DNA from: Pirellula staleyi DSM 6068
GTDB lineage: Bacteria; Planctomycetota; Planctomycetia; Pirellulales; Pirellulaceae
Reading direction: 5' to 3'
Assembly: GCA_945870455.1 (NCBI GenBank)
Contig: CAMBSL010000001.1
Span: 1 to 60,758, forward strand
Length of the DNA stretch: 60,758 nt
The notes under the pieces were generated by a model. That model saw nothing but the letters and a program-made list of their open reading frames with translations. It searched no databases and had not been told where the DNA came from. Made by a program: the position numbers and the translations under genes. Positions within the stretch are counted from its first letter, which is position 1. Each line of letters starts with the position of its first letter. This document shows positions 1 to 60,758 of the stretch, piece by piece.

Positions 1-1260
1 CCGCCCGACGACGCAACTCCCGAAGTGGTGGGGGAGCATTTGAATCGCTTGGCCCAGCGCGCTTGGCGACGGCCTGTGGAGAAGGATGAGTTGGAGGACT
101 ATCTGCAATCCTACCGAGACGAACGCGAGGCGGGCGAAACGATGGCCGATGCTTATCGGATCGCGATGCAGGGTGTGCTGACGTCCAGAAACTTCATCTA
201 TCTCGTCGAGGGTGATCCAGCGGCTCGCGAACGACTCACGGACTGGGAGCTCGGCTCGCGGCTCTCGTACTTCCTATGGAGTTCGATGCCCGACGACGAT
301 CTCTTTACCGCTGCCCAAAATGAAAAGCTCAATGGCGAGGGCCTTGAGAATGAAGTAGATCGAATGTTGAAAGACAGCCGAACCAATCGCTTCATCTATG
401 ACTTTACGCGGCAGTGGCTGCAACTGCACCGCGTGGGCATGTTCCCGCCAGATAAGAAGCTGTACCCTGGCTACGACGACTGGCTTGAGACGAGTATGCG
501 GGCCGAGCCGGTCGAGTATTTCCGCGAGATGTTCGCGAGGAATTTGCCCATCAACGGCTTCCTCGATTCCGAATGGACCATGGCCAACGCTCGGCTCTGT
601 GATTTCTATGGACTGCCGGAGCTGAAGACCGACGGCTTCCAGCGAGTCTCGCTCAAGCCGGAGGACCATCGCGGCGGTCTGCTCACGATGGGCGCGGTGC
701 TCGGGTTGACCTCGGACGGAACGCGCCACCGCCCGGTGCATCGTGGCGTCTGGCTCAGCGAAGCGATCTTCAATAAGACTCCGCCTTCGCCACCGGCCAA
801 TGTGGATCCGATTGAGCCCATTCCGCCTACAGGAACCAAGGTCACGATCCGCAAAAGAATGGAAGCGCACGCCAAGAACGCGAGTTGTGCCGCTTGCCAT
901 CGCAACATCGATCCGCTGGGACTGGCATTTGACCAGTACGATGCCATCGGCCAGTGGCGCACTCGCGAGCAGGTTCAAACGGGTGTCGGTGAGGATCCAT
1001 TGGTGGACGCTTCCGGCGTGATGCCCGACGGCCGTCCGTTCACCCATTCCGTCCAATTCAAACAACTCCTGCTTGAGGACCGCGACAAGATCGCGAGAGC
1101 TTTCATCGAACAACTCTGCACCTACTCCCTCCGCCGCGTGCTGACCGTGGATGACTCGGATAACATCAAGTTGATTGAAGAAGTCGCGAAGAAGAACGAT
1201 TATCGAGTCAAGGACATCGTGCGTGCGGTGGCCTTGTCGGAGCTGATGAGGAAACGCTAG
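1..1260 (+). CDS. DUF1592/DUF1588/DUF1585 planctomycete cytochrome c domain protein, 5'-partial
   Basis: Frame is open from base 1. Motifs [16 protein letters not shown] (DUF1592), RGGLLT..PVHRGVW and CAACH heme motif (DUF1588), C-terminal DUF1585-like helices. Confidence 0.9.
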
Positions 1261-1263
1261 CGC

Positions 1264-1417
1264 TAGTTAATGGTTCTTTGTTCCTAGTTCTTTGTTCACA
1301 GAACGACAGGTACCAGAGCACCAAGCACCAAGCACCAAGAACCAAGAACCAAGAACCAAGCACCAAGCACCAAGCACCAAGAACCAAGAACCAAGAACTA
1401 AAAACTAAAAACTAACA
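1264..1417. repeat. Inverted heptamer-repeat element: left arm (T[AGT]GTTC[TCA])n at 1264-1298, right arm ([AC]ACCAAG/AACTAAA)x14 at 1319-1416
   Basis: Read directly from sequence. The arms are reverse complements and the right arm ends 1 nt before ATG 1418. Confidence 0.95.
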
Positions 1418-1807
1418 ATGCCCATCCGACGCTTTGAAGACATAGAAGGCTGGCAGTTGGCGCGTGAGCTGACGAAGCGAGTCTATGCAGTGGCGATGCG
1501 CGGAGCGTTTGCGAAAGACTTCGGACTACGGGACCAGATTACCCGTGCGTCCGGCTCGACCATGCACAACATCGCGGAAGGATTCGACGGAGGGAGCAAT
1601 GCTGAGTTCGTCAAGTTTCTACGCTACTCGCAGCGTTCATGCTCTGAGATTCAAAGTCAACTCTACATCGCTTTAGATCAGGGCTACATCTCGCAGGATG
1701 AGTTCGACTCCATATACGAACAAGTGGCGAAGACACACGCCAAAGTAGGCGGCTTTATTCGCTACCTATTGAATACCCTCAACCAAGCACCAAGCACTAA
1801 GAACTAA
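1418..1807 (+). CDS. Four-helix-bundle protein (23S rRNA intervening-sequence protein / Avd-like family)
   Basis: Signature FEDIEGWQLAREL...DFGLRDQITRASGSTMHNIAEGF...EFVKFLRYSQRSCSEIQSQLYIALDQGYI. The stop codon lies inside the downstream heptamer array. Confidence 0.92.
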   Translation: MPIRRFEDIEGWQLARELTKRVYAVAMRGAFAKDFGLRDQITRASGSTMHNIAEGFDGGSNAEFVKFLRYSQRSCSEIQSQLYIALDQGYISQDEFDSIYEQVAKTHAKVGGFIRYLLNTLNQAPSTKN

Positions 1808-1847
1808 GAACTAAGAACTAAGAACAAGGAACAAGGAACAAGGAACC
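1781..1847. repeat. Heptamer tandem array (AACCAAG/CACCAAG/CACTAAG/AACTAAG/AACAAGG) x9
   Basis: Read directly. Runs from the 3' end of the four-helix-bundle gene to 4 nt before ATG 1848 and is complementary to the left arm at 1271-1297. Confidence 0.95.
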
Positions 1848-3203
1848 ATGAACTACCCCTCCCAATCCTGGTTGATCGACCGCCGACACGCGCTGCGCGC
1901 TTTGGGGACTTGCGTCTCGCTTCCCATGCTGGAATGCATGACCCCGCTCAGAGCGGCCGAGCAACAGTCCGCCGCGCCTCGGCGCAGCGCATTCATCTAC
2001 CTCGCAAACGGCGTCCATTCGCTGAACTATCAGATCACCAAGCCGGGTAAAGACTATGACTTTTCCCGATCACTCAAGCCTCTGGAAAAGCACCGCCGGG
2101 TCATCACGCCGATCAGCGGTCTGCATCATCCGGGAGCCATCAGCCATCATCACAACTGTATTTCGGTCTGGCTGACCGGTGGAAAACTTGGCCCTTCGGA
2201 TCGCAATACGATCTCCGTCGACCAGAAGATGGCACAAGTCACTGCGGAGCATACGCGATACCCCTCGATGGAGATCGCGCTTACGCAGGGCTCCCTCGCC
2301 TGGACTTCGGATGGGGTCCAACTTCCCGCGTTGCGTCGTTGCAGTGAAATCTTCGCGTCGCTGTTCGAGGAACCTATAGGGGGCATAGCATCCCAGCGGC
2401 GAGCGCTTCGCCGAAAAGCCAGCGTTCTCGATGACAACCTCGCGGAAGTGAGTCGGCTTGAGCAGAAGATGGGAGCTGCCGACAAAGGACGCCTTGACCA
2501 ATACCTCACTTCGGTCCGTGACGCGGAGATCCGTACGCGGCGGGCCGATGCCTGGCTCGACACGCCGCTGCCCGCCATCTCGGAAGCCGACCGCAAACGC
2601 ACCGGCCGCGACATTGCCGCCACGATGGCGGGCGACTATTTCCGGACCGTCTATGACCTCATGGTGCTAGCCTTCCAGACAGATGTGACGCGAGTGGCCA
2701 CGTTCAGTCTGGGAGGCGAGGGGGATGCCTTCGCCATTCCAGAGATCGGCATCACGGAGTCGCGGCATCAGCTCAGTCACCATGGCGGCGACGCCGGCTA
2801 CATCGAGAAGCTCACCAACTACGACACCTTCGCCATCGAACAGTTCAGCTACTTCCTCTCACGACTTGAGGAGACGAAGGACGTCAACGGCCAGCCGCTC
2901 TTGGGCTCCACGATGGCGCTCTTCGGCAGCGGCATGTCCTACGGCCACAGCCACGGTAACGCCAACCTCCCACTAGTGCTCGCTGGCGGTTCGGACCTCG
3001 GCCTCAAGCACGGCAGCCATCTCGACTTCAATCAGGGCCACTTCAACGGATACCAACTCGATAAGCCCGGTGAGCACTACGGGCTCTGCAGTCGCCCCGC
3101 AAACCCGGACGCCCACATGAGCAACTTGCTGCTCCTGATGGCCCAACGCATGGGTGTGGAGACCGACGCATTTGGCGACAGCAATAAGGTGATTGACCTA
3201 TGA
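1848..3203 (+). CDS. DUF1552 (HXXSHH) domain protein
   Basis: Tat-like [34 protein letters not shown]. Usual partner of DUF1592 genes. Confidence 0.92.
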
Positions 3204-4495
3204 AGAAGTTATTTGTACTTGGTTCTTGGTTCTTGGTTTACTCGTTCCTTGTTCAAGCGACCGCCTTTAGCGAGGAACCAAGAACGAAGAACCAAGAACC
3301 AGGAATCGAAGTCTTCCGGCCCGAGGTGGGGAAATTTCCTCCGCTGGAAAAGTCGCTCTCTTATCGAGGCGAACTGGTGTTCGTGGATCATGCCAACCGC
3401 CGCGGCAGCGTCCGCGTGCAAGGAGCGGGGATGTTTTTTCGAAACGATCCCCATCCCTTCGCCATGTTGCCCTACGGCATCATCCGCTATCACGGCGCAC
3501 CAGCGGACCTGCGCGACATCCCGCTCGGCACCGTGATGCATGTCCGAGCCTTCCTCCCGCCGGACCCGAAGACATCCTCTGTGCCGGTATTGCCAATAGA
3601 CAGTAGGACGAAAGACGCGAACCACAACCGTGGACCGGGTATCTTCCCCGCCGAGAACCACGTCCTGCTCCTAGAAGACGAGCCCAGCCACTGCCTTCGC
3701 GAGGGAAAGGTCTGGAAGCTCAAAGAAGTGGACCTCAAAAATTTGCAGGGTACGATCGTCGCCAGCCTCGAACCAAAGCAAGCCGGAGACAGCAAGTCGA
3801 CCGAGGAAAAGATGACCTGTGATGCCGCCACCCGTATCTGGCGAGGTCGCGAAAGCCTCAGCATGGAGGAACTCGTCGCCGAAGGCGCGTGGCCTGCAGA
3901 AGGGAAAAAAACCCTCGGTGGCCAGGCCGTCTTGCTCGGCATCACCTGGAAACCCACACCGGATGGCGTGTTCACCCGGTTCCACATCTCGGACATCTGG
4001 CTGGACGACGACGCAATGCAACGCGCCGCCCGAAATCAAACCGCAGTGCACAAGGCCTTCATCCGTAGCCGTTGGATGCCCGCCTGGATCGACGCCGTCG
4101 AGTATGGCAAGTTCGGTCGCGCGACCGTGATCGCAACTTTGTTCGGTGGCATGGACGCAACGCTTTACGCCGATTTCAAAAAAGATGTCTCCGCCACGAT
4201 GAATGCATCCGAGAACACGTTGAAGCACCTGGGCGGGGATTATGGCCCCGCGCACATGGCATCCAAAGGCCCCATCGTCGAAGTTATCAAGTCGACTGGC
4301 GAAGTGCCTCTGGGAAGCAGTGGCATTCAAATCCGTTTTGAGACAGACCTCATCATCGAAGGCATCCGTCCGGGCAGAGTCGTCCGTGTCTGTCCCGCCA
4401 GTTGGCCCCAGGTCAACGTGCCTCGGGAGGAATTCCTGGGCGATGGTAGCCACGAAGACCGCTTCCCGACCCCGGCCATCTTCCCGAAATACTAA
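3200..4495 (+). CDS. Secreted hypothetical protein; signal peptide partly encoded by a heptamer-repeat element
   Basis: 431-aa ORF with ATGA overlap on the upstream stop. Coding-like composition. Confidence 0.8.
3212..3310. repeat. In-frame inverted heptamer-repeat element ((TTGGTTC)n ... (GAACCAA)n)
   Basis: Left arm about 3212-3255 and right arm about 3273-3310, translated as [14 protein letters not shown] and [11 protein letters not shown]. Confidence 0.9.
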
Positions 4496-4510
4496 TGTAT
4501 CTTCGTGTAT

Positions 4511-4628
4511 CTTCGTTCTTGGTTCCTCGTTCTGAGTTCTTCGTTGCCCAGCAAGACGACGAACATCCAAAATTGGAAACCAAGAACCAAGAACCAAGAA
4601 CTAAGAACTAAGAACTAAGAACTAAAAC
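4511..4628. repeat. Intergenic inverted heptamer-repeat element (same family as 1264-1847)
   Basis: Left arm 4511-4546. Right arm (AACCAAG)3(AACTAAG)3AACTAAA at 4578-4626, 2 nt before ATG 4629. Confidence 0.93.
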
Positions 4629-6335
4629 ATGAAACACATCATCGTACTCCTTGCCGCCCTGCTGTTCGCGCCGCTGGAGGCACACGCCGACGTTCGAGTC
4701 GAAACCGTGATGGTTTCGATGCGAGACGGCGTCAATCTGGCGACCGACATCTATCGTGACGACACGACGAACGTTGCTCCGGTCGTGTTAATGCGAACCC
4801 CTTACAACAAGGTTCTCGCCAAGGGAGCGGCGGAACGGTTCGCGGCCGCAGGTTATGTTGCCGTCGTCCAGGATTGCCGCGGCAAATTTGCGTCGGAAGG
4901 AGTGTTCAGTCCCTACAACAACGAAGGTCAGGATGGATTCGATGCGATTGAGTGGATCGGAAATCAACCATGGTGCAAAGGTCGTATCGGGATGTGGGGC
5001 AGTTCGTACGTCGGTGCGACGCAATGGCAGGCAGCCGTCGAGCATCCACCCAAGCTGATCACGATTGCGCCGTCTGCTACCTGGAGCAGCTTCTACCGCA
5101 ACCTGTATCTGGGCGGGGCCGTGCGGTTATCGTTGATTTCAAGCTGGCTGGCTGGCAACACTCCTAAACCAGAAGGTGTACAACCGTCGGATATGAATGA
5201 AGCGCTCTTGCGGCTACCGCTGAGCGATGTCGATGAGGCGATCGGCTGGACAATGCCATGGCTGGATGCGTACCTCACTCATCCTGAACCAAATGGATTT
5301 TGGAAGCGACTGGATCTGACAGACGAACTGCCCAACTTGAAGATGCCCGCATTGCATTTCGTGGGCTATTACGACTTCTTCTCGCGTGAGTCCGTGGGAA
5401 ATTTCATGATTATGCAGCAGGCTCGCGATCCGCAAACGCGCAAGCAACAACGACTGGTTCTCGGTCCGTGGGATCATGGCACCGTTGGCAAGGCGACAGT
5501 CGCCGAAGTTGATTTCGGTCCTGCTGCTGCAGTAGATACTTTCGCAATTCAAATGGACTGGTTCGATCGCCATCTCAAACAGGATCCCGCCGCGATCGCC
5601 AAGCCGTTTCCGCCCGTGCAATATTTCTCTATGGGGGACAACGTATGGCATGACGCGACGACGTGGCCGCCCGAAGGCTTCTCAGCGACATCGTTCTACC
5701 TTCACTCGGACAGCAAAGCGAACACTCGTAGCGGCGCCGGCAAGTTGAACCGCGAAAAACCTGCTGGCGAAGAACCTGCCGATAGGTTTCAAGCGGATCC
5801 GGCGAATCCTGTGCCAGCCTGCCCGGTCACGGACACGCGTCCGATGAAAGCTGCGGTATGGGGACCGGTTGATCAGAGTGCGCTCGAAGACCGAGACGAC
5901 GTGCTTGTCTATACAAGCGACGTGTTGACTGAGCCGCTCCGCTTTGCCGGCAATGTCGAAGCGAAGCTGTTTGTGAGCGCCGACACTCCGGATGCGGATT
6001 GGGCCGTCAAGCTGGTCGATGTACGACCGGACGGTTTTGCTCAAAATCTTGCCACCGGCATTCTTCGAGGCCGATATCGAGATTCGTTGCTTAAACCATC
6101 GCCTCTGCAACCCGGCAAAGTGTACGAGATCACGGTGGATCTCGGTCCTTGTGCCGCGACGATTGCGAAAGGACATCGACTTCGAGTCGACATTTGCGGT
6201 TCCTTGTTCCCGCTGTACGATCGAAATTCAAACACTGGCGAAGGCCCGTTCGGTGCCAGCACTTTGATCTCGACGGAATCGGTCTATCACTCGTCGTTAA
6301 AAGCGTCTCGGATTGTGCTGCCAGTAAAACAGTAA
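4629..6335 (+). CDS. CocE/NonD family serine hydrolase (peptidase S15-like), secreted
   Basis: MRDGVNLATDIY, RTPY, QDCRGKFASEG, nucleophile elbow GMWGSSYVG, GPWDH, C-terminal PepX_C-like domain, signal peptide. Confidence 0.93.
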   Translation: MKHIIVLLAALLFAPLEAHADVRVETVMVSMRDGVNLATDIYRDDTTNVAPVVLMRTPYNKVLAKGAAERFAAAGYVAVVQDCRGKFASEGVFSPYNNEGQDGFDAIEWIGNQPWCKGRIGMWGSSYVGATQWQAAVEHPPKLITIAPSATWSSFYRNLYLGGAVRLSLISSWLAGNTPKPEGVQPSDMNEALLRLPLSDVDEAIGWTMPWLDAYLTHPEPNGFWKRLDLTDELPNLKMPALHFVGYYDFFSRESVGNFMIMQQARDPQTRKQQRLVLGPWDHGTVGKATVAEVDFGPAAAVDTFAIQMDWFDRHLKQDPAAIAKPFPPVQYFSMGDNVWHDATTWPPEGFSATSFYLHSDSKANTRSGAGKLNREKPAGEEPADRFQADPANPVPACPVTDTRPMKAAVWGPVDQSALEDRDDVLVYTSDVLTEPLRFAGNVEAKLFVSADTPDADWAVKLVDVRPDGFAQNLATGILRGRYRDSLLKPSPLQPGKVYEITVDLGPCAATIAKGHRLRVDICGSLFPLYDRNSNTGEGPFGASTLISTESVYHSSLKASRIVLPVKQ

Positions 6336-6361
6336 ACCGGAGATTCCCAACTCCCATTACT

Positions 6362-6424
6362 TCATCAATCATCAATCATCAATCATCAATCATCAATCAT
6401 CAATCATCAATCATCAATCATCAA
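6362..6424. repeat. Perfect (TCATCAA)x9 tandem repeat
   Basis: Read directly. Same heptamer class as the right arm at 10673-10714. Confidence 0.97.
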
Positions 6425-6427
6425 ACC

Positions 6428-6516
6428 GTAGGATGGCCCTCCCGGGCCGTCGTTCCGTTCAACGACACCACACTTGCACTCCGTGCAATGCCGACGGCCC
6501 GGAAGGGCCGTGCTAC
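6428..6516. repeat. GTAG-class REP doublet (REPIN-like)
   Basis: GTAGGATGGCCCTCCCGGGCCGTC ... GACGGCCCGGAAGGGCCGTGCTAC inverted pair. Confidence 0.88.
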
Positions 6517-9237
6517 GGGGGGACTGTGGTCATTTCTTTGAGCTGTCTATGGCTGATGGCCGTGTGCGTACTATGCTCCGTTACTGCGCCGAGTGTAACT
6601 GCGTCAGACCTGCCTATGCCGATTCGCGAACTGATCCAGCGAACATGTTTCGACTGCCATGACGGCGCATCGGCAGAGGGTGGACTGGACCTCACGTCAC
6701 TGACCTTCGATCTGGCTGACAGACGACTGCGTGAGCGTTGGATTCTGATTCATGATCGTGTCAAGTCAGGTGAGATGCCGCCTGTTGGTTCGAGTCTCAC
6801 AGACGGTGAGCGAAAGTCACTGGTGAAGTCACTGCACGACTTCGTTGCAAAAGCAGACGGTGAGGATGTTGTGGCCAACGGTCGCGGGCCCTTGCGACGA
6901 CTCACACGAGATGAATACGAACAGAATCTGCGGGACGTACTCCAACTTCCACTGCTGGATATTCGCGACATGCTGCCGGAAGATCGTGAGGCCCATCGGT
7001 TCAACAAGACCGCATCCGCACTCGACATGTCACGCGTGCAGTTGGCTGCTTACCTCGATGCCGCCGACGCGGCGTTGCGACAGGCGATGGCTGGCGGACC
7101 GGAGCCGCCACCTGTCACCAGGTATCGCGCGGCAGGGACACAGCTATTTTCGGCCACCAACACTTTTGGTGAACGCGAAGCAATGTTCTTTGCGAAGGAC
7201 AATAAGGGTGTTGAAGCGAAGGAACTCGACAAACTGAAAGACGATCCGGCACTGGAACTCGCGCTGTTTCGGTCAGCTCATTGGCCCTATTTTGGATATC
7301 CTCGCGGCTTCGTTGTTGGCAAGAACGTAGAACGGCCTTTTCAGGCCGTCCTAGAACGTGCAGATAGGACGGCCTGGAAAGGCCGTCCTACGGAATACTT
7401 CGAGTACCGAGTCCGCTTTTCGGCCCGGGCCGTATTGCAGACCGAAGGGTATCAGCTAAAGCCGTCAACCGATCCGGTGCCGATGACGTTTCGCGCGCGA
7501 AAGCCGTCTGGCCCGGATGTCTCTGGCGATGTTCGGGCAACGGGTGGCATCATCGACATTCAGCCCGAGCCCAGAGTTTACGAGACCACCATTCGTTTGC
7601 TACCGACGGAGACATTTGAGTACAGCCTGTTAGGTCTGCCAGTCCCACTGGCTCGCAATGTCAACGGTGGCCCGCCGACATATCGTTATCCGCCGTTTCC
7701 CAATGATGGCCAACCGGGAGTTGCCTTTCAATGGCTGGAAGTTGAAGGACCGATCGGGGCGGAATCATGGCCGCCGCCGTCACACCGCGTTTTGTTTGAT
7801 GACAGTGGGATAGGCTTCCAGCCTGTCGATAATCCGAATAATCCTGACAGGCAGGATGCCTATCCCACGGAAGCCAAACGCCTGCTTCGGCGCTTCGTTG
7901 AGATCGCTGCTCGCGAACCAGTACCGGAAGACGCATTGCTGCGGTTCGAACAACTCATTCTCAAGCGACTCGAGCAGGGAAGCTCGTTCCCAGAGGCGAT
8001 GCTCGTCGGCTATAAGGCCTTCCTGAGCTCCAGCCACTTCCTCTATCTGCGTGAACCCGTAGGACGGCCTTTCCAGGCCGTCGAAAACAACGTGAGTGTA
8101 CGCGACGGCCAGGAATGGCCATCCTACGCCATCGCATCACGGCTATCGCACTTCCTGACGAATACCAGACCCGATGCAACGCTCATGGCACTTGCCGCGG
8201 CCGGAAAACTCCGCGACGCCAAGACGCTCCGCGGCGAAACCGAACGACTGATCGACAGCCCCGGCTTCGATCGCTTCGTTCAGAACTTCACCAACTACTG
8301 GCTCGACCTGCGAAACATCCGCCGCGACGAGCCCGACATTCGGCTGCACCCTGAATATCGCTTCGATGATTACTTGATCGAATCGATGCAGCGCGAGACC
8401 CAGACATTTTTTACTGCGATGATTCGAGACAACCTGCCGTCGAGTGTGTTGATCGATGCGGACTTTGTGTACGCAAATGATCGGCTCGCTCGGCACTACG
8501 GATTGGTACCGGTCATGGGGTCGGAGATGCAAAAGATTGTATTGCCCAATGACAGTCCCTACGGCGGTCTGTTGACGCAGGCGGCTATTCTCAAGGTGAC
8601 CGCCAACGGCACATCGACGTCGCCGGTCATCCGCGGCGCGTGGATCATGGAGCGTTTGATCGGCCAGCCACCCCCGCCTCCGCCAGCGAGCGTCCCTGCT
8701 GTCGAGCCGGACATTCGCGGCGCGAAGACCATACGCGAATTGCTGGCTCTTCATGCTAAATCGGAATCGTGTGCCGGTTGTCATGCAAGGTTTGATCCCG
8801 TTGGTCTGGCATTGGAAAACTTCGACATCCTCGGCGCCTGGCGAACACGCTATCGCGGACTCGAAGCGGGCGAACGCATTACCGGGATAGACCGTGCCGG
8901 CCACGATTTCGCCTATGCACTTGCTGAACCAGTGAACGCCAGCGGTCAACTGCTGGACGGTCGACGCTTTCAAGACATCCACGAACTGAAGGCCATTCTT
9001 GCAGGCAATCCTCGACAATTGGCTCGCAGTCTTCTGCATCAATTCACGCTGTATGCGACCGGAACTCCGGTGCGATTTGCGGATCGTGCCGAAATCGAAT
9101 CGATCCTCGATGGCTGCGAAGCAGATAGCTACCGTGTCCGTGATCTTGTGCATGCATTGGTGCAGGGCAGTATCTTTGTAGGACGGCCTTTCCAGGCAGT
9201 CGAGAATAACACAAGAATTCAAGAATTACACGAATGA
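6433..9237 (+). CDS. PSCyt1/DUF1587/1595/1592/1588/1585 cytochrome c domain protein carrying three in-frame REP doublets; true start probably downstream (about 6526-6557)
   Basis: CFDCH, LRRLTRDEYEQNLRD, AIASRLSHFL, GGLLTQAAILKVTANG..SPVIRGAW, CAGCH. The annotated ATG lies inside a REP. Confidence 0.88.
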   Translation: MALPGRRSVQRHHTCTPCNADGPEGPCYGGTVVISLSCLWLMAVCVLCSVTAPSVTASDLPMPIRELIQRTCFDCHDGASAEGGLDLTSLTFDLADRRLRERWILIHDRVKSGEMPPVGSSLTDGERKSLVKSLHDFVAKADGEDVVANGRGPLRRLTRDEYEQNLRDVLQLPLLDIRDMLPEDREAHRFNKTASALDMSRVQLAAYLDAADAALRQAMAGGPEPPPVTRYRAAGTQLFSATNTFGEREAMFFAKDNKGVEAKELDKLKDDPALELALFRSAHWPYFGYPRGFVVGKNVERPFQAVLERADRTAWKGRPTEYFEYRVRFSARAVLQTEGYQLKPSTDPVPMTFRARKPSGPDVSGDVRATGGIIDIQPEPRVYETTIRLLPTETFEYSLLGLPVPLARNVNGGPPTYRYPPFPNDGQPGVAFQWLEVEGPIGAESWPPPSHRVLFDDSGIGFQPVDNPNNPDRQDAYPTEAKRLLRRFVEIAAREPVPEDALLRFEQLILKRLEQGSSFPEAMLVGYKAFLSSSHFLYLREPVGRPFQAVENNVSVRDGQEWPSYAIASRLSHFLTNTRPDATLMALAAAGKLRDAKTLRGETERLIDSPGFDRFVQNFTNYWLDLRNIRRDEPDIRLHPEYRFDDYLIESMQRETQTFFTAMIRDNLPSSVLIDADFVYANDRLARHYGLVPVMGSEMQKIVLPNDSPYGGLLTQAAILKVTANGTSTSPVIRGAWIMERLIGQPPPPPPASVPAVEPDIRGAKTIRELLALHAKSESCAGCHARFDPVGLALENFDILGAWRTRYRGLEAGERITGIDRAGHDFAYALAEPVNASGQLLDGRRFQDIHELKAILAGNPRQLARSLLHQFTLYATGTPVRFADRAEIESILDGCEADSYRVRDLVHALVQGSIFVGRPFQAVENNTRIQELHE
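7327..7391. repeat. In-frame GTAG REP doublet
   Basis: GTAGAACGGCCTTTTCAGGCCGTC ... GACGGCCTGGAAAGGCCGTCCTAC, translated VERPFQAV...TAWKGRPT. Confidence 0.93.
7805..7868. repeat. In-frame GTGG REP doublet (second family)
   Basis: GTGGGATAGGCTTCCAGCCTGTC ... GACAGGCAGGATGCCTATCCCAC, translated GIGFQPV...DRQDAYPT. Confidence 0.92.
8059..8127. repeat. In-frame GTAG REP doublet
   Basis: GTAGGACGGCCTTTCCAGGCCGTC ... GACGGCCAGGAATGGCCATCCTAC, translated VGRPFQAV...DGQEWPSY. Confidence 0.93.
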
Positions 9238-9282
9238 TGTTAGTTCGCAATGAAGAGCGACGGCCTAGAAAGGCCGTCCTAC
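9178..9282. repeat. GTAG REP doublet spanning the DUF1592/DUF1552 gene junction
   Basis: GTAGGACGGCCTTTCCAGGCAGTC ... GACGGCCTAGAAAGGCCGTCCTAC. The ATGA stop/start overlap lies in the spacer. Confidence 0.92.
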
Positions 9283-10565
9283 ATGGGCAAATCAATCGCC
9301 GTCGGCTTCTTCGCGGTGCGGGAGTCACGCTTGCGCTACCGTTTCTGGACAGCCTGCGTTCGGTTTCAGCGAAGCAACCGGATGCAGAACGGCCGCGGCG
9401 GATGCTGTTGATCTCGAACAATCTTGGCGTGTTGCCCAAGCCGTTCTTTCCCGAGGGGACGGGACGAGACTACGCACTCTCGCCGTACCTCGCTGATCTG
9501 GCCGAGTTCCGCGATGACTTCACGGTGATCAGTGGCCTCTCACATCCTGATGTAGACGGTGGTCACAGCACGGAAAACTGCTTTCTCACCGCAACGCGTG
9601 GTCCGACCAAGAGCGGCTTTCGCAATACGATCTCGGTCGATCAATTTGCCGCTGAACGGCTTGGCCCGGTGACTCGGTTTCCCACGCTCAACCTGGGCGT
9701 GAACATCGACAAGGCGAACCGCAGTCTTTCCTGGACGCGCGACGGCGTCTTGCTGCCCGCCGAAGATAGTGCCTCTACTCTGTTCCGCAAGATGTTCGTC
9801 CAGGGCGATCAGGCTGCAGTCGAGCGCCAGCTCCATCAACTTGACGAACGAGGCAGCATTCTCGATACGCTGCTGGATGACACGCGGCAGTTCCGCAGCA
9901 ACCTTGGTCGCGACGATCAAGCACGGCTCGACCAGTACCTCACATCCATCCGCGAAATCGAAGAGCGACTGCAGACCGCTCGTCAGTGGGAACTGCATAC
10001 GAAACCGACAACCGATCAGCAACCACCGGATGACATTCGCGACCAGAAGTTGTTCTTCGAGAAGTTCGACCTGATGCTGTCGATGGCGCGGCTGGCGCTG
10101 GAGTCGGATTCGACGCGGATTGTCACGCTGATGGTCGATGCCTTTGCGACTCCGGTCTTCAAACTGCATCCCGATCAGAACACGACCGATGGCTACCACA
10201 ATCTTAGCCATCATGGTCAGTCAGAATCGAAGGTCCAACAACTCATCGACGCCGATCACCGACAAATGACGCTGCTCCGAAAGCTGTTCGGACAGCTTGC
10301 CGAAACCCATGAAGGAGAAGAACGGTTGTTGGACCGCACGATGATCCTGTTCGGCAGCAACATGGGTGACGCCAACACGCACGACAACACGAACCTTCCG
10401 ATTCTGCTCGCTGGAGGCGGCTTCCAGCACGGCCAGCACCTCGCCTTCCGACGGGATCACAACAAACCGCTGTGCAACCTTTTCGTCACGATGCTGCAGC
10501 ACCTTGGCATCGAGGAAGACACGTTTGGCAGCAGCACTGGCACATTGAACGAGTTGAATTCATGA
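9234..10565 (+). CDS. DUF1552 (HXXSHH) domain protein
   Basis: INRRRLLRGAGVTLALPFLDS, YHNLSHHG, HDNTNLPILLAGG. Confidence 0.92.
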   Translation: MMLVRNEERRPRKAVLHGQINRRRLLRGAGVTLALPFLDSLRSVSAKQPDAERPRRMLLISNNLGVLPKPFFPEGTGRDYALSPYLADLAEFRDDFTVISGLSHPDVDGGHSTENCFLTATRGPTKSGFRNTISVDQFAAERLGPVTRFPTLNLGVNIDKANRSLSWTRDGVLLPAEDSASTLFRKMFVQGDQAAVERQLHQLDERGSILDTLLDDTRQFRSNLGRDDQARLDQYLTSIREIEERLQTARQWELHTKPTTDQQPPDDIRDQKLFFEKFDLMLSMARLALESDSTRIVTLMVDAFATPVFKLHPDQNTTDGYHNLSHHGQSESKVQQLIDADHRQMTLLRKLFGQLAETHEGEERLLDRTMILFGSNMGDANTHDNTNLPILLAGGGFQHGQHLAFRRDHNKPLCNLFVTMLQHLGIEEDTFGSSTGTLNELNS

Positions 10566-12415
10566 TACACCTCACCGTCGAAAACAGGATTGATGATTGT
10601 CGATTGAGGTTTGCTGATTTCCGAAGTACAGGTGCTCGCTGTGTCGGGCGTTGGCAACTACGGCCCTTGCCCCATCGCCAATCAAAGATCAGAAATCAAC
10701 AATCATCCATCACTCCAACTGCCGCGAATCGGCCCAGGTCTTCCAATTCGTCTCAAAAGACATGTAACTTGATGTTCTTCATCGCCTTGCTGCTTGCACC
10801 GATCGATGTGATTCAGGCTCAAGACGCTATCCCTGGAAATACCGACCGATCCACCATCGCGGCTCTCTTTGCAAAAGGGGCGGACCATGGCGGCACGGTG
10901 ACGATTCCTCCAGGTGACTATTACCTCGACGGTACTGAACCAATTCCGCTGGCTTCACGCACCACCGTGTTTGCGTATGGAACGCGGTTTCATCTGCCTG
11001 AGAAGCTCGGTGATCAGGCTCGGGCGGTTGTCTTCGCTGGTGAGAACGTGAGCGACTTTCGCTGGTTTGGTGGTCACTTTGTCGGACGTGTGTTTGACCC
11101 GGACAGGACAGACAATTCATGGGAACCGAACGCGAACACCCGAGGCATCCTGATCACCACCACTTCCGGCGGCGAAACTGCCAACCTGACCTTTCGCGAT
11201 GTTAGTTCGGATAGCATGGCCGGCGCGGTCATCACGGTTCTAGGCGCTGCGAAGCCGGGCAGTGATCGACAGATCGACACTTATGCCCGCAACGTGACCG
11301 TAGAGAACTGCACGCTTGAGCGCAGTGGCAAGTTCATGTGGGACTACGGTTATCTCTGGCAGATCACCGTCTGGCCAGAAGATTACAACGAAGCCGAACG
11401 GGCGCTCGCCGCGAAATATTTCCCGCCGGAATATATCCGCGGACCGGTTCGAATGAAGCAGGGTGACGACCGCGTCTACTTCGTCAATGCGAAACCCCTC
11501 CCAATGTCGGAGCGAGATTATCGGGGACAGCAATCGCTTTGTTTCTACGATGATGATCTTCCGTCGAACATTGTCAGAGGCCGGCAGTATTTCATTGTGG
11601 CGAGCGAACCTGAATGCATCCGTATTGCGGACCAGCCAGGCGGCACGCCGATCCAGTTCGCCAGCGACTCCGGGGTAAACTCAAAGCTGATGGTTCCGTT
11701 GTTTAATGCTCACCTTGCACTTTACGCGCCGAAGGGAAGCGGACCGGGCAAAGGTGCACTGGACCTTGTTGGCTGCGAGGCTGTGATTGTGCGAGGCTGT
11801 CGGCTCAGCGCGCTCGGCGACACGATGCACATTCAAAAAAGCCAGAACATTGTCTTCAGTGGCAATCACATCACCGGCTCGCGGATGGGTGCGTTTTTTC
11901 TGGCCGAGTACTGTCGCAACGCGGTCGTGACCGGCAACACTGTCGATGGCACCAACGGCTCGCGGGTGATCAGCGTTGAGAAGTCCTGCGAAGATGTGAC
12001 CATCGTTGGCAACACCTTCCGCAATGGCGGCCGGGGTTCGTGGATCAATCAGCCGAGAAACTTTGTGCTGGCGGACAACATCTTTGTCAACAACACGACC
12101 AAGTGCGAACATGACCCGCGTCGCGGACGACGCAGCTTTGTCACCGGCGACTATGAAGAATATGCGGAACTCTATTTCACGACTCACGAACCAAACGGTC
12201 GCTACGGCAACGTCACGGTTCGCGGCAATATCTTCAGCAGCGGCGACAAGGCCTCGCACGCCATCACCTTCGCCCCCGGCGGCGACACGCTGCTCCTGAC
12301 CGACAACATCTTTCGGGGCAAGGTCCGCACCATCGCGCCGGCCACCGGCTGCACGAACGTTACGGTCCGCCAAAACGTGGGCGCGATATTTATGAACGAA
12401 ATGAACTCACCATGA
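10562..12415 (+). CDS. Right-handed parallel beta-helix (pectin-lyase-like) protein; start 10562 (ATGA overlap) or about 10772
   Basis: GGTVTIPPGDY, repeated IVFSGNHI/VVTGNTV/TIVGNTF/VLADNIF PbH1-like strands, signal-like MFFIALLLAPIDVIQA. Confidence 0.82.
   Translation: MIHLTVENRIDDCRLRFADFRSTGARCVGRWQLRPLPHRQSKIRNQQSSITPTAANRPRSSNSSQKTCNLMFFIALLLAPIDVIQAQDAIPGNTDRSTIAALFAKGADHGGTVTIPPGDYYLDGTEPIPLASRTTVFAYGTRFHLPEKLGDQARAVVFAGENVSDFRWFGGHFVGRVFDPDRTDNSWEPNANTRGILITTTSGGETANLTFRDVSSDSMAGAVITVLGAAKPGSDRQIDTYARNVTVENCTLERSGKFMWDYGYLWQITVWPEDYNEAERALAAKYFPPEYIRGPVRMKQGDDRVYFVNAKPLPMSERDYRGQQSLCFYDDDLPSNIVRGRQYFIVASEPECIRIADQPGGTPIQFASDSGVNSKLMVPLFNAHLALYAPKGSGPGKGALDLVGCEAVIVRGCRLSALGDTMHIQKSQNIVFSGNHITGSRMGAFFLAEYCRNAVVTGNTVDGTNGSRVISVEKSCEDVTIVGNTFRNGGRGSWINQPRNFVLADNIFVNNTTKCEHDPRRGRRSFVTGDYEEYAELYFTTHEPNGRYGNVTVRGNIFSSGDKASHAITFAPGGDTLLLTDNIFRGKVRTIAPATGCTNVTVRQNVGAIFMNEMNSP
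10588..10714. repeat. Inverted heptamer-repeat element, GATTGNN/NAATCNN family
   Basis: Left arm GATTGAT GATTGTC GATTGAG GTTTGCT GATTTCC. Right arm CATCGCC AATCAAA GATCAGA AATCAAC AATCATC CATCACT. The frame stays open through it. Confidence 0.82.
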
Positions 12416-12760
12416 ACGGCCACTGAGCAACTCGTATCGAGTCATGCTGGACATAGCGAATTGGCCATGTTGCTTCAGCTAGTTGGTGGCATGCTGAACG
12501 ACATTAGCATTTTTCTGCTTCCGAACTTCGTTCAGCCTGTCGGTGTCGAGCAGTGCGGCTTGCATGCGGTTAGTCGGTCGTCCGCGTCAGGTTTGCTCGT
12601 TGCAATGCAGTTTGCTCGACGGCCTCGACTTGCTTGTCGATGAGTCCAGCGTAGGTCTGACAAAATTGTGTGACCGAATTTCTCATATACGGAATGTGGG
12701 TGAATCACTTGTAAGGTAAAATTGTTGGAAAGTTCAGATTGGTAATCATTGGAGATCTAA

Positions 12761-14083
12761 ATGTCGAATTCATCGCTATCTCGAAGAACCTTCATCGCAT
12801 CGACGCTGGCAGGAGGCTCGGTGCTGGGCACATCGTTGCCGGGAGTTTTCTTATCGCCTCAAACGGCAGTGGGACAGGATAAGCCTCCTCAAAAGGTCGA
12901 ACGCATCGGCATTGGTGCGATTGGCCTGCGATACCAGGGGAGTGTGATTGCGAATAAAGCGCAGTTGTACGGTGATATCGTTGCCGTCTGTGATGTTGAT
13001 CGCAACGTCCGCGATCAGGCAAAGGCTGCCTTTGGAAGTACCCCACATAGCAGCGAAGACTACCGCGAGTTGCTCGCTCGCAAAGATGTCGATGTCGTCA
13101 CGATTGGTAGTCCCGATCATTGGCATACCAAAATGGTGATCGACGCATGCCGTGCCGGTAAAGATGTCTACTGTGAAAAGCCACTGACGCTGACCATTGA
13201 TGAGGGTAAACTGCTAACGAGGGTCGTGAAAGAAACCGGACGTGTGGTGCAAGTCGGTTCCTGGCAGCGCAGCGACGATCGCTTTCGGCTCGCCGTCGAA
13301 ATGGTCCGGTCGGGCCGCATTGGTAAGCTTCAAAAGGTAGATGTCGTGCTTGGCAAGAATGGCACAAGCGGTTCGCTCGTGCCTCGTAATCCCCCGACGC
13401 ATCTCAATTGGAACTTGTGGCAGGGGCAAACTCCGAATGTACCCTACATTGAGGAACGCTCGCACTACACCTTTCGATGGTGGTACGAGTACTCGGGAGG
13501 CCAGATGACTGACTGGGGAGCTCACCACATCGATATCGCACAGTGGGCAATCGATTCGTATCCAGTCGAAATCAACGGAGCAGCAACAATGCCAACCGTC
13601 GCTAATGGCTACAACGTCGCGATCGATTTCAACGTCACCTACAAGTATGCCAATGGGGTGATGATGACAGTCGGTGACACCGGCGATAACGGGATACTCT
13701 TCACCGGCGATGCTGGTCGATTGTTCGTCAATCGAGGAAAGATCGCCGGTGCACCCGTCGACGCGTTAAAAACGAATCCACTGAGTCGCGAAGATTGGAA
13801 GGTCTACGACTACGACAACCTGGAGCGACCGCCACGAGCCGGCAAGCTCGATGCAATCGTCAATCACATGGGCAATTTTTTCGATTGCGTGCAATCGCGC
13901 CGAACGCCGGTTTCGGATGTCGTGGGTTCACATCGTACCGTGTCGACGTGCCACCTGGGAAACATCTCGATGCGTTTAGGTCGCCCGCTGAAATGGGAGC
14001 CAAACCAGGAAGAGTTCATCGACGACAAAGAAGCGAACACTTGGCTAAAACGCGACCAACGCAAGGGCTTTGAAACTGTCTAG
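12761..14083 (+). CDS. Gfo/Idh/MocA family oxidoreductase, Tat-exported
   Basis: SRRTFI Tat motif, SPDHWH, GKDVYCEKPL, GGQMTDWGAHHID. Confidence 0.95.
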   Translation: MSNSSLSRRTFIASTLAGGSVLGTSLPGVFLSPQTAVGQDKPPQKVERIGIGAIGLRYQGSVIANKAQLYGDIVAVCDVDRNVRDQAKAAFGSTPHSSEDYRELLARKDVDVVTIGSPDHWHTKMVIDACRAGKDVYCEKPLTLTIDEGKLLTRVVKETGRVVQVGSWQRSDDRFRLAVEMVRSGRIGKLQKVDVVLGKNGTSGSLVPRNPPTHLNWNLWQGQTPNVPYIEERSHYTFRWWYEYSGGQMTDWGAHHIDIAQWAIDSYPVEINGAATMPTVANGYNVAIDFNVTYKYANGVMMTVGDTGDNGILFTGDAGRLFVNRGKIAGAPVDALKTNPLSREDWKVYDYDNLERPPRAGKLDAIVNHMGNFFDCVQSRRTPVSDVVGSHRTVSTCHLGNISMRLGRPLKWEPNQEEFIDDKEANTWLKRDQRKGFETV

Positions 14084-14602
14084 TTAATGCCTATCCCGTC
14101 TATAACCTAACATCACTTAAAACACGAACTTATGGACCGCCGAAATCTCCTCGCTAGCACTGCAACGGGATCGATCGCGTTGATAGATGCAAATGGTAAA
14201 CCGTTAGCGGAAGATGTTGCCCTAGAAATCAATGAAGTAATCAGAGTGCCAAAATCAAAGGTTCTTATTGTGCGAATGAACCGTGCTTGAAAGATCGGCA
14301 CATGGTCAGCGGTCGCATCTATCACGACCGTGGCCATTTCTTTGGACCGTGGGGATACAGCAATGTGTCCCCACGCCCCATGCAAGAGGGGGAAGCAAAT
14401 GCGGACGGTTAACTCACCCGTTATGATAAGCAAGAAACACATTCTCATCCACCCGCGAAAAAAGAAGCACCGCAATAATCATCACATTCCTCAAATCTGA
14501 AATTTATTTGCTATTTATCCTTTACTTTTCAAACTCAAAAGGAACAATAATCGGTCGATCTAGATCACCACTGTCTTTCACTTACTGCTAGGGGAAATCG
14601 AG

Positions 14603-14995
14603 ATGCGAAATTTGGCACTGCTTTCTATTGTGTTAATGGCTTCCAGTTTTGTGACGCCTTTGGAATCTAAGTGCTTTGCGGACGAAGCAAATGTAGTTTC
14701 GCGGAGTTCGCCCGCAGGGACCCGCGGACAAACCGTAGGTTGGAGTGTGAAGGTCACGGCGAACGGTGTATCCCTTCCAAACAGGACAGTAGTCTTTACT
14801 TGGACTTCGGATTTACGCAAAACCCCCCAAGCCATCTCATCTGCCACGACCGATGCGAATGGCATTGCGAAAATGACTTTCCAAATTCCAACGGATGCCA
14901 GACAAGATAATGTAATTCTGAACGCTAAACTTCAACCAGGATTTGGGATTCAGTTTTTTGGAGAACGAAGCATTCGAATTATGATATCCCGTTGA
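14603..14995 (+). CDS. Small secreted hypothetical protein, possibly Ig-like beta sandwich
   Basis: Signal peptide, LPNRTVVF and ATTDANGIAK motifs, GGGGA upstream. Confidence 0.6.
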   Translation: MRNLALLSIVLMASSFVTPLESKCFADEANVVSRSSPAGTRGQTVGWSVKVTANGVSLPNRTVVFTWTSDLRKTPQAISSATTDANGIAKMTFQIPTDARQDNVILNAKLQPGFGIQFFGERSIRIMISR

Positions 14996-15041
14996 AATTC
15001 TCGGTGCCGCCCTCAGGGAGTGTCAGAGTGTTATTCTGCCA

Positions 15042-16016
15042 TCAAACCAATCCGCGGATATGCTCTTGGATCGAGCTTTCGTAGATTGCGGCAAGCTGTC
15101 TGTGTGTTTCTTTCGAAAGCCTCGGCAATTCGGATACTGCGGTGTTGGCCAAAACTTGAGAGGGCTGCGATGCGCCGGTGATGACGGTCGATACCGCGTC
15201 GTGGTCGAGAATCCAACGCTGCGAGAACTGCGCCATCGTCATGCCTTCGGGTACAAAAGCCTTGATGAGCTCTGCCAACTCCGCACCCTTTGCCAGTGGC
15301 AATCCGGCGAACGTCTCACCCACGTTGAACGCGTTTCCGTCCGCGTTGTAGTTGCGATGATCGTCCTTGGCAAACTTCGTTTCTCGCGTGAACTTCCCTG
15401 CCAGTAGACCACTAGCCAACGGCAGTCGCACAATGATGCCGACATTTTGGGCCATCGCTTTGTCGAATAAGCTGTGGATCGGCTTCTGACGGAAAATGTT
15501 GAAAATGATTTGCAACGATGTCAGGCCCGGTTGCTCCAGGATCATCAGAGCCTCATCTATCGACTCGACACTGGCACCAAAGTTTTTGATCAATCCCTCC
15601 TGCTTGAATGTTCGAAGATAATCGAACACCTCGCCTGACGCCATCACGCCCTTTGGAATGCAATGGAGTTGCACGAGATCCAAAGCGTCGACGCCCAATC
15701 GCCGACGGCAATCATGAATGTGTTGACGCATCGTGTCGGTTGTGTACGGTCCAGGGTAGTTTTGACGCCCAATTTTTGTGGCAACAAACACGTCTTCTTG
15801 CCGGCCTCTGAGGAATTTGGCGATCAGCGTTTCGGATCGCCCCGCGCCGTAAACGTCTGCGGTATCGAAAAACGTAACACCATGGTCGACTGCCGTTTCC
15901 AAAATGGACAGTGCCTCGTTGTCGCTGACGTGCCCCCAGTCTGCGCCCAACTGCCAGCAGCCAAGACCAATTTCAGAGACGGCTCTCCCCGTATTGACGA
16001 AGTTTCTTGTTTTCAT
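15042..16016 (-). CDS. Aldo/keto reductase
   Basis: SEIGLGCWQLG, FFDTADVYGAGRSE, VATK, LDLVQLH, PLASGLL. Start taken at MKTRNF. Confidence 0.95.
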   Translation of the reverse strand: MKTRNFVNTGRAVSEIGLGCWQLGADWGHVSDNEALSILETAVDHGVTFFDTADVYGAGRSETLIAKFLRGRQEDVFVATKIGRQNYPGPYTTDTMRQHIHDCRRRLGVDALDLVQLHCIPKGVMASGEVFDYLRTFKQEGLIKNFGASVESIDEALMILEQPGLTSLQIIFNIFRQKPIHSLFDKAMAQNVGIIVRLPLASGLLAGKFTRETKFAKDDHRNYNADGNAFNVGETFAGLPLAKGAELAELIKAFVPEGMTMAQFSQRWILDHDAVSTVITGASQPSQVLANTAVSELPRLSKETHRQLAAIYESSIQEHIRGLV

Positions 16017-16038
16017 TGTTGTTGTTGTCAATGCGGAT

Positions 16039-18372
16039 TTAGGGAATGAAGTGAATGGAATCGATTTGAAAGCGATAGTCTTGCTGGGAATTTTCTCCAT
16101 GTTCGTCGATGGCAATCCCCAATTCATCCAGCGTCCATGGGAGCATCGCTTCCGTGACGGCACTTTCGATTGCAAACCGCTGTTGAGGCGAGGACTGAGT
16201 CACTAGATTAGCTTGAATCTGCTTCTTCGATGGGTTGGTAGTTAATTCAAAGCGATAGGGAGTTTCGGGGCGTAGGGAGTCATGCTGCACGACTGGGAAT
16301 CTGTGGACTTTTCCTTGCGCGGCCAGCACCAGCTCCACCTTTTCTGGACTTGAAATTCGAAGAGCGAGCGAGTGTTCGTCTAATGGCAAATCACTTTGAA
16401 AAAAGCCTATGATCATGGGGTTTCGCTGGTTGTCGCCGAAGGATTGGATGTGGAAGTCCACTGCGAAGGTGAAGGCTTTACACGTGTCCGTTGGATCGAC
16501 GGCGCGTACGTAACGACGGCGTTGATGGATCAGCTTCCTTGAGCTCTCGCCCGTAATCTTCAGGCACTTCGTCCGCTTATCCCAGCCGTAGGGAACGGTC
16601 GACGGATCCATGATGGCCGCTTCATCCGCGGGAGCTGCCTTGCGACCGATGCTTAGCATGTCAAAGTCGAAGTACCAACCGCGCGCCAGCGGATCCGAAT
16701 CGAATGGCTCGTCGAACGTCGAAACGGTCGACTTCGGTGTGTTCCAAGTTTGATTACTTAGCGAAGCGAGAAATGGATTCACTTCGATTCTATCAGGTTG
16801 GCCATACTTGGTATGTTCGCACCAAACCCAAACATATTCGTCGCTGGCAACAAGTGCTAACGGTAGATTGGACCACAAGGATGCCTTGGTTCCGTTGGGC
16901 CATCCCGGAGGCGTGTTCCATGGGTGATCCTCGACCCATGCTGCCATACCGACTTTGACAAACGCGTCATACTTGGCTGGATCGTTGCTCAACGAGCGCC
17001 AGCTTCGAATTTCAGCTCGTGCAGTCGAGTATCGGTTTCGGTCGCCCGGAAAGCCGTCTTTCGTTGCATAGGTGTGCGTCGTTCCGGGGGCATGACCAAA
17101 ATAGAATGTGTTTTCATGTCCATGAATGATCTCAGCGGGTGATTGAATTCCCTCCAGTACACCATCGAGGAAAGGAATGACTCCGCTCAGTGGCCCGTAG
17201 CTGTTGGAATCGGGGGACCATGCGAACGTCGTCATGATTTTGACTTCGGGAAACTCGGCTTGGATTGCTTGAATCCATTGCTTGCCACGGCGGCGTAGAA
17301 CCTCGGGTGCATCTTTACCCAGCGGAAAAGGAAGACCCTGTGGCCGGTCCGGTTCGAACTCAGGTGTTCCCGATTGCGTTCGCCAGCGATACTGACTGTA
17401 CTGTTCGGTATCCAACCAAAGACCTTTCAACTTGCCTAGTCGACATAGACGCGCTGCTAGGGCGGCGTTGTGCTGAATCGCTTCCCAGTCGTGATCATCC
17501 GCCAGGTTGGGTGATTGCAGTCCACGCGCTCCATCCACCATTCCAAAGATCAGGAAGTTGTCTGTTAGATTGCCGCGACGCATTCTCTGCAGATCGGCCA
17601 GAGTTTGTGCGACCGCCTCGTCGGGGATTTTGACGGTATTCCATAGCAACTCGTGAAGGAAGACGGGTCGCAGTGGCATTCCCAGTTTCGTCAGGCCGAG
17701 TGAATCGACCCACTTGTGTGACAATACGGCTGGGAGAACGATTCCATCGAACGGATAACTCGCGTTGAACTCAGGATGCTCGGCGATGAATTGCGGAGTA
17801 ATCGCTGTCCCAGCGCCATTGACCGTATAGAGACCTCCACCGATGAACTTTTTGTTGCGCAGTTCACGTGGCTGTGCCCAAAGTTCACCTGGCATTTCGT
17901 CAAACGCTTCGATGCGGATCCAGGCCAACTCGATCGAGCCCTCATCGAAACTTGGGTCGAGTCGGAATCGCGCGCGAGGAGCGAGCGTAGGAAGCCAAAC
18001 GCGATACTCGTGCCACTGTCCATCGTTCTCAATCACAAACGTGCGGCTGCGTTCTTCCGAAAAGGGTTGGCGAAAATAGATTTGCCCTACAGAGCCAGCT
18101 CGTGAAAGCATGCGAACGGTAATGCAAACCACCTTTCCGGCTGGGCAAGCCATCTGTGGACTCGTCAGGAACGGATCCGGGGCTTGCAACTCCATCGACA
18201 CTCCATTTGCACTATGCTGCAGGTTGCGTAGTTGTGGGTTCGGAGTCCAGCTATCCATTCCTTTGCTGAACTCCCAGAAACCGATTGTTTCGCCCCCGTG
18301 AAGACCTTCACCGACCAACATCCACATGAAATAGAGAATGCAGTAAAACCAAGAACGATCGAGGGTTGGCAT
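16039..18372 (-). CDS. Secreted multidomain hypothetical protein (N-terminal CBM-like module, probable TIM-barrel core)
   Basis: Long ORF with a signal-like N-terminus. The N-terminal module resembles the insert in the 45533 gene. Core motifs PFDGIVL and GLWLDTEQY. Confidence 0.7.
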   Translation of the reverse strand: MPTLDRSWFYCILYFMWMLVGEGLHGGETIGFWEFSKGMDSWTPNPQLRNLQHSANGVSMELQAPDPFLTSPQMACPAGKVVCITVRMLSRAGSVGQIYFRQPFSEERSRTFVIENDGQWHEYRVWLPTLAPRARFRLDPSFDEGSIELAWIRIEAFDEMPGELWAQPRELRNKKFIGGGLYTVNGAGTAITPQFIAEHPEFNASYPFDGIVLPAVLSHKWVDSLGLTKLGMPLRPVFLHELLWNTVKIPDEAVAQTLADLQRMRRGNLTDNFLIFGMVDGARGLQSPNLADDHDWEAIQHNAALAARLCRLGKLKGLWLDTEQYSQYRWRTQSGTPEFEPDRPQGLPFPLGKDAPEVLRRRGKQWIQAIQAEFPEVKIMTTFAWSPDSNSYGPLSGVIPFLDGVLEGIQSPAEIIHGHENTFYFGHAPGTTHTYATKDGFPGDRNRYSTARAEIRSWRSLSNDPAKYDAFVKVGMAAWVEDHPWNTPPGWPNGTKASLWSNLPLALVASDEYVWVWCEHTKYGQPDRIEVNPFLASLSNQTWNTPKSTVSTFDEPFDSDPLARGWYFDFDMLSIGRKAAPADEAAIMDPSTVPYGWDKRTKCLKITGESSRKLIHQRRRYVRAVDPTDTCKAFTFAVDFHIQSFGDNQRNPMIIGFFQSDLPLDEHSLALRISSPEKVELVLAAQGKVHRFPVVQHDSLRPETPYRFELTTNPSKKQIQANLVTQSSPQQRFAIESAVTEAMLPWTLDELGIAIDEHGENSQQDYRFQIDSIHFIP

Positions 18373-18560
18373 GGATGAAGCTCTTGGAGGAATCGAATTG
18401 CAATGGTACGTTAGATCACAACAGTATAACTCGGCAGCCGTTTTCAAGTTCGCGTAAAATTACAGTGGACGACCTCCGAAGGTGCCAAAGGCCGCGATCG
18501 CTACCGTGAACTTTTTCTCTCAGACCACTCACGCTTCACTTTCATCACCATGGCAACACG

Positions 18561-19679
18561 ATGATGTCGCTTTATACAACCCTGATTCGTCCATGGCTCT
18601 TCACGCTTGATGCGGAAACGGCGCATCATGGGACGGTTGAGGCGTGTCGCATCGCAGGGGCGCTACCGTGGATGCCGCAGATCACCCGGGCCTGTTTGGA
18701 GTTCACTGCACCGGAATTGCAGTGCAAGGTCGCGGGGCTGAGGTTTGATCACCCTATCGGTCTCGCGGCAGGTTGGGACAAGAGCGCACGCGCCTTGCGA
18801 ATGCTGGATCACCTTGGCTTCGCCTTTGCTGAAATCGGTTCCATCTCCGCAAAGCCATCGCAGGGAAATCCGCAGCCGCGTCTGTTCCGGCTGCCGCGTG
18901 ATCGGGCCATCATCGTAAACTATGGTCTGCCCAACGACGGCGCGGAGGCTATCTCGCTTCGGCTAGCTGCCTACCGAACACGAGTGCCGCTCGGAGTGAA
19001 CATCGTTAAAACCAACTTGGGCCCCAGTGCTCCCGCGTGCAGTGATGATGCCATTCTCGCCGACTACGAACGCAGCGTCTCACTGGTGCATCGCCATGCC
19101 GACTATCTCATGCTCAACCTGAGCTGTCCCAATGCTGCCGGTGGGAAGGACTTCTTTGCCCAGCCCGGCAACATCACCCGCCTGCTGCAGCAACTGAAAC
19201 CGCTCGATCTGACCTGCCCAGTGTTTTTGAAAGTCGCCCCAGGTGATGATGCGGCGGAACACGAACGCCTCCTTTTGGAAGTGGACGCCTTCGACTTCGT
19301 GCGCGGTTTCTCCTTCAATCTCCCGCCCGGTAAACCTGCCACCCTGCGCCTCACCACACCGCGCAGTGCATGGGAGCAGCTTCCCGGTGCCGTGGCTGGC
19401 AAACCGGTCGAAGACTTGATCAACCGCTGCATCGCCGGCCTAGCCACGCGGATTAACCGCCAGCGTCATGTCATCATCGGTACCGGTGGCGTCTTCACGG
19501 CAGCGGATGCCTACCGCAAACTTCGCCTCGGCGCCTCGCTAGTGCAAATCTACACGGCCCTCATCTATGAAGGCCCCGGCGTCATTGCACAGATAAACCG
19601 AGGGCTTTGCAGCCTGCTCTTGAAGGATGGGTTTAGGAATGTGAACGAGGCCGTCGGTGCAGATCTCCACCATGCATAA
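18561..19679 (+). CDS. pyrD: Dihydroorotate dehydrogenase, quinone-dependent (class 2) type
   Basis: LIRPWLFTLDAETAH, PIGLAAGWDK, GNPQPRLFRL, NLSCPN, IIGTGGV, GASLVQIYTALIYEGP. Confidence 0.9.
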   Translation: MMSLYTTLIRPWLFTLDAETAHHGTVEACRIAGALPWMPQITRACLEFTAPELQCKVAGLRFDHPIGLAAGWDKSARALRMLDHLGFAFAEIGSISAKPSQGNPQPRLFRLPRDRAIIVNYGLPNDGAEAISLRLAAYRTRVPLGVNIVKTNLGPSAPACSDDAILADYERSVSLVHRHADYLMLNLSCPNAAGGKDFFAQPGNITRLLQQLKPLDLTCPVFLKVAPGDDAAEHERLLLEVDAFDFVRGFSFNLPPGKPATLRLTTPRSAWEQLPGAVAGKPVEDLINRCIAGLATRINRQRHVIIGTGGVFTAADAYRKLRLGASLVQIYTALIYEGPGVIAQINRGLCSLLLKDGFRNVNEAVGADLHHA

Positions 19680-19682
19680 TTC

Positions 19683-19756
19683 GTAGGACAGCCTTTTCAG
19701 GCCGTCGTGACTGCAAAAAAACGGCCAATTTCGACGCCCTAGAAAGTGCGTCCTAC
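19683..19756. repeat. Degenerate intergenic GTAG REP doublet (same family as 7327/8059/9178)
   Basis: GTAGGACAGCCTTTTCAGGCCGTC ... GACGCCCTAGAAAGTGCGTCCTAC, 4 nt after the pyrD stop. Confidence 0.85.
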
Positions 19757-19800
19757 TCGCTCGCGCATGTTGCAGTCATTTTCGAGGAAGGAAAGGGGGG

Positions 19801-20160
19801 CTACGGGGACTTGGGACGCAGATGCTTTCCAAAGAACTGTTCGATGCGCTCGAACGGCTCAGCACCCGAGAAACGGGCTCCGCCGTGTCCGGCGTCTTCG
19901 ATCTTCATCATGGTGGCATCAATACCTGCCGACTGTAGGGCTAACGCAAACGTCTCGCTTTGCGAGATCGGAACCGTCGCATCCTTGTCGCCGTGCATGA
20001 TCAAAAAAGGCGCAGCTAGATTGGAGACATGATGCAATGGGCTGGCAAGTTTGGCTTTCGCAACGTCTTTTTTCTGGAAAATACAAATCCAAACGCTGCC
20101 TCGGATGCCCCATCGGCACGTACTCCAAGTCTTTGTGAACGACAACTCCCTCGGGAATCG
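19801..20160 (-). pseudogene. Alpha/beta hydrolase (BD-FAE-type esterase) remnant with a central deletion
   Basis: N-terminal VHKDLEYV..RQRLDLYFP joined out of frame to C-terminal ASPLHHV..PFLIMHGDKDATVP..QS..GHG. The GxSxG core is missing. Confidence 0.8.
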
Positions 20161-20797
20161 CTCGAGATCATGATTCCGCTGAACCGCTTTTGATTCCCGC
20201 GTTCAACGCCTGCTCAGTCACTCCCTGCTTCTCAGTCTCTCTCTCCCTTTTTCTCGCTCGCAGCGGCGACCGGTGCCACGACATACTCGCGGCCAGCGAA
20301 AACCTTGATCTGCAGTCCATCGCTGTGATCACGTTGGACGATGAGCAAAACAGACACAGGACGGTTCGTCATGTGTCATGAACGGAAAACGCGGTCGGGA
20401 AAAGAACCGACCCCTCTGCAAAGTCAAAATGATATCCGCGAAGAACCGTCCATAAGCAACGGTCGGTCGATTCAGGCCACTATCAGCTGCGGAAACAGCG
20501 AACTCCATGCGGTGTTGTTGATCAAGCCATTAAAACGGCAGTCCACGCGGGCGCTCCGGCGTGTAAAACCGGTGCGAGCTGGAAAGCGGCGCAATCGACA
20601 GTGAGACTGTTGTCTAATTGCAAAGTCTGGACGTATCTGTTGCCTCGAATAGCATGCCGAGGATGCAACCGGATCAATCGCAACCCGTGAGCTTGCCAAG
20701 ATGACATGCCCCCCTTCTTTGTCCTTCCTGAATTGGTATTTTCTCGGACAAAGCAAATTTGATACAAGCATGCGCTTCCTCTAACGATTAGGCTGGA

Positions 20798-21088
20798 ATG
20801 ACAATGGACAACGAAACGCTGAATTCCGACTCGTTTATTTTCTTCTGCCAATACCAAAAAAGCTTGCAATCGGCTTTGTCACTGACTAGGTCTGATAGCT
20901 ATTCCGTAGATACTCACACTCGCAATAGCTTTGATCGAGCCTGGATCAAGCTCTCTCCCTGCGAGAGATTTCGCTGGATGCAAAAGTTTCAGCTAGGTTA
21001 TGAAAAGGTCGCAATCGCCCAAAAAGATCAAATCGCGAGAATCTGCTCATCCGGTGCGAAACCTAGCGCAATTCACCATGCGGCTTAA
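20798..21088 (+). CDS. Hypothetical protein
   Basis: 96-aa ATG ORF convergent with the HEAT-like gene. No recognisable motif. Confidence 0.3.
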   Translation: MTMDNETLNSDSFIFFCQYQKSLQSALSLTRSDSYSVDTHTRNSFDRAWIKLSPCERFRWMQKFQLGYEKVAIAQKDQIARICSSGAKPSAIHHAA

Positions 21089-24000
21089 TGGCTCAAGCCA
21101 ACCTTGAAGTCGATGGCGCGTGACCCAAAAAACGCTTTCTCATTGATCCAAGACAACAGTGAATCTGCGTCCGTGGAATGGCAAAGCACAGCAAAATCGC
21201 TTAGATCGCTAGGTGTCAATCTAAGCTCGTGTCCAGTTCTCACGAGTAGTTGATCCGCCAATCGCCAAACGAGAAAACCATTCGGATCCACATCTTTCGT
21301 GCAGTTTCCAATTTCTTGCAATAACAAAGTCATTGCTCTTAACTGGAAGCCATCTACTTTATCTTCATTCTGGGTTGGAAACGCATCTTCAAAATCCATT
21401 GATTCAAGCAACGGCTGTATCGATTCAGCGATCTTTTTTGCCGTATCGTCAGGAACATCCAGTTTCACAGCTTCCAGTGCAGTCCTGAAGAACTCGAATG
21501 CTGTTACGCTTTTCGAGTTCATCACGGGCAAATCAGGGTACTCTGAATGTCCCCGAAACTGAAAACTTTCGCCAAATAAAGCGCTTCCGATAACAACCTT
21601 CGAATCTCCTCTACCTGGAAGTTGCAACGTGAGTTCGCGTTCATTGAAAACGTTTTCGGAAAGGTCGTCGGCAATGCCGCCCCAGGAGTATTTTTCAGTT
21701 TGATCATAGCGATGCTTCCTCCAGATTCTTGCTCTGGCGGAAAACACAGACCCATTCGATTTCACAAATGTTGCGTTACACTCTTCAATCGCCCCAACAA
21801 CGTGTGACCAAGGTTCGGGCCATCTGGATGTGGTCTGCTTCCACTGTTTATCGAGTTGTTTTAGCGTTCGTTCTAAAAGATTTCGTGTTGACCTCGGCAA
21901 CTCTCGTACTTCTAAAAACTGCTCAATTCGTCGTTTCGTATCATCATCTCCCAACGCTGCAAGTGCTCGCGACAAACGTAAAACGCCCGCGAAGTTCTCC
22001 GAGCGACTGTTGCAAATGGCAAGCAACCGGTCAACGTATCCGTTTGCCCAAGTACGTCGGCGTCTTTGTTGCAGAACATCCTTAAACGCTTTCCTAACGC
22101 TTGGTTCCCTATGGCTTTGAAATCCCATGGTAAGAATGACTTCATCTGGGTAGTTCTCATGCGGCAACCATTCAATCAGTTCGGCAGCGCGCTTCTCGTT
22201 TTCAACTTCGCCTGAGGCATTCCAAGTCCGATATAGCGAGTGGAGCAGTTTATGATCTTTGGTCGCAAGCGCTCGATAGGCCGAACGACGCACTTGGTAG
22301 GCAGCATCTTGAATAAACGGGAGGAAGCTTTCTGTTAGATTTTCTGTAACAACTCTCGAAGTCACCTCGCAAAGAGCAACCCTTCCTTCGACCATCCACC
22401 TACTCCACTTTTCTGATCTTGAGAGCTGAAGTAGCGATTCAGGAGAAACGTGGGCGAGCACAGATAGCAAGTCCGTATCGGTAGAGTACTCGTTGTTTAT
22501 CAGTTCGATTCGCGAACGCAACGCGAGGATGACATTCGAAGGTGTGCGGGGACCACTCCTTTTGATTGGCTTAATGAGTTGGTAGAAGACATCGTTAGGT
22601 GAAATAGCGAAGACTGATGCAACAGCCCCAGAGTAACGCCTGGGATCTTTTTCGTAGAGTAACCCCAACAGATAGGCTTGCCAGCCGCTGAGAGATTCAG
22701 GATTGCTTATTCGAAGTGTATTTGCGTTCGAGACTATCGAGAGTTTCGCCAAAACAAGTGTTTCAATCGCCTCGAATTGCCAATCGCGACGGATTATAAC
22801 CTCGATAGCGGCCCAACAAAGCGGAGAGTCCTGTTGGTTAACGAGCTCAATGATTTCTTTCTTCCAATCCTCAGCCATCTCGAAACGACCTGTTGCTATT
22901 GCTTGAATCGCGTCTACTTGCGTCGCTTGCCCAAGACTTAAGTCACGTGTGAAGCTCCTCAAGTGATGGCTTAACTCATTGGCGACATAACCATTCGAAG
23001 ACAGCCGACAAAAAACGGATGCCGCCGCCTGACGATTATGAATTGGGCGTCCAATATCTGTCGATGCAATTAATAATTCTACGACGTCCTTATCGCCAGC
23101 TTCTATGCGAGCTAGAGCGAGGTCGGCAATCGCATCGACTGTCGACAAGAGAACTTCGTTCTCATAAGTAAATCCGAAATTGAGGATCGCTTCGAATGCA
23201 TTCCTACTGCGACATGACTGAGTCAAGTCTTGCAATCCACGATTGCGAAAGAAATGGTCGCTATCTACATCATCACCAGGTTGCGAGGATTTAACTATGT
23301 TCCAAAGTCTATCAGGCAATTCCGGTAAGCCTACGCATGCGAACAATTCGGAAACCTCATGCGAAACGGAGCCGTTTGACTCGTCAAGGACGGCGGTTGC
23401 GACAAATGATTCCGTGGGTTGAAAACCCAGACAAAGCAAAGCTTCTAATGCCATTGACTTGAGCTTGCTATTTGTCGTGGTGTACTCACCCTGGAGGTTT
23501 GTGTCCTTCTCTGTCAGACCAATCAGTTGGCGCACAATGGCTTCATCATTTACCTGACGCCATCCCGCAAGATGTCTTGGCTTTACGAATTCGGAAAGTC
23601 GAGAAAGGTAGATGTAAGCCCAATGACCAGACTCTGCATTTTCCGACTTTTTCAACCACTGGAAATAGTCCAAAACAACGGACGCAGAATTGCAGCGAAA
23701 CCCATATTCGCCGGACATCCGCACGATTTTCTCGTGGTCCCTTAGTATGTCCCAAATTCGCTCATGCATTGGGTGATCGTCGTCGCATCTATCGACAGCA
23801 CGAGTAACGACAGCAACCGAAAGAGATGGGCCAAACGACCGTTCCGCCGCATCTTTTGCCAACGATTGGACTAGGTAAGACTCGGCGATGTCCATCCGTT
23901 GAGGACCGACAATTTCTTGAATTGCGATCCTAGCGAAATGCTCGTCAGCCCCATTTCGTACTTGAGTGGCAACTAGCGAGAGAATGCTCTCTTCTTCCTC

Positions 24001-24537
24001 ATACGTTAGACCCGTCGCAATTAGTGTGCTAGCTGCTGTTTCCCAAAGCTCTTTCTCGCTTAGGGCAATGCCCCACAATAGGACGTCAAGTGATTCCGTT
24101 CGGAAACCAATCTTTGAAACACACCAGAAATGCGATTCACTTGGATTCGTTCGAATTCTCGCTTCGAGACAAGATAGCAGGTCGGACCTCACCTTGACCA
24201 TTTGGTCGTAGGGAAACTGGTACACCCAGTCTCGAATGTTTTCGCGGAGGTAGTCTTGCTCGATAGGAAACCGATCAGGACTTTTTTCGTTACTATTCTT
24301 TAGTTCGACAAAAGGCATCAAGTTGTCATCGATCAACTTGGCGACCAATTCTGGTTTTTCATGGGTTGCACTGGCGGCGGCTCGCGTAAGCGAATTTGCA
24401 AAACTAATTGCAAACTCATGGCCTGTCTCTTCCCGAACACTGTACGCTTCTCCAAAAAGCGGAAGGATATCTTCGAGAGTTTTGGCAGCTTGAAGCTTAG
24501 CGACAAGACCAGCATTTATTGACTTGTTACCTGTCAT
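21085..24537 (-). CDS. Large HEAT/ARM-like helical-repeat protein (putative sensor of a defence cassette)
   Basis: About 1150 aa, helical, HEAT-like segments (FIQDAAYQVRRSAYRALA, HNRQAAASVF, HREPSVRKAF). ATG 24537 has GGAGA upstream and overlaps the upstream stop. Confidence 0.75.
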   Translation of the reverse strand: MTGNKSINAGLVAKLQAAKTLEDILPLFGEAYSVREETGHEFAISFANSLTRAAASATHEKPELVAKLIDDNLMPFVELKNSNEKSPDRFPIEQDYLRENIRDWVYQFPYDQMVKVRSDLLSCLEARIRTNPSESHFWCVSKIGFRTESLDVLLWGIALSEKELWETAASTLIATGLTYEEEESILSLVATQVRNGADEHFARIAIQEIVGPQRMDIAESYLVQSLAKDAAERSFGPSLSVAVVTRAVDRCDDDHPMHERIWDILRDHEKIVRMSGEYGFRCNSASVVLDYFQWLKKSENAESGHWAYIYLSRLSEFVKPRHLAGWRQVNDEAIVRQLIGLTEKDTNLQGEYTTTNSKLKSMALEALLCLGFQPTESFVATAVLDESNGSVSHEVSELFACVGLPELPDRLWNIVKSSQPGDDVDSDHFFRNRGLQDLTQSCRSRNAFEAILNFGFTYENEVLLSTVDAIADLALARIEAGDKDVVELLIASTDIGRPIHNRQAAASVFCRLSSNGYVANELSHHLRSFTRDLSLGQATQVDAIQAIATGRFEMAEDWKKEIIELVNQQDSPLCWAAIEVIIRRDWQFEAIETLVLAKLSIVSNANTLRISNPESLSGWQAYLLGLLYEKDPRRYSGAVASVFAISPNDVFYQLIKPIKRSGPRTPSNVILALRSRIELINNEYSTDTDLLSVLAHVSPESLLQLSRSEKWSRWMVEGRVALCEVTSRVVTENLTESFLPFIQDAAYQVRRSAYRALATKDHKLLHSLYRTWNASGEVENEKRAAELIEWLPHENYPDEVILTMGFQSHREPSVRKAFKDVLQQRRRRTWANGYVDRLLAICNSRSENFAGVLRLSRALAALGDDDTKRRIEQFLEVRELPRSTRNLLERTLKQLDKQWKQTTSRWPEPWSHVVGAIEECNATFVKSNGSVFSARARIWRKHRYDQTEKYSWGGIADDLSENVFNERELTLQLPGRGDSKVVIGSALFGESFQFRGHSEYPDLPVMNSKSVTAFEFFRTALEAVKLDVPDDTAKKIAESIQPLLESMDFEDAFPTQNEDKVDGFQLRAMTLLLQEIGNCTKDVDPNGFLVWRLADQLLVRTGHELRLTPSDLSDFAVLCHSTDADSLLSWINEKAFFGSRAIDFKVGLSH

Positions 24538-26437
24538 TCCAATTATCTCCTTTGGCAAAGCTATCTCGCAGCCAATCGTGTTTCCATTGCCAAATTAAGT
24601 TCTCTGTGTCGATGATTTCAAAAATTCCCGCCGATAAACCCTCATCAAAAAGTTGGCGATGATATACGTCTGGGCAGTGAATGGTCCGAAGCGGTACAAC
24701 CCAGTCGTTCAAATAGGTTTCTTGCAACGGATTTTTGCCTTTGTCCAACCGTTCGGCAACAGATCTAAATGCGCTTTTTGCCCAGTCTCGTTGACCGAGT
24801 CTTTGTTCAACCTTGTTGAAAAACCATTTCTTGTATTCGTTGGCCAGTGCTTCCAATGCGTCCTTTGCACCGTCGAGGAATGCATGTTTCTGTGCGTCGC
24901 TAAGCTGAGCGAAGAAACGCCAAATGATCGGGCGAGACAGCAACTTCCAACGAAGCGGATTAATGGGGGCAAGAGTTGATTGCTTAGGAACGGTTCGGCG
25001 GCTGTGGCCAATGCTTAAATGAGCTTTGAATCTGTTGGCGACAGCCGCGTCTCCCTGTAGGTTTGTGGAAAGTGCCTCTAACTCGTCGTGGTCAAAGTCG
25101 CCGACCGATATTCGCATAAGCGAGCATGCTGGCGAGAAGCCGCCACCACCTAGCCCCTCCAATTCTGCTTCCGTACGACACGATAGGACAATGCTCAGCG
25201 AATGCGTTCCGTCCGCTAGTGAAGGTGCATTGGCCGATTGGATAAGGCCCATCAAGCTTTGGCGTGCGTCAGATGACAGGGATTGGAAACCGCCTCGTTC
25301 ATCTATTCCATCAACGTAGACTGCAATTGTTGGCAAAAACGACGATACACCCCCTAGCCGCTCAAGGCATTGCCGGAGGTCATTACCATCAGGGTTGTAG
25401 TTTTGATTCCGCCATCGCTTGACGGCAGATTGGACGCTACTTCGTTCGAGGTCCGCAGCTTTCAGGATCAACGCAAATGTCGGAGGTTGTTTTGGGTCTC
25501 CAAGGTTGATCAAAGCAGCATCACTCATAGCAACAGACTTACCCACTCCACCATCTCCTTTGACGATCACCAACGGATGGCTCATAGTCGACAACGCAAT
25601 TTGAGAAGAAATGGAACGGGAGATCGTTTGTTTCAATTTTGTTTGTGGAAATTGAGTCTCATTATCTCTGAATGACAAGACTTCTCCTTTTTGGAGATCA
25701 GCCGAAACTTTTCCGTTCAGTTGATAGGGGCTTGGATACTGAACTAAGGCTTCGATCAGTTTCGTTCTGTTGAGCGATCTACTCCCAGGAGACGATGCAG
25801 TCTGTACCAGCAGTCCAATTACCTTTTGAATACCCGATTCGATTTCGTGGTGTAGCATGCCATATTGTTTACCAATACTTACGATGCGGCTATTCGCATC
25901 GTCTGGGCCAAGTTGACTGATAACAAGTCTTTGGAAAATTGGCCATAGTAGTGTGTAGGGAAGCTTCGTTAATACTTCCTCCGAAACGCCGTCGTGCAAA
26001 AGAGATTTGAACTCGGTGGCGCTCTTTGCTTTGTTCCAGTCGTCGGAGCCTGAATTGAGTTTTCGGTTTGTAGTCAGGTAAAGATCAACATCGTTTGCGT
26101 TCAAATCCCCGTCGCCGAGGCTCTTCTTGAACGCAATCAGAATGTCTCGAAGCTCGGTCGGACCCAACTCTGCACCAACGCTTGAGTATTTGTATTGGAT
26201 CAAGCGCGGTCGTCCATTGTCCGGATAAGCCACAGCATCCTGCCCCAATCGTTCTATTTCGAACACGGCGGTCGGATTGTTCTGGTCGTCCTCCACCAGA
26301 AAGAGCTTCAATGCATCATTGGCTGAAGCCAACAACTGAAAAAAGAAACCAGCAATTGAGTAGTGCCCCGATTCAATCAACGAGAAAAGCCCCGATAGTT
26401 CTTCGAAAAAGTGTGTCATGCAAAATTGCAACAGCAA
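24527..26437 (-). CDS. Cap4/DUF4297-like PD-(D/E)xK nuclease fused to a STAND/NACHT-like P-loop NTPase
   Basis: N-terminal SIAGFFFQ...E.LGQD...LIQYKYS...LTTNR, Walker A GDGGVGKS, Walker B VYVDGIDE, LSCR, terminal WKHDWLRDSF. Start uncertain (possibly TTG 26380). Confidence 0.72.
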   Translation of the reverse strand: MLLQFCMTHFFEELSGLFSLIESGHYSIAGFFFQLLASANDALKLFLVEDDQNNPTAVFEIERLGQDAVAYPDNGRPRLIQYKYSSVGAELGPTELRDILIAFKKSLGDGDLNANDVDLYLTTNRKLNSGSDDWNKAKSATEFKSLLHDGVSEEVLTKLPYTLLWPIFQRLVISQLGPDDANSRIVSIGKQYGMLHHEIESGIQKVIGLLVQTASSPGSRSLNRTKLIEALVQYPSPYQLNGKVSADLQKGEVLSFRDNETQFPQTKLKQTISRSISSQIALSTMSHPLVIVKGDGGVGKSVAMSDAALINLGDPKQPPTFALILKAADLERSSVQSAVKRWRNQNYNPDGNDLRQCLERLGGVSSFLPTIAVYVDGIDERGGFQSLSSDARQSLMGLIQSANAPSLADGTHSLSIVLSCRTEAELEGLGGGGFSPACSLMRISVGDFDHDELEALSTNLQGDAAVANRFKAHLSIGHSRRTVPKQSTLAPINPLRWKLLSRPIIWRFFAQLSDAQKHAFLDGAKDALEALANEYKKWFFNKVEQRLGQRDWAKSAFRSVAERLDKGKNPLQETYLNDWVVPLRTIHCPDVYHRQLFDEGLSAGIFEIIDTENLIWQWKHDWLRDSFAKGDNWNDR

Positions 26438-26598
26438 TCATTGCTGTTGCGTCATGATACCAAATCCCATTCCATTAGTCAGTGATTCCTCGTAAGAAAG
26501 GATTTCGCATTTGTTGCTAGCCAAGCAGCATATCGATAATCCAAGGTCAACGATCGTGCTTGTCACCAATGACCGAACTAAGTGCGGTCACTACAAAC

Positions 26599-26645
26599 CG
26601 CACCGGTCACCCAAACGTCACCCAAACGTCACCCAAACCGGTGCG
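26599..26645. repeat. (GTCACCCAAAC)x3 flanked by inverted CGCACCGG/CCGGTGCG
   Basis: Read directly. Confidence 0.85.
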
Positions 26646-26689
26646 ATTATCCGAGTACCGTATTGCTCTTCACCGAGACAGCGCGCACA

Positions 26690-27161
26690 GGAGGGCGTGT
26701 CCTGTGCGCTACGTGCATCTCTACTACGACGCGGGTCAGACATTGGGGTCAGCACAGCAAGATACTGAACAGCGTGCCCGTCGAAGCCCGCAATATTGAT
26801 CAGGCCACTTCTGCGTGGATTACCAACCTGAAACAGCGGCATGCTTGAAGACACATTAGTCATCTGGGGCGGGGAATTCGGCCGCGCGCCTGTATCCGAA
26901 GGGGGCGACGGACGCGACCACAATCCCTTTGGCTACACGATTTGGATGGCCGGCGGCGGGATCAAGGGCAGCATGGCTTATGGTGCCACCGACGAGTTCG
27001 GCTTCAAAGCTGTCGAGAACCGCGTCAGTGTCCACGAACTTCATGCAACTATCCTGCATCAGCTGGGAATCGATCACGAAATGATTACCAATCGATATAA
27101 TGGCCGCGACTTCCGCCTCACGGACCTGCATGGCAAAGTGGTTCAAGCGGTGCTGGCGTGA
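26690..27161 (+). pseudogene. DUF1501 3' remnant, frameshifted
   Basis: [27 protein letters not shown] and [20 protein letters not shown] lie in different frames. The 5' two-thirds is absent. Confidence 0.85.
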
Positions 27162-27506
27162 GTTCGTAGTAGGCCTTACTGAGGTGATGGCTTCCACTTC
27201 GCGCTCTTACCCGGCCTCTTGTCCATCCCATGAGGCCAAAGATCGATGGGATGACGAAGTTTCTTGAACACCACAGCGGCAGTCTCACTGGCTGCGGCGG
27301 TGCATCCATTACAATGCGCAATCGCAGCGGACGAAGCTTGGCGATTTCGACTCGCGCTGGGACATGTCCCCTTTGTCGCGTGTTTCCCCGTGAGCCACGC
27401 TTTACCAAACGTGTTCCGATCGAGTTTCCCATGATAGCTGGAGAAATTGGATTTGAAGGGATCGACTTCAGCGTGTCTATCTGCCTTTAACAAAACGCTT
27501 GGACGA

Positions 27507-28967
27507 ATGAAACACAACCTCACACTAACCACCGCCCTGTCACTCGCGCCGCTAGCAGCCCTGTTGCTCGCGCCGCTAGCCGCGCTGCACGCCTCCGATG
27601 TGTCAGCGCCTAACATCATCTTCATTGTCGTCGACGACCTTGGCTACGGCGAACTCGGTTGTTATGGCGGAATTGATATTCCGACGCCCCACATCGATGC
27701 TTTGGCAGCGAGCGGAGCACGTTTCACGAACGGGTATGTCACCGCGCCGTTTTGTGCGGCCTCGCGTGCGGCGCTGATGACGGGTCGTTTTCAGACGCGG
27801 TTCGGTTTTGAATTCAATCCCATTGGCGCGAAGAACGCTGCGCCGGGCATTGGCTTGCCAGTTGCAGAGAAGACTATCGCAGATCGTCTGCGTGACTTGG
27901 GTTATGCGACGGGATTGGTGGGCAAGTGGCATCTCGGCGGCACGGCGGAGTTTCATCCGCAGCGGCGCGGCTTTGATGAGTTCTTCGGCTTTCTGCACGA
28001 GGGGCATTTCTATGTGCCGCCGCCGTGGCAAGGCATGACGACTTGGCTGCGTCGCAAGACCCTGCCCAATGGCGGTCAGGGCCGGTGGACATCACCCGAT
28101 GACCGTATCGTGTGGAGCACCCACCTCAACACCAACGAGCCCGAATACGACACGGACAATCCGTTGCTGCGCAGCAGTCAGCCTGTGGATGAAAAGGCGA
28201 ACCTCACGGATGCCTTCACTCGCGAAGCCTGCGACTTCATCGAGAGGCATTCCGCGCAGCCGTTCTTCCTACATCTCGCCTACAACTCCGTCCACAGCCC
28301 TATGCAGGCATCGGACGACTACATGAGAAAGTTCGCGTCCATCGAAGACATTCATCGCCGCATCTTCGCCGCCATGCTCGCGCATCTCGATGACAGTGTG
28401 GGCAAGGTGCTCGCCCAACTCCGTGACAGCAACATCGAAGAGAATACGCTCATCGTCTTCCTCAGCGACAACGGCGGCCCCACCCAAGAGCTCACCTCTA
28501 GAAACGCACCCCTGCGCGGAGGCAAAGGCGATTTATGGGAAGGCGGTATCCGCGTGCCCTTCATCGCGTCGTGGAAGAATCACATCAGGGCAGGCCAGGT
28601 TGTGGATGCCCCCGTCGCTTCCATGGACGCCACCGCGACAGCGTTGAAAATGGCTAGTGCTTTGGCTCCAGAGCATTCGACTAAAGCCGAAGCCACCATG
28701 GACGGCATCAACCTCATGCCTCTGCTAACGGGAAAGACCACGCAATTACCTGAACGCCTTTTGTTTTGGCGCGTTGGCAAAAAGAACGCCCTGCGTCTTG
28801 GCGACTGGAAACTCATTCGCGATGGCAAGGTTTGGCAACTCTACGATCTCACGCATGACATCAGCGAGACCAAAAATCTCGCCAGCCAAGAACCCGCCCG
28901 CGTGCAGCAAATGTCAGAGCTGTGGGATAATTGGAACGCTGAACAAATCGATCCCTTATGGAAATAA
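27507..28967 (+). CDS. Sulfatase (S1 family), secreted
   Basis: [52 protein letters not shown]. Confidence 0.95.
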
Positions 28968-29034
28968 GGAACCGCGCCGGCAAAGAACTCGCAAGCGGCT
29001 TCGAAATCACGCTGCGCGACGAACACGCCGGTCT

Positions 29035-29130
29035 CATGATGAAACCTTAATCGTTTGGGCTGGAGAATTTGGTAGAACGCCGTCCTCGCAGAGTAACAAC
29101 GGCTGCCCACACAAGGCCACCAGTTTCCTA
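29035..29130 (+). pseudogene. Tiny DUF1501 fragment
   Basis: [15 protein letters not shown], compared with ESTLIVWCGEFGRTP in the 32347 gene. Confidence 0.7.
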
Positions 29131-29250
29131 TCCGCACGCTAAACGGGGCGATTGACGAGTTCGTAATGTACAATGGAGCGGTTGTTGCGACTGAGATTCA
29201 TGCGATGTTTGAAGAAGGAAAGCCGAATGGAAGAAAGTCTCGAGACTATC

Positions 29251-32202
29251 ATGAAAGTTACGCAGCTAATCCTTCTTTGCGTCGCTGCCGTCTTGCCAGC
29301 CCAGGCACGGGGTGACGAAGCCGAACTGTTGTTCGTGCGTCGTGTTGTGCCCCTCTTCCATCAAAAGTGCCTCGCTTGTCATGGCAATGACGAGGCTGAG
29401 ATGAAGGGCGGCTTCGACATGCGGACACTTGCTACCATGTTGAAGGGAGGCGACAGTGAAACGCCGGGTTTGATCGCAGGCAAGTCAGAAGAGAGCCCGC
29501 TGTATCACGCAGTCACACGGCAACATGCAAACTGGTCGCCAATGCCGCCAAAGGAAGCAGACAAGCTTTATGCAGAGCAAATCTCTTGGATCAAGGACTG
29601 GATCGCCGGCGGCGCGCCGTGGCCGGATGAGGCTCGCATGCAGGCGATTGCGAAGGCGAATGAAGAGAAGTGGTCGCTTGAAGATGGAATCGTGATGGAT
29701 ACATCCGGCGGTCTCTCGCCAGAGTGGACGAACAGGAAATACAAACCCGAAGGGCTGTGGGCCTATCAGCCGGTCAAGAAGCAGACGCCGCCCGCAAACC
29801 AAGGCAATCCCATCGATGCCTTCCTTGCGGCGAAGATGCCAGACGGACTCATCCTAGCACCCGCAACCGACCGCGTAACGCTGATTCGACGCGCAACGTT
29901 TGACCTCATCGGCCTGCCGCCGAAGCCGGAACACGTGGAGGCGTTCGTGTTGGACGCGCGGCCAGACGTAGAAGCCTTCGCCGATGTTGTCGATCGTTTG
30001 CTCGACTCGCCGCATTACGGCGAGCGCATGGCGCAACATTGGCTTGATGTCACGCGCTACGCGGATTCGTCCGGTTTCTCGAACGACTACGAGCGCGGGA
30101 ATGCCTGGCGCTATCGCGATTACGTGGTTCGTGCCTTCAACAGTGACAAGCCCTACGACCAGTTCATCCAAGAACAGATCGCTGGCGACGAAATGGCGGA
30201 AAGGCTGGAGGGAAAAATCGGAAGGAGGAAACTAGACGGTGGAAGCACAGAGGAATTGATTTCGCCTTCCTCCTTCGACCTTCCTCCTTCTACCCTCGAC
30301 CTTCACCCTTCGGAGTTGATCATCGCCACTGGTTTCCTGCGTATGGGGCCCTGGGAGTTGACCGGCATGGAGGTCGAGAAGATCGCGCGCCAGCGTTTCC
30401 TCGACGATGTAGTCAACAGCGCCGGTGAGACGTTCCTGGCCCACTCGTTGCAATGCGCTCGCTGCCACGATCACAAGTTCGATCCGGTGCCGACGCGCGA
30501 CTATTATTCGATCCAGGCCGTCTTTGCGACAACACAGCTCTCGGAACGTGCCGCGCCCTTCCTGCCGATGGAAAACACGAACGGCTTCGAGGAGCGTACC
30601 TATCTGGAAAAGACCCTCGCGGAACATGAGGCCATGCTGTCCAAGCTGGACGCCGTGCTGCTGGAGAACGCGCAGCGTTGGTTCAAGGACAACGCTAAGG
30701 ACCCGGCCAAGTGGAACACCGCTGTCGAAGCCGCGAGAAAACCTTCCGCGACGAAACAAGGACCCGCGAAGAGGCTTGGGGTGTATTCGGACCTCTTTTC
30801 AGCCGCACGCAATGCCCTCACCAATGCCGGCGTGCTGGAGAGTGACTTTCCTCCAAAATTTGTCGGCTTCATGCCCGAACAGTTCGGATTGGAAAGGGTC
30901 GCCCGCAAAGGACTCGAACGCCTCCGGTGGGAACTCGACCGATACGAACCGTACGCGCTCGCCGTTTATGGGGGTCGCACTCGGCAATACAAAACCATCT
31001 TTACACCGCTGCGCATGCCGGCCGACCGGATGACCATGGGCGAGTTGGAGGAGACTTGCGTGCTCCCCGGCGGCGATCCGTTTGGCTCGGGTGAGAAGGT
31101 CAAGCCCGGCGTGCTCAGTGTGCTTGCTACCGCACAGAAGTCACCGATCACCGACGCCATCGAAGGCCGTCGAAGAGCATTCGCTGATTGGGTTGCCAGC
31201 GCAGAGAATCCACTTACAACTCGCGCCATCGTGAACCGCATTTGGCTCTGGCATTTCGATCAGCCGATCGCTGGCAATCCGAACAACTTCGGCAGCACTG
31301 GCAAGAAGCCCACGCACCCCGAACTGCTCGACTGGCTGGCGGCAACCTTCGTGGAGAAAGGCTGGAGCTTCAAGGCCATGCACAGGGTCATCGTGAACTC
31401 CGAGGCATATCAGCGTAGTACCACCCATCCCGATTTGAAAACGCTTTCTGACAAAGACCCAACCGGTACTAGCTATGCCGTCTTCAAACCGCGTCGACTC
31501 ACCGCCGAGGAGTTGCGGGATGCCATGCTCATCGTCACAGGGGAACTCAATCCTGTGCTGGGCGGTATTCCTAATCGCCCCGAGATCAATCTGGAAGCCG
31601 CCTTGCAACCGCGGCAGGTCATGGGCACTTTTGCTGCCGCCTGGACTCCGAACCCGTTACCTTCGCAACGTCATCGACGTTCGCTCTATGCGTTGAAGAT
31701 TCGAGGGCTGCCGGATCCTTTGCAGGAAGTCTTTAACGCACCCGCGCCCGACTTTTCGTGCGAGCGCCGCGAGGCCTCTACTGTCACGCCGCAAGTCTTC
31801 AGTTTGTTTAATGGCCAGAGTACGCAGTCCCGAGCGCTCGCCCTCGCCAATCGCGCCGTAAAGGAGACACAAAGTGATGAAGAGGCCCTCACGCGGGTCT
31901 TCGTGCTCACCCTCTCCCGTCCGCCCAATGCGGACGAACTTCAAAGCTGCATCGCTCACTGGCGCGCCATCGAAGCACTACTAGGCGAAGAAGTTCCGGC
32001 TGCTCAAAAGCCGCCGATCGAAGTGCGTCGCGACGCCGTTGAAGAAAACACTGGCGAGAAGTTTTCTTTCAACGAGAAACTACACGCCTATGCTGATTTC
32101 GTACCCGATCTCCAGCCCGCTGATGTCCCCACGCACACTCGCGCCCTCGCCGATGTCTGCCTCGCTCTCCTTAACTCGAACGAGTTTGCATATGTCTATT
32201 AA
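29251..32202 (+). CDS. PSCyt1/DUF1549/DUF1553 (PSD1) planctomycete cytochrome c domain protein
   Basis: CLACH, YGERMAQHWLDVTRYADS, CARCHDHKFDP, NRIWLWHF, PTHPELLDWLA, RRSLY, LLNSNEFAY. Confidence 0.93.
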   Translation: MKVTQLILLCVAAVLPAQARGDEAELLFVRRVVPLFHQKCLACHGNDEAEMKGGFDMRTLATMLKGGDSETPGLIAGKSEESPLYHAVTRQHANWSPMPPKEADKLYAEQISWIKDWIAGGAPWPDEARMQAIAKANEEKWSLEDGIVMDTSGGLSPEWTNRKYKPEGLWAYQPVKKQTPPANQGNPIDAFLAAKMPDGLILAPATDRVTLIRRATFDLIGLPPKPEHVEAFVLDARPDVEAFADVVDRLLDSPHYGERMAQHWLDVTRYADSSGFSNDYERGNAWRYRDYVVRAFNSDKPYDQFIQEQIAGDEMAERLEGKIGRRKLDGGSTEELISPSSFDLPPSTLDLHPSELIIATGFLRMGPWELTGMEVEKIARQRFLDDVVNSAGETFLAHSLQCARCHDHKFDPVPTRDYYSIQAVFATTQLSERAAPFLPMENTNGFEERTYLEKTLAEHEAMLSKLDAVLLENAQRWFKDNAKDPAKWNTAVEAARKPSATKQGPAKRLGVYSDLFSAARNALTNAGVLESDFPPKFVGFMPEQFGLERVARKGLERLRWELDRYEPYALAVYGGRTRQYKTIFTPLRMPADRMTMGELEETCVLPGGDPFGSGEKVKPGVLSVLATAQKSPITDAIEGRRRAFADWVASAENPLTTRAIVNRIWLWHFDQPIAGNPNNFGSTGKKPTHPELLDWLAATFVEKGWSFKAMHRVIVNSEAYQRSTTHPDLKTLSDKDPTGTSYAVFKPRRLTAEELRDAMLIVTGELNPVLGGIPNRPEINLEAALQPRQVMGTFAAAWTPNPLPSQRHRRSLYALKIRGLPDPLQEVFNAPAPDFSCERREASTVTPQVFSLFNGQSTQSRALALANRAVKETQSDEEALTRVFVLTLSRPPNADELQSCIAHWRAIEALLGEEVPAAQKPPIEVRRDAVEENTGEKFSFNEKLHAYADFVPDLQPADVPTHTRALADVCLALLNSNEFAYVY
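30198..30311. repeat. In-frame inverted heptamer-repeat element, GAAGG/CCTTC family
   Basis: Purine-rich left arm (..AATCGGA AGGAGGA AACTAGA CGGTGGA) and right arm GCCTTCC TCCTTCG ACCTTCC TCCTTCT ACCCTCG ACCTTCA. Confidence 0.8.
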
Positions 32203-32346
32203 GCGCTACTTCAAAGCGATTTCCACGTTCTGGCGAACGTGGCTAGTGCAAATTCCAGTTTAAAAACAAAGCCTAGAAAAATTGAAGGATGAATACGCAG
32301 TGACGAATGCAATGCCGGTGGTTCAGAAAGTTTGAGAATAGACGCT

Positions 32347-33759
32347 ATGAAAAATGAATATTTACAGCGACGCGATGCACTCATTGGTATGAGTTCGATA
32401 CTTGGGACGATCGCATTGAGCTCGATGCTGAATGCCGACGACCCTCCGCCTTCCTCCCTCAACCTTCCCACTTCCACCCTCCCCCTTCAATCTCCCTTCG
32501 CGAAAGCGAAAAACGTCATCTTCCTGATGATGGAAGGTGGCCCGTCGCACATCGACACGTTCGACCCGAAGCCGATGTTAGAGAAGATGCATCTCAAGGA
32601 GTTCGTTCGAGAAGGAAAGCAGATATCTGCCATGCAGGGTGGCAAACGCTACTATGTGCAAAGCCCATTCAAGTTCATCAAGGCTGGACAGAGCGGTGCG
32701 GACATGGCGGAGAACTGGACGCATCTTGCCAAAGTCGCAGATGACATCTGTTTTTTCCGTGGTTGCACAGTGGACAGCGTCAATCATCCAACCGCCATGT
32801 ATCAGTTGAACTGCGGCAACCGCTTCGGCGGTGATCCTGGAATCGGCGCATGGGTCAATTACGGCCTTGGCTCAATCAATCAGGACTTGCCTGGTTTCAT
32901 TGTGCTACCCGAAGTCAGCTATCCGCAAGGAGGTGCAGCGAACTGGAGCAACGGCTACTTGCCCGCGAAATTCCAAGGTACGCCGCTCCGAGCGAAAGGC
33001 TCGCCCATTCTCGATCTCACACCGCCCTCCGGAGTGACCACTTCCCGTCAACGCAAGAACCTCGACCTGATCGCGAAACTAAACACCGAGCATGCAGCTA
33101 AGCATCCCGGCCACGATGAACTCGCCGCACGCATGGACAATTATGAACTGGCCTTTCGAATGCAAATGCAAGTGCCAGAGACGCTCGACATCTCGAAGGA
33201 AGATGCGAAGACGAAAGAACTCTATGGTATCGGCAATGACGTGACCGATTCTTTTGGGCGCAAATGTTTGTTGGCGCGCAAACTAGTTGAGAAGGGAGTG
33301 CGCTTCGTGCAGCTTTACAACGGCTCATGGGATAGTCATGACTACATCGAGCGTGCCCACGGCAATCTCGTGCGCGGGGTCGATCAACCCATCGCCGCGC
33401 TCATTACGGATCTCAAGCAACACGGTTTGCTCGAAAGCACGCTAATCGTATGGTGCGGCGAGTTTGGCCGCACGCCTGACAACGGTGTGCGCGGCGGCAC
33501 GGCCTACGGTCGCGATCACAACCCAAATGCGATGACAATCTGGCTTGCCGGTGGCGGGTGCAACGCTGGTCACACGATTGGTGCCACCGATGAACTTGGA
33601 ATGGCTGCTGTCGAAGGCAAAGCCCACATCCGCGATTTCCACGTTACGCTGCTGCGACTTCTCGGCCTCGACGACAACAAGCTTACCTTTTATCACGCCG
33701 GCCGCTTCAAGCAACTCAGCCAGTTCGGTGGCACCGTTATCAAAGACTTGATCTCGTAA
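32347..33759 (+). CDS. DUF1501 domain protein
   Basis: QRRDAL, GGPSHIDTFDPKP, GVRFVQL, WDSH, GEFGRTP, GRDHNP. Confidence 0.93.
   Translation: MKNEYLQRRDALIGMSSILGTIALSSMLNADDPPPSSLNLPTSTLPLQSPFAKAKNVIFLMMEGGPSHIDTFDPKPMLEKMHLKEFVREGKQISAMQGGKRYYVQSPFKFIKAGQSGADMAENWTHLAKVADDICFFRGCTVDSVNHPTAMYQLNCGNRFGGDPGIGAWVNYGLGSINQDLPGFIVLPEVSYPQGGAANWSNGYLPAKFQGTPLRAKGSPILDLTPPSGVTTSRQRKNLDLIAKLNTEHAAKHPGHDELAARMDNYELAFRMQMQVPETLDISKEDAKTKELYGIGNDVTDSFGRKCLLARKLVEKGVRFVQLYNGSWDSHDYIERAHGNLVRGVDQPIAALITDLKQHGLLESTLIVWCGEFGRTPDNGVRGGTAYGRDHNPNAMTIWLAGGGCNAGHTIGATDELGMAAVEGKAHIRDFHVTLLRLLGLDDNKLTFYHAGRFKQLSQFGGTVIKDLIS
32441..32489. repeat. In-frame (NCCTTCC)x7 heptamer array
   Basis: ACCCTCC GCCTTCC TCCCTCA ACCTTCC CACTTCC ACCCTCC CCCTTCA, translated PPPSSLNLPTSTLPLQ. 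Same family as 30262-30311. Confidence 0.8.
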
Positions 33760-33912
33760 TCGCTCCATTTCAGCGGATGAAAGTTTTTCAAACACTCCTG
33801 GTTGCGACAAAACCGTACGCCCTGATTGTGGGCCTGCAGCCAGAGATGCCCCTTGCGTTCGGTGAGATCGCCACCGCATTCCGCGACAAAACGAAACGTA
33901 CGCACATAAAAA

Positions 33913-34345
33913 TCATGAGTTGGTCGTCGCCCAGTCGGCGCATAGCATCTCTGCCTGTTGCAGAACCGTCTTGACCGCTTCCTCTTGCAGGTCTGGCGGA
34001 TAGCCGTATTTGTTGAGGATGCGTTTGACCATCACCTTGATTTTAGCCCTGGCGCTCTCGCGGAGCGTCCAGTCTATCGTTACGCTCTGCCGAACCTTGG
34101 TGATCAACTACGCTGCGATCACTTTTAGCTTGTCGTCACCCATCGCTATCAAGGCCGATTCGTTGGCGGCTAACGCGTCGTAGAAGGCCACCTCGTCATC
34201 CGCGTCAGGCCAAGGTTCTGACCTCGCTTGGTGGCCGCGTCCAAGTCCTTGGCGAAGGTGATCAGCTCTTCCAACACCTGCATCGTCGAGATGGCTCGGT
34301 TGTGATACGAGTTCAACGTCTTTTTCAGCTTCTCGGAAAACACTT
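33913..34345 (-). pseudogene. hsdR: Type I restriction enzyme R subunit C-terminal (DUF3387) remnant
   Basis: FSEKLKKTLNSYHNRAI..GLT / DDEVAFYDALA..* / [36 protein letters not shown]. One frameshift and one in-frame TAG. Truncated at the REP array. Confidence 0.88.
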
Positions 34346-34680
34346 GGGACTGAATGCCAATTGTGGACTCGCGGTCCATGGGCTCGCGCCCATGGCTACA
34401 TCCTGTCGCCGCCTTGCGGCTAAATGCAATCGAGTCCAAACGGGACGGCATGTTGTAGCCATGGGCGCGAGCCCATGGTTGGGCGCGAGCCCATGGTCAC
34501 GGGGCACCTGCCCCGTCCGAAGCCCCAACGACCCAACGGGGCGACATGATACAACTTTCCTGTCGTCCCTTCGGGACTGAATGCCAATTGTGGACTCGCG
34601 GTCCATGGGCTCGCGTTCATGGCTACATCCTGTCGCCGCCTTGCGGCTAAATGCAATCGATTCGCGGCTAAATGCAATTT
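34346..34680. repeat. REP array next to the Y1 transposase: two 88-bp direct repeats (34346-34433, 34573-34660) plus inverted GTAG-CCATGGGCGCGAGCCCATGG units
   Basis: Read directly. Confidence 0.9.
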
Positions 34681-34697
34681 AACATGTTGGTGCGAGT

Positions 34698-35162
34698 TCA
34701 TTGAATGAACTCCTGTTCGAAAACGTATTTTGGGTCGTACTGGATCTGATGGCGTTCCAACATACCAATAAATTCTTCCTGAAACGTTTGTTTGCGGTGG
34801 TGTTCTTCCTGGTTGAGGATGTATGTGCGGACTGCCCCCTGCTGTGACTCGCTTACGGAAAACGCACCATACCCTTTCTGCCATTCGAAGGGGAATCGTG
34901 GTCTGATATTTTCGTTTACCATTTTCGATGAGTTCGTTTTGATCAATCGTAAAACGTCCGAGAACGCAATTGTGGGACTTAGCTTCGCCAGCAAATGAAC
35001 ATGATCGTTCACACCACCCATACACAACAAAGTCCCCTTGTTTTCGCGAATGATTCCGCCAACATAACCATATAGCTCGTCCTCCCACGTTTTTTCGATC
35101 GTTGGCTTACGAAACTTAGTACTGTAAACGATATGAAAAAGGAGATTCGTGAACGTTGACAT
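34698..35162 (-). CDS. tnpA: IS200/IS605-family Y1 (HUH) transposase, probably REP-associated (RAYT-like)
   Basis: HIVYSTKFR, DHVHLL (HUH), WQKGYGAFSVS, YILNQEEHH (catalytic Tyr). No tnpB. REP array adjacent. Confidence 0.92.
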   Translation of the reverse strand: MSTFTNLLFHIVYSTKFRKPTIEKTWEDELYGYVGGIIRENKGTLLCMGGVNDHVHLLAKLSPTIAFSDVLRLIKTNSSKMVNENIRPRFPFEWQKGYGAFSVSESQQGAVRTYILNQEEHHRKQTFQEEFIGMLERHQIQYDPKYVFEQEFIQ

Positions 35163-35174
35163 TACTTCTCTTCC

Positions 35175-35349
35175 CTACCGGTGCCAAATCAGCCGGAATG
35201 CGACACTTCTTATGGTCTTGGCGTATCTGTCTGCCGGTCCAATCCAATAGCTCTAAGTACAACTCGAAACTCATTCCAAGAAAACCTTTGTCGCTTGCGA
35301 TTTTCATCATGCTGTCCGAGAGGCCTTTGGGCTTATCACGAAATTGCAA
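35175..35349 (-). pseudogene. C-terminal fragment of a long Y1-type transposase
   Basis: ASDKGFLGMS..YLELLDWTGRQIR....IPADLAP recalls the C-terminus of long REP-associated-type transposases. Confidence 0.55.
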
Positions 35350-35391
35350 TTTACCTTGGCGACGATGGATTACGACTTGCCGGTCGTGCTT

Positions 35392-36756
35392 TTACCCAAC
35401 CAACTCGTGAATCGGTTTTCCCTGATCTAGCAGAGGAAAGGGTCGGTTTAAATGGTCATTAAACGTTACGGTTTGGGCATCGATTCCCAAATGATGATAG
35501 ATCGTGGCTGCAATGTCTTGAGGGCTGATTGGGCGCTCAACGACATGTTCGCCTCGTGAGCTGGAGCGTCCGATTGTTTGTCCCATCCGCATCCCTCCTC
35601 CTCCAAAAAGCACGCTAAAGGTATTACCCCAGTGGTCACGGCCAGCGTTGCTATTCATTCTCGGAGTGCGTCCGAATTCCCCCATCGCCACAATCAGCGT
35701 CTTGTCATACATGCCACGGTCGATCAAATCTTCTACCAGGGTTGCAATTGCGCGGTCCAATGGCGGTATCAGAAGTCGAGCTCCTTCCTCGGTTTTATAC
35801 TGCCCAGGTGAGCCGTGATGATCCCACGGGACGCAGTTGACTGTTACAAAAGTGACACCATGCTCTACCAATCGACGAGCCGCCAAAGCGCTTTGCCCAA
35901 ATGTATGTCGACCGTAGCGGTCTCGCAGTGAATCAGATTCTCGCGACAGGTCAAAAGCGTCACGGGCCTGGTTGCTCGTAAGCAATTCAAAGGCCGCTAG
36001 CTGATGCTCATCGAACTCCTTCAGCAAGGGCACGGTGTCGGCCCTCAATCGATCGATCGATTGCCTTAATTCATGGCGGCCCGCGAGTCGTTGCAGGGTC
36101 AAACTATTTCCCAACGACAGATTCTTAACCTCAAAATTAGCTTTGTTGGGATCCGAATTAACAACAAAGGGATTCCATCCGCCTCCCAGGTACGCCGCGT
36201 AATGAAACAAGTTATCGGTGCCACCACGCAAGTCAGGGACTGCTACGTATGGCGGTATTCCAACCGTGTTTGCACCGCGTAGACGGGCCACTGCAGAACC
36301 GATCGCAGGACGACGTTGCTGTTGATTATCGGGCGAGTTGAATGCGGGACCCTCGAATCCGGTCAGCATCCAATGATTTCCCTTTGTATGATCACCTGTC
36401 CCATGATTGACGGTTCGCACTACCGCCAGTTTATCCGCCACGCGTGCTTGCTCTGGCATCAGCTCTCCGAACTGTATTCCTGGAACGTTGGTTCTAATCG
36501 CTCCAAACGGTCCTCGATATTCCGAAGGTGCTTCCGGTTTTGGATCCCAGGTCTCCATGTGGCCGGGGCCACCGCTGAGCCAAAATAAGATGACATTGGA
36601 ACCTGCTGCAGATGGTCGGATTGTTCCTTGAGCCTGGAGTTGCATTAAATTCGCTAGCGTTAATCCGCCCGCACCCAGAGCGCCAGCTTGTAAAAAACAT
36701 CGACGCGAAAACGCCTGTTGTATTGGGTGCGACGTTTGTCGGCTCGCGTTTGTCAT
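35392..36756 (-). CDS. DUF1501 domain protein
   Basis: SRRCFLQAG, GGPGHMETWDPKP, ARRLVEHGV, WDHH, GEFGRTP, GRDHW. Confidence 0.93.
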   Translation of the reverse strand: MTNASRQTSHPIQQAFSRRCFLQAGALGAGGLTLANLMQLQAQGTIRPSAAGSNVILFWLSGGPGHMETWDPKPEAPSEYRGPFGAIRTNVPGIQFGELMPEQARVADKLAVVRTVNHGTGDHTKGNHWMLTGFEGPAFNSPDNQQQRRPAIGSAVARLRGANTVGIPPYVAVPDLRGGTDNLFHYAAYLGGGWNPFVVNSDPNKANFEVKNLSLGNSLTLQRLAGRHELRQSIDRLRADTVPLLKEFDEHQLAAFELLTSNQARDAFDLSRESDSLRDRYGRHTFGQSALAARRLVEHGVTFVTVNCVPWDHHGSPGQYKTEEGARLLIPPLDRAIATLVEDLIDRGMYDKTLIVAMGEFGRTPRMNSNAGRDHWGNTFSVLFGGGGMRMGQTIGRSSSRGEHVVERPISPQDIAATIYHHLGIDAQTVTFNDHLNRPFPLLDQGKPIHELVG

Positions 36757-36873
36757 TCGAAATGCACGGATTGTGAGTTAGGATGCGTTTGCGTTTCCAC
36801 TTGAAATTGCATTATTGTCGAACGGATCCAAGAGATGATAGTCTGAAAAGAAAACAATTTAAAGATGCCTCCG

Positions 36874-37632
36874 CTATACCAGCCACCAGGCTCCATTGGT
36901 GAGAACGTAGATTCCCAAAATCAAATTCGTGACGGAGTGAGCAGCGATACATTCCCAAAGATTCTTGGTGTGCCAAGCAAGCAGGGAAATCATTGAGAAC
37001 CAAACGGCAGCCGCGAGCAGTTCGCCCGGATGCATCAGCATCGGTAGCAACGTCCCGACCAACGCGGATATTGCGGTGACACGCCCTATCGGATAATCCG
37101 TCCAGTCCTCGGAAGCGATGTAACGCATGACAAAGCCTCGCAGGAAGTATTCTTCTATGATGGGCACAATGATTATCAAGCCGAACCCACGCAATGCTAA
37201 ATATGCAAAAGTAGCCATTCGCTGATCTTTCCATTCTTCGAATGGGTTGAATGCAGATCGCACGCCTGATCCGAGTAAGCTCTCCAGCCCCCATGTCTTC
37301 AGTAATGGCAAAAGCGTAGTTTGTTCCCAATTCAAATTGCAGAGGTAGATCCAAACGATGCCGCCCGCGATCCCTACTGCGATCCCTTTCCAGCGTATTG
37401 TTTGAGCCAAGGTTTTGTTCCATGGCCAAACGAATGCGAGTGAGGCTGTCGTTGCGATTAGCTTGACCGCGTAAACCCAAGGATAGTAGCTATACGGAAT
37501 AGCGGTCGAGGAATCCGCGTTCGGCTTAGGCTCAAGCGAGCCGATGAGCATAAATATTGCCATCGGTAAAACAAAGGGCAGCCAAGGATGTTGGGTTAGG
37601 AGTGCTTTTAGCCAGTTTGCTGTTTGGTTCAT
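36874..37632 (-). CDS. CAAX prenyl protease-related (CPBP) membrane protein
   Basis: Multiple transmembrane segments, PIIEEYFLRGF, MHP, AAHSVTN. Confidence 0.88.
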   Translation of the reverse strand: MNQTANWLKALLTQHPWLPFVLPMAIFMLIGSLEPKPNADSSTAIPYSYYPWVYAVKLIATTASLAFVWPWNKTLAQTIRWKGIAVGIAGGIVWIYLCNLNWEQTTLLPLLKTWGLESLLGSGVRSAFNPFEEWKDQRMATFAYLALRGFGLIIIVPIIEEYFLRGFVMRYIASEDWTDYPIGRVTAISALVGTLLPMLMHPGELLAAAVWFSMISLLAWHTKNLWECIAAHSVTNLILGIYVLTNGAWWLV

Positions 37633-37680
37633 TGCGACAAGGAGTTCAGCGGGAATTGTGAACGCAACTACTAGCCTTCG

Positions 37681-37800
37681 GGCTCACACAGTGTGAGCCG
37701 CAGGGCGATAGCCGCCGGTAGGGTGGCTGTATGATACACTTTTGTCCCCCGTGGCATGGGCGTCTCGCTCATGGAATCACGAGCGGGACGCTCGGGCCAC
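37681..37800. repeat. Intergenic palindrome cluster: GGCTCACAC-A-GTGTGAGCC and a GTGG REP doublet (37751-37800)
   Basis: GTGGCATGGGCGTCTCGCTCATG GAAT CACGAGCGGGACGCTCGGGCCAC. Confidence 0.75.
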
Positions 37801-38087
37801 GCGAGGGTCGACTTTCGTTAGATATTCAGTCGGGTGCCCCAGCATCGCTGGTTGTCTAATTTCGAGTTCAACGCAACCAAAACGCTGGCTTGAATCGCAT
37901 CTGGATGATTAGAAGGCAACACTCATCGCACTCATGATTGGATACAACCATTTCAGGATAGTATTTCAATAACCTGTTCGGACCTGCAGGAGATATAATG
38001 TGGGACAGTCGGCCCTAGGGTCTCATCCATGCGCTCCAAAAGTTCATGTGACGGCCCCCCGCTCCTGCCTTGAATCCACCTCACTGA

Positions 38088-41000
38088 TTGGCACGCAATT
38101 GTGTCAGTCTCCAATCGATTTTTGATTACCCAAAAGGTCTTTTCGTGCGATCTTGGATTGCCACTATTTTGCTGTTCTTTAGCAGCCTCATAACGCTTGG
38201 TCGCGTCGATGCGGCCGAATCCGTTGAGATGTTGGTACTCATGAATGGTTCGGGAAAAGTGGAACGCTACGACCTCGCGAGCGGCAACCATCTTGGAACA
38301 TTACTGAGTGGGCTTCCGCCCTCGAATGCAATTCTGATTGACGTCGATGGACGTTTGCTAATTTCTACGGGCGTGCCGGGAGGCGCGGGAACCGTGTTGC
38401 GTTATGACCCACGGGGTGATGGACGGGTAGAGACACTGCTTGACATTCCGGAAGGCTACGGTGGCAGGCTGTTTCGCGCGACTGGAATGACTTGGTTCGA
38501 AGGGGACTTACTGGTTGCCAGTCAAGGCGACGGCAAAGTCAAACGATACTCTTATCCGTCTGGCGAATGGAAAGCAGACTCTGCCCTTGCTTCACCCGGA
38601 GGTATTACGCAAATCGCCGTGCACGACGGGCGACTGTTCGTTACCGACTTTGTTGCTCAGGCACTAAGACGGGCGTCCGAAAAGCTCGATGGTTCATTGA
38701 GTGACATATGGGCTGAGCGAACGGCTCATGCTCCTTGGGGGCTGGCGTTTGACAAAAAGGGAGTCGCCTATTGGAGCACCTCCGCGAACCGCATTCTCCG
38801 TTTCGATGGAAAAGAAACGGTCGAATGGGCCGGAGTTGGCGGTGAGCTGAATACTCCCGTCGGTATTGCGATTGGACCAGACGGCTTGATTTATGCTGCG
38901 AACTTAAACGCGACGGTGAGCGTTTGGCCAAGCGATGCGGCGAGCATCAGCGGCCCTTTGCAAGTGCTAAGTGGTCCTGAGATGAAATCTCCGATCAGTT
39001 TTGCGTTTGCAGCGGAAATTCTTTCGAAAGAATTTGTATACACGCCAGCCGCTGAGGATTCCTTAGGCTCCACAGATAATCTTGCGTTCTTTGAATCGAA
39101 GATTCGACCTCTACTCATTGCACGATGCATTGAATGCCATGGCGAAACATCGCAGGAGGGCGGGCTTCGTTTGGATACTCGTCATGCTTGGGAGGAAGGT
39201 GGGGAGTCTGGCCCAGCGATTCGTTCAGGCAAGCCAGAAGATAGTCTGCTGATCAAGGCCATTCATTACGCAGACAAAGATCTGAAGATGCCGCCAGACA
39301 AGCAGTTGTCCCTAGACGAGATCGCATTGCTCTCGACATGGATTCGACATGGAGCCATCGACCCGAGACAAGATGCTGGCGTTGCGGCCCCGCCCACAAC
39401 CAATGAGTGGGCCGAGGAATTTCAGAAACGCCTCGATTGGTGGAGCCTGAAGCCACTAGCGAAACCAGAGCCACCGATCTTGCGAGACAACCATTGGTCA
39501 GAACTCCCTGTGGATCGATTCATCTTGGCCGCTCTCGAACGAGCGAATCTCCAACCTGCTCCTGCTGCAGAGCCGGCAGTATTGCTTCGGAGACTCGCGA
39601 TTGTTTTAACGGGTTTGCCGCCAACGCCAACTCAGCGCGAAACGTTTCTGCAGCATTGGCAAGTCAATCCTAACGTAGCTTATGAGAAGCTCGTCGATGA
39701 GTTCCTCGATTCACCGCATTTCGGGGAACATTTCGCGCGGCATTGGATGGACGCCGTTCGATACACCGACACGTACGGTTATGAATGGGACGTTCCCGCA
39801 AAAGGAGCCTACGAGTATCGCGACTACCTGATCCGTGCCTTCAACGGCGACGTGGGATTTGATGTCTTTCTGCGCGAGCAATTGGCCGGTGATTTACTGC
39901 CTCAGCCGAGAGTGAATACCGAACTAGGAATCAACGAGAGTATCATTGGTCCCATGTTCTATCATATGGGCGAGCATCGGCACGGAAGCAGTCTGGCCTA
40001 CAACGGTGTGCATCAGGAGATGGTCAGCAACAAGATAGACGCCTTTTCCAAAGTCTTCTTAGCCACGACGGTCGCCTGTGCGAAGTGTCACGACCACAAG
40101 CTAGAAGCTGTATCCCAGAAAGATTACTACGCGCTCGGGGCTGTGTTCATGACTCCACGTTGGGTCAGCCGACCGGCGGATGCTCCTGGAAAGAACGATG
40201 GGGCGATTGCAAAGCTGAAAGAATTGCGAAGTGCAATTCGTGATGAGATCGCAAAACAATGGATGGAAACAACTCTTCCATCAACAATCTGGCATGCTCC
40301 GTTGGAAGCCCCCAACGTACCACAGCCAACGATCGACGACATCTCTTTCCCACTTGCAAAACTAATCGCCGCCAAAGTTGACGTTGAATCGACGTGGAAT
40401 GCACTCAAGACCGAATGGGCCACCACACGCGCGGCTCGCATCCAAGGGAACGAGTCCTTTCAGTTTCTCACCGATTTTGCATTGCCCCAGATTCCGTCAG
40501 GTTGGGTGACCGATGGTGACGGGATGAAACATGGATGGGTCGAAGAGGCCACGCCATTGATCGCACTCGACGGTGAATCCATCATCTCGCGAATATTGCC
40601 GCGAGGCTATCACACACATTCACTGTCTTCTAAACTCCCTGGGGCGCTGAGAATGCCTCCCGAGAATCGGGTGCCAGGTCAGTTCGTAAGTCTCAAACTC
40701 GCCGGTGGGGAGTTTGGCGGCTACCTTCAAATGGACGAAAACTCCATACTGCATGAAGGTGTCAGCATCCTCAATCAGGTTCAACCGACTTGGCGAACCA
40801 TTGGCGATACCCCTATGAAAGGGGGCGTTACGAAAGTCACCGTCGATTTCGTGACTTCGTCGCTCAACCCGAATTTTCCGGCCAGAGTAGGGGTCGTTCC
40901 GGGGTTGCCGAATCACGATATGGGGTACGACAAACGCAGTTGGCTAAGCGTAACGGGTATCGCGACGCATGATGTGGGAGGAACACCACAGGATACGCTT

Positions 41001-42260
41001 GATGCTTTTGAATCGTTATATGCCAGCTTGCCTCCCAAGACCGTCGAGGAAGTCAATGATCGTGTCTCCGCGTGGTTCACCACTGTGATTCAACGATGGT
41101 GCGAGGGACATGTCCTTCACGGTGATCGCCAAGTCATTGAGTGGTTATTGTCGCATAATCTGTTACCGAATCAGGCGGCTCCGGATAGTCGTCTCGCACA
41201 GTTGATGAGAGAGTATCGAGCTGTCGAGCAGAACATCGCATTTCCCCGTTCAGTGAACAGTATGGATGAACGAGAGGTCGCCAAATCTGGACTTCATCTC
41301 AACATACGGGGCAACTACGACGCGCTCGGGGAGTTGGTCATGCCCGATTCCCTGCAAATGTTCGCAGGTCGGAACGATGTAGCCAAGAGCACGGGAAGTG
41401 GCCGCCTGGAACTTGCCGATTCCTTGCTGCATCCTGAGCATCCGCTGACTTCTCGAGTCTATGTGAATCGCGTATGGCAATGGGTATTTGGAACTGGGCT
41501 GGTGACTACACCAGATGACTTTGGACGACTAGGGGACAAGCCTTCCAATCCGGAATTACTCGATTGGCTGGCGAGTGATTTTGTTCGTGAGGGGTGGGCG
41601 ACCAAGAAGCTAATCCGGCAACTACTGCTCACTGAAACCTTTCGTCAATCAGGCAAAGGCAGTGAAGATGCAAAGCAGCGTGATCCTGCCAATCGCCTAC
41701 TTCATCACTATCCCACTCGGCGACTAGAAGCCGAATCCATTCGCGATGCCATGCTCAAAGTTTCCGGGCGTCTGGATGACAAGTTATACGGTCGATCGAT
41801 CAATCCGTTCCGGCCGGCTGAAGACAGAGCCAAGCGACTCTTCTCTGGTCCGTTGGATGGAGACGGACGTCGGTCTCTCTATCTGACCATGTCAATTATG
41901 GCCCCACCCAAGGTTTTGACAATTTTTGATTTGCCCGATTTGCGACTTCCCAGTGGTAAACGCAATGTGACCAATGTTCCGTCGCAATCTCTGATGATGC
42001 TCAACGATCCGCTGGTGAGCATTCTCGCCAAACATTGGGCTTTGAAACTTCTAAATGCCCCGCATAACACACCAGAAGAACGGGTGAACGCCATGTTTAT
42101 TGCAGCCTTCGCCCGCGCACCGCAAGAGCATGAGTTGCAGCAATGGACCACCGCTGCCAAGGACTTTTCAACCACGCCTGACTTGATGAAAGACGAAGCT
42201 GCCTGGACCCAACTGGCGCATACATTCTTCAACACTCAGGAGTTCATTCACTACCGCTAA
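38088..42260 (+). CDS. Beta-propeller + PSCyt1/DUF1549/DUF1553 fusion protein (start probably about 38145)
   Basis: N-terminal NHL-like blades (PWGLAFD, PVGIAIGPDGLIY), CIECH, FGEHFARHWMD, CAKCHDHK, NRVWQWVFG, FNTQEFIHY. Confidence 0.9.
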   Translation: MARNCVSLQSIFDYPKGLFVRSWIATILLFFSSLITLGRVDAAESVEMLVLMNGSGKVERYDLASGNHLGTLLSGLPPSNAILIDVDGRLLISTGVPGGAGTVLRYDPRGDGRVETLLDIPEGYGGRLFRATGMTWFEGDLLVASQGDGKVKRYSYPSGEWKADSALASPGGITQIAVHDGRLFVTDFVAQALRRASEKLDGSLSDIWAERTAHAPWGLAFDKKGVAYWSTSANRILRFDGKETVEWAGVGGELNTPVGIAIGPDGLIYAANLNATVSVWPSDAASISGPLQVLSGPEMKSPISFAFAAEILSKEFVYTPAAEDSLGSTDNLAFFESKIRPLLIARCIECHGETSQEGGLRLDTRHAWEEGGESGPAIRSGKPEDSLLIKAIHYADKDLKMPPDKQLSLDEIALLSTWIRHGAIDPRQDAGVAAPPTTNEWAEEFQKRLDWWSLKPLAKPEPPILRDNHWSELPVDRFILAALERANLQPAPAAEPAVLLRRLAIVLTGLPPTPTQRETFLQHWQVNPNVAYEKLVDEFLDSPHFGEHFARHWMDAVRYTDTYGYEWDVPAKGAYEYRDYLIRAFNGDVGFDVFLREQLAGDLLPQPRVNTELGINESIIGPMFYHMGEHRHGSSLAYNGVHQEMVSNKIDAFSKVFLATTVACAKCHDHKLEAVSQKDYYALGAVFMTPRWVSRPADAPGKNDGAIAKLKELRSAIRDEIAKQWMETTLPSTIWHAPLEAPNVPQPTIDDISFPLAKLIAAKVDVESTWNALKTEWATTRAARIQGNESFQFLTDFALPQIPSGWVTDGDGMKHGWVEEATPLIALDGESIISRILPRGYHTHSLSSKLPGALRMPPENRVPGQFVSLKLAGGEFGGYLQMDENSILHEGVSILNQVQPTWRTIGDTPMKGGVTKVTVDFVTSSLNPNFPARVGVVPGLPNHDMGYDKRSWLSVTGIATHDVGGTPQDTLDAFESLYASLPPKTVEEVNDRVSAWFTTVIQRWCEGHVLHGDRQVIEWLLSHNLLPNQAAPDSRLAQLMREYRAVEQNIAFPRSVNSMDEREVAKSGLHLNIRGNYDALGELVMPDSLQMFAGRNDVAKSTGSGRLELADSLLHPEHPLTSRVYVNRVWQWVFGTGLVTTPDDFGRLGDKPSNPELLDWLASDFVREGWATKKLIRQLLLTETFRQSGKGSEDAKQRDPANRLLHHYPTRRLEAESIRDAMLKVSGRLDDKLYGRSINPFRPAEDRAKRLFSGPLDGDGRRSLYLTMSIMAPPKVLTIFDLPDLRLPSGKRNVTNVPSQSLMMLNDPLVSILAKHWALKLLNAPHNTPEERVNAMFIAAFARAPQEHELQQWTTAAKDFSTTPDLMKDEAAWTQLAHTFFNTQEFIHYR

Positions 42261-42324
42261 AGCAGCAGTAGGAAACTTGGAAAGTGCAACGATCACCATA
42301 CCCTCCCATGAAATGAAAGTGTCC

Positions 42325-43743
42325 ATGAAACATCCCCAATGTCCTGGCTCCATTGCCCCTGCCGACACACGACGAGGCTTCCTTCAGCAATCCTCCGCTG
42401 GGTTTGGTATGCTTGCGCTCAATGGTTTGTTCTCTAGCCAGGCCCAAGCGGCGACACAGCTTCCTGCCAAGGCCAAGAACGTCATTTTTTGTTTCATGGA
42501 TGGTGGACCAAGCCATGTCGATACGTTCGACTACAAACCGATGCTCAAGAAACATCAGGGGCAACCCATCGGCTCCCATTGGGTCACCAAACGGTCCGAC
42601 AACTCTGCGGGGCGAGTTTGGTTGGGATGCCCATGGGAATTCAAGCAACGCGGCGACAGCGGATTGTGGGTGAGTGATCTGTTTCCGAATCTTGCTCAGG
42701 TTGCAGACCATCTTTGCGTCGTGCGATCGATGGTTGGAGAATTGCCTCTGCATGGTCAGTCCAATCTATTGCTGCACACCGGACGCGTTCTCGGACAGGC
42801 ACCCAGTATCGGAGCCTGGATATCCTACGGACTTGGTACTGAGAACAAAAATCTCCCCGCTTATGTCTTACTGAACAATGACTGGGTTCCCAACGGCGGC
42901 CTCGAAAACTTTGGCAGTTCTTTCCTTCCCGCCAGTCATCAAGCCACGATGATGCGTGCCAAAGGGACGCCAGTCGACAATATATCGCCACAAGACAGCA
43001 GCACAACGCAGCGTCAAAAGCTGACTTTGCTAGCCGAATCGAATGCAGCCTTCGGGAAACAGACTTCGGAGCCACAAGAGATTGAAGCGGCCATCGCAAA
43101 CTACGAGACTGCGTTTCGGATGCAGAGCAATGTTCCAGATCTCGCCGATATAAGTATGGAGCCAGAACACATTCAAAAGATGTACGGCGTGGACTCGTCC
43201 GATGAACATCAACGGTTCTATGCGACGCAGGCGTTGCGAGCTCGCAGGCTGGTGGAGGCAGGAGTCCGGTTTGTTGAGATCACTTGCCCAAGTTTCGACG
43301 GCAACAATTCGCCGTGGGACCAACACACACTTCTCAAGACGAACCATGAGAAGAACGCTAGAGTCACCGAACAATCGGTCGCTGCACTCATTACGGACCT
43401 TCATCAAAGAGGCTTGTTGGATGAGACGATCGTACTCTGGGCAGGTGAGATGGGACGAACTCCTGCCGTCGGTGCTATCAACGATACCACCGGACGCGAT
43501 CATCACGTGAGCGGCTACACCATCTTTATGGCAGGCGGCGGATTTAAGGGCGGAATGACCTACGGCGAGACCGATGAGTTCGGAACAAACGCTGTTATCA
43601 ATCCAGTTACCGTTCATGACATCCACGCCACGATCTTGCACCAAATGGGACTCGACCACGAACGACTGACATATCGCTATGGCGGTCGTGACCATCGACT
43701 AACCGACGTGCATGGCAACGTGATTCGCGAGGTGTTGGCGTGA
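42325..43743 (+). CDS. DUF1501 domain protein
   Basis: TRRGFL, GGPSHVDTFDYKP, ARRLVEAGVRF, WDQH, GEMGRTP, GRDHH. Confidence 0.93.
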   Translation: MKHPQCPGSIAPADTRRGFLQQSSAGFGMLALNGLFSSQAQAATQLPAKAKNVIFCFMDGGPSHVDTFDYKPMLKKHQGQPIGSHWVTKRSDNSAGRVWLGCPWEFKQRGDSGLWVSDLFPNLAQVADHLCVVRSMVGELPLHGQSNLLLHTGRVLGQAPSIGAWISYGLGTENKNLPAYVLLNNDWVPNGGLENFGSSFLPASHQATMMRAKGTPVDNISPQDSSTTQRQKLTLLAESNAAFGKQTSEPQEIEAAIANYETAFRMQSNVPDLADISMEPEHIQKMYGVDSSDEHQRFYATQALRARRLVEAGVRFVEITCPSFDGNNSPWDQHTLLKTNHEKNARVTEQSVAALITDLHQRGLLDETIVLWAGEMGRTPAVGAINDTTGRDHHVSGYTIFMAGGGFKGGMTYGETDEFGTNAVINPVTVHDIHATILHQMGLDHERLTYRYGGRDHRLTDVHGNVIREVLA

Positions 43744-45512
43744 ACAAACGCAATTTCAACATTCGATGTTATGTTGTGTTTAGTGCGCTAATACTTTGCG
43801 CATCAACCTCTCTGTCTCAAACGCGAGATACGCTGTCGGATACTTGGGCTGCCACGGATGCTTTAGGGCGAGTATTGCCGATGAGCTCTGAGGCTGACGA
43901 GCCCAAGCGGAACCGAACCGTCGGCATCTTCTATTTCAACTGGCAAGCCTCTTTCGGAAACCAGAATGTCTATGACATCTCGAAAATTCTGAACGCGGAC
44001 TCCACGGCTCTTCCTTGGGGGCCTGCACAGGCCCCGCACTACTGGAACGAGCCTCGCTTTGGTTACTACAGACCGGATGATCCATGGGTCATCCGGAAAC
44101 AAGTCCAAATGCTCACGGATGCTGGCGTGGACGTGCTCATTTTTGACGCTACCAATGGACTTACTTATGACGCGGAGCGAGAAGCGTTGTGCTTGGTGTT
44201 AGAACAAATGCAGTCCGAGGGACATCTCGTCCCCAGGATCGCGATATTTGCTAATGCAGGTCACAATGCGGTGGTACAGCATTTGTGGGAGACTTTTTAT
44301 AAGCCTGGCAAGCATCGAAAACTCTGGTTTGAGTGGAAAGGAAAGCCTTTGCTACTTACGCCCACGACGGGGTTGAGTGAAGAGGTGACAACCTTCTTTA
44401 CCATCCGTACCTCCTGGGCTTGGACTCGCGGTCAACCTTGGTTCGGCGATGGAAAGGATAAGTGGCCATGGTTAGACCACGCACCGCAACTGCCCGGCTG
44501 GCATGACGCGCCCAACAAAGCAGAATGCGTCCCAGTAGGAGTGAGTCAACACGCGACCAGCAATATCGGGCGCAGCTACCATGGCAGTCGGCAACCTGCG
44601 CCAACTGAGTGTCATCCAGACCAGGGATTGTACTTCGATGAGCAATGGCGGCATGCCCTCCCACTCGATCCCGAGTTCCTCTTCATCACCGGCTGGAATG
44701 AGTGGGTGGCCCAGCGCTTTCTCTCGGATGGTACCCAAGCATTCCAAGGCCGAATTTTGCCAGCCGGGGAATCATTCTTTGTTGATTTGTACGACCAAGA
44801 GTTCAGTCGCGACATCGAGCCCATGCGTGGCGGTTTTGGTGACAACTACTACTGGCAGATGGCCGCTAACATTCGTCGATACAAAGGTGTACGACCAGTG
44901 CCTGATGCCTCGCCACCCAAGACGATTTCGATCCCTGGCGACTTTGCACAATGGGACAATGTAAAACCCGTGTATCTCGATGACCAGCACGACACCGCGC
45001 ACCGCGATCACGAAGGCGTGCCCGGTGCCGGGCGCTACATCAACAAGACGGGTCGTAACGATCTCGACACAATGCACGTCGGCTATGATGCCACTCATCT
45101 CTTCTTTCACGTAACCACACGTGAGCCGCTCACCCCCTCGAACGATGTCGATTGGATGATCTTGTTGCTCGACACCGATCAAGATGGCAAGACTGGGTAC
45201 CTCGGCTACGACTACCGGCTCAATCATAGTCGCAGTTCTCCGGGTGCCTCAAGCATTGAACTTTGGAATGGCAAAGCGTGGATAGCAGCAGGAAAGGCAA
45301 AGTTGCAAGCGGGCCCAAACGAGCTTCATATCGCGATCGATCGTCATTCGATTGGCTTGGCTGCCGACAAACCCTTGAAACTTGACTTTAAGTGGACCGA
45401 CAATATCCCTCCTGGTGGCGATGGTATGGATTTTCTTGATCAAGGCGATACGGCGCCAAACGCCAGATTTAACTATCGCTTCCTCGTTTCGCCAACTCTC
45501 ACTCCACCATAA
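43740..45512 (+). CDS. Secreted glycoside hydrolase family 71/99-like protein
   Basis: VGIFYFNW, EPRFGYY, AGVDVLIFDATN, ITGWNEW, SRDIEP, C-terminal beta-sandwich. Confidence 0.65.
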   Translation: MNKRNFNIRCYVVFSALILCASTSLSQTRDTLSDTWAATDALGRVLPMSSEADEPKRNRTVGIFYFNWQASFGNQNVYDISKILNADSTALPWGPAQAPHYWNEPRFGYYRPDDPWVIRKQVQMLTDAGVDVLIFDATNGLTYDAEREALCLVLEQMQSEGHLVPRIAIFANAGHNAVVQHLWETFYKPGKHRKLWFEWKGKPLLLTPTTGLSEEVTTFFTIRTSWAWTRGQPWFGDGKDKWPWLDHAPQLPGWHDAPNKAECVPVGVSQHATSNIGRSYHGSRQPAPTECHPDQGLYFDEQWRHALPLDPEFLFITGWNEWVAQRFLSDGTQAFQGRILPAGESFFVDLYDQEFSRDIEPMRGGFGDNYYWQMAANIRRYKGVRPVPDASPPKTISIPGDFAQWDNVKPVYLDDQHDTAHRDHEGVPGAGRYINKTGRNDLDTMHVGYDATHLFFHVTTREPLTPSNDVDWMILLLDTDQDGKTGYLGYDYRLNHSRSSPGASSIELWNGKAWIAAGKAKLQAGPNELHIAIDRHSIGLAADKPLKLDFKWTDNIPPGGDGMDFLDQGDTAPNARFNYRFLVSPTLTPP

Positions 45513-45532
45513 TCCCCTTGAATCCCCCTGCC

Positions 45533-48139
45533 ATGACACGCACAAACGCTAAGTCTCGCATTCGGCCCGTCATCGGTTGTTTCCTGTCCATCGCCATGTA
45601 CTTCGCCATTGGCTTTAGTCAATCCGCTCTATGGGCCCAGAATCGTGCAATGCCTAAGGTTGAGCGGGTTGATGCACAGCCGTTGCTGGTAATTACCAAC
45701 CGACTTGCTGAAGCCATGCAATCGATTGGAGCACCTTTCACGCAGGAACAAATCCAAACAATCAACGTTCTGAAAAATGAGCCGAGTGATGCTAAAATCA
45801 CAGCCAACATTCAGCGAATTTTAGATCCCTTGTGCGTTGCCTCCATCGAAATTCGAGCCGACGGCGAGACGATCGTAACACCTGGTGAGACGGTGGATTT
45901 AGCGGAAAACGGTTGGCGAGCCATGCTCGTAAAAGTCGTCAATCGGGCTGGGGTTCAATCCAAGCTGCGTGTGGATAGCCCTAACGCGAGACCCATCCCA
46001 CACGGACCCAAAGAGGACATCGACAATCGTTGGTTAGCTCTTTCGATGTTTGATGGACGGCCTCTCAACGCCAATCTCAGCGGACTGGAATTGGAATATC
46101 GTATCGTTCAGTTATCTTCAACCACCGTCGGCAATCGCAAGGCTCGACTCGAGTTTAACGCTGGAATCGCGGGTTCCGCAAATTCCTCGGTCATTCGACA
46201 ATGGCGGTTTGACAAGGATTCCGATGGATGGGGCGAACTCAATGACTTGAAAATGGTTGTGCGTAATCAGTCACTCTTTCTCGAAGCCACAGGAGACGAT
46301 CCATTCATTTCTGCACCGGTTACGGCTCGGGGTGGACGGATGGTACTTCGCTTCTGGGGCCGCCCTGACGGACCGGGAGTTGGACAAGTCTTTTGGTGGA
46401 CCGAACAGTTGCCACAACCCGATGGTGGCCGACAAATGGTATTCCAACTCGACCCTGGTAGCGATCGTGAATACGCTATCGAGTTGCCTGTTGAAGGTGA
46501 TTTGAAAGGGGTTCGTATCGATCCCTTGCAAGGCCCGGGCAAATTCCGCATCGATTGGATTAATCTTGAATATGCTGCTGGCGAAAATGGCACATGGAAC
46601 GGAGCCGATGTCGATATTCGAACGGTTCCAAGCACTGAAGTCAAATTCGCAGTCACCGATGCGGATGGTTCGCCCTGCATGGCAGCCTTTGAGATTCGCG
46701 ACGATCAAGGTCGCGTCTATCCCTACCAATCAAAACGCCAAGCACCCGATTTCTTCTTTCAAACTCAGATCTATCGCGAGTCGGGCGAGAGCATTCGATT
46801 GCCACGCGGGAAATACACGGTGAAGTGTTCTCATGGTCCAGAGAGCATCGTTCAAATGCAAACGCTGGATGTGGGTGGCGAACCGTTAACGCTGAACTAT
46901 CAAGTCCAGCGATGGATCGACACAGCCAAGCTTGGTTACTGGAGCGGTGATCACCATATCCATGCTGCGGGTTGTTTGCATTACGAAAACCCGATGCAGG
47001 GTGTGTTACCCAAAGACATGCTTAGGCATATCATGGGCGAAGATGTAAAGGTAGGTTGCTGTCTCACTTGGGGGCCTTGTTTCGATTTCCAAAAGCAGTT
47101 CTTTTCGGGCAAGCCGGACGACGTGAGTCGCTACCCGTATCTTCTTCGTTACGACATCGAAGTCAGCGGATTTGGCTCTCATCAGTCTGGGCACTTGAAC
47201 TTGCTCAAACTTCGTCAGCAGATTCCCGCAGGGGGAAACTCGAATCAGCATTGGCCGACTCTAGGAATGAACACATTGCGATGGGCCAAACAGCAAGGGG
47301 CGGTCACCGGAACAGCTCACAGCGGTGCAGGCCTGACACGCAGCGTCGGTCGCGTCGATGGTAAAGACGGACCACACCGCTTGCCCAATTTTGATATCCC
47401 TGCGTTTGATGGAATCGGCGCCAATGAGTTCATCATGCAGGTGACCCATGAAGTAGACGGACCCGATGGAATGAAGCAACCTGCGCTTGACTTCATCGCG
47501 ACCATGAACACGCCTCGTGAGACGGAATGGAACATTTGGTACCACGTGCTTAATTGTGGACGTCGTGTTGTTGCTAGCGGCGAAACCGACTTCCCATGTA
47601 TGACTGGGGAACGCCTGGGAATAGGACGTGTTTATGTCAAGCTTGGCGGTGTGTTGGATTATGACCAATGGGTCGAAGCACTTCGTCGTGGTGAAAGCTA
47701 CGTAAGCGATGGCACGAGTCACCTCATGGACTTCGAGAAAGAAGATGATGGTTCGTTTACGTTAACTGCGGCGTCGTATAAGTCGGATGAATCCGACGTG
47801 GACGTAGAACTGATCGTCAATGGATATCCTGTCGCCTCTCAAAAGATAAAAGCCAACGGGAAGACGCAGAAGCTTCACTTTGAAATTGCAAAACCGGAAC
47901 GAAGCTGCTGGGTGGCTGCACGCATTTTTCCTTCGGCCCACACGAATCCAATTTGGGTTAATGTAGACAACAAGCCTGTCAGTATCCGTGCAAGCGCCAA
48001 ATGGTGTCTCGCTGCCCTGGAACAATGTTGGCTTGAGAAGCAGAGGACGTACGCTCCAGGCGAGCAACCTCAAGCTCGTCTGGATTACGAACATGCGAGA
48101 AAGAACTATCAAAGGATTCTCAAGGATGCAGCCGAATAG
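45533..48139 (+). CDS. CehA/McbA family (PHP-like) metallohydrolase with an inserted CBM-like module
   Basis: WSGDHHIHAAGC, EVSGFGSH, AHSG, WYHVLNCG..SGETDFPC, GRVYV, SAHTNPI. Confidence 0.85.
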   Translation: MTRTNAKSRIRPVIGCFLSIAMYFAIGFSQSALWAQNRAMPKVERVDAQPLLVITNRLAEAMQSIGAPFTQEQIQTINVLKNEPSDAKITANIQRILDPLCVASIEIRADGETIVTPGETVDLAENGWRAMLVKVVNRAGVQSKLRVDSPNARPIPHGPKEDIDNRWLALSMFDGRPLNANLSGLELEYRIVQLSSTTVGNRKARLEFNAGIAGSANSSVIRQWRFDKDSDGWGELNDLKMVVRNQSLFLEATGDDPFISAPVTARGGRMVLRFWGRPDGPGVGQVFWWTEQLPQPDGGRQMVFQLDPGSDREYAIELPVEGDLKGVRIDPLQGPGKFRIDWINLEYAAGENGTWNGADVDIRTVPSTEVKFAVTDADGSPCMAAFEIRDDQGRVYPYQSKRQAPDFFFQTQIYRESGESIRLPRGKYTVKCSHGPESIVQMQTLDVGGEPLTLNYQVQRWIDTAKLGYWSGDHHIHAAGCLHYENPMQGVLPKDMLRHIMGEDVKVGCCLTWGPCFDFQKQFFSGKPDDVSRYPYLLRYDIEVSGFGSHQSGHLNLLKLRQQIPAGGNSNQHWPTLGMNTLRWAKQQGAVTGTAHSGAGLTRSVGRVDGKDGPHRLPNFDIPAFDGIGANEFIMQVTHEVDGPDGMKQPALDFIATMNTPRETEWNIWYHVLNCGRRVVASGETDFPCMTGERLGIGRVYVKLGGVLDYDQWVEALRRGESYVSDGTSHLMDFEKEDDGSFTLTAASYKSDESDVDVELIVNGYPVASQKIKANGKTQKLHFEIAKPERSCWVAARIFPSAHTNPIWVNVDNKPVSIRASAKWCLAALEQCWLEKQRTYAPGEQPQARLDYEHARKNYQRILKDAAE

Positions 48140-48701
48140 TCGCGAATCGCGAATCGCACGCAGATTCTGCGGCGCAAGTCGTCCATGGAAAACGATAAAG
48201 CTGTTCTCGCTTCCCATCGCATTACTGTCGGTTGCCATTGCATCGGGATGCAAACCGACGCAAAAATCCACTCAAATCCCCTCGGCCGAAGTCAGCAATG
48301 TCGAACAAGCCAAACCGGCAGTGTTGATCACGGTGAGCATCTCCCCTGAATCAAGGGTTAAGGCGACTGCCGAGGAACTCGCGATGGAGCTTGATCAAGG
48401 CGTCTGGAAAGATTTCTTAGTCGAAATCGACAACGCTGCTGGGATCACAGCTCCACTCATCATTGAGTCCGAGCAGATCTTGCAGTCCGATGCTGACAGC
48501 TCGCGAGAACGGTGGCTACAGTTCGAGCTCAAACCTAACGTGGCACTCACTGGATTGCGGAACGAAATCCGCAGTCTAAGATTGAAGAGTCGTGACTCAG
48601 GAATTCGGACAGCTATCCTCAACTTCAATGCGGGACAGGGAACGCAAGACTTGGGGTTCCGCAGCGATGTACTGGTTACTTTTAAGGTGCACGAAAAGTG
48701 A
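48126..48701 (+). CDS. Lipoprotein, stand-alone paralogue of the N-terminal domain of the upstream CehA/McbA protein
   Basis: Lipobox IASGC. WKDFLVEIDNAAG/RWL/LTGL/FNAG align with WRAMLVKVVNRAG/RWL/LSGL/FNAG. Confidence 0.75.
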   Translation: MQPNSRESRIARRFCGASRPWKTIKLFSLPIALLSVAIASGCKPTQKSTQIPSAEVSNVEQAKPAVLITVSISPESRVKATAEELAMELDQGVWKDFLVEIDNAAGITAPLIIESEQILQSDADSSRERWLQFELKPNVALTGLRNEIRSLRLKSRDSGIRTAILNFNAGQGTQDLGFRSDVLVTFKVHEK

Positions 48702-48825
48702 CGAAGAGCCGAAACATCCTGTGGATTGGATTGAATGCGTGAGGACTTGATGCAGTAGCTTCGCCACGATAGTATTGGCTTAGACACCATAGCATTGTTG
48801 GACGAGTTCGACCATGCGTTCGATC

Positions 48826-48873
48826 GTCGTTCCGGCTTCAGGCGGAAGACGCATCGCCTGAAGGCGGAACTAC
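48826..48873. repeat. Degenerate GTAG REP doublet (third family)
   Basis: GTCGTTCCGGCTTCAGGCG ... CGCCTGAAGGCGGAACTAC. Confidence 0.72.
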
Positions 48874-48910
48874 AAACGGAAGCCTACCCCACGAGGGCTT
48901 GGAGCAACTT

Positions 48911-49231
48911 ATGAGCAGGCACTTTTGGATCGCATTCGTCGTAATGCTCGGCATGCAGCAGTCGTCGCGAGCATTGGACATTCCGTTACATCCCACCGAG
49001 GCACGGATCGTTGCGCAGATCATCGGCGTCGAGGGACATGCGGTGGAAGTGGCCGAGGAGCCCGGTTGGGCGAAGGCAGGCGTCATCAAGCGACTCAAGG
49101 AACTGAGCGTCGAGACCACCAACCTGAAGTCTTGGGGAGTTCGCGGTACCGAAAACAAAGGGCTAAGCTTCAGTTTCATTTACGACGCCAATGGTCGCGC
49201 GCTGGCGCTCACCATCGAGGAACTCATATGA
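48911..49231 (+). CDS. Small secreted hypothetical protein, possibly a truncated N-terminus of a larger protein
   Basis: GGAG ribosome-binding site, signal peptide, ATGA coupling to the next gene. Confidence 0.55.
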   Translation: MSRHFWIAFVVMLGMQQSSRALDIPLHPTEARIVAQIIGVEGHAVEVAEEPGWAKAGVIKRLKELSVETTNLKSWGVRGTENKGLSFSFIYDANGRALALTIEELI

Positions 49232-51741
49232 ATCCGATTTGTACTGCATCGTTCTATCGCCGAGGCATGAGCCTGCTAGCACTCGCCCTGCTGATCATGC
49301 CATCGGCAAATGCTGCAGATGCCGCCGTGGCGCCGTCTGTCACCTCGTTTTTCCAGACGTACTGCATCGGTTGCCATGGGCCAAAGAAGCAGCAGGGTGA
49401 CTTTCGCGTGGATGCACTGAAGATTGCTGCGAACGCCGCTGACGCGGAGAACTGGCAACTGGTGCTCGATAACCTGCAACTCGACGAGATGCCGCCGAAG
49501 GCTGCTAAGCAGCCGAAGCAAGCTGAGGTGGAGCAAGTCACAACTTGGATTCAAAACGAGCTGTCGCGTGCGGCAGCGGCACTTAAAGGGACCGACGGCG
49601 AGGTGGTGCTGCGCCGACTCAACCGCGTGGAGTATGAAAACACAGTCGCTGATCTCTTCGATGTGCATGGCGACTTCACGGCGGGTTTTCCCGAGGACCT
49701 TCGCGACCACGGTTTCGATAACAATGGCGGCGCCTTGATGCTTTCCGCAGCGCAGATGCAGGAATACATGAAGGCCGCCGACTACATCTTGGCTCGCACA
49801 ATCGCGCCTGCCACTCGCCCCGAGACGAAGAGCAAGACCTTCACTCTGCACGATGAAAATCTCCGTGCGATCGATGCTGCTGCGAAGAATCTCGCCATGC
49901 GACTGGCAAAGTTCGACAGCCTGACACCGCAAGAACAAGCCAATACTCTCAAAACCGAGGAAGCTGCCAAGGCCAATCCCGACTCTCACGGTTATCGCTT
50001 TCCGGTGCTGGAAGATGGAGTGTTGCGCCCACCCAAGCCTTCCGATGGCCAGCATCTCGATGCTGTCATGACCGTGCAGCAGTACTTCAGCGGTCAACCT
50101 CAAAGTCACAGACACTTCAATCTCAGCCGTCCTGGCTGGTATCGCGTGAAAGCGGTGGCTTACGCGCTCAAGAATGACGGCAAGCCGGTACGCCTGAGGT
50201 TCAGCGCAGGACGGCCAGTGCCCGGCGTGCTGCCGAAAGTCGAGAGCGCATTCTCCTTTACTGACGATCAGCCGCGCGAGGTCGGAGCCAATTACTACCT
50301 GGAACCCGGTGACCGCGTGGAGTTCACGATCATGGACGGCGCGCCGCACAGTCAGGGCCGGTCGATGATTGACCAGCCGGGGCCGTTCATCGCGATCCGT
50401 TCCTTCAGCATCGAAGGGCCGGTGTATGAAAGCTGGCCGCCGAAGGGACATCGCACTTTGTTTGGCGACATCGATCCAAAGCAGCCGACGCCCGAGAAAG
50501 CGGCCGCCATCGCCGCCCATCTCGCGCCGAAGCTCTTTCGAAGACCTGTGGATGATCTCGCTATAGAGAAGTACCGAGCGCTGTTTGAGAAGTTCACGAA
50601 GGCGATGACGCCAGACGAGGCGCTGCGCAGCATGTTGGCCGCGATGCTGGTCTCGCCCCGTTTTCTCTATCACGAAGAACCGCCCAGCGGTCCCGACGCC
50701 TTCGCCATTGCATCGAGGATGTCTTGCTTTCTGTGGCGTTCCACGCCAGATGACGAACTGCTGACGGCTGCGGCGGATGGCAGCTTGCTCGATGCCACGA
50801 AACGGCGCACGCAGGCCGAACGTATGTTGGCAGATAGCCGCACCGAACGCTTTTTGAACGACTTCACCGGCCAATGGCTGCGCGTGCGCGAAGTCGGCCT
50901 GATGAAGGCGAACGCGGAGCTCTATCCGGAATACGATGCTGAACTTGAAGCGGCCATGCGAGCTGAGACAGAGCACTTCATTGTTGAGATGTTCCAGCGG
51001 GACCTGCCGCTCTCGAATCTCATCGACTCCGACTGGACCATGCTCAATGAGCGTCTCGCAAAACACTACCGCATCGATGGCGTGGTTGGACCTGATTTCC
51101 GATGTGTGAATCTGGACAAGTCGAAGACAGTGCGCGGCGGATTGTTGACTCATGCCAGCATTCACGCGGTCACCTCAAACGGCAGCACAACTTCGCCCGT
51201 AATTCGCGGCACCTGGTTACTCGAAAAGTTCCTTGGCACTCCCGCGTCGCCTCCACCACCGGACGTGCCTACCATCGAACCGGATATTCGCGGTGCCACT
51301 ACGATCAAGGAGCAACTCGCCAAACATCGCGACATCGCCAGTTGCGCCTCGTGCCACCGGAAAATCGACCCGCCTGGATTCGCTCTGGAGAACTTCGATG
51401 TCATCGGTGGCTGGCGGGATCACTACCGAGCACTCATTGAGCCGAAGCCCGGTGCTCGCGTTAAACTTACCGACGGGCCGCCCGTCGATCCTGCAGAGGA
51501 ATGGGAAGGCGTAGGGCGTTTTGGCAGCTTCCATGAGTTCCGTGAATTGGTGAAGAAGCGGGAGGATCTTGTCGTGCAAAATCTGACGCACCAGCTTGCC
51601 ACCTTTGCCCTCGGCCGTGTGCCTGGATTCGCCGACCGCCAACCACTCAACAAAATTGCGACCCAAGTCCGCGAGAAAAAGAGCGGAATGAAGTCGCTCG
51701 TACTGGATCTCGTTTCCAGTCCCGTTTTTACCAATCCATAA
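49228..51741 (+). CDS. PSCyt1/DUF1587/1595/1592/1588/1585 cytochrome c domain protein
   Basis: CIGCH, LRRLNRVEYENT, AIASRMSCFLW, RGGLLTHAS..SPVIRGTW, CASCH. GAGGA upstream of ATG 49228. Confidence 0.92.
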   Translation: MNPICTASFYRRGMSLLALALLIMPSANAADAAVAPSVTSFFQTYCIGCHGPKKQQGDFRVDALKIAANAADAENWQLVLDNLQLDEMPPKAAKQPKQAEVEQVTTWIQNELSRAAAALKGTDGEVVLRRLNRVEYENTVADLFDVHGDFTAGFPEDLRDHGFDNNGGALMLSAAQMQEYMKAADYILARTIAPATRPETKSKTFTLHDENLRAIDAAAKNLAMRLAKFDSLTPQEQANTLKTEEAAKANPDSHGYRFPVLEDGVLRPPKPSDGQHLDAVMTVQQYFSGQPQSHRHFNLSRPGWYRVKAVAYALKNDGKPVRLRFSAGRPVPGVLPKVESAFSFTDDQPREVGANYYLEPGDRVEFTIMDGAPHSQGRSMIDQPGPFIAIRSFSIEGPVYESWPPKGHRTLFGDIDPKQPTPEKAAAIAAHLAPKLFRRPVDDLAIEKYRALFEKFTKAMTPDEALRSMLAAMLVSPRFLYHEEPPSGPDAFAIASRMSCFLWRSTPDDELLTAAADGSLLDATKRRTQAERMLADSRTERFLNDFTGQWLRVREVGLMKANAELYPEYDAELEAAMRAETEHFIVEMFQRDLPLSNLIDSDWTMLNERLAKHYRIDGVVGPDFRCVNLDKSKTVRGGLLTHASIHAVTSNGSTTSPVIRGTWLLEKFLGTPASPPPPDVPTIEPDIRGATTIKEQLAKHRDIASCASCHRKIDPPGFALENFDVIGGWRDHYRALIEPKPGARVKLTDGPPVDPAEEWEGVGRFGSFHEFRELVKKREDLVVQNLTHQLATFALGRVPGFADRQPLNKIATQVREKKSGMKSLVLDLVSSPVFTNP

Positions 51742-51759
51742 ACCGACCACAACACACTC

Positions 51760-53013
51760 ATGAACACTCAACCAGCACTCGCCAACCGCCGTACTTTTCT
51801 TTGTGGAACAGGTGTTACTCTAGGTTTGCCATGGCTCGAATCGCTCGGCGGCATCGCCCATGCTGCGGAGGCTGGCAAGGAACCTCGCCGATTGTTGCTC
51901 ATTTGCCTGCCACTGGGCATTTTCCGGGATTCGTTCATTCCGAAGCTATCTGGATCAGATTACGAGCTCACCGAGTATCTCAGCCCGCTGGCCGATCTCC
52001 GCGATCGCTTTACCATCATCTCCGGTCTCGAACATCCGGGCGTCAGCGGTGGTCACGCGGCGCAGGCGCGCATCTTCACCGGTATCCCGTCAGCGGAGAG
52101 AAACCGCCGCTCACTTGACCAGTATGTCGCCGCCTCGCTCGGCCAGCACACGCGTTTTGACTCGCTCGCGTTGAGCGCCGGGGCCAACGACTTTGGCTGG
52201 ACCGACGGCGGCAGCATGGTGCCAGCGGAAAAAAGTATCGGCGATGCCTTCGCCAGGCTCTATGCCGAGGAGGGCGCGGCGAACAAGGCCAAGGTTCTGG
52301 GCGAGATCGGTCGCGGCAAGAGCATCCTCGATCATGTGCTGGATGAGGCTCACGACTTGGAGAGTCGACTTTCCAAACGCGACCGCGAGAAACTCGGTGA
52401 ATACTTTGAAACGGTCCGCGCCACCGAGAAACGCCTCGCCAAATCCGAGGAATGGATTCACCAACCGAAGCCTCAAGTGAACTCAAAACCGCCCGCTCCC
52501 TTCGCTCCAGACGAGATCATCACCAACCTGCGCGGCGTTTGCGACCTGACCCATCTCGCCTTCAAGACCGACAGCACGCGCGTCATCACCTTTGGTTACT
52601 TCCGCCAGGACACTGTTACCGTGCCCGGCGTGAATGTCGGCTATCACAACCTCTCGCACCACGGCCAGGACGAAGGGAACATCGCGCAGCTCAAACGCGT
52701 CGAACGCGCATTCTTTGACGAGCTCAAAACGCTGCTGACAAATCTGAAGAGCACGCGTGAGGGAGACTCGACGTTACTGGACCGCACCACGATCCTCGTC
52801 ACTTCGAATCTCGGTAGCGGCAACAGCCACAGCAACAAAGACCTGCCCGTGCTGCTAGCTGGAGGCCGCTTCCAACACGGCGAACACCTGAACTTCGCCC
52901 CAGGTACGGTGCCCTTGAGCAATCTCTATGTCAGCGTGCTGAACCAACTCGGTTTTGAAGACCAATCCTTCGGCACTTCGACTGGAACGTTGCAAGGGCT
53001 AACGGTCGCCTGA
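51760..53013 (+). CDS. DUF1552 (HXXSHH) domain protein
   Basis: NRRTFLCGTGVTLGLPWLES, YHNLSHHG, HSNKDLPVLLAGG. Confidence 0.92.
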   Translation: MNTQPALANRRTFLCGTGVTLGLPWLESLGGIAHAAEAGKEPRRLLLICLPLGIFRDSFIPKLSGSDYELTEYLSPLADLRDRFTIISGLEHPGVSGGHAAQARIFTGIPSAERNRRSLDQYVAASLGQHTRFDSLALSAGANDFGWTDGGSMVPAEKSIGDAFARLYAEEGAANKAKVLGEIGRGKSILDHVLDEAHDLESRLSKRDREKLGEYFETVRATEKRLAKSEEWIHQPKPQVNSKPPAPFAPDEIITNLRGVCDLTHLAFKTDSTRVITFGYFRQDTVTVPGVNVGYHNLSHHGQDEGNIAQLKRVERAFFDELKTLLTNLKSTREGDSTLLDRTTILVTSNLGSGNSHSNKDLPVLLAGGRFQHGEHLNFAPGTVPLSNLYVSVLNQLGFEDQSFGTSTGTLQGLTVA

Positions 53014-53058
53014 CGACCCATTCGAACTACCCAAGCACAAGCATTCGAAAACAATCCC

Positions 53059-54186
53059 ATGAAGTCACGCATCCTCACGCTCGCCCTTATCCTCGTAGCT
53101 GCTACTGTGGTTGTCGCGGAAGAGACTCCCGAAGAAGCAAAGATTCGCGATGCGATTCCACTCGGCGGCGACTTCCAGCCGAACCCGAAGGTGGGTGCGT
53201 TCGTTGTGGTGGGGCATGGAGCCCGCATCATCGTCTCAAAGGACGATGGCCAGACCTGGAAGCAAGCGTTCTTCGCCGAACCGGGCGCTGATCACGGCCC
53301 GTGGGCCACAAAATCCGTCGCCTACACCAGCGGCGTCTTCGCAGTGCCGGTTGGCTGGGGTGGTCCAACAATCTTTCTCGCTTCCGATGATGCCGTGAAC
53401 TGGCGGCACTTAACCAGCGGTGCGGCGAAGCTACCGGATGCCAAAGGGGACCCACGTTTGATGACCGGCACCTGGGGACTCGCTGGCGGCCAAGGCGTTT
53501 TTGTCTCCAGCGGCTACATGACCTTCAGCGTCACAGCGGACCTTGGCAAAACTTTTACCTCCTTTGCCATGTGGGGCAAGTTTAAGGACGATCCGCGCGG
53601 CAAAATGTCCACCCATCACATTGGCACTGTGTATTGCGGCGACGCCAGCGGGCGTTTTCTCGCACTGGGCGATAATCGCGGCGACTCGGGCCCGAAGTTC
53701 GGCCATCTCTTCGCCAGTGACGATCTAGGCAAGACCTGGAAATGGCTCGCGCCCCAAGGTCTCGACGCCTCGTCCGGTCGCGGCACTTTGACGTGTAACG
53801 GCAAGCTGCTTGTCATGACCGACACGATGGCCGCGAACGCGTGGACCAGTGTCGATGCTGGCGAAACGTGGGACGGCCCGCATGCGACCGGCACGCAACG
53901 GGCCTCGCTCAGTGTCGTAAACGCCGAGTTCCGGCTTTGCGGAAAACATCCACGTACCAGCGTCGATGGCAAGACATGGCGAGATCTCCCCGCCGCCGTC
54001 CCCGAAGGACAAGTGATCGCCAGCGACAAAGGGACGCTCATCAGCATCCACCCTCAGCGATTCAACATCCAGCGCAGCACCAACGGCGGCGAAACTTGGC
54101 AGGAGGTTCACTCCTTCGTACCAGCCGACATCAAAGGCGGCGCACAAGGACTGCGTGATGGTGCGTTCGGCCTCGTGGCACCCTGA
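53059..54186 (+). CDS. Secreted BNR/Asp-box beta-propeller (sialidase/WD40-YVTN-like) protein
   Basis: Repeated SxDxGxTW boxes (SKDDGQTW, SDDLGKTW, SVDAGETW, SVDGKTW, STNGGETW). Confidence 0.85.
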   Translation: MKSRILTLALILVAATVVVAEETPEEAKIRDAIPLGGDFQPNPKVGAFVVVGHGARIIVSKDDGQTWKQAFFAEPGADHGPWATKSVAYTSGVFAVPVGWGGPTIFLASDDAVNWRHLTSGAAKLPDAKGDPRLMTGTWGLAGGQGVFVSSGYMTFSVTADLGKTFTSFAMWGKFKDDPRGKMSTHHIGTVYCGDASGRFLALGDNRGDSGPKFGHLFASDDLGKTWKWLAPQGLDASSGRGTLTCNGKLLVMTDTMAANAWTSVDAGETWDGPHATGTQRASLSVVNAEFRLCGKHPRTSVDGKTWRDLPAAVPEGQVIASDKGTLISIHPQRFNIQRSTNGGETWQEVHSFVPADIKGGAQGLRDGAFGLVAP

Positions 54187-54239
54187 ATGAGCCCAATCGC
54201 CACAGTGCTCATCCATGAGGTTGCGGATCCATCACACGT

Positions 54240-54509
54240 TACTTCATCGACAAGTGGAAAGGGGGCGGTCATCTCGCTCGCCCACATCTGGAGAATTGGC
54301 TCGATGCAATCCGTAACGGAGCAATTCTTAACGCGCCCGTCGAAATCGGGCATCGCAGTGTAACGATCTGTCACTTGGCCAACATCGCGCGCGAACTTAA
54401 TCGCCCGCTTCATTGGGATCCGGAAGCGGAGCAGTGTGTCGCCGATGACGAAGCCAATCGTTTGCTAGATCGTCCACGCCGAAACGGCTTCGAATTGCCG
54501 CACGCATGA
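54240..54509 (+). pseudogene. Gfo/Idh/MocA oxidoreductase 3' remnant (not in the ORF track)
   Basis: Manual translation HLENWLDAIR..NAPVEIGHRSVTICHLANIARELNRPLHWDP..DDEANRLLDRPRRNGF matches the C-terminus of the 12761 gene. No start codon. Confidence 0.85.
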
Positions 54510-54983
54510 TTTGAACACGTCCGGATGCGATTGATATGCCAGTGGGAAAACTACAGGCGAGTCATCAGCTCTTGCGGCTTCTGCCCAGAACCACCAAAGG
54601 CCGTGACGCAATCTAAGTGGCCGACATTCGCCCCATTGCCAAGACACTCGACTGGAAGAGGCAACGACAAATATGGCGAGAATTGAAAAACTCCCGGGCT
54701 GCTAACCCTGCAGTCGAATAGTTTGGGTCCGGTTCGGTGGGTCGGAACCACACGGCGTTGTAACAAGCAACCACTTATCAACAAGAGAGCGCGATAGTTC
54801 GCATTAGAAAATACCGTTCATACGGAAACAACAACCGGAAATTTTGCTGCCAGTAACAAAAGTGAGACCGCTGTAAGCTGGGCTTGAAAATCCGAAAACA
54901 TTGGGTAATTCAGCGATCGTCGCAGTAGAAAGCCTCTCACTCCGCGAACTGGCGTGTAGCCTAAAGTTCGCAGGATGAGCCAA

Positions 54984-55026
54984 GTACGCCCGGAAGGATT
55001 TGAACCTTCAACCCTCGGTTCCGAAG
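54984..55026 (-). tRNA. 3' half of tRNA-Arg(UCG); probable att site, not a functional tRNA
   Basis: Minus strand CTTCGGA-ACCGA-GGGTT-GAAGG TTCAAAT CCTTC-CGGGCGT-A gives anticodon loop, perfect T-arm and acceptor 3' strand. The 5' anticodon-stem arm and D-arm are absent. Confidence 0.85.
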
Positions 55027-55251
55027 GTCACTCTTTCCCAAGTCTACTTTTGCTGAAAAACCCTTCAAATACTGCGAAAATCATTATACAACGAATGTTG
55101 CGTTCGTTGCAACTGGATGCGTTGAATCGCGGTATTGGGGGTTATTCGGTATTATTCGGTATGCGCGTAGTGGAACCTATTCGCATTGATTTTTACGACA
55201 GCAACCGCAACCTTCTTTCGTATGCAGTCTGAAGCGACTTAGCGACTGCTG

Positions 55252-55542
55252 GTGCGTACTTCATCGCTGCCACGAGTGAACAGACCGGCCACTACGGAAA
55301 CGCTGGAAACGGCAACGACTACGATCTCACCACCTGCGGACAATCGGATTCCGCTACCCGGTGCCAACCTGGTCAAGACATACAAGGGGCGCAGCATCCA
55401 GGTCATGGTGCGACCAAATTCATTCGAGTTCGAGGGGACTCAATACAAGACACTCACAGCTATCGCTCGAGTCGTCACAGGGCAAAAGAACATCAACGGA
55501 TTTCACTTCTTCGGACTACGCAAAGCGGAGGCTGCTCAATGA
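55252..55542 (+). CDS. DUF2924 domain protein, apparently 5'-truncated
   Basis: PLPGANLVKTYKG...FEFEGTQYKTLTAIARVVTG..NGFHFFGL. ATGA overlap with the recombinase. Confidence 0.75.
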   Translation: MRTSSLPRVNRPATTETLETATTTISPPADNRIPLPGANLVKTYKGRSIQVMVRPNSFEFEGTQYKTLTAIARVVTGQKNINGFHFFGLRKAEAAQ

Positions 55543-57113
55543 ATAGGGATAAAGAAATACGAAAGCTCAACTGCGCTATCTACACTCGCAAATCGACCGA
55601 GGAAGGGCTCGACCAGGATTTCAACACACTTGATGCCCAGCGTGAATCAGCTGAGTCATACATCAAGAGCCAAGAAGCCGAGGGCTGGGTCTGCCTTCCC
55701 GATCATTATGACGATGGTGGCTTTACCGGTGGCAATATGGATCGCCCTGCATTGAAACGCCTTCTCGCCGATATAGAGGCCGGTAAAGTCGACTGTATCG
55801 TGGTCTACAAGGTGGATCGTCTCAGCCGATCGCTAATGGACTTCGCCAAGATGCTCGAAGTCTTCGAACGCAAGAGCGTGGCATTCGTCAGCGTCACCCA
55901 GCAGTTCAATACCACGAACTCAATGGGCAGGCTGATGCTAAACGTGCTCCTGTCCTTCGCCCAGTTTGAACGCGAGATCATTTCGGAGCGAACACGAGAC
56001 AAGATGGCGGCCGCTCGGCGCAAAGGCAAATGGGGTGGCGGCTTGGCTCCGCTCGGTTACGACAACGATCGAGAAGGTCGCAAGATCGTGGTCAACGAAG
56101 ACGAGGCCGCACAGGTCCGTGGAACCTTCGAGCTGTATCTTGAGTGCCAGTCGATCATTCAGACAATCAAAGAAATTGATCGACGGGGATGGAAGAACAA
56201 GCTGACGGTTACTAAGAGCGGCAAAGAACGCGGTGGCCGCCACTTCGACAAGAGTTCGCTGTTCAAGCTGCTCACGAACGTCGCGTACCTTGGCAAAGTT
56301 CGCTACAAGGATGAGATCCACGAAGGCGAACACGATGCGATCTTACCTATCGAATTGTGGGAGAAGGTGCAGAAGCAACTGAAGCACAATGGTCGAACCG
56401 GTGGCATCATGGTTCGAAACAAGTTTGGGGCTTTGCTCAAAGGACTAGTTCGTTGCGTTTGCTGCGACTGTGCCATGACTCCAAACCATACGACAAAGGG
56501 AGGCAACAAACGCTATCGCTACTACGTTTGCACTTCCGCACAGAAACGCGGCTGGCATACATGTCCTTCAAAGTCGATTTCCGCTAAGCAGATCGAGGAC
56601 TTCGTCATCGAGCAGATCAAGAAGATTGGTTACGCGCCGGAGCTGATCCAGGACGTAGTCACCAGTGTCGCCGACAAGATGAAGGGGCAGCTCAAGCAAC
56701 TCGAAGACGAGCGATTGGCCCTTGGTCGCGACACCGCACGTTGGAATAGCGAGATCCGCAAGACCACCGCACTGATTCGGCCCAACGAGACCGACTCCCC
56801 AGCGATCGCCCGGTTGGCCGACTTGCAAGAACGAATCGCTCACAACGAACGCCGGATCAACACCGTGCTAAGCGACATCAAAAAGATCAGCAACAACTTG
56901 CTTACCCAGCAGGATGTCGAGACCGCGATGACCACCTTCGATCCAATCTGGGAATCGATGACGCTCCGCGATCAGATCCGCTTGGTACAAGTTGTGATCA
57001 AACAAGTTGACTACGACGGCGAATCCGGACGCGTGACCATTACTTTCAACCCGATCGGCATCAAGAAGCGGGCCGAGCACGCAACCAAAGATCTTGAGGA
57101 GGCACGAGCATGA
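55539..57113 (+). CDS. Large serine recombinase (resolvase + recombinase + Zn-ribbon)
   Basis: AIYTRKS catalytic Ser, DRPALKRLL, VDRLSRS, AQFEREIISERT, PLGY, CVCCDC..YYVC..C, coiled coil. Confidence 0.95.
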   Translation: MNRDKEIRKLNCAIYTRKSTEEGLDQDFNTLDAQRESAESYIKSQEAEGWVCLPDHYDDGGFTGGNMDRPALKRLLADIEAGKVDCIVVYKVDRLSRSLMDFAKMLEVFERKSVAFVSVTQQFNTTNSMGRLMLNVLLSFAQFEREIISERTRDKMAAARRKGKWGGGLAPLGYDNDREGRKIVVNEDEAAQVRGTFELYLECQSIIQTIKEIDRRGWKNKLTVTKSGKERGGRHFDKSSLFKLLTNVAYLGKVRYKDEIHEGEHDAILPIELWEKVQKQLKHNGRTGGIMVRNKFGALLKGLVRCVCCDCAMTPNHTTKGGNKRYRYYVCTSAQKRGWHTCPSKSISAKQIEDFVIEQIKKIGYAPELIQDVVTSVADKMKGQLKQLEDERLALGRDTARWNSEIRKTTALIRPNETDSPAIARLADLQERIAHNERRINTVLSDIKKISNNLLTQQDVETAMTTFDPIWESMTLRDQIRLVQVVIKQVDYDGESGRVTITFNPIGIKKRAEHATKDLEEARA

Positions 57114-57514
57114 GCGACGAAATCCAAGTAGGAGCTACTTTTCACAAGAAGCGCGTTGGCAAGCACATCGCCATGGTCGAAGGCCCGCCGCCGACTGCTC
57201 CCGAGCGTCCGAAAGGACGATTGCCTCGCATCACTCGCTACATGGCACTCGCGATCTACTACGAAGACCTCATCCGCCAAGGCTATGTTCACGACTATGC
57301 AGAGATCGCCACACTCGGCCACGTCACTCGTGCCAGAGTAACTCAAATAATGAACTTAAGGTTGCTAGCTCCAGACTTACAAGAGCGACTCCTTTTTTTG
57401 ATTCGCATCGTCGGTGGTCGAGACGCTTTGTGTCTTCGTCGTCTTCAATCAATAGCGCTCGAGTCTGACTGGCGTGTGCAACGAGATTGCTGGAATAAAG
57501 TCATGAGCAGCTAG
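57110..57514 (+). CDS. Recombinase-associated small HTH-like protein
   Basis: ATGA-coupled to the recombinase. PRITRYMALAI..DYAEIATLGHVTRARVTQIMNLRLLAPDLQE. Confidence 0.8.
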   Translation: MSDEIQVGATFHKKRVGKHIAMVEGPPPTAPERPKGRLPRITRYMALAIYYEDLIRQGYVHDYAEIATLGHVTRARVTQIMNLRLLAPDLQERLLFLIRIVGGRDALCLRRLQSIALESDWRVQRDCWNKVMSS

Positions 57515-57851
57515 CCCTTTTGTCGCTGGGCCAAAGCGAGAATGCTGCGGATAGCGGCCTGCATTTTGGAACGAGCCGACACGTTTTTGGAATAGACTGC
57601 AATTTCTATTGGTTGAAAATTAGTGGTCGCAATCTAGTTTTTGCACCGGGCGGTCGCACCCCCGAACCAATTCTTGTCACGACCGATTCAATTTTCGGGA
57701 GATACAATTAATCGCTCTGGAATCGGATTGGAAGTTACAGCGGCGCGTGTGGAGACAACTGGTCCTGGAAAAGCAACCTTAAGACGCGATCCAAGCAATC
57801 GGAAAATCACCGACCGACCGCTCTGAATTTGCTACCCCTCTTCGAGAGTTC

Positions 57852-59213
57852 CTAGCGATTCCAACGGTAAGTCCATTTCTTCTCGTCCATGTTGTAGCCT
57901 AGCCCTTCAAGAACGCGGTCTAGTTCACTGAGAAGGACTCCTGGTCTATTGGGATACAATGTTGACAAGTATTCTTTGGACTGTGCGTAAAGATGATCCG
58001 TAGATTCGATACCTGTTCCGTCCAGAGCTTTGCGGGCGACACTTGTAAGATCAAGTTCTGCAATTGCAGCGTTTGTTGGACCGAGCGGCTGGATCGGATG
58101 CTCTCGTGATTTGGTCAAGGGGCAAAGATTATCTGCATACCAGCGTGCCCACCCAAGCCATCGGTCAAGATTCTCTGGGTCTGAAGGACTTGCATCCGCT
58201 TCAGTGAGTCTCTCGTCTACTGCAGCAAGGTACCGGCGGATTCGCTGAGCGGTCTCCCAGTTTTCAACAAATTTCATGAGTTCGGCGCGGCGAGCACTTT
58301 CATCCTCAACCTGTTGCTTTTGCTTCAGTCGCCGATCATCGGCCTTCTTTTTCTGTCGCTGTTCGCATTCTCTGTCCAGACGACTCTGCTTTATCTCAGC
58401 AAGATACTTTGGGATCGCGTCAAGAAAACTCCCAATGAGGGTTTCAAGCTTCTGGACTTTTCCATCGCTCCATCGACGACGCAACATATCAAAGTGTTCG
58501 CAGTGCACTTCCACTGTTAGAACGCCGGTTGGTACGTGATCCCATTCCCGCCAGTAATGATCCTTCTTCGGCTTCTCAACCCGCTTGTACGTTTCGGTGA
58601 TGGAAAAAGCGATTTCGTCGTCTTCATCGCTGCTCTTTAAACACCCATTCACACTGACTTCGAAACCTCGAGTTTCCCAGTGCTTAAGTAGGGTGTCGGT
58701 GATCCTGAGCGCTCGTTGAAATTGAGGCTTACTTACCGAAACCCAGCTTTGAACGACCCGTTCATTCGAACTACCGGAGCTTCCCGAATTCGAAGGCTCC
58801 TTAGCAGTTGAAGCGTTAGTGCTTTTCAGGCGTTTTACAAACCGGTGGGGATTTGTAAGTTGATCAGGAACCGAAATCTGAACTTTGCTGCAGTCCTTAG
58901 TCTGAATGGTTGACTCTTTTTCTGCAGTAACTGGCGACTGAACGATCGATGTCGGTTTGTCGAATTGCTTTCGAAAAGCATCAAGTTCGATTAGATCGTC
59001 GACATCAAGCGTTGGCAGTATTGGACGTTCTGGAGCAGTTCCCCAATTCAATTGTGCCCAGTAACCATTAGGCGGCCGAGGTACACGGTATTGCTCACAA
59101 AGCTGGACAATCTCTTTACGGGAGATGCCCCATTGCTCAGAAAGTTGCGTCATGGGTTTCTGCCAGAGAGCTTCGAACAGTTCAGCCCTCGAGATTGAAG
59201 AAATCGTTTGCAT
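57852..59213 (-). CDS. Island-associated hypothetical protein with an N-terminal HTH-like motif
   Basis: SRAELFEALWQKPM..LS..WGIS..VPRPPNGYW, RRWSDGK..KLE, WLGWA..YAD. Confidence 0.75.
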   Translation of the reverse strand: MQTISSISRAELFEALWQKPMTQLSEQWGISRKEIVQLCEQYRVPRPPNGYWAQLNWGTAPERPILPTLDVDDLIELDAFRKQFDKPTSIVQSPVTAEKESTIQTKDCSKVQISVPDQLTNPHRFVKRLKSTNASTAKEPSNSGSSGSSNERVVQSWVSVSKPQFQRALRITDTLLKHWETRGFEVSVNGCLKSSDEDDEIAFSITETYKRVEKPKKDHYWREWDHVPTGVLTVEVHCEHFDMLRRRWSDGKVQKLETLIGSFLDAIPKYLAEIKQSRLDRECEQRQKKKADDRRLKQKQQVEDESARRAELMKFVENWETAQRIRRYLAAVDERLTEADASPSDPENLDRWLGWARWYADNLCPLTKSREHPIQPLGPTNAAIAELDLTSVARKALDGTGIESTDHLYAQSKEYLSTLYPNRPGVLLSELDRVLEGLGYNMDEKKWTYRWNR

Positions 59214-59426
59214 TATGGCCTCGTCCAAAAATACTTTGCCAAACATTTTAGCAATTTTGGAGGCTCGGCTGGCTTACGATGTTTGAATTTCGGTTGAAAC
59301 TGGAGGTGTGATTAGCCGTCAACACATCGTATTAAATAATCCACGCCGAGAAACGTTGCGGTTTCAATACTAGGATGCTTAGCTTTTCGGAATTGTTCCA
59401 AGAACAGCCCCAACTACCCCATGGAC

Positions 59427-60758
59427 TTAGCGATCAATCCTTTCCAGTTCATCGCTAATTCCCATATAGTTCAGTCGCTCCATTTTGTCGATTAGATCCA
59501 GGCATTGGCGTTTTAGAACTTTATCATTTGTCTGAGCGTATTGGCGAACGATGAGCGTTGCAACGGAATTCGCCGTACCTGATTCTCGAAACTGGATGTT
59601 CGCTCCCTTGTCGCCAATGATGGTCACAATTCGCTCTGCAGCGCGAACTATTACGTTGGGTAGCTCTGCTCGCGAATCTACGAGCACACGCAGCAGTTCT
59701 TCTGGATCTGATTCGAATGATATGCTGTCGATGTACCGTAAAATCATTGATTCAAGCTGTCGCAGTCGTTCGCCATTTATCTTCCAAAACGCCACGCCTA
59801 TCTGGTCCCTAATCGTATCGCTTTCGTCTTCGAAGAACCGCACAATTCTTTCCGCGCACTTGTCACCAACCTCGGCATGTCCTATGTTCAGTGCATACAC
59901 TCGGCAAGCGGCCTGGCGCATCCACTCGTTACCACTGCGGATTAATTCCGCTTCGGTGCTTAGAGAGCCATTAGCAAGATCGAATAGAGTTATCTGCGAA
60001 GCAACTGATTTGACGGCTTCCTCGTTAGTGCTCGCTAATGCTGCAAGCAGTATCTCGCGAAGCTCAAAATACTTAGTTCCGATCGCGTAGTGAACGAAGT
60101 CATCAAAAGGCCGCGTGCCCCATATGTCTTCAATTCCTTTGCAGCACTCGTTAAATAGTCGCACTGCCTCGTCTTGATCCCAGTTCAGAATAGGCATTAA
60201 AGCTTCGATCGCACACACTCGTACTGAAATCACAGGATCGCAAACCACTTTCTCGATCGCGAGTCGAAAATGGTCCCAGTATTCTTGCCGTGCAAACAGC
60301 AAGTGTCCGATGGCTAGGGTTGCACGACCTCGGACGGTATTGATGCCGTGATCGAACGGACTGCCGCCATAGTAGTTCAGGGACTTGTCTTTCCAAATGT
60401 CGGTCTCCGGGTCATCATCTTCGGTAGCGTAGTAGGCCAACGCGTCGAGCGTAGCTGAATCAAGTTCACGATCCGCCAGTCGTTCGATTAGGTGCGAAAT
60501 CGCGGAACCGCAAGGTCTTGTTGGGAGAGAATGTGCTCGATGGATGACTTGTTCGAGCCGTTCGATTGGAAACAATAGCAATTCCTTATCATCCGCCTCT
60601 TTTGCATCGCCAACTAAATTCGCGGTATAGCTTCCGAGTCCATCTAAAATCGCTGAGAAATAAATTGGATCGACACTTTCGGGTAGTTTCAGAAAAAGCT
60701 TTGCGAAGCGTGCGCGGTCTCGTCTAGTTAGATCCGACAAGAGACGAGAAAGCTCGAC
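59427..60758 (-). CDS. C-terminal helical-repeat part of a large protein (possibly STAND/Avs-type), 5'-partial
   Basis: Frame is open to the window end. HEAT-like DPVISVRVCAIEAL and DESDTIRDQ; GINTVRGRA motif. Confidence 0.7.
   Translation of the reverse strand, partial: VELSRLLSDLTRRDRARFAKLFLKLPESVDPIYFSAILDGLGSYTANLVGDAKEADDKELLLFPIERLEQVIHRAHSLPTRPCGSAISHLIERLADRELDSATLDALAYYATEDDDPETDIWKDKSLNYYGGSPFDHGINTVRGRATLAIGHLLFARQEYWDHFRLAIEKVVCDPVISVRVCAIEALMPILNWDQDEAVRLFNECCKGIEDIWGTRPFDDFVHYAIGTKYFELREILLAALASTNEEAVKSVASQITLFDLANGSLSTEAELIRSGNEWMRQAACRVYALNIGHAEVGDKCAERIVRFFEDESDTIRDQIGVAFWKINGERLRQLESMILRYIDSISFESDPEELLRVLVDSRAELPNVIVRAAERIVTIIGDKGANIQFRESGTANSVATLIVRQYAQTNDKVLKRQCLDLIDKMERLNYMGISDELERIDR

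Follow-up and report, generated by a model that had tools for sequence, protein, structure and literature searches.

Why should a gene for a small four-helix-bundle protein lie between two genes that elsewhere are immediate neighbours? This is the question raised by the first operon of the stretch of DNA analysed here, 60,758 nt of Pirellula staleyi DSM 6068 that we refer to as the window. The two other DUF1592/DUF1552 pairs in the window are adjacent, as the sequence-only reading of this DNA had pointed out, one overlapping at 9234 and the other with a stop at 51741 and a start at 51760. Here the DUF1592 stop lies at 1260 and the DUF1552 start at 1848, leaving a 587-nt spacer (1261-1847) that had been estimated at about 585 bp. 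The parts of this unit and its host genes are as follows.

1..1260, forward strand: upstream host gene, DUF1592/DUF1588/DUF1595/DUF1585 protein, 5' end outside the window
1271..1297, forward strand: left arm L, about four G/T-rich heptamers, complementary to both arrays R' and R
1312..1416, forward strand: internal array R', 15 A/C-rich heptamers of the AACCAAG type, ending immediately 5' of the ORF start
1418..1807, forward strand: four-helix-bundle gene, 129 aa, PF05635/TIGR02436
1781..1847, forward strand: right array R, about 9.5 heptamers, a direct repeat of R'
1848..3203, forward strand: downstream host gene, DUF1552 (PF07586)

The left arm begins 10 nt past the DUF1592 stop. The right array starts within the last codons of the ORF, includes its stop and ends at the DUF1552 start, and has an AAGGA word where empty alleles of the operon show a CAAGGAG ribosome-binding site. 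The best arm pair covers 39 nt at 85% complementarity, with L at 1271-1297 pairing with 1822-1848. The ORF is indeed enclosed by inverted arms, as first described, but the direct arrays R' and R bracket it as well, and direct repeats around an ORF bear on the route by which the gene can be lost. The GC content of the ORF is 52%, against 58-61% in the neighbouring genes. Neither a sigma-70 promoter-like site nor a sense-strand terminator was found in 1100-2000, and Rfam gave no match at gathering level on 1000-6600, where all microRNA hairpin hits were sub-threshold.

The assignment of the protein to the four-helix-bundle family was borne out by profile search, with 104 bits to PF05635 (cut-off 33.8) and 99.8 bits to TIGR02436 (cut-off 24); PF05635 was the only match of the ORF in that search, and no transposase was found in the unit. 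The structure model (pLDDT 93) is Xcc0516-like, with a TM score of 0.82 and an rmsd of 1.4 to Xcc0516 (2GSC), followed by BT_0352 (2RLD, TM 0.75) and the accessory protein Avd (4DWL, TM 0.71, 12% identity). A ring like that of Xcc0516 is predicted, probably a pentamer by analogy with 2GSC. With 15 K+R against 15 D+E and a pI of about 6.7 the protein as a whole is not basic, which counts against a simple parallel with Avd. It showed no catalytic or recombinase motif, and nuclease families and folds are absent from its profile and structure matches. PADLOC returned no family for the window protein and two weak single hits among 30 members, and PHROGs gave no match for it; a relative of the type called 3 below matches the PHROG for Avd. 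A HEPN-like reading of an RxxxxxxH stretch was dropped, the histidine being missing in types 2 and 3 and the HEPN fold being absent among the listed structure matches.

Orthologous operons, where empty sites had been suggested as a check, reveal that the unit comes and goes. Of 93 loci around DUF1552 relatives, we left out 9 that lacked the end of the upstream gene, 3 that were duplicates and 3 paralogues of less than 65% identity; 78 distinct orthologous DUF1592-DUF1552 junctions remained. Short spacers of at most 50 nt, often with a CAAGGAG ribosome-binding site, are found at 22 of them, an intact family gene at 17 (7 of type 1, including the window, 8 of type 2 and 2 of type 3), gene remnants at 6, heptamer runs without a family gene at 9 and other content at 24. 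The types share 12-31% identity with one another and differ in arm sequence; three unrelated subfamilies alternate in the slot, and arm type follows protein subfamily. They are scattered and interleaved on the DUF1552 tree, a quick tree with starred branches from which no direction of change is claimed, and at least four changes are forced for type 1 and likewise for type 2. Among the operon relatives nearest to that of the window, type 1 is present in three (94-96%); others have a short palindrome (95%), type 2 (93% and 90%), a transposase (91%) or type 3 (90%) in the slot. Array length and units differ even between alleles that are 95% identical.

Intermediate alleles are also found in the slot. 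L070, L073 and L085 have L-R alleles without the ORF, the form expected from deletion between R' and R, so that protein-less versions of the element, which had been proposed for the window, exist at this junction in relatives too; L049 has an apparent collapsed type-2 hairpin allele. In L005 and L017 the slot is taken by Y1 transposase-like (Y1_Tnp-like) genes that are flanked by palindromes. L040 has an apparent Y1 transposase-like fragment there, also with palindromic flanks and with no Pfam match. The empty alleles are 84-88% identical in DUF1552 protein, their spacers are too diverged to align, and no target-site duplication was seen by eye. Three cassettes that are 71-76% identical to that of the window lie in the same slot of an operon family that is only 48-51% identical.

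Does the unit act through its RNA? As proposed from the sequence, the minimum-energy fold closes the unit through an L-R stem with the ORF looped out (-170.6 kcal/mol, z -4.6, 0 of 20 shuffles as good), and the alternative pairing with the array at 1319-1416, which holds 14 units there and 15 when counted from 1312, also folds as a competing local L-R' stem (-28.8 kcal/mol, z -3.9). The unit could be an mRNA intervening sequence, its L-R stem a selected RNase III site through which the unit is excised and the two host messages are separated or tuned. The long stem is the predicted fold, with a distal pairing probability of 0.82, its size resembles the 28-bp Coxiella intervening sequence (IVS) stem cut by RNase III (PMC4990558), an RNase III gene is present in the genome, and flank-flank complementarity lies above the 99th percentile of controls at 72 of 85 homologous loci (best 80 of 547 plus 8). 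However, exchanging the arrays between loci does not weaken the pairing of an arm (p 0.86 for the distal array, 0.83 for the internal one), and G-U pairs show no excess over A-C mismatches (33 vs 28 with the distal array, 43 vs 28 with the internal one). In 29 slot cassettes the predicted partner of L is the distal array R in 18 and the internal array R' in 11; R', transcribed about 400 nt sooner, likely pairs first. Moreover, the 22 of 78 alleles with spacers of at most 50 nt keep the operon. We therefore consider excision through a selected stem unlikely, and this part of the sequence-only reading is not upheld. The cassettes conserve the type of repeat and its polarity, rather than one given helix. 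RNase III may cut either stem as a side effect, with no rejoining. One metatranscriptome (0.05 word share) yielded four contigs, with none over the ORF body and no joints. Two joints from a DNA run, 1289-1781 and 1415-1798, have sides of less than 30 nt within repeats and were not counted as evidence.

The relatives of the gene indicate how faithful it is to this slot. Among 88 homologous loci, the best 80 of 547 from metagenomes plus 8 from genomes, 33 of the 36 homologues with at least 70% identity lie at this same DUF1592-DUF1552 junction, against 1 of 38 at 60-70% and none of 14 below 60%; these slot-fidelity figures come from the best 80 of 547, which are non-independent loci. In the same set (best 80 of 547 plus 8) the slot lineage has the L-R'-ORF-R form in 27 of 36 cases, whereas the non-slot homologues have plain L-ORF-R in 22 of 52 and L-R'-ORF-R in 5 of 52. 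The ground plan of the family is thus left arm, ORF, right arm, while the window lineage is L-R'-ORF-R and has long been in the slot. Non-slot loci have a co-oriented upstream neighbour in 31 of 37 cases vs 826 of 1315 background genes, and the more distant type-1 relatives lie at many unrelated junctions with a shared arm type.

A test of co-occurrence between gene and heptamers, also suggested from the sequence, puts the association beyond chance: period-7 runs stand on both flanks at 52 of 85 homologous loci (best 80 of 547 plus 8) vs 5 of 3723 control genome ORFs. The heptamer units of two loci differ by at most one mismatch in 63-86% of pairs whose proteins are more than 60% identical and in 0-2% of those under 50%, and polarity is kept, with an A/C-rich downstream unit in 75 of 87 (both for the best 80 of 547 plus 8). 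Homologous loci share kinship, so these counts overstate independence, and arm-protein matching can arise from common ancestry alone. Nevertheless, they largely refute the idea of an ordinary accessory gene in a slippage-prone operon whose arrays are neutral simple repeats, associated with the gene incidentally. About 50 heptamer arrays in the genome, nearly all without the gene, and the variation of array length and units between 95%-identical alleles are in line with that idea, but the both-flank counts, the tracking of subfamily by arm type, the kept polarity and the array flanks of both intact family genes in the genome leave it highly improbable.

Within the genome, the two intact genes of the PF05635 family are flanked by heptamer arrays of different types. 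The type-1 gene is a single copy, and of the 13 detected DUF1592/DUF1552 junctions only the one at 1261-1847 holds a gene of the family. The genome has 50 arrays of period 7, nearly all of them lacking a family gene, against 38 with period 6 and 6 with period 8. The AACCAAG-type array pattern was observed in 31 runs, with 9-16 chance runs in shuffles; L-R hairpins of this type were found three times, all within this operon, and its orphan arrays between co-oriented genes are 8 right-type vs 1 left-type. Across the genus the family is above cut-off in 36 of 41 genomes, with up to 18 matches each and many copies broken. We note a few further arrays. The second cassette of the genome (G000 C138:5680-6640) carries a longer four-helix-bundle gene, on either side of which lie TTTGAGA-type arrays and self-complementary runs. 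In the window, nine perfect TCATCAA units at 6362-6424 stand between a peptidase gene and the DUF1592 gene that follows, and 10680-10705 holds a short degenerate heptamer run of another type.

Arrays run up to start codons both here and at other places in the genome, which suggests a second role that the unit might have, as a translation regulator useful to the host. A ring protein would bind heptamer RNA, as TRAP binds its RNA repeats, and decide whether L pairs with R' or with R; in this way it would control its own start and the starts of genes preceded by such arrays. The excess of right-type orphans, two folds of similar stability and the strong purifying selection on the ORF described below are consistent with this, and the TAACTGA repeats likewise precede start codons, with a repeat-binding protein proposed (PMC4679880). 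On the other hand, gene and arm type are swapped or lost at the slot among close relatives, the genome has many heptamer types but only two intact family genes, many family copies in the genus are broken, and the pI of the protein is near neutral. Taken together, we find such a regulator improbable.

The operon itself carries two smaller relatives of the unit, which had been described as protein-less copies at 3212 and 4511.

3214..3305, forward strand: protein-less L-R hairpin within the first codons of gene 3200-4495, translated
4510..4627, forward strand: protein-less L-R hairpin between gene 3200-4495 and the S15 peptidase gene, ending at the peptidase start codon

Both fold strongly (z -6.8 and -5.7), in support of that description, which needs correction in one respect: the first copy is translated inside the start of a gene. 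Its L arm reads as the hydrophobic core of a likely signal peptide, so that repeat DNA has likely been recruited into coding sequence. The same reading of the L arm is seen in the window and in L014, L057, L062, L073, L080 and L085, while the counterparts in L004, L024 and L081 have an N-terminus unrelated to the L-arm version. Gene 3200-4495 (431 aa) had no matches in Pfam, NCBIfam or PHROG; it directly follows DUF1552 and is kept in most orthologous operons. At this next junction, after DUF1552, L037, L046, L049 and L087 have a fourth four-helix-bundle subfamily with 6-nt repeat arms, and L011, L016, L020, L021, L058, L059 and L063 have type-2 arm-only hairpins.

Is the unit a mobile element, as the sequence-only reading supposed? 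An autonomous or reverse transcriptase-assisted element, whose protein packages the arm-bounded RNA as Avd does in diversity-generating retroelements (DGRs) and which inserts at new stop-start junctions, would agree with the fold match to Avd (TM 0.71 to 4DWL), with the defined RNA site bound by Avd (PMC6182149) and with the distant type-1 relatives of shared arm type at many unrelated junctions. Other subfamilies show near-identical copies at several sites per genome, and there are three reverse-transcriptase matches in this genome. These three, however, are all on other contigs, with none on this one; the multi-copy cases use other vehicles (attC-like ends or larger shared units); and the type-1 gene is single-copy, with nearly all of its close relatives at one slot (best 80 of 547 plus 8). 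Such an element is hence even less probable than excision or regulation. Turnover at the junction is real, so mobility stands in that sense, but not as spread through the genome: the window lineage is a long-term single-slot resident that moves mainly between alleles of one operon.

Several arm-flanked genes outside this lineage deserve mention in their own right. L225, L227 and L229 (G326) and L210 have 6-nt arms and, at their ends, a long imperfect palindrome, which we take to resemble an integron attC site; the copies at three sites of a single genome are 97-98% identical. Another subfamily (L213, L214, L218-L220 and L224, in G009, G011 and G021) has several near-identical copies per genome, each following a long hairpin, and some are tandem hairpin-plus-ORF units. 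In L186, L188, L221 and L223 (G021, G011), arm-flanked four-helix-bundle genes adjoin tRNA-like sequences on the opposite strand, as judged by eye. GxxExxY genes with repeat arms of about 9 nt, in inverted plus direct layout (L233-L235, in G000 C24, C27 and C300), have the same design as the four-helix-bundle cassette with another cargo.

How the gene moves between alleles can be read from its divergence. The ORF has a median dN/dS of 0.093 over 186 pairs, similar to the host gene and indicative of purifying selection, and its distances track those of DUF1552 (Mantel rho 0.67); the gene is therefore functional and a long resident. Against this background some pairs have an ORF younger than its surroundings. 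L120 and L129 differ at 1 of 50 four-fold sites in the ORF vs 100 of 297 in the flanks (p 3e-7), the type-3 pair L011/L020 at 0.22 in the ORF vs 0.48 in the flanks (p 0.001), and the window differs from L014, L015 and L058 at 6-8% of third positions in the ORF vs 16-21% in the flanks (p about 0.002), the last three comparisons being mutually non-independent. An ORF younger than both flanks in three lineages points to exchange between operon alleles by recombination. The low-divergence tracts are patchy, mostly in the 3' part of the ORF, with edges that are not clean at the arms, and in L014 the host genes reach the conservation of the ORF in 4 of 80 windows. At deeper distances ORF and flank rates are about equal, and the close pair L126/L131 runs in the reverse direction (0.40 vs 0.23, p 0.014). 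A sweep of a host-beneficial gene would give an identical signature.

Based on these observations we propose, with about an even chance of being right, that the unit is an IVS-type, repeat-armed passenger cassette that is faithful to its slot and is swapped between operon alleles by homologous recombination, by neither transposition nor splicing. The cassette would be read from the transcript of the host operon, as suggested by its orientation on the same strand and by the negative search for a sigma-70-type promoter. The ORF would enter with recombination tracts whose anchors are the conserved host genes or the arrays, and under such homing-like exchange even a dispensable gene would stay under selection. 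Loss would occur by deletion between the direct arrays, with an L-R hairpin remaining, or by hairpin collapse. The right array could then be retained because the next gene has come to use it for translation initiation, and this would account for the orphan arrays that lie directly next to start codons. Finally, the protein may recognise the repeat type of its own cassette, as RNA or single-stranded DNA, and thereby help the cassette to persist or spread. This is the weakest step, suggested by arm-protein matching and by analogy with Avd, and we advance it tentatively, at somewhat worse than even chances. More speculative still, and rather doubtful, is a general version of the proposal: PF05635 genes might be the cargo of widespread, undescribed selfish cassettes, each subfamily recognising its own 6-7-nt arms and driving a homing-like takeover of stop-start junctions without a known nuclease or recombinase, with rRNA intervening sequences as one habitat and decayed arms as a main source of the heptamers before bacterial start codons.

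The slot matters beyond this operon. PF05635 is very common in the genus and has solved structures but no known function, and the origins of ORF-bearing rRNA intervening sequences (PMC4990558) and of intergenic heptamer repeats (PMC4679880) are described as open questions. The slot joins the three and makes them testable, as it constitutes a natural allele series of empty, arm-only, decayed and three alternative filled states that includes cultured Stieleria strains, among them S. mannarensis JC639 (L029) with the type-1 gene and S. magnilauensis TBK1r (L023) with arms alone. It predicts strict specificity in binding, each protein type recognising no repeat type but its own.

Of the known systems, the closest is the IVS in helix 45 of the Coxiella burnetii 23S rRNA, which has a 28-bp terminal stem, is excised by RNase III and carries tandem heptamers ahead of its S23p ORF, long ago suggested to have served mobility (PMC4990558). 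Both units have the same protein family in sense orientation, terminal inverted repeats with a stem of about 27-28 bp, variable-copy tandem heptamers just 5' of the ORF and a patchy distribution. As in 23S intervening sequences, the ORF of the window unit lies in the loop between terminal inverted repeats (in a predicted fold with which a local stem competes) and is sporadically present at a conserved site (17 of 78 junctions intact). In contrast to the Coxiella IVS, the window unit lies between protein-coding genes, DUF1592 and DUF1552, instead of in rRNA, its arms consist of heptamer arrays, the ORF is followed by a second direct array, and it is under strong purifying selection, whereas that of Coxiella is reported to be decaying (PMC4990558). 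Excision by RNase III belongs to the Coxiella IVS, while the window unit is known from its sequence and predicted fold. It is thus IVS-like in layout yet not an IVS, being outside rRNA and with excision hypothetical.

At the protein level, the four-helix fold is common to Avd, Xcc0516, BT_0352 and the window protein, and PF05635 has been linked to Avd (PMC10053308). Avd forms a basic pentamer and has a defined RNA element as its binding site (PMC6182149; bioRxiv 10.1101/2023.10.23.563531), and its highly basic barrel (PMC6182149) differs from the window protein with its pI of 6.7 and no reverse-transcriptase match on the contig. As for the arrays, TAACTGA-type heptamer direct repeats in Beggiatoaceae, Cyanobacteria and Bacteroidetes form similar forward runs that end a few bases 5' of operon start codons, and a mobile repeat-binding protein was suggested for them (PMC4679880). 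The main text of that paper, by the terms searched, names no four-helix-bundle gene and has a single inverted set, while inverted arms and a cargo gene are integral to the window unit. Heptanucleotide elements are likewise listed without a four-helix-bundle gene in the accessible part of PMC2700814. No published work on such cassettes in protein operons was found in a search mostly of literature outside subscription journals; the 23S rRNA layout is already published.

The unit does not resemble an insertion sequence or a MITE, having no transposase and no near-identical copies at unrelated sites (best 80 of 547 plus 8). It is more like REP/RAYT systems, whose palindromic arms enclose a gene placed in an intergenic slot and also occur scattered without a protein. 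The RAYT tyrosine transposase is an HUH nuclease, whereas the window unit encodes a four-helix bundle with no known catalytic motif between arms of tandem heptamers. Homing endonuclease genes, for their part, pass through a cycle of gain, decay and loss. The window unit has no nuclease family match and no self-splicing host element, but shares with them its site fidelity, its exchange between alleles, its remnants and the purifying selection on a dispensable ORF.

Follow-up and report, generated by a model that had tools for sequence, protein, structure and literature searches.

REPs lying in frame within genes have been reported before. In Opitutus terrae, Di Nocera et al. (2013; PMC3733652) describe about 70 in-frame GTAG singles or dimers; GTAG and GTGG dimers are translated as 20–30 residues and are reported to be commonest in this PVC bacterium. 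Genes may be hit twice, also by two families (Oter_0009 and Oter_3168), and a neutral location in linkers has been suggested by these authors. In the portion of their table that was compared, intragenic REPs number at most two per gene, whereas the gene considered here has three internal doublets and two at its ends. The two families involved, here called A and B, may already be named in the consensus figure of that paper; DUF1592, VGRPFQ and SGIGFQ are absent from those of its supplements that were searched.

Two further systems invite comparison. Bertels and Rainey (2011; PMC3116915) describe REPIN clusters beside the RAYT gene of each family. REP binding and C|T cleavage have been described for other RAYTs, and the placement of REPs by RAYTs in vivo is considered poorly understood (PMC8266576). 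In Rickettsia, palindromic elements (RPEs; Ogata et al. 2000, 2002, as cited in PMC3184786 and PMC10969869) are palindromic repeats fused in frame inside genes. RPEs have been proposed as a source of new protein sequence, with a functional contribution that a 2024 review calls unexplored (PMC10969869). The RPE-1 type is described as ~105–150 bp long with one conserved peptide (PMC3184786, PMC10969869).

The stretch analysed here, referred to as the window, is 60,758 nucleotides of Pirellula staleyi DSM 6068 (contig CAMBSL010000001.1). The reading that we hold to be probable is that, at three predicted surface loops of one of its genes, short pieces of host DNA have given way, in frame, to RAYT-type REP doublets. 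These would probably have been deposited in other planctomycete hosts and brought together in one allele by recombination and horizontal transfer. An earlier note on this DNA had treated REPs in a coding frame as a surprise, which the in-frame GTAG elements published for O. terrae remove. Its comparison with RPEs holds for the manner of working and fails for size and peptide: the window's doublets are GTAG or GTGG elements of 64–69 bp with variable spacers, translated in several frames and with a RAYT-like partner. Like REPINs, they are inverted doublets that form hairpins, and in some relatives family A clusters beside a RAYT-like gene; REPINs have been treated in extragenic space (PMC3116915), whereas here the cluster reaches into loops of a coding gene, where host bases have given way to the doublets. 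Beyond what Di Nocera et al. describe in the material compared, this case adds alleles with empty sites, filled and empty states that segregate, a RAYT-like gene next to the host gene in two orthologous loci, and a test for selection. A full-text literature search, which covered few subscription papers, returned no paper that deals with the host gene, with REPs repeatedly hitting one loop that is empty in other alleles, or with selection acting on a peptide derived from a REP.

The host gene and its doublets

The host protein consists of PSCyt1 followed by DUF1587/1595/1592/1588/1585, every Pfam domain scoring above its cut-off, in the order PSCyt1, PSD3, PSD5, PSD4, PSCyt3, PSD2. With the DUF1552 gene downstream it shares the usual two-gene arrangement of DUF1592/DUF1588 (PSD/PSCyt) proteins. 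Candidate starts are ATG 6433, GTG 6526 or ATG 6556 (Table 1). Comparison with 10 orthologues gives a dN/dS of 0.07–0.17, which indicates purifying selection and speaks against decay of the gene, an outcome that the earlier note had named as fatal to its proposal. A near-full-length close orthologue (89–91% identity) is present in 2 of 66 other genomes of the genus, and the gene is called accessory on this basis; in two further genomes of the genus the matches are short or distant. By its sequence, then, it is an intact, accessory DUF1592/DUF1588 cytochrome-type gene. Searching PDB folds with the predicted model of the protein returned no match at E <= 0.001.

Table 1. Features of the host gene region, in window coordinates
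Feature	Position	Strand	Description
ATCAATC tandem array, 8-fold	6364..6419	+	just 5' of the 5' doublet
5' doublet, family A	6428..6516		holds ATG 6433; N-terminus or 5' UTR
Host gene	6433..9237	+	single open frame, 934 codons counted from first ATG
Site 1	7316..7401	+	86 nt including 65-bp family A (GTAG) doublet 7327-7391, replacing 14 host nt; net +24 codons
Site 2	7804..7869	+	64-bp family B (GTGG) doublet 7805-7868 plus 2 nt, replacing 36 host nt; net +10 codons
Site 2 peptide	7804-7818	+	codons encode SGIGF
Site 3	8059..8127	+	69-bp family A doublet replacing 33 host nt, between DUF1595 and DUF1592; net +12 codons
3' doublet, family A	9178..9282		spans host gene stop and DUF1552 gene start
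DUF1552 (HXXSHH) gene	9234..10565	+	overlaps host gene stop (ATGA)

The arms of the doublets are ~23–24 nt long, with GTAG or GTGG and a stem of 6–7 bp, which is the tetranucleotide arrangement of RAYT-type REPs. As in REPINs, two inverted REPs fold into one long hairpin; z scores for the internal doublets are -10.6, -7.4 and -7.5 against dinucleotide shuffles (sites 1, 2 and 3), at energies of -39 to -48 kcal/mol. Copies are dispersed through the window's genome (G000; 386 contigs, 92.5% complete), mostly outside genes: with up to 4 mismatches allowed, there are 33 family A arms in 18 clusters and 65 family B arms in 45 clusters. Nine near-identical 69-bp family A doublets with a fixed spacer occur elsewhere in this genome, and each of the five doublets of the host gene has its own spacer. 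The internal doublets lie in frame and wholly within a real ORF of more than 120 residues, as required of intragenic REPs. The lengths and coordinates of these doublets, their division into two families within one open frame and their RAYT-type character, for which the tetranucleotide, the dispersal and the flanking of a RAYT-like gene all speak, are as the earlier note gave them.

Five doublets lie within 2.86 kb when the two at the gene ends, which the earlier note missed, are counted. The 3' doublet lengthens both the C-terminus of the host protein and the N-terminus of the DUF1552 protein. In one orthologous locus (L039) the same 5' doublet is in frame behind an upstream ATG, where the window reads ACT. 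Contigs from public runs distinct from the possible source run span each site with its doublet (X4 record 14 for site 1, X4 record 16 for site 2, X2 record 14 for site 3), which argues against an assembly artefact.

Replacement of host sequence at predicted loops

Empty alleles were sought among 120 homologous proteins of 65–93% identity. An 18-residue segment occupies site 1 in 103 of these, and a recognisable family A insert is found in 11, one decayed; family B is present at site 2 in 23 and family A at site 3 in 11. Comparison with orthologues, which the earlier note had proposed, gives empty sites at all three positions. Measured against L036, an allele without the inserts, the window is longer by 72, 30 and 36 nt at sites 1, 2 and 3, in keeping with the expectation that flanking loss or gain had restored the frame. 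An empty joint corresponding to 7315-7402, with 14 host letters, is present in runs X3, X7, X8 and X19. The doublets thus replace host sequence instead of simply inserting into it. Paralogues within the window had first been used for this comparison. Both peptides quoted for it come from the paralogue at 48925; the paralogue at 1-1260, said to be free of inserts, is cut by the window start and begins at PSD5, and it informs site 3 only.

Junctions appear to have been remodelled by replacement and trimming. At site 3, long alleles of 53 and 59 residues retain host residues on both sides, and left- or right-trimmed forms exist. The 30 nt absent on the right side of the window's site 3 sit, in the orthologous locus L042, between two in-frame copies of CTAC, and we infer that the window carries a trimmed form of longer alleles such as this one. 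CTAC is contained in empty site 1 of some alleles; a clean C|T insertion was not seen at the doublet junctions of the host gene. Loops of 34 residues at site 1 (L041, P0062, P0068, P0069, P0075, P0083), left out of the insert counts, may be decayed inserts to judge by their sequence; a palindrome was sought in that of L041 and none was found. Other inverted repeats fill the same loops, at site 2 in L078 and L057 and at site 3 in L061.

The linker-loop positions claimed at the outset agree with an AlphaFold2 model built on a 114-row alignment (mean pLDDT 75.6, pTM 0.80). All three inserts are predicted to be coil, with pLDDT below 50 at model residues 273-283, 436-438 and 517-531. Site 2 is modelled as coil between two helices, and its right arm is predicted to extend the next helix. 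The inserts are likely translated, on this model, as surface loops. Only one RNA-library contig, that of a relative (~89% identity, 23 differences in 202 bases, depth 2.9), bridges a doublet, the one at site 3; this contig may derive from DNA. RNA runs X19 and X20 hold relatives at low depth only, and X20 covers none of the three sites.

Filled and empty states form a mosaic

Of the eight possible combinations of filled and empty sites, seven occur among the orthologues; sites 1 and 2 filled without site 3 is the one not seen. P0001, P0002 and P0006, which are separate records, carry all three inserts, and P0007, sister to the window protein, is without those at sites 1 and 3. Alleles ~92–95% identical to the window in X7 and X8 are empty at site 1 and filled at sites 2 and 3, among them the 95%-identical X7 record 25. 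All three inserts recur in another order: L042, whose RAYT is identical to that of G388 from that order, carries them at 84% DNA identity to the window. With 46 of the 117 core-alignment rows, a single carrier clade is rejected by AU tests for sites 1, 2 and 3 (p 1e-95, 9e-57 and 2e-4), and on these 46 rows the state changes 9, 7 and 7 times.

The simplest reading of this mosaic would be recombination between alleles, together with some independent insertions that have other junctions. Recombination is preferred because excision cannot restore the host bases that were replaced. Repeated independent insertion explains part of the mosaic. No sharp recombination tract was found from flank identity near the sites or from segment trees.

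A RAYT-like gene beside the host gene

The interval between the host-gene orthologue and the DUF1552 gene holds a RAYT-like gene in L042 and L058, with family A doublets on both its sides. These ORFs match NF047646 at E values of 2.6e-21 and 8.2e-19, both below its 80-bit cut-off. Among the loci scanned, these are the only two distinct ones in which a RAYT adjoins the gene, L146 and L147 repeating L058. A RAYT-like gene flanked by its own REP is found for family A at L042 and L058, plus a variant at G399; the sole counterpart for family B is the RAYT-like ORF on C373, whose flanks carry a variant differing in two bases. The window's 3' doublet shares its left flank with the upstream doublet of L042, and its right flank, like its spacer, with the downstream one. 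It would be either the scar of a RAYT deletion or a pre-insertion site.

Family A arms are concentrated at the host locus in each of the five genomes examined (10 of 11 in G062, 12 of 28 in G061, 8 of 20 in G063, 8 of 32 in G064 and 2 of 2 in G065), and it is likely that the inserts came partly from the transposase adjoining the host gene in some relatives. Among eight other loci with a related RAYT, a single one (L240) has a doublet within a long frame, near its end, which indicates that adjacency to a RAYT alone does not yield in-frame inserts. Nor can the neighbouring RAYT account for family B or other families; in L252 and L247, doublets from other families sit in frame within adjacent genes. 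Together with the other families found in the same loops, these observations suggest that tolerance of the loops matters as much.

In G000 itself no family A RAYT was found in the 92.5% of the genome that the assembly represents. C4 and C357 are its closest candidates, at 44–47% identity, and are flanked by another REP; ten further candidate loci have no A or B arm within 700 bp. The Y1_Tnp gene of the window (34698-35162) scores best as IS200-type, and its flanking repeats differ.

The concentration of repeats in this gene was compared with the rest of the genome. Counting repeats inside open frames, with frameshifting cases outside the scope of the count, 9 of the 358 REP-like repeat segments of G000 lie deep inside frames of at least 250 codons, and three of these nine fall in the host gene; the chance of any gene receiving three of nine is ~4e-5. 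The other six comprise four in frames with Pfam hits (one weak) and two with poor coding flanks. A further scan added two more genes (C341 and C62), with one in-frame doublet each. The gene had been called a hotspot. The excess is real, and it looks inherited and not the product of a local process of G000, since no family A RAYT was found there, the gene occurs in few genomes of the genus and the three-insert allele is present in another order.

Selection on the SGIGF peptide

Site 2 yields 13 distinct DNA alleles, obtained from 16 motif loci among 153 after three duplicates were left out; they range from a perfect doublet to no hairpin. In older alleles (L055, L063, L067, L082 and L152) the hairpin has gone (z about 0) and the peptide is kept. 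Across the SGIGF codons of the 13 alleles, 7 of 10 synonymous states are seen against 1 of 32 non-synonymous states (p 3e-5); these alleles are relatives of one another and were chosen on the SG-I-G-F/Y motif, a choice that biases toward this result. The synonymous excess holds for transitions and transversions separately. Read at the corresponding positions, 63 family B arms from other parts of G000 give 7 synonymous to 23 non-synonymous states (p 0.002). The right arm of site 2, read in its own frame, looks neutral (6 of 15 against 14 of 45), as do the codons QPV that follow SGIGF (3 of 7 against 6 of 19). As neither the genomic arms nor the right arm has the excess, the bias at SGIGF is not a property of the repeat. 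SG(I/V)G(F/Y) is kept in all 23 family B alleles among the 120 proteins; when the 120 segments were inspected by eye for a family B remnant without the left motif, only P0059 was a possible case. Taken together, the five hairpin-derived residues SGIGF show signs, at the level of codons, of selective retention as protein while the palindrome decays. DNA alleles were numerous enough for this test at site 2 only.

Distant orthologues carry SGIGF without a palindrome. This is in part the situation which, in the earlier note, would have spoken against insertion; the alleles form a graded decay series, with right arms matching the consensus at 14–19 of 23 bases, which shows erosion of the repeat and not a host origin. 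Most of 86 rows have (F/L/I)-G-x-(E/D)-(V/I) in the empty site 2 loop, a motif that matches SGIGF at the G and the last hydrophobic residue only in 38-residue alleles. That SGIGF reproduces a beta strand of the host loop was also considered and found no support, as the model shows coil.

Proposed history and competing explanations

A sequence of events can be proposed. A RAYT adjoining the gene would have copied its REPs into nearby DNA, leaving the 3' doublet as a scar or occupying it as a pre-insertion site. Insertions that broke the frame or fell in other parts of the gene would have been purged, which would leave unrelated families recurring in the same few loops. Insertions that were long at first may then have been trimmed stepwise in frame, as at site 3 between the two CTAC copies, and filled and empty states exchanged by homologous recombination. 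SGIGF may have taken over the structural role of the lost host loop, while the other two inserts, at sites 1 and 3, are probably passengers that are tolerated. A stronger version, in which a resident RAYT writes doublets into neighbouring genes by base replacement, loops are swapped as cassettes across planctomycete orders and SGIGF became a needed piece of the fold after its palindrome died, is conceivable, and we hold it only tentatively.

That tolerance alone produced this pattern seems unlikely to us. On such an account, repeats landed at random in repeat-rich donors and survived in three permissive loops, all inserts including SGIGF are neutral, and the RAYT is a passenger that entered an existing doublet. 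It would accommodate the several families that share the loops, the in-frame doublets of other families in adjacent genes at L252 and L247, and the mostly extragenic doublets of related RAYTs elsewhere; in its favour, too, the site 2 alleles were chosen by motif. It does not readily explain the crowding of family A arms at the host locus in five genomes, or a synonymous excess at SGIGF that neither the genomic copies nor the right arm shows. Moreover, with the possible exception of P0059, none of the 120 proteins has a long site-2 insert that keeps the family B right arm or spacer and has lost the motif.

We consider it improbable that the hairpins are kept for a role in RNA or DNA, such as stabilising the mRNA, pausing ribosomes between domains or being removed from the transcript, with the peptides incidental. 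Their folding energies, the nearly perfect arms in the window's clade and the position of sites 2 and 3 on either side of the DUF1595 domain would suit such a role. Against this, older alleles keep the peptide without the hairpin and most homologues have no insert. Removal from the transcript is further opposed by the RNA-library contig that retains the site 3 doublet, and by the joint across site 1, whose 14 host letters also occur in DNA runs, which marks it as an allele and not a splice.

There is very little to be said for a dead or dying gene, or for mis-assembled repeats. The ACT in place of the upstream ATG of L039, a broken allele with a large internal deletion (L060) and an assembly in 386 contigs could be read in this way; the low dN/dS, the sharing of all three inserts by P0001, P0002 and P0006, and the contigs of other runs that span the sites argue against it. 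Least credible of all is that SGIGF is an old host loop later converted into a family B repeat, for although distant orthologues have SGIGF without a palindrome, the palindrome-free alleles still match the consensus right arm in a graded series, SGIGF alleles are nested among empty ones in the tree, at limited support, the loops of outgroup alleles are different ones of 20, 28 or 38-39 residues, and family B forms 45 clusters in G000, with a variant flanking the RAYT-like ORF on C373.

Implications

The occurrence of REPs in frame within genes has been published, and this locus is a well-documented case of a known kind of insertion; its reach is limited by this and by a host protein without known function. 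To the question of how RAYTs place their REPs, the locus offers an enzyme together with its REP, and target sites in matching empty and filled versions. To the question of whether a palindrome read in frame ever adds to protein function, site 2 offers a signal of selection and a five-residue target for mutagenesis.

In-frame repeats outside the host gene and at orthologous loci

Putative in-frame repeat inserts in this genome are also found outside the DUF1592/DUF1588 gene with its three REP doublets (the host gene, sites 1–3). Contigs C306, C341, C13, C182, C90 and C62 each contain one such insert, the proteins concerned being DUF1549 and DUF1553 proteins, a type I restriction R subunit, BatD, a membrane protein and a sulfatase.

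Among the loci that carry orthologues of the host gene, L252 has a family A (GTAG) doublet nested inside the family B (GTGG) insert of site 2 (L252:4470–4609; L252 and L058 are the same locus), where it takes the place of the family B right arm; the resulting segment of 67 residues keeps its frame intact. Genes upstream of the orthologue (L252:2–3133 and L247:3384–4841) also contain in-frame doublets, from three families. At L060:4001–5450 the allele is broken: an internal deletion removes the entire site 1–3 region, and there is one further stop.

Repeats at the ends of the host gene

At locus L039 the host-gene ATG is preceded by GGAG, and the corresponding triplet in the window is ACT (region 6346–6432). 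The ATCAATC array 5' of the gene is expanded to eight copies in the window, and a change within the 5' family A doublet has produced a new in-frame ATG at 6433. At the other end, the ATGA stop/start overlap of the host and DUF1552 genes lies within the spacer of the doublet at 9178–9282, and both proteins thereby acquire repeat-derived ends; in the DUF1552 protein this doublet contributes additional arginines ahead of the RRRLLRG motif.

Other repeats and a composite family A element

The Y1_Tnp gene of the window (see table) is bordered by repeats from a different GTAG family and has at least three close relatives elsewhere in the genome.

Further repeat and transposase features of the window
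Feature	Position	Remark
Y1_Tnp gene and flanks	34376–35162	Scores as IS200-type
Inverted repeats built on heptamers (AACCAAG type, ATCAATC type)	3208–3305, 4502–4606, 10588–10711	At gene starts and intergenic
Further family A doublet	19683–19756	Directly past stop of gene 18561–19679

Nine near-identical 69-bp family A doublets, on contigs C10, C13, C125, C160, C167, C191, C214, C254 and C374, share a left flank of ~37 bp and a right flank of up to 43 bp, and are frequently embedded within other repeats. Together, doublet and common flanks make up a composite element roughly 150 bp long. No cognate RAYT (REP-associated tyrosine transposase) for this element was found in the assembly. The composite element seems to have spread recently in this genome.

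What the first reader, a model, noticed from the sequence alone, without database searches (positions are those of the whole stretch)
21085..26437. Candidate novel anti-phage system: nuclease-STAND NTPase split from a giant HEAT-like partner
Seen in sequence: two coupled genes (11-nt overlap, GGAGA before ATG 24537), visibly AT-richer than their neighbours and flanked by gene remnants. Gene 1 has GFxxQ...E..xD...QxK, the pattern of Cap4/DUF4297-type endonuclease effectors. It then has Walker A GDGGVGKS and Walker B VYVDGIDE, and it ends right after WKHDWLRDSF, which resembles the FxHxxxxEYF winged-helix motif of NACHT/STAND proteins. Established: Avs/bNACHT proteins carry effector, STAND and repeat sensor in one chain. 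Inference: here the sensor is a separate protein of about 1150 aa with an additional C-terminal domain, making a two-component NLR-like system.
Basis: partly seen in the sequence, partly recalled or inferred. Interest (0 to 1): 0.78.

Follow-up and report, generated by a model that had tools for sequence, protein, structure and literature searches.

The report
Two-chain bacterial NLR: switch plus sensor
Two coupled genes, one encoding a predicted DNA-cutting domain fused to an NLR-type ATP switch with no sensor and one encoding a separate 1,150-residue repeat protein, recur together in planctomycete bacteria and likely form an untested anti-phage immune receptor built from two chains instead of one.

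Summary
Gene 1 (630 aa) is predicted as a Cap4/DUF4297-type nuclease plus a STAND switch ending at the winged helix. Its nuclease and Walker A/B residues are invariant down to about 20% identity. Gene 2 (1,150 aa) is a HEAT solenoid, a PilZ-like barrel and an optional helical tail. The split is real. All 12 loci holding both genes break at the same point, in all three relative frames, and contigs from three other studies show no indel in either gene. Gene 2 heads an unnamed family (370 clusters at E≤1e-30). Of 147 new top hits, 113 are stand-alone; 9 are fused to other STAND-like NTPases or a HEPN-like domain. That modularity mirrors the Avs7/Dsr1 sensor. No Pfam, PADLOC or NCBIfam model names the pair. 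Best reading (0.6): a two-chain Avs-like anti-phage receptor. Binding, trigger and defence are inferred, not shown. The complex could not be predicted, and only 2 of 10 loci adjoin known defence genes. It is a new variant of a known kind.

The parts
24527..26419 (-). Gene 1, 630 aa from ATG 26419 (probable true start TTG 26380): nuclease-STAND with no sensor
25727..26380 (-). Cap4/DUF4297-type nuclease domain (residues 14-231); conserved E56, D61, Q75, K77
   Evidence: VIA-align: LmuA 9hr5 Z 14.8 rmsd 3.6 over 201; HerA-DUF 9c1m Z 14.7; Cap4 6wam Z 13.9; Hachiman 8zue Z 13.0; invariance
25100..25726 (-). STAND nucleotide-binding domain (residues about 232-440): Walker A at 25535-25558, Walker B at 25298-25321, R415
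   Evidence: residues 232-630 align to NLRC4 96-499, Z 16.8 rmsd 4.6 over 326; NPHP3_N at E<=0.1 in 11 of 11 members of A1, best 3.9e-6
24530..25099 (-). Helical domain 1 and winged-helix domain (residues about 441-630); the chain ends here
   Evidence: domain borders inferred from the model
24527..24552 (-). Coupled junction: AAGGAGA (24546-24552) inside gene 1, ATG 24537, gene 1 stop TAA 24527-24529
   Evidence: no indel in contigs from three other studies
21085..24537 (-). Gene 2, 1,150 aa: predicted sensor/regulatory subunit
21823..24537 (-). HEAT-type alpha-solenoid (residues 1-905)
   Evidence: model pLDDT 82; Foldseek CAND1/karyopherin-like, generic; HEAT_2 in 10 of 13 members
21535..21795 (-). 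Beta-barrel (residues about 915-1001), PilZ-like, ending G-x-x-x-Y-P; the usual C-terminus of the family
   Evidence: VIA-align to PA0012 8u0i Z 8.7 rmsd 2.8, 80 of 85 residues (the PilZ label for PA0012 is recalled); columns
21127..21510 (-). Optional helical tail (residues about 1010-1137)
   Evidence: absent in L022, L023, L049 and in 107 of 113 stand-alone representatives
26428..26450 (-). Perfect 10-bp hairpin just upstream of gene 1, behind a weak promoter-like site (26454-26482); possible regulatory element, not tested
   Evidence: site counts are at chance level
20349..26707 (.). Approximate extent of the cassette: contigs of another study match this stretch and run into unrelated DNA at both ends
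   Evidence: tables 7 and 8 (runs X2, X3)

Best explanation
The two genes likely encode one anti-phage receptor in two chains: a nuclease-STAND switch that has no sensor of its own, and a separate HEAT-solenoid/beta-barrel protein predicted to dock on it as sensor and brake. Shown by sequence and models: the domain anatomy, intact catalytic and NTP-binding motifs, translational coupling signals, co-inheritance and a fixed break at the end of the winged helix. Inferred by analogy with Avs3 and Avs7: coupled translation gives a 1:1 complex in which gene 2 holds the switch in an ADP-bound off state. A conserved phage protein made during infection would bind the solenoid, release the switch, allow ADP-to-ATP exchange and oligomerisation, and bring the Cap4-type domains together to cut DNA, killing or arresting the infected cell. 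The trigger is unknown; a core virion or replication protein is the best guess from the other Avs families.
For: Gene 1's top Foldseek hit is Avs3 8dgc (E 1e-12); its halves match Cap4/LmuA nucleases and the NLRC4 NBD-to-WHD region. Q75-x-K77 is invariant; in Lee et al. 2026, QxK mutants abolished trigger-induced toxicity in Se2Avs7, EcAvs8, CkAvs11, MsAvs12, KpAvs17, SeAvs18 and KpAvs20, partly in AxAvs14, but not in EcAvs19. All 12 loci with both genes have the same order and break, with a purine-rich ribosome-binding site before gene 2. Pairwise distances of the two proteins track each other (Spearman 0.91 over 78 non-independent pairs) and the trees differ only at short or open branches. 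Gene 2's family occurs in one chain behind a NACHT module (P0130; Pfam AAA_16 6.6e-8, NACHT 2e-5) and behind three other STAND-like N-termini judged by eye (P0121, P0125, P0115), and behind a HEPN-like domain with R-x4-H in 5 of 5. That is the sensor position, and the same STAND/Sir2/HEPN sharing is reported for the Avs7/Dsr1 sensor. Distribution is patchy: 7 of 401 family genomes have full gene 1, 0 of 12 of the same genus. GC is below the flanks here and in 5 of 5 other loci. L023 follows a type I R-M operon; L022 follows a DrmMI-like methylase and McrBC-like genes.
Against: No test of function exists. Only 2 of 10 genome loci adjoin recognised defence genes (p about 0.01 against Lee's 1.53% null, short of their 1e-4 bar; loci not independent; neighbours only partly scanned). 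The window's own neighbours are metabolic genes. Gene 2 is more conserved than gene 1 in 52 of 78 pairs, not the fast-changing pattern reported for the bNACHT01 C-terminus. The winged-helix His, which contacts ADP in SeAvs7, is lost in half the rows. The neighbours of the 113 stand-alone relatives could not be seen, so it is unknown whether they all sit behind a STAND gene. In Avs8 the second gene is dispensable. Three of the 12 loci are frameshifted (L003, L006, L050).
Confidence: 0.6

Rival explanations
1. Guard or toxin-antitoxin mode: gene 2 is mainly an inhibitor. The sensor-less nuclease-STAND would be active by default and fire when phage shut-off, proteolysis or a phage inhibitor removes gene 2, with no need for a bound phage ligand.
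For: In SeAvs7 the sensor's C-lobe holds both NTPase and Cap4 off. Loss of the repeat domain auto-activates many NLRs (recalled). A non-covalent brake makes release by loss possible. The WHD His is missing in 9 of 18 rows. One orphan copy of gene 1, next to transposon genes with no partner found, is truncated to its first 285 profile positions (L024).
Against: The toxin-like gene comes first. A 1,000-residue conserved solenoid is large for a labile antitoxin. The same solenoid is covalently fused to HEPN-like or STAND domains in 9 relatives, where release by loss cannot work.
Confidence: 0.17
2. Two separable activities in one operon: gene 1 is a self-sufficient short STAND defence protein (like short bNACHT proteins, or Avs8A without Avs8B), and gene 2 is an accessory scaffold or independent sensor that does not bind it.
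For: Short NACHT proteins without repeats defend alone (bNACHT01). Avs8B is dispensable. The ESM Atlas lists other 625-770 aa STAND clusters near gene 1. Binding was not shown here.
Against: Gene 1 has nothing after the winged helix, not even a short C-terminal domain. Every intact gene 1 seen with downstream DNA was followed by gene 2. The two trees agree.
Confidence: 0.12
3. The pair is a two-chain STAND system whose input is not phage: a plasmid or other mobile element, a competitor's effector or a cellular stress, triggering DNA-destroying cell death in aggregate-forming bacteria.
For: The named members are Planctomycetota and Chloroflexota; planctomycetes and chloroflexi are listed as rich in such conflict systems. 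The optional tail recurs in a protein of a type VI secretion-like locus (E 7.7e-8; locus type judged by eye). 8 of 10 loci lack known anti-phage neighbours.
Against: Every tested Cap4/Mrr-STAND family in the papers read responds to phage proteins. Two loci sit in restriction-modification clusters.
Confidence: 0.09
4. A single-chain Avs gene broken by a frameshift or an assembly error, or re-joined by recoding.
For: Three distant loci (L049, L050, L051) have the two genes in frame across one stop codon, so read-through is not excluded there.
Against: The other nine loci are out of frame in two different ways: overlaps of 11, 8, 11, 11, 8, a 1-nt gap, and 4, 4, 4. Contigs from three other studies cross this junction with no indel. 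No fused form of this gene-1 family was found among the longer proteins (weak) or the 147 new partner hits.
Confidence: 0.02

Closest known systems
Avs3 (SeAvs3, PDB 8dgc) and Avs7 (SeAvs7; Lee et al. 2026, PMC13581612)
   Same: N-terminal Cap4-type nuclease with QxK, then a STAND NBD-HD1-WHD; a helical-repeat region of about 1,000 residues follows (SeAvs7 sensor 561-1523). Avs3 is the top Foldseek hit for gene 1.
   Different: The repeat region is a separate gene. It is HEAT-type and ends in a beta-barrel, whereas the Avs7 sensor is described as TPR and ends in a conserved helix. No family-level match: best Avs hits were Avs2 E 0.006 and Avs4 E 0.054, limited to the P-loop region.
Avs7/Dsr1 shared sensor family (Lee et al. 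2026)
   Same: One sensor module is used with STAND, Sir2 or HEPN partners, and 'split proteins' are mentioned in the methods. Gene 2's family shows the same plug-in behaviour.
   Different: 0 of 42 gene-2 family proteins hit any NCBIfam model at E<=1e-3, and that library holds Dsr1 NF041818. Here stand-alone is the majority state. Remote homology is not excluded.
Bacterial NACHT proteins (Kibby et al., bioRxiv 10.1101/2022.07.19.500537), including short SNaCT forms
   Same: NACHT-like Walker B and WHD motif; HEAT repeats are a listed sensor type; short forms without repeats exist.
   Different: bNACHT01 is a single gene with its own C-terminal domain, and the tested genes were only rarely in poorly conserved operons. 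Here the operon is constant. Pfam NACHT scores stay below cut-off.
Avs8 / PD-lambda-4 (PMC12236752)
   Same: Two-gene operon with a nuclease-STAND as first gene.
   Different: Avs8A binds capsid protein itself and Avs8B is dispensable. Here gene 1 has no sensor region and gene 2 is the larger protein.
Lamassu LmuA, HerA-DUF4297, Hachiman HamA, CBASS Cap4
   Same: The nuclease fold (Z 13-15; one homologue hits PADLOC LmuA at 1.7e-5), and control by a separate subunit in the first three (Hachiman from the abstract listing; the others recalled).
   Different: Their partners are SMC, HerA or helicase ATPases, or a nucleotide signal. None has a STAND switch on the nuclease or a HEAT partner.

Membership tests
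Avs / antiviral STAND (generic) | STAND NTPase module NBD-HD1-WHD with Walker A/B | tested here: met
Avs / antiviral STAND (generic) | N-terminal effector domain with intact active site | tested here: met
   Cap4/DUF4297 fold Z 13-15; D61, Q75, K77 invariant in 19 of 19 rows, E56 in 18 of 18; activity not assayed
Avs / antiviral STAND (generic) | C-terminal repeat sensor in the same polypeptide | tested here: not met
   gene 1 ends at the WHD in 12 of 12 loci
Avs / antiviral STAND (generic) | Activation by a phage protein, oligomerisation, anti-phage defence | not testable with these tools
Avs / antiviral STAND (generic) | Clade enriched next to known defence genes (Lee et al.: binomial P<=1e-4) | tested here: inconclusive
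   2 of 10 loci, P about 0.01; small, non-independent and partly scanned sample
Named Avs1-5 and other PADLOC/NCBIfam systems | Profile match at family level | tested here: not met
   no hit near cut-off for either protein or their homologues
Avs7/Dsr1 sensor family | Homology of the repeat module to the Dsr1/Avs7 sensor | tested here: inconclusive
   no Dsr1 profile hit in 42 proteins; no Avs7 or Dsr chain in the fold lists, but these lists exclude nothing and I had no Avs7 sequence; the paper's tables 5 and 8 were not among the files I could read
Avs6-24 and the 684 sensor clusters of Lee et al. 2026 | Presence of these proteins in the paper's tables | tested here: inconclusive
   0 hits for three accessions and three genus names in 7 held files; the large tables were unreadable. 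STANDs with under 400 aa after the NTPase were excluded from the sensor analysis by design.
bNACHT | Pfam NACHT PF05729 above cut-off | tested here: not met
   best E 6e-4, 20.1 bits against a 26.7 cut-off
bNACHT | WHD F-x-H-x-x-x-x-E-Y/F motif (recalled) | tested here: inconclusive
   W-x-H in 9 of 18 rows; Y, R or Q in the rest
PilZ (c-di-GMP receptor), barrel of gene 2 | Beta-barrel fold | tested here: inconclusive
   single match, Z 8.7, 80 of 85 residues, from the whole-chain model; the domain was not folded alone
PilZ (c-di-GMP receptor), barrel of gene 2 | Conserved RxxxR and D/NxSxxG binding motifs (recalled) | tested here: not met
   D/NxSxxG in 5 of 92; RxxxR somewhere nearby in 40 of 92 but in no conserved column

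The most novel reading that the evidence does not exclude
Gene 2 defines a large, unnamed family of free-standing immune sensors (hundreds of sequence clusters in at least two phyla) that plug non-covalently onto a sensor-less nuclease-STAND switch. This would be a bacterial NLR whose recognition and signalling halves are separate, exchangeable subunits. Surveys of STAND sensors that look only at the same chain would miss this class.
Probability: 0.4. Interest if true: 0.85.

Novelty: new variant of a known kind. Interest (0 to 1): 0.68.

Why it matters
The characterised antiviral STAND receptors in the papers read keep sensor and switch in one chain. The largest survey dropped STANDs with under 400 residues after the NTPase from its sensor analysis, so two-chain forms are a blind spot. 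If the pair works as inferred, it shows that NLR-type inhibition and activation can run across a non-covalent interface. It also lets the brake and the trigger be separated cleanly by expressing each chain alone, and it adds a new sensor family whose phage target can be found with existing co-expression screens. Swappable sensor and switch subunits would also be useful for engineering protein-triggered switches in bacteria.

Tried and rejected
Complex prediction of gene 1 (236-630) with gene 2 (1-600) was not available: no verdict on binding. Pfam, PADLOC and NCBIfam scans of the two window proteins gave nothing near cut-off. PDB sequence searches gave only P-loop and generic HEAT matches. tblastn of plasmids with P0001, P0002 and P0159 found no match. 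Viral contigs gave none with A3 or P0126. The ESM Atlas had no usable hit for gene 2. The 'longer' search for fused gene-1 forms found none, which is weak evidence. In the phylum-wide search with the broad gene-2 profile, 112 of 401 genomes matched; only G000 is full-length and the other 111 are weak partial matches (under 40 bits), nearly all to the HEAT repeats, so I dropped them; the 609 count at E<=1e-3 may include such matches, so I quote 370 at E<=1e-30. In one search, G556 was dropped as a helicase false positive, and G414 and G467 are partial. Promoter and terminator counts are at chance level. The Dsr1 search in G000 rang in no control genome, so it only shows that the model is in the library. 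Fold searches of gene 2 listed no Avs or Dsr chain. A c-di-GMP-binding role for the barrel was rejected for lack of motifs. Profile comparison of four other fused N-termini with gene 1 was negative; P0130 was weak, E 0.0012, probability 19.5%. Ten paper searches found no description of this pair; the library lacks most subscription papers, and one search matched only unrelated text.


Full report
Observation. The window is contig C1 of a 5.8-Mb, 92.5% complete genome. Its named homologues come from Rubripirellula, Novipirellula, Stieleria and Neorhodopirellula, and near-identical DNA is held by lake-water metagenomes, so it is most likely a freshwater planctomycete (inference). Gene 1 runs 26419-24527 (630 aa) and gene 2 runs 24537-21085 (1,150 aa), both on the minus strand. 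They overlap by 11 nt, with AAGGAGA before the gene 2 start. The pair is 47.8% GC against 51.6% for the genome, in the lowest 0.8% of 895 windows. C-terminal remnants of a DUF1501 gene and a peptidase S9 gene flank it. Neither protein reaches any Pfam, PADLOC or NCBIfam cut-off.

Gene 1. An AlphaFold2 model on an 11-row alignment has pLDDT 78 and pTM 0.73. Foldseek ranks Avs3 first (E 1e-12, TM 0.47) and Avs4 next. In VIA-align, residues 14-231 match LmuA (Z 14.8, rmsd 3.6, 201 aligned), HerA-DUF (14.7), Cap4 (13.9) and Hachiman (13.0). Residues 232-630 match NLRC4 96-499 (Z 16.8, rmsd 4.6, 326 aligned). The chain is therefore nuclease, NBD, HD1 and winged helix, and stops there. Across 19 rows, down to 20% identity, D61, Q75, K77, the Walker A glycines and lysine, D370/D373/E374, R415 and P497 are invariant. 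The winged-helix His is kept in 9 of 18 rows.

Gene 2. The model (13 rows, pLDDT 82, pTM 0.69) is a helical solenoid to residue 905, a beta domain at about 915-1000 and a helical tail. The solenoid gives only generic HEAT matches (CAND1, importins). The beta domain matches PA0012 (Z 8.7, rmsd 2.8, 80 of 85 residues), which I recall as a PilZ domain, but the c-di-GMP motifs are not conserved. The tail is missing in L022, L023 and L049.

Is the split real? Word searches returned 10 other gene-1 proteins (432-652 aa) and 12 gene-2 proteins (895-1,184 aa). A search of longer proteins found none, which is weak evidence. Twelve loci hold both genes: the window, L002, L003, L005, L006, L020, L021, L022, L023, L049, L050 and L051. 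All have gene 1 ending at the winged helix, directly followed by gene 2. Eight are complete and intact; L051 is cut by a contig end; L003, L006 and L050 carry frameshifts that may be decay or assembly errors. Nine junctions are out of frame in two ways (overlaps 11, 8, 11, 11, 8, a 1-nt gap, 4, 4, 4). The three most distant are in frame across a stop, each with an ATG and a purine-rich site. Contigs from three studies other than the possible source cross this window's junction. One spans both genes, and the only two indels listed lie outside them. A frameshifted pseudogene or assembly error is thus excluded for this window. Trees of 13 pairs agree except at short or open branches (two pairs were matched by equal contig length rather than seen, and the gene-2 tree is the quick one).

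Distribution and context. With profile A1, 10 of 401 family genomes matched, 7 of them over the full gene and 0 of 12 in the same genus. With A2, 11 of 401 matched. With A4, 3 of 390 other genomes of the class matched, in two other families. The phylum-wide samples gave only G000 as a full-length match. Of 10 genome loci, L023 follows a type I R-M operon, and L022 follows a DrmMI-like methylase and McrBC-like genes. L020 sits behind an integrase with an AHH/Imm11 pair and a TIR-WD40 gene nearby, and L002 has a transposase 3.5 kb away. The rest showed no recognised defence neighbours (one search scanned 40 of the 106 ORFs listed plus 5 window ORFs). Two of 10 gives P about 0.01 against the null of Lee et al., short of their threshold. 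In one other study the contigs match 20349-26707 and then run into unrelated DNA on both sides, which fits a mobile cassette of about 6.4 kb.

The partner family. A profile of gene 2 against 1.84 billion representatives found 609 clusters at E<=1e-3 and 370 at E<=1e-30; only the best 150 were listed. Of the 147 new ones, 113 are stand-alone by length (107 without the tail), 24 are fragments and 10 are at least 140 residues longer. Five of the ten carry a related N-terminal domain with R-x4-H (Pfam HEPN_Swt1 E 2e-4 in one, below cut-off). One carries a NACHT-like module (P0130). Three carry STAND-like N-termini that I judged by eye (P0121, P0125, P0115). One has only insertions. None carries this gene-1 family. 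Two named members are Chloroflexota, including Reticulibacter mediterranei; the other 18 of 20 looked up gave no organism. On a quick FastTree of 105 rows, the confirmed pairs fall on both sides of the midpoint root, and the fused forms are scattered beside stand-alone sisters. This suggests that fusions are repeated and secondary, though no root or clade test was run. The genomic neighbours of the stand-alone members could not be seen, which is the main gap.

Mechanism. From Lee et al. 2026 (PMC13581612; abstract, sections 5, 6, 10, 11, 15, 17 and 44, passages, a term search of 7 supplements and part 1 of one): the SeAvs7 sensor holds the NTPase and Cap4 off until capsid protein binds, then ATP exchange and tetramerisation switch on DNA cleavage; the same sensor family also serves Dsr1 and a HEPN protein. 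I infer the same logic here across a non-covalent interface (0.6). The rivals are release by loss of the partner (0.17), separable activities (0.12), a non-phage input (0.09) and artefact (0.02). Binding could not be predicted. Gene 2 is more conserved than gene 1 in 52 of 78 pairs; this fits a sensor of a conserved fold or a structural brake, and does not show an arms race.

Comparison and novelty. It works like Avs3/Avs7 but fails their single-chain feature and every profile test. It is not Avs8, whose first gene senses alone (PMC12236752, passages). It is unlike bNACHT genes, which are rarely in conserved operons (bioRxiv 2022.07.19.500537, passages). The passages read from Kaur 2020 and 2021 describe other multi-gene STAND systems but not this one (PMC7159879; PMC8195603). 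None of 42 partner proteins hits the Dsr1 model; remote homology to the Avs7 sensor stays open, and Lee et al. mention split proteins in that family. Their large tables, which I could not read, may bear on novelty. Ten paper searches found no description (listed under Tried and rejected). Two unchecked notes from this scan describe a similar nuclease-STAND plus HEAT pair in another genome; sequence look-ups showed no look-alike, so I cannot say whether it is the same family, and I do not count them as support.

Verdict. A real, conserved, unnamed two-gene module; a new variant of the antiviral STAND kind; interest 0.68. The most novel reading, a family of free-standing plug-in NLR sensors, has probability about 0.4 and interest 0.85 if true.

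Noticed in passing
L037:343-1842 (G671:C4): The optional helical tail of gene 2 (profile 1048-1160) recurs at the C-terminus of an unrelated 499-aa protein with no Pfam hit (E 7.7e-8). Its neighbours look by eye like type VI secretion genes. It may be a mobile adaptor domain.
   Followed up: partly
P0074, P0105, P0108, P0110, P0155: A family of about 1,300-aa single-chain proteins: a small N-terminal domain, a HEPN-like domain with R-x4-H, then the gene-2 solenoid and barrel, with no STAND. A candidate one-gene RNase defence system.
   Followed up: partly
window 26604-26638: About three tandem copies of an 11-nt unit upstream of gene 1. One copy is missing in contigs of runs X2 and X10, and many unrelated contigs match the 26617-26707 stretch, so it is probably a dispersed repeat at the cassette edge.
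   Followed up: partly
window 26428-26450: Perfect 10-bp hairpin 9 nt before ATG 26419, followed by a short T run; possible operator or attenuator.
   Followed up: no
window 20798-21088 (+): A 96-aa ORF convergent on gene 2 with a 4-nt overlap, no Pfam hit. It lies inside the stretch shared with other strains.
   Followed up: partly
L024:4113-5276 (G414:C2): Truncated gene-1 homologue (nuclease through Walker A only) between Tn3 transposase/resolvase, ParA and integrase genes; no partner in the 15 kb fetched.
   Followed up: partly
L020:15053-18571: A 1,172-aa TIR + WD40 + DUF4365 protein 1.6 kb from the pair, on an integrase-bearing stretch with an AHH nuclease/Imm11 pair.
   Followed up: no
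L051:4187-5806 and L023:12685-13347: Unannotated genes directly upstream of gene 1 on the same strand (540 and 220 aa), with no Pfam hit and no significant PADLOC hit; possible further defence genes.
   Followed up: partly
ESM Atlas rows: Several other clusters of 625-770 aa STAND proteins (Pseudomonadota, Bacillota, one SMEK_N/NPHP3_N cluster of 309) resemble gene 1 by features. Whether they too have a separate repeat partner was not checked.
   Followed up: no
window 16039-18447 (-): An 802-aa ORF with no Pfam hit among carbohydrate-type and sulfatase genes.
   Followed up: no
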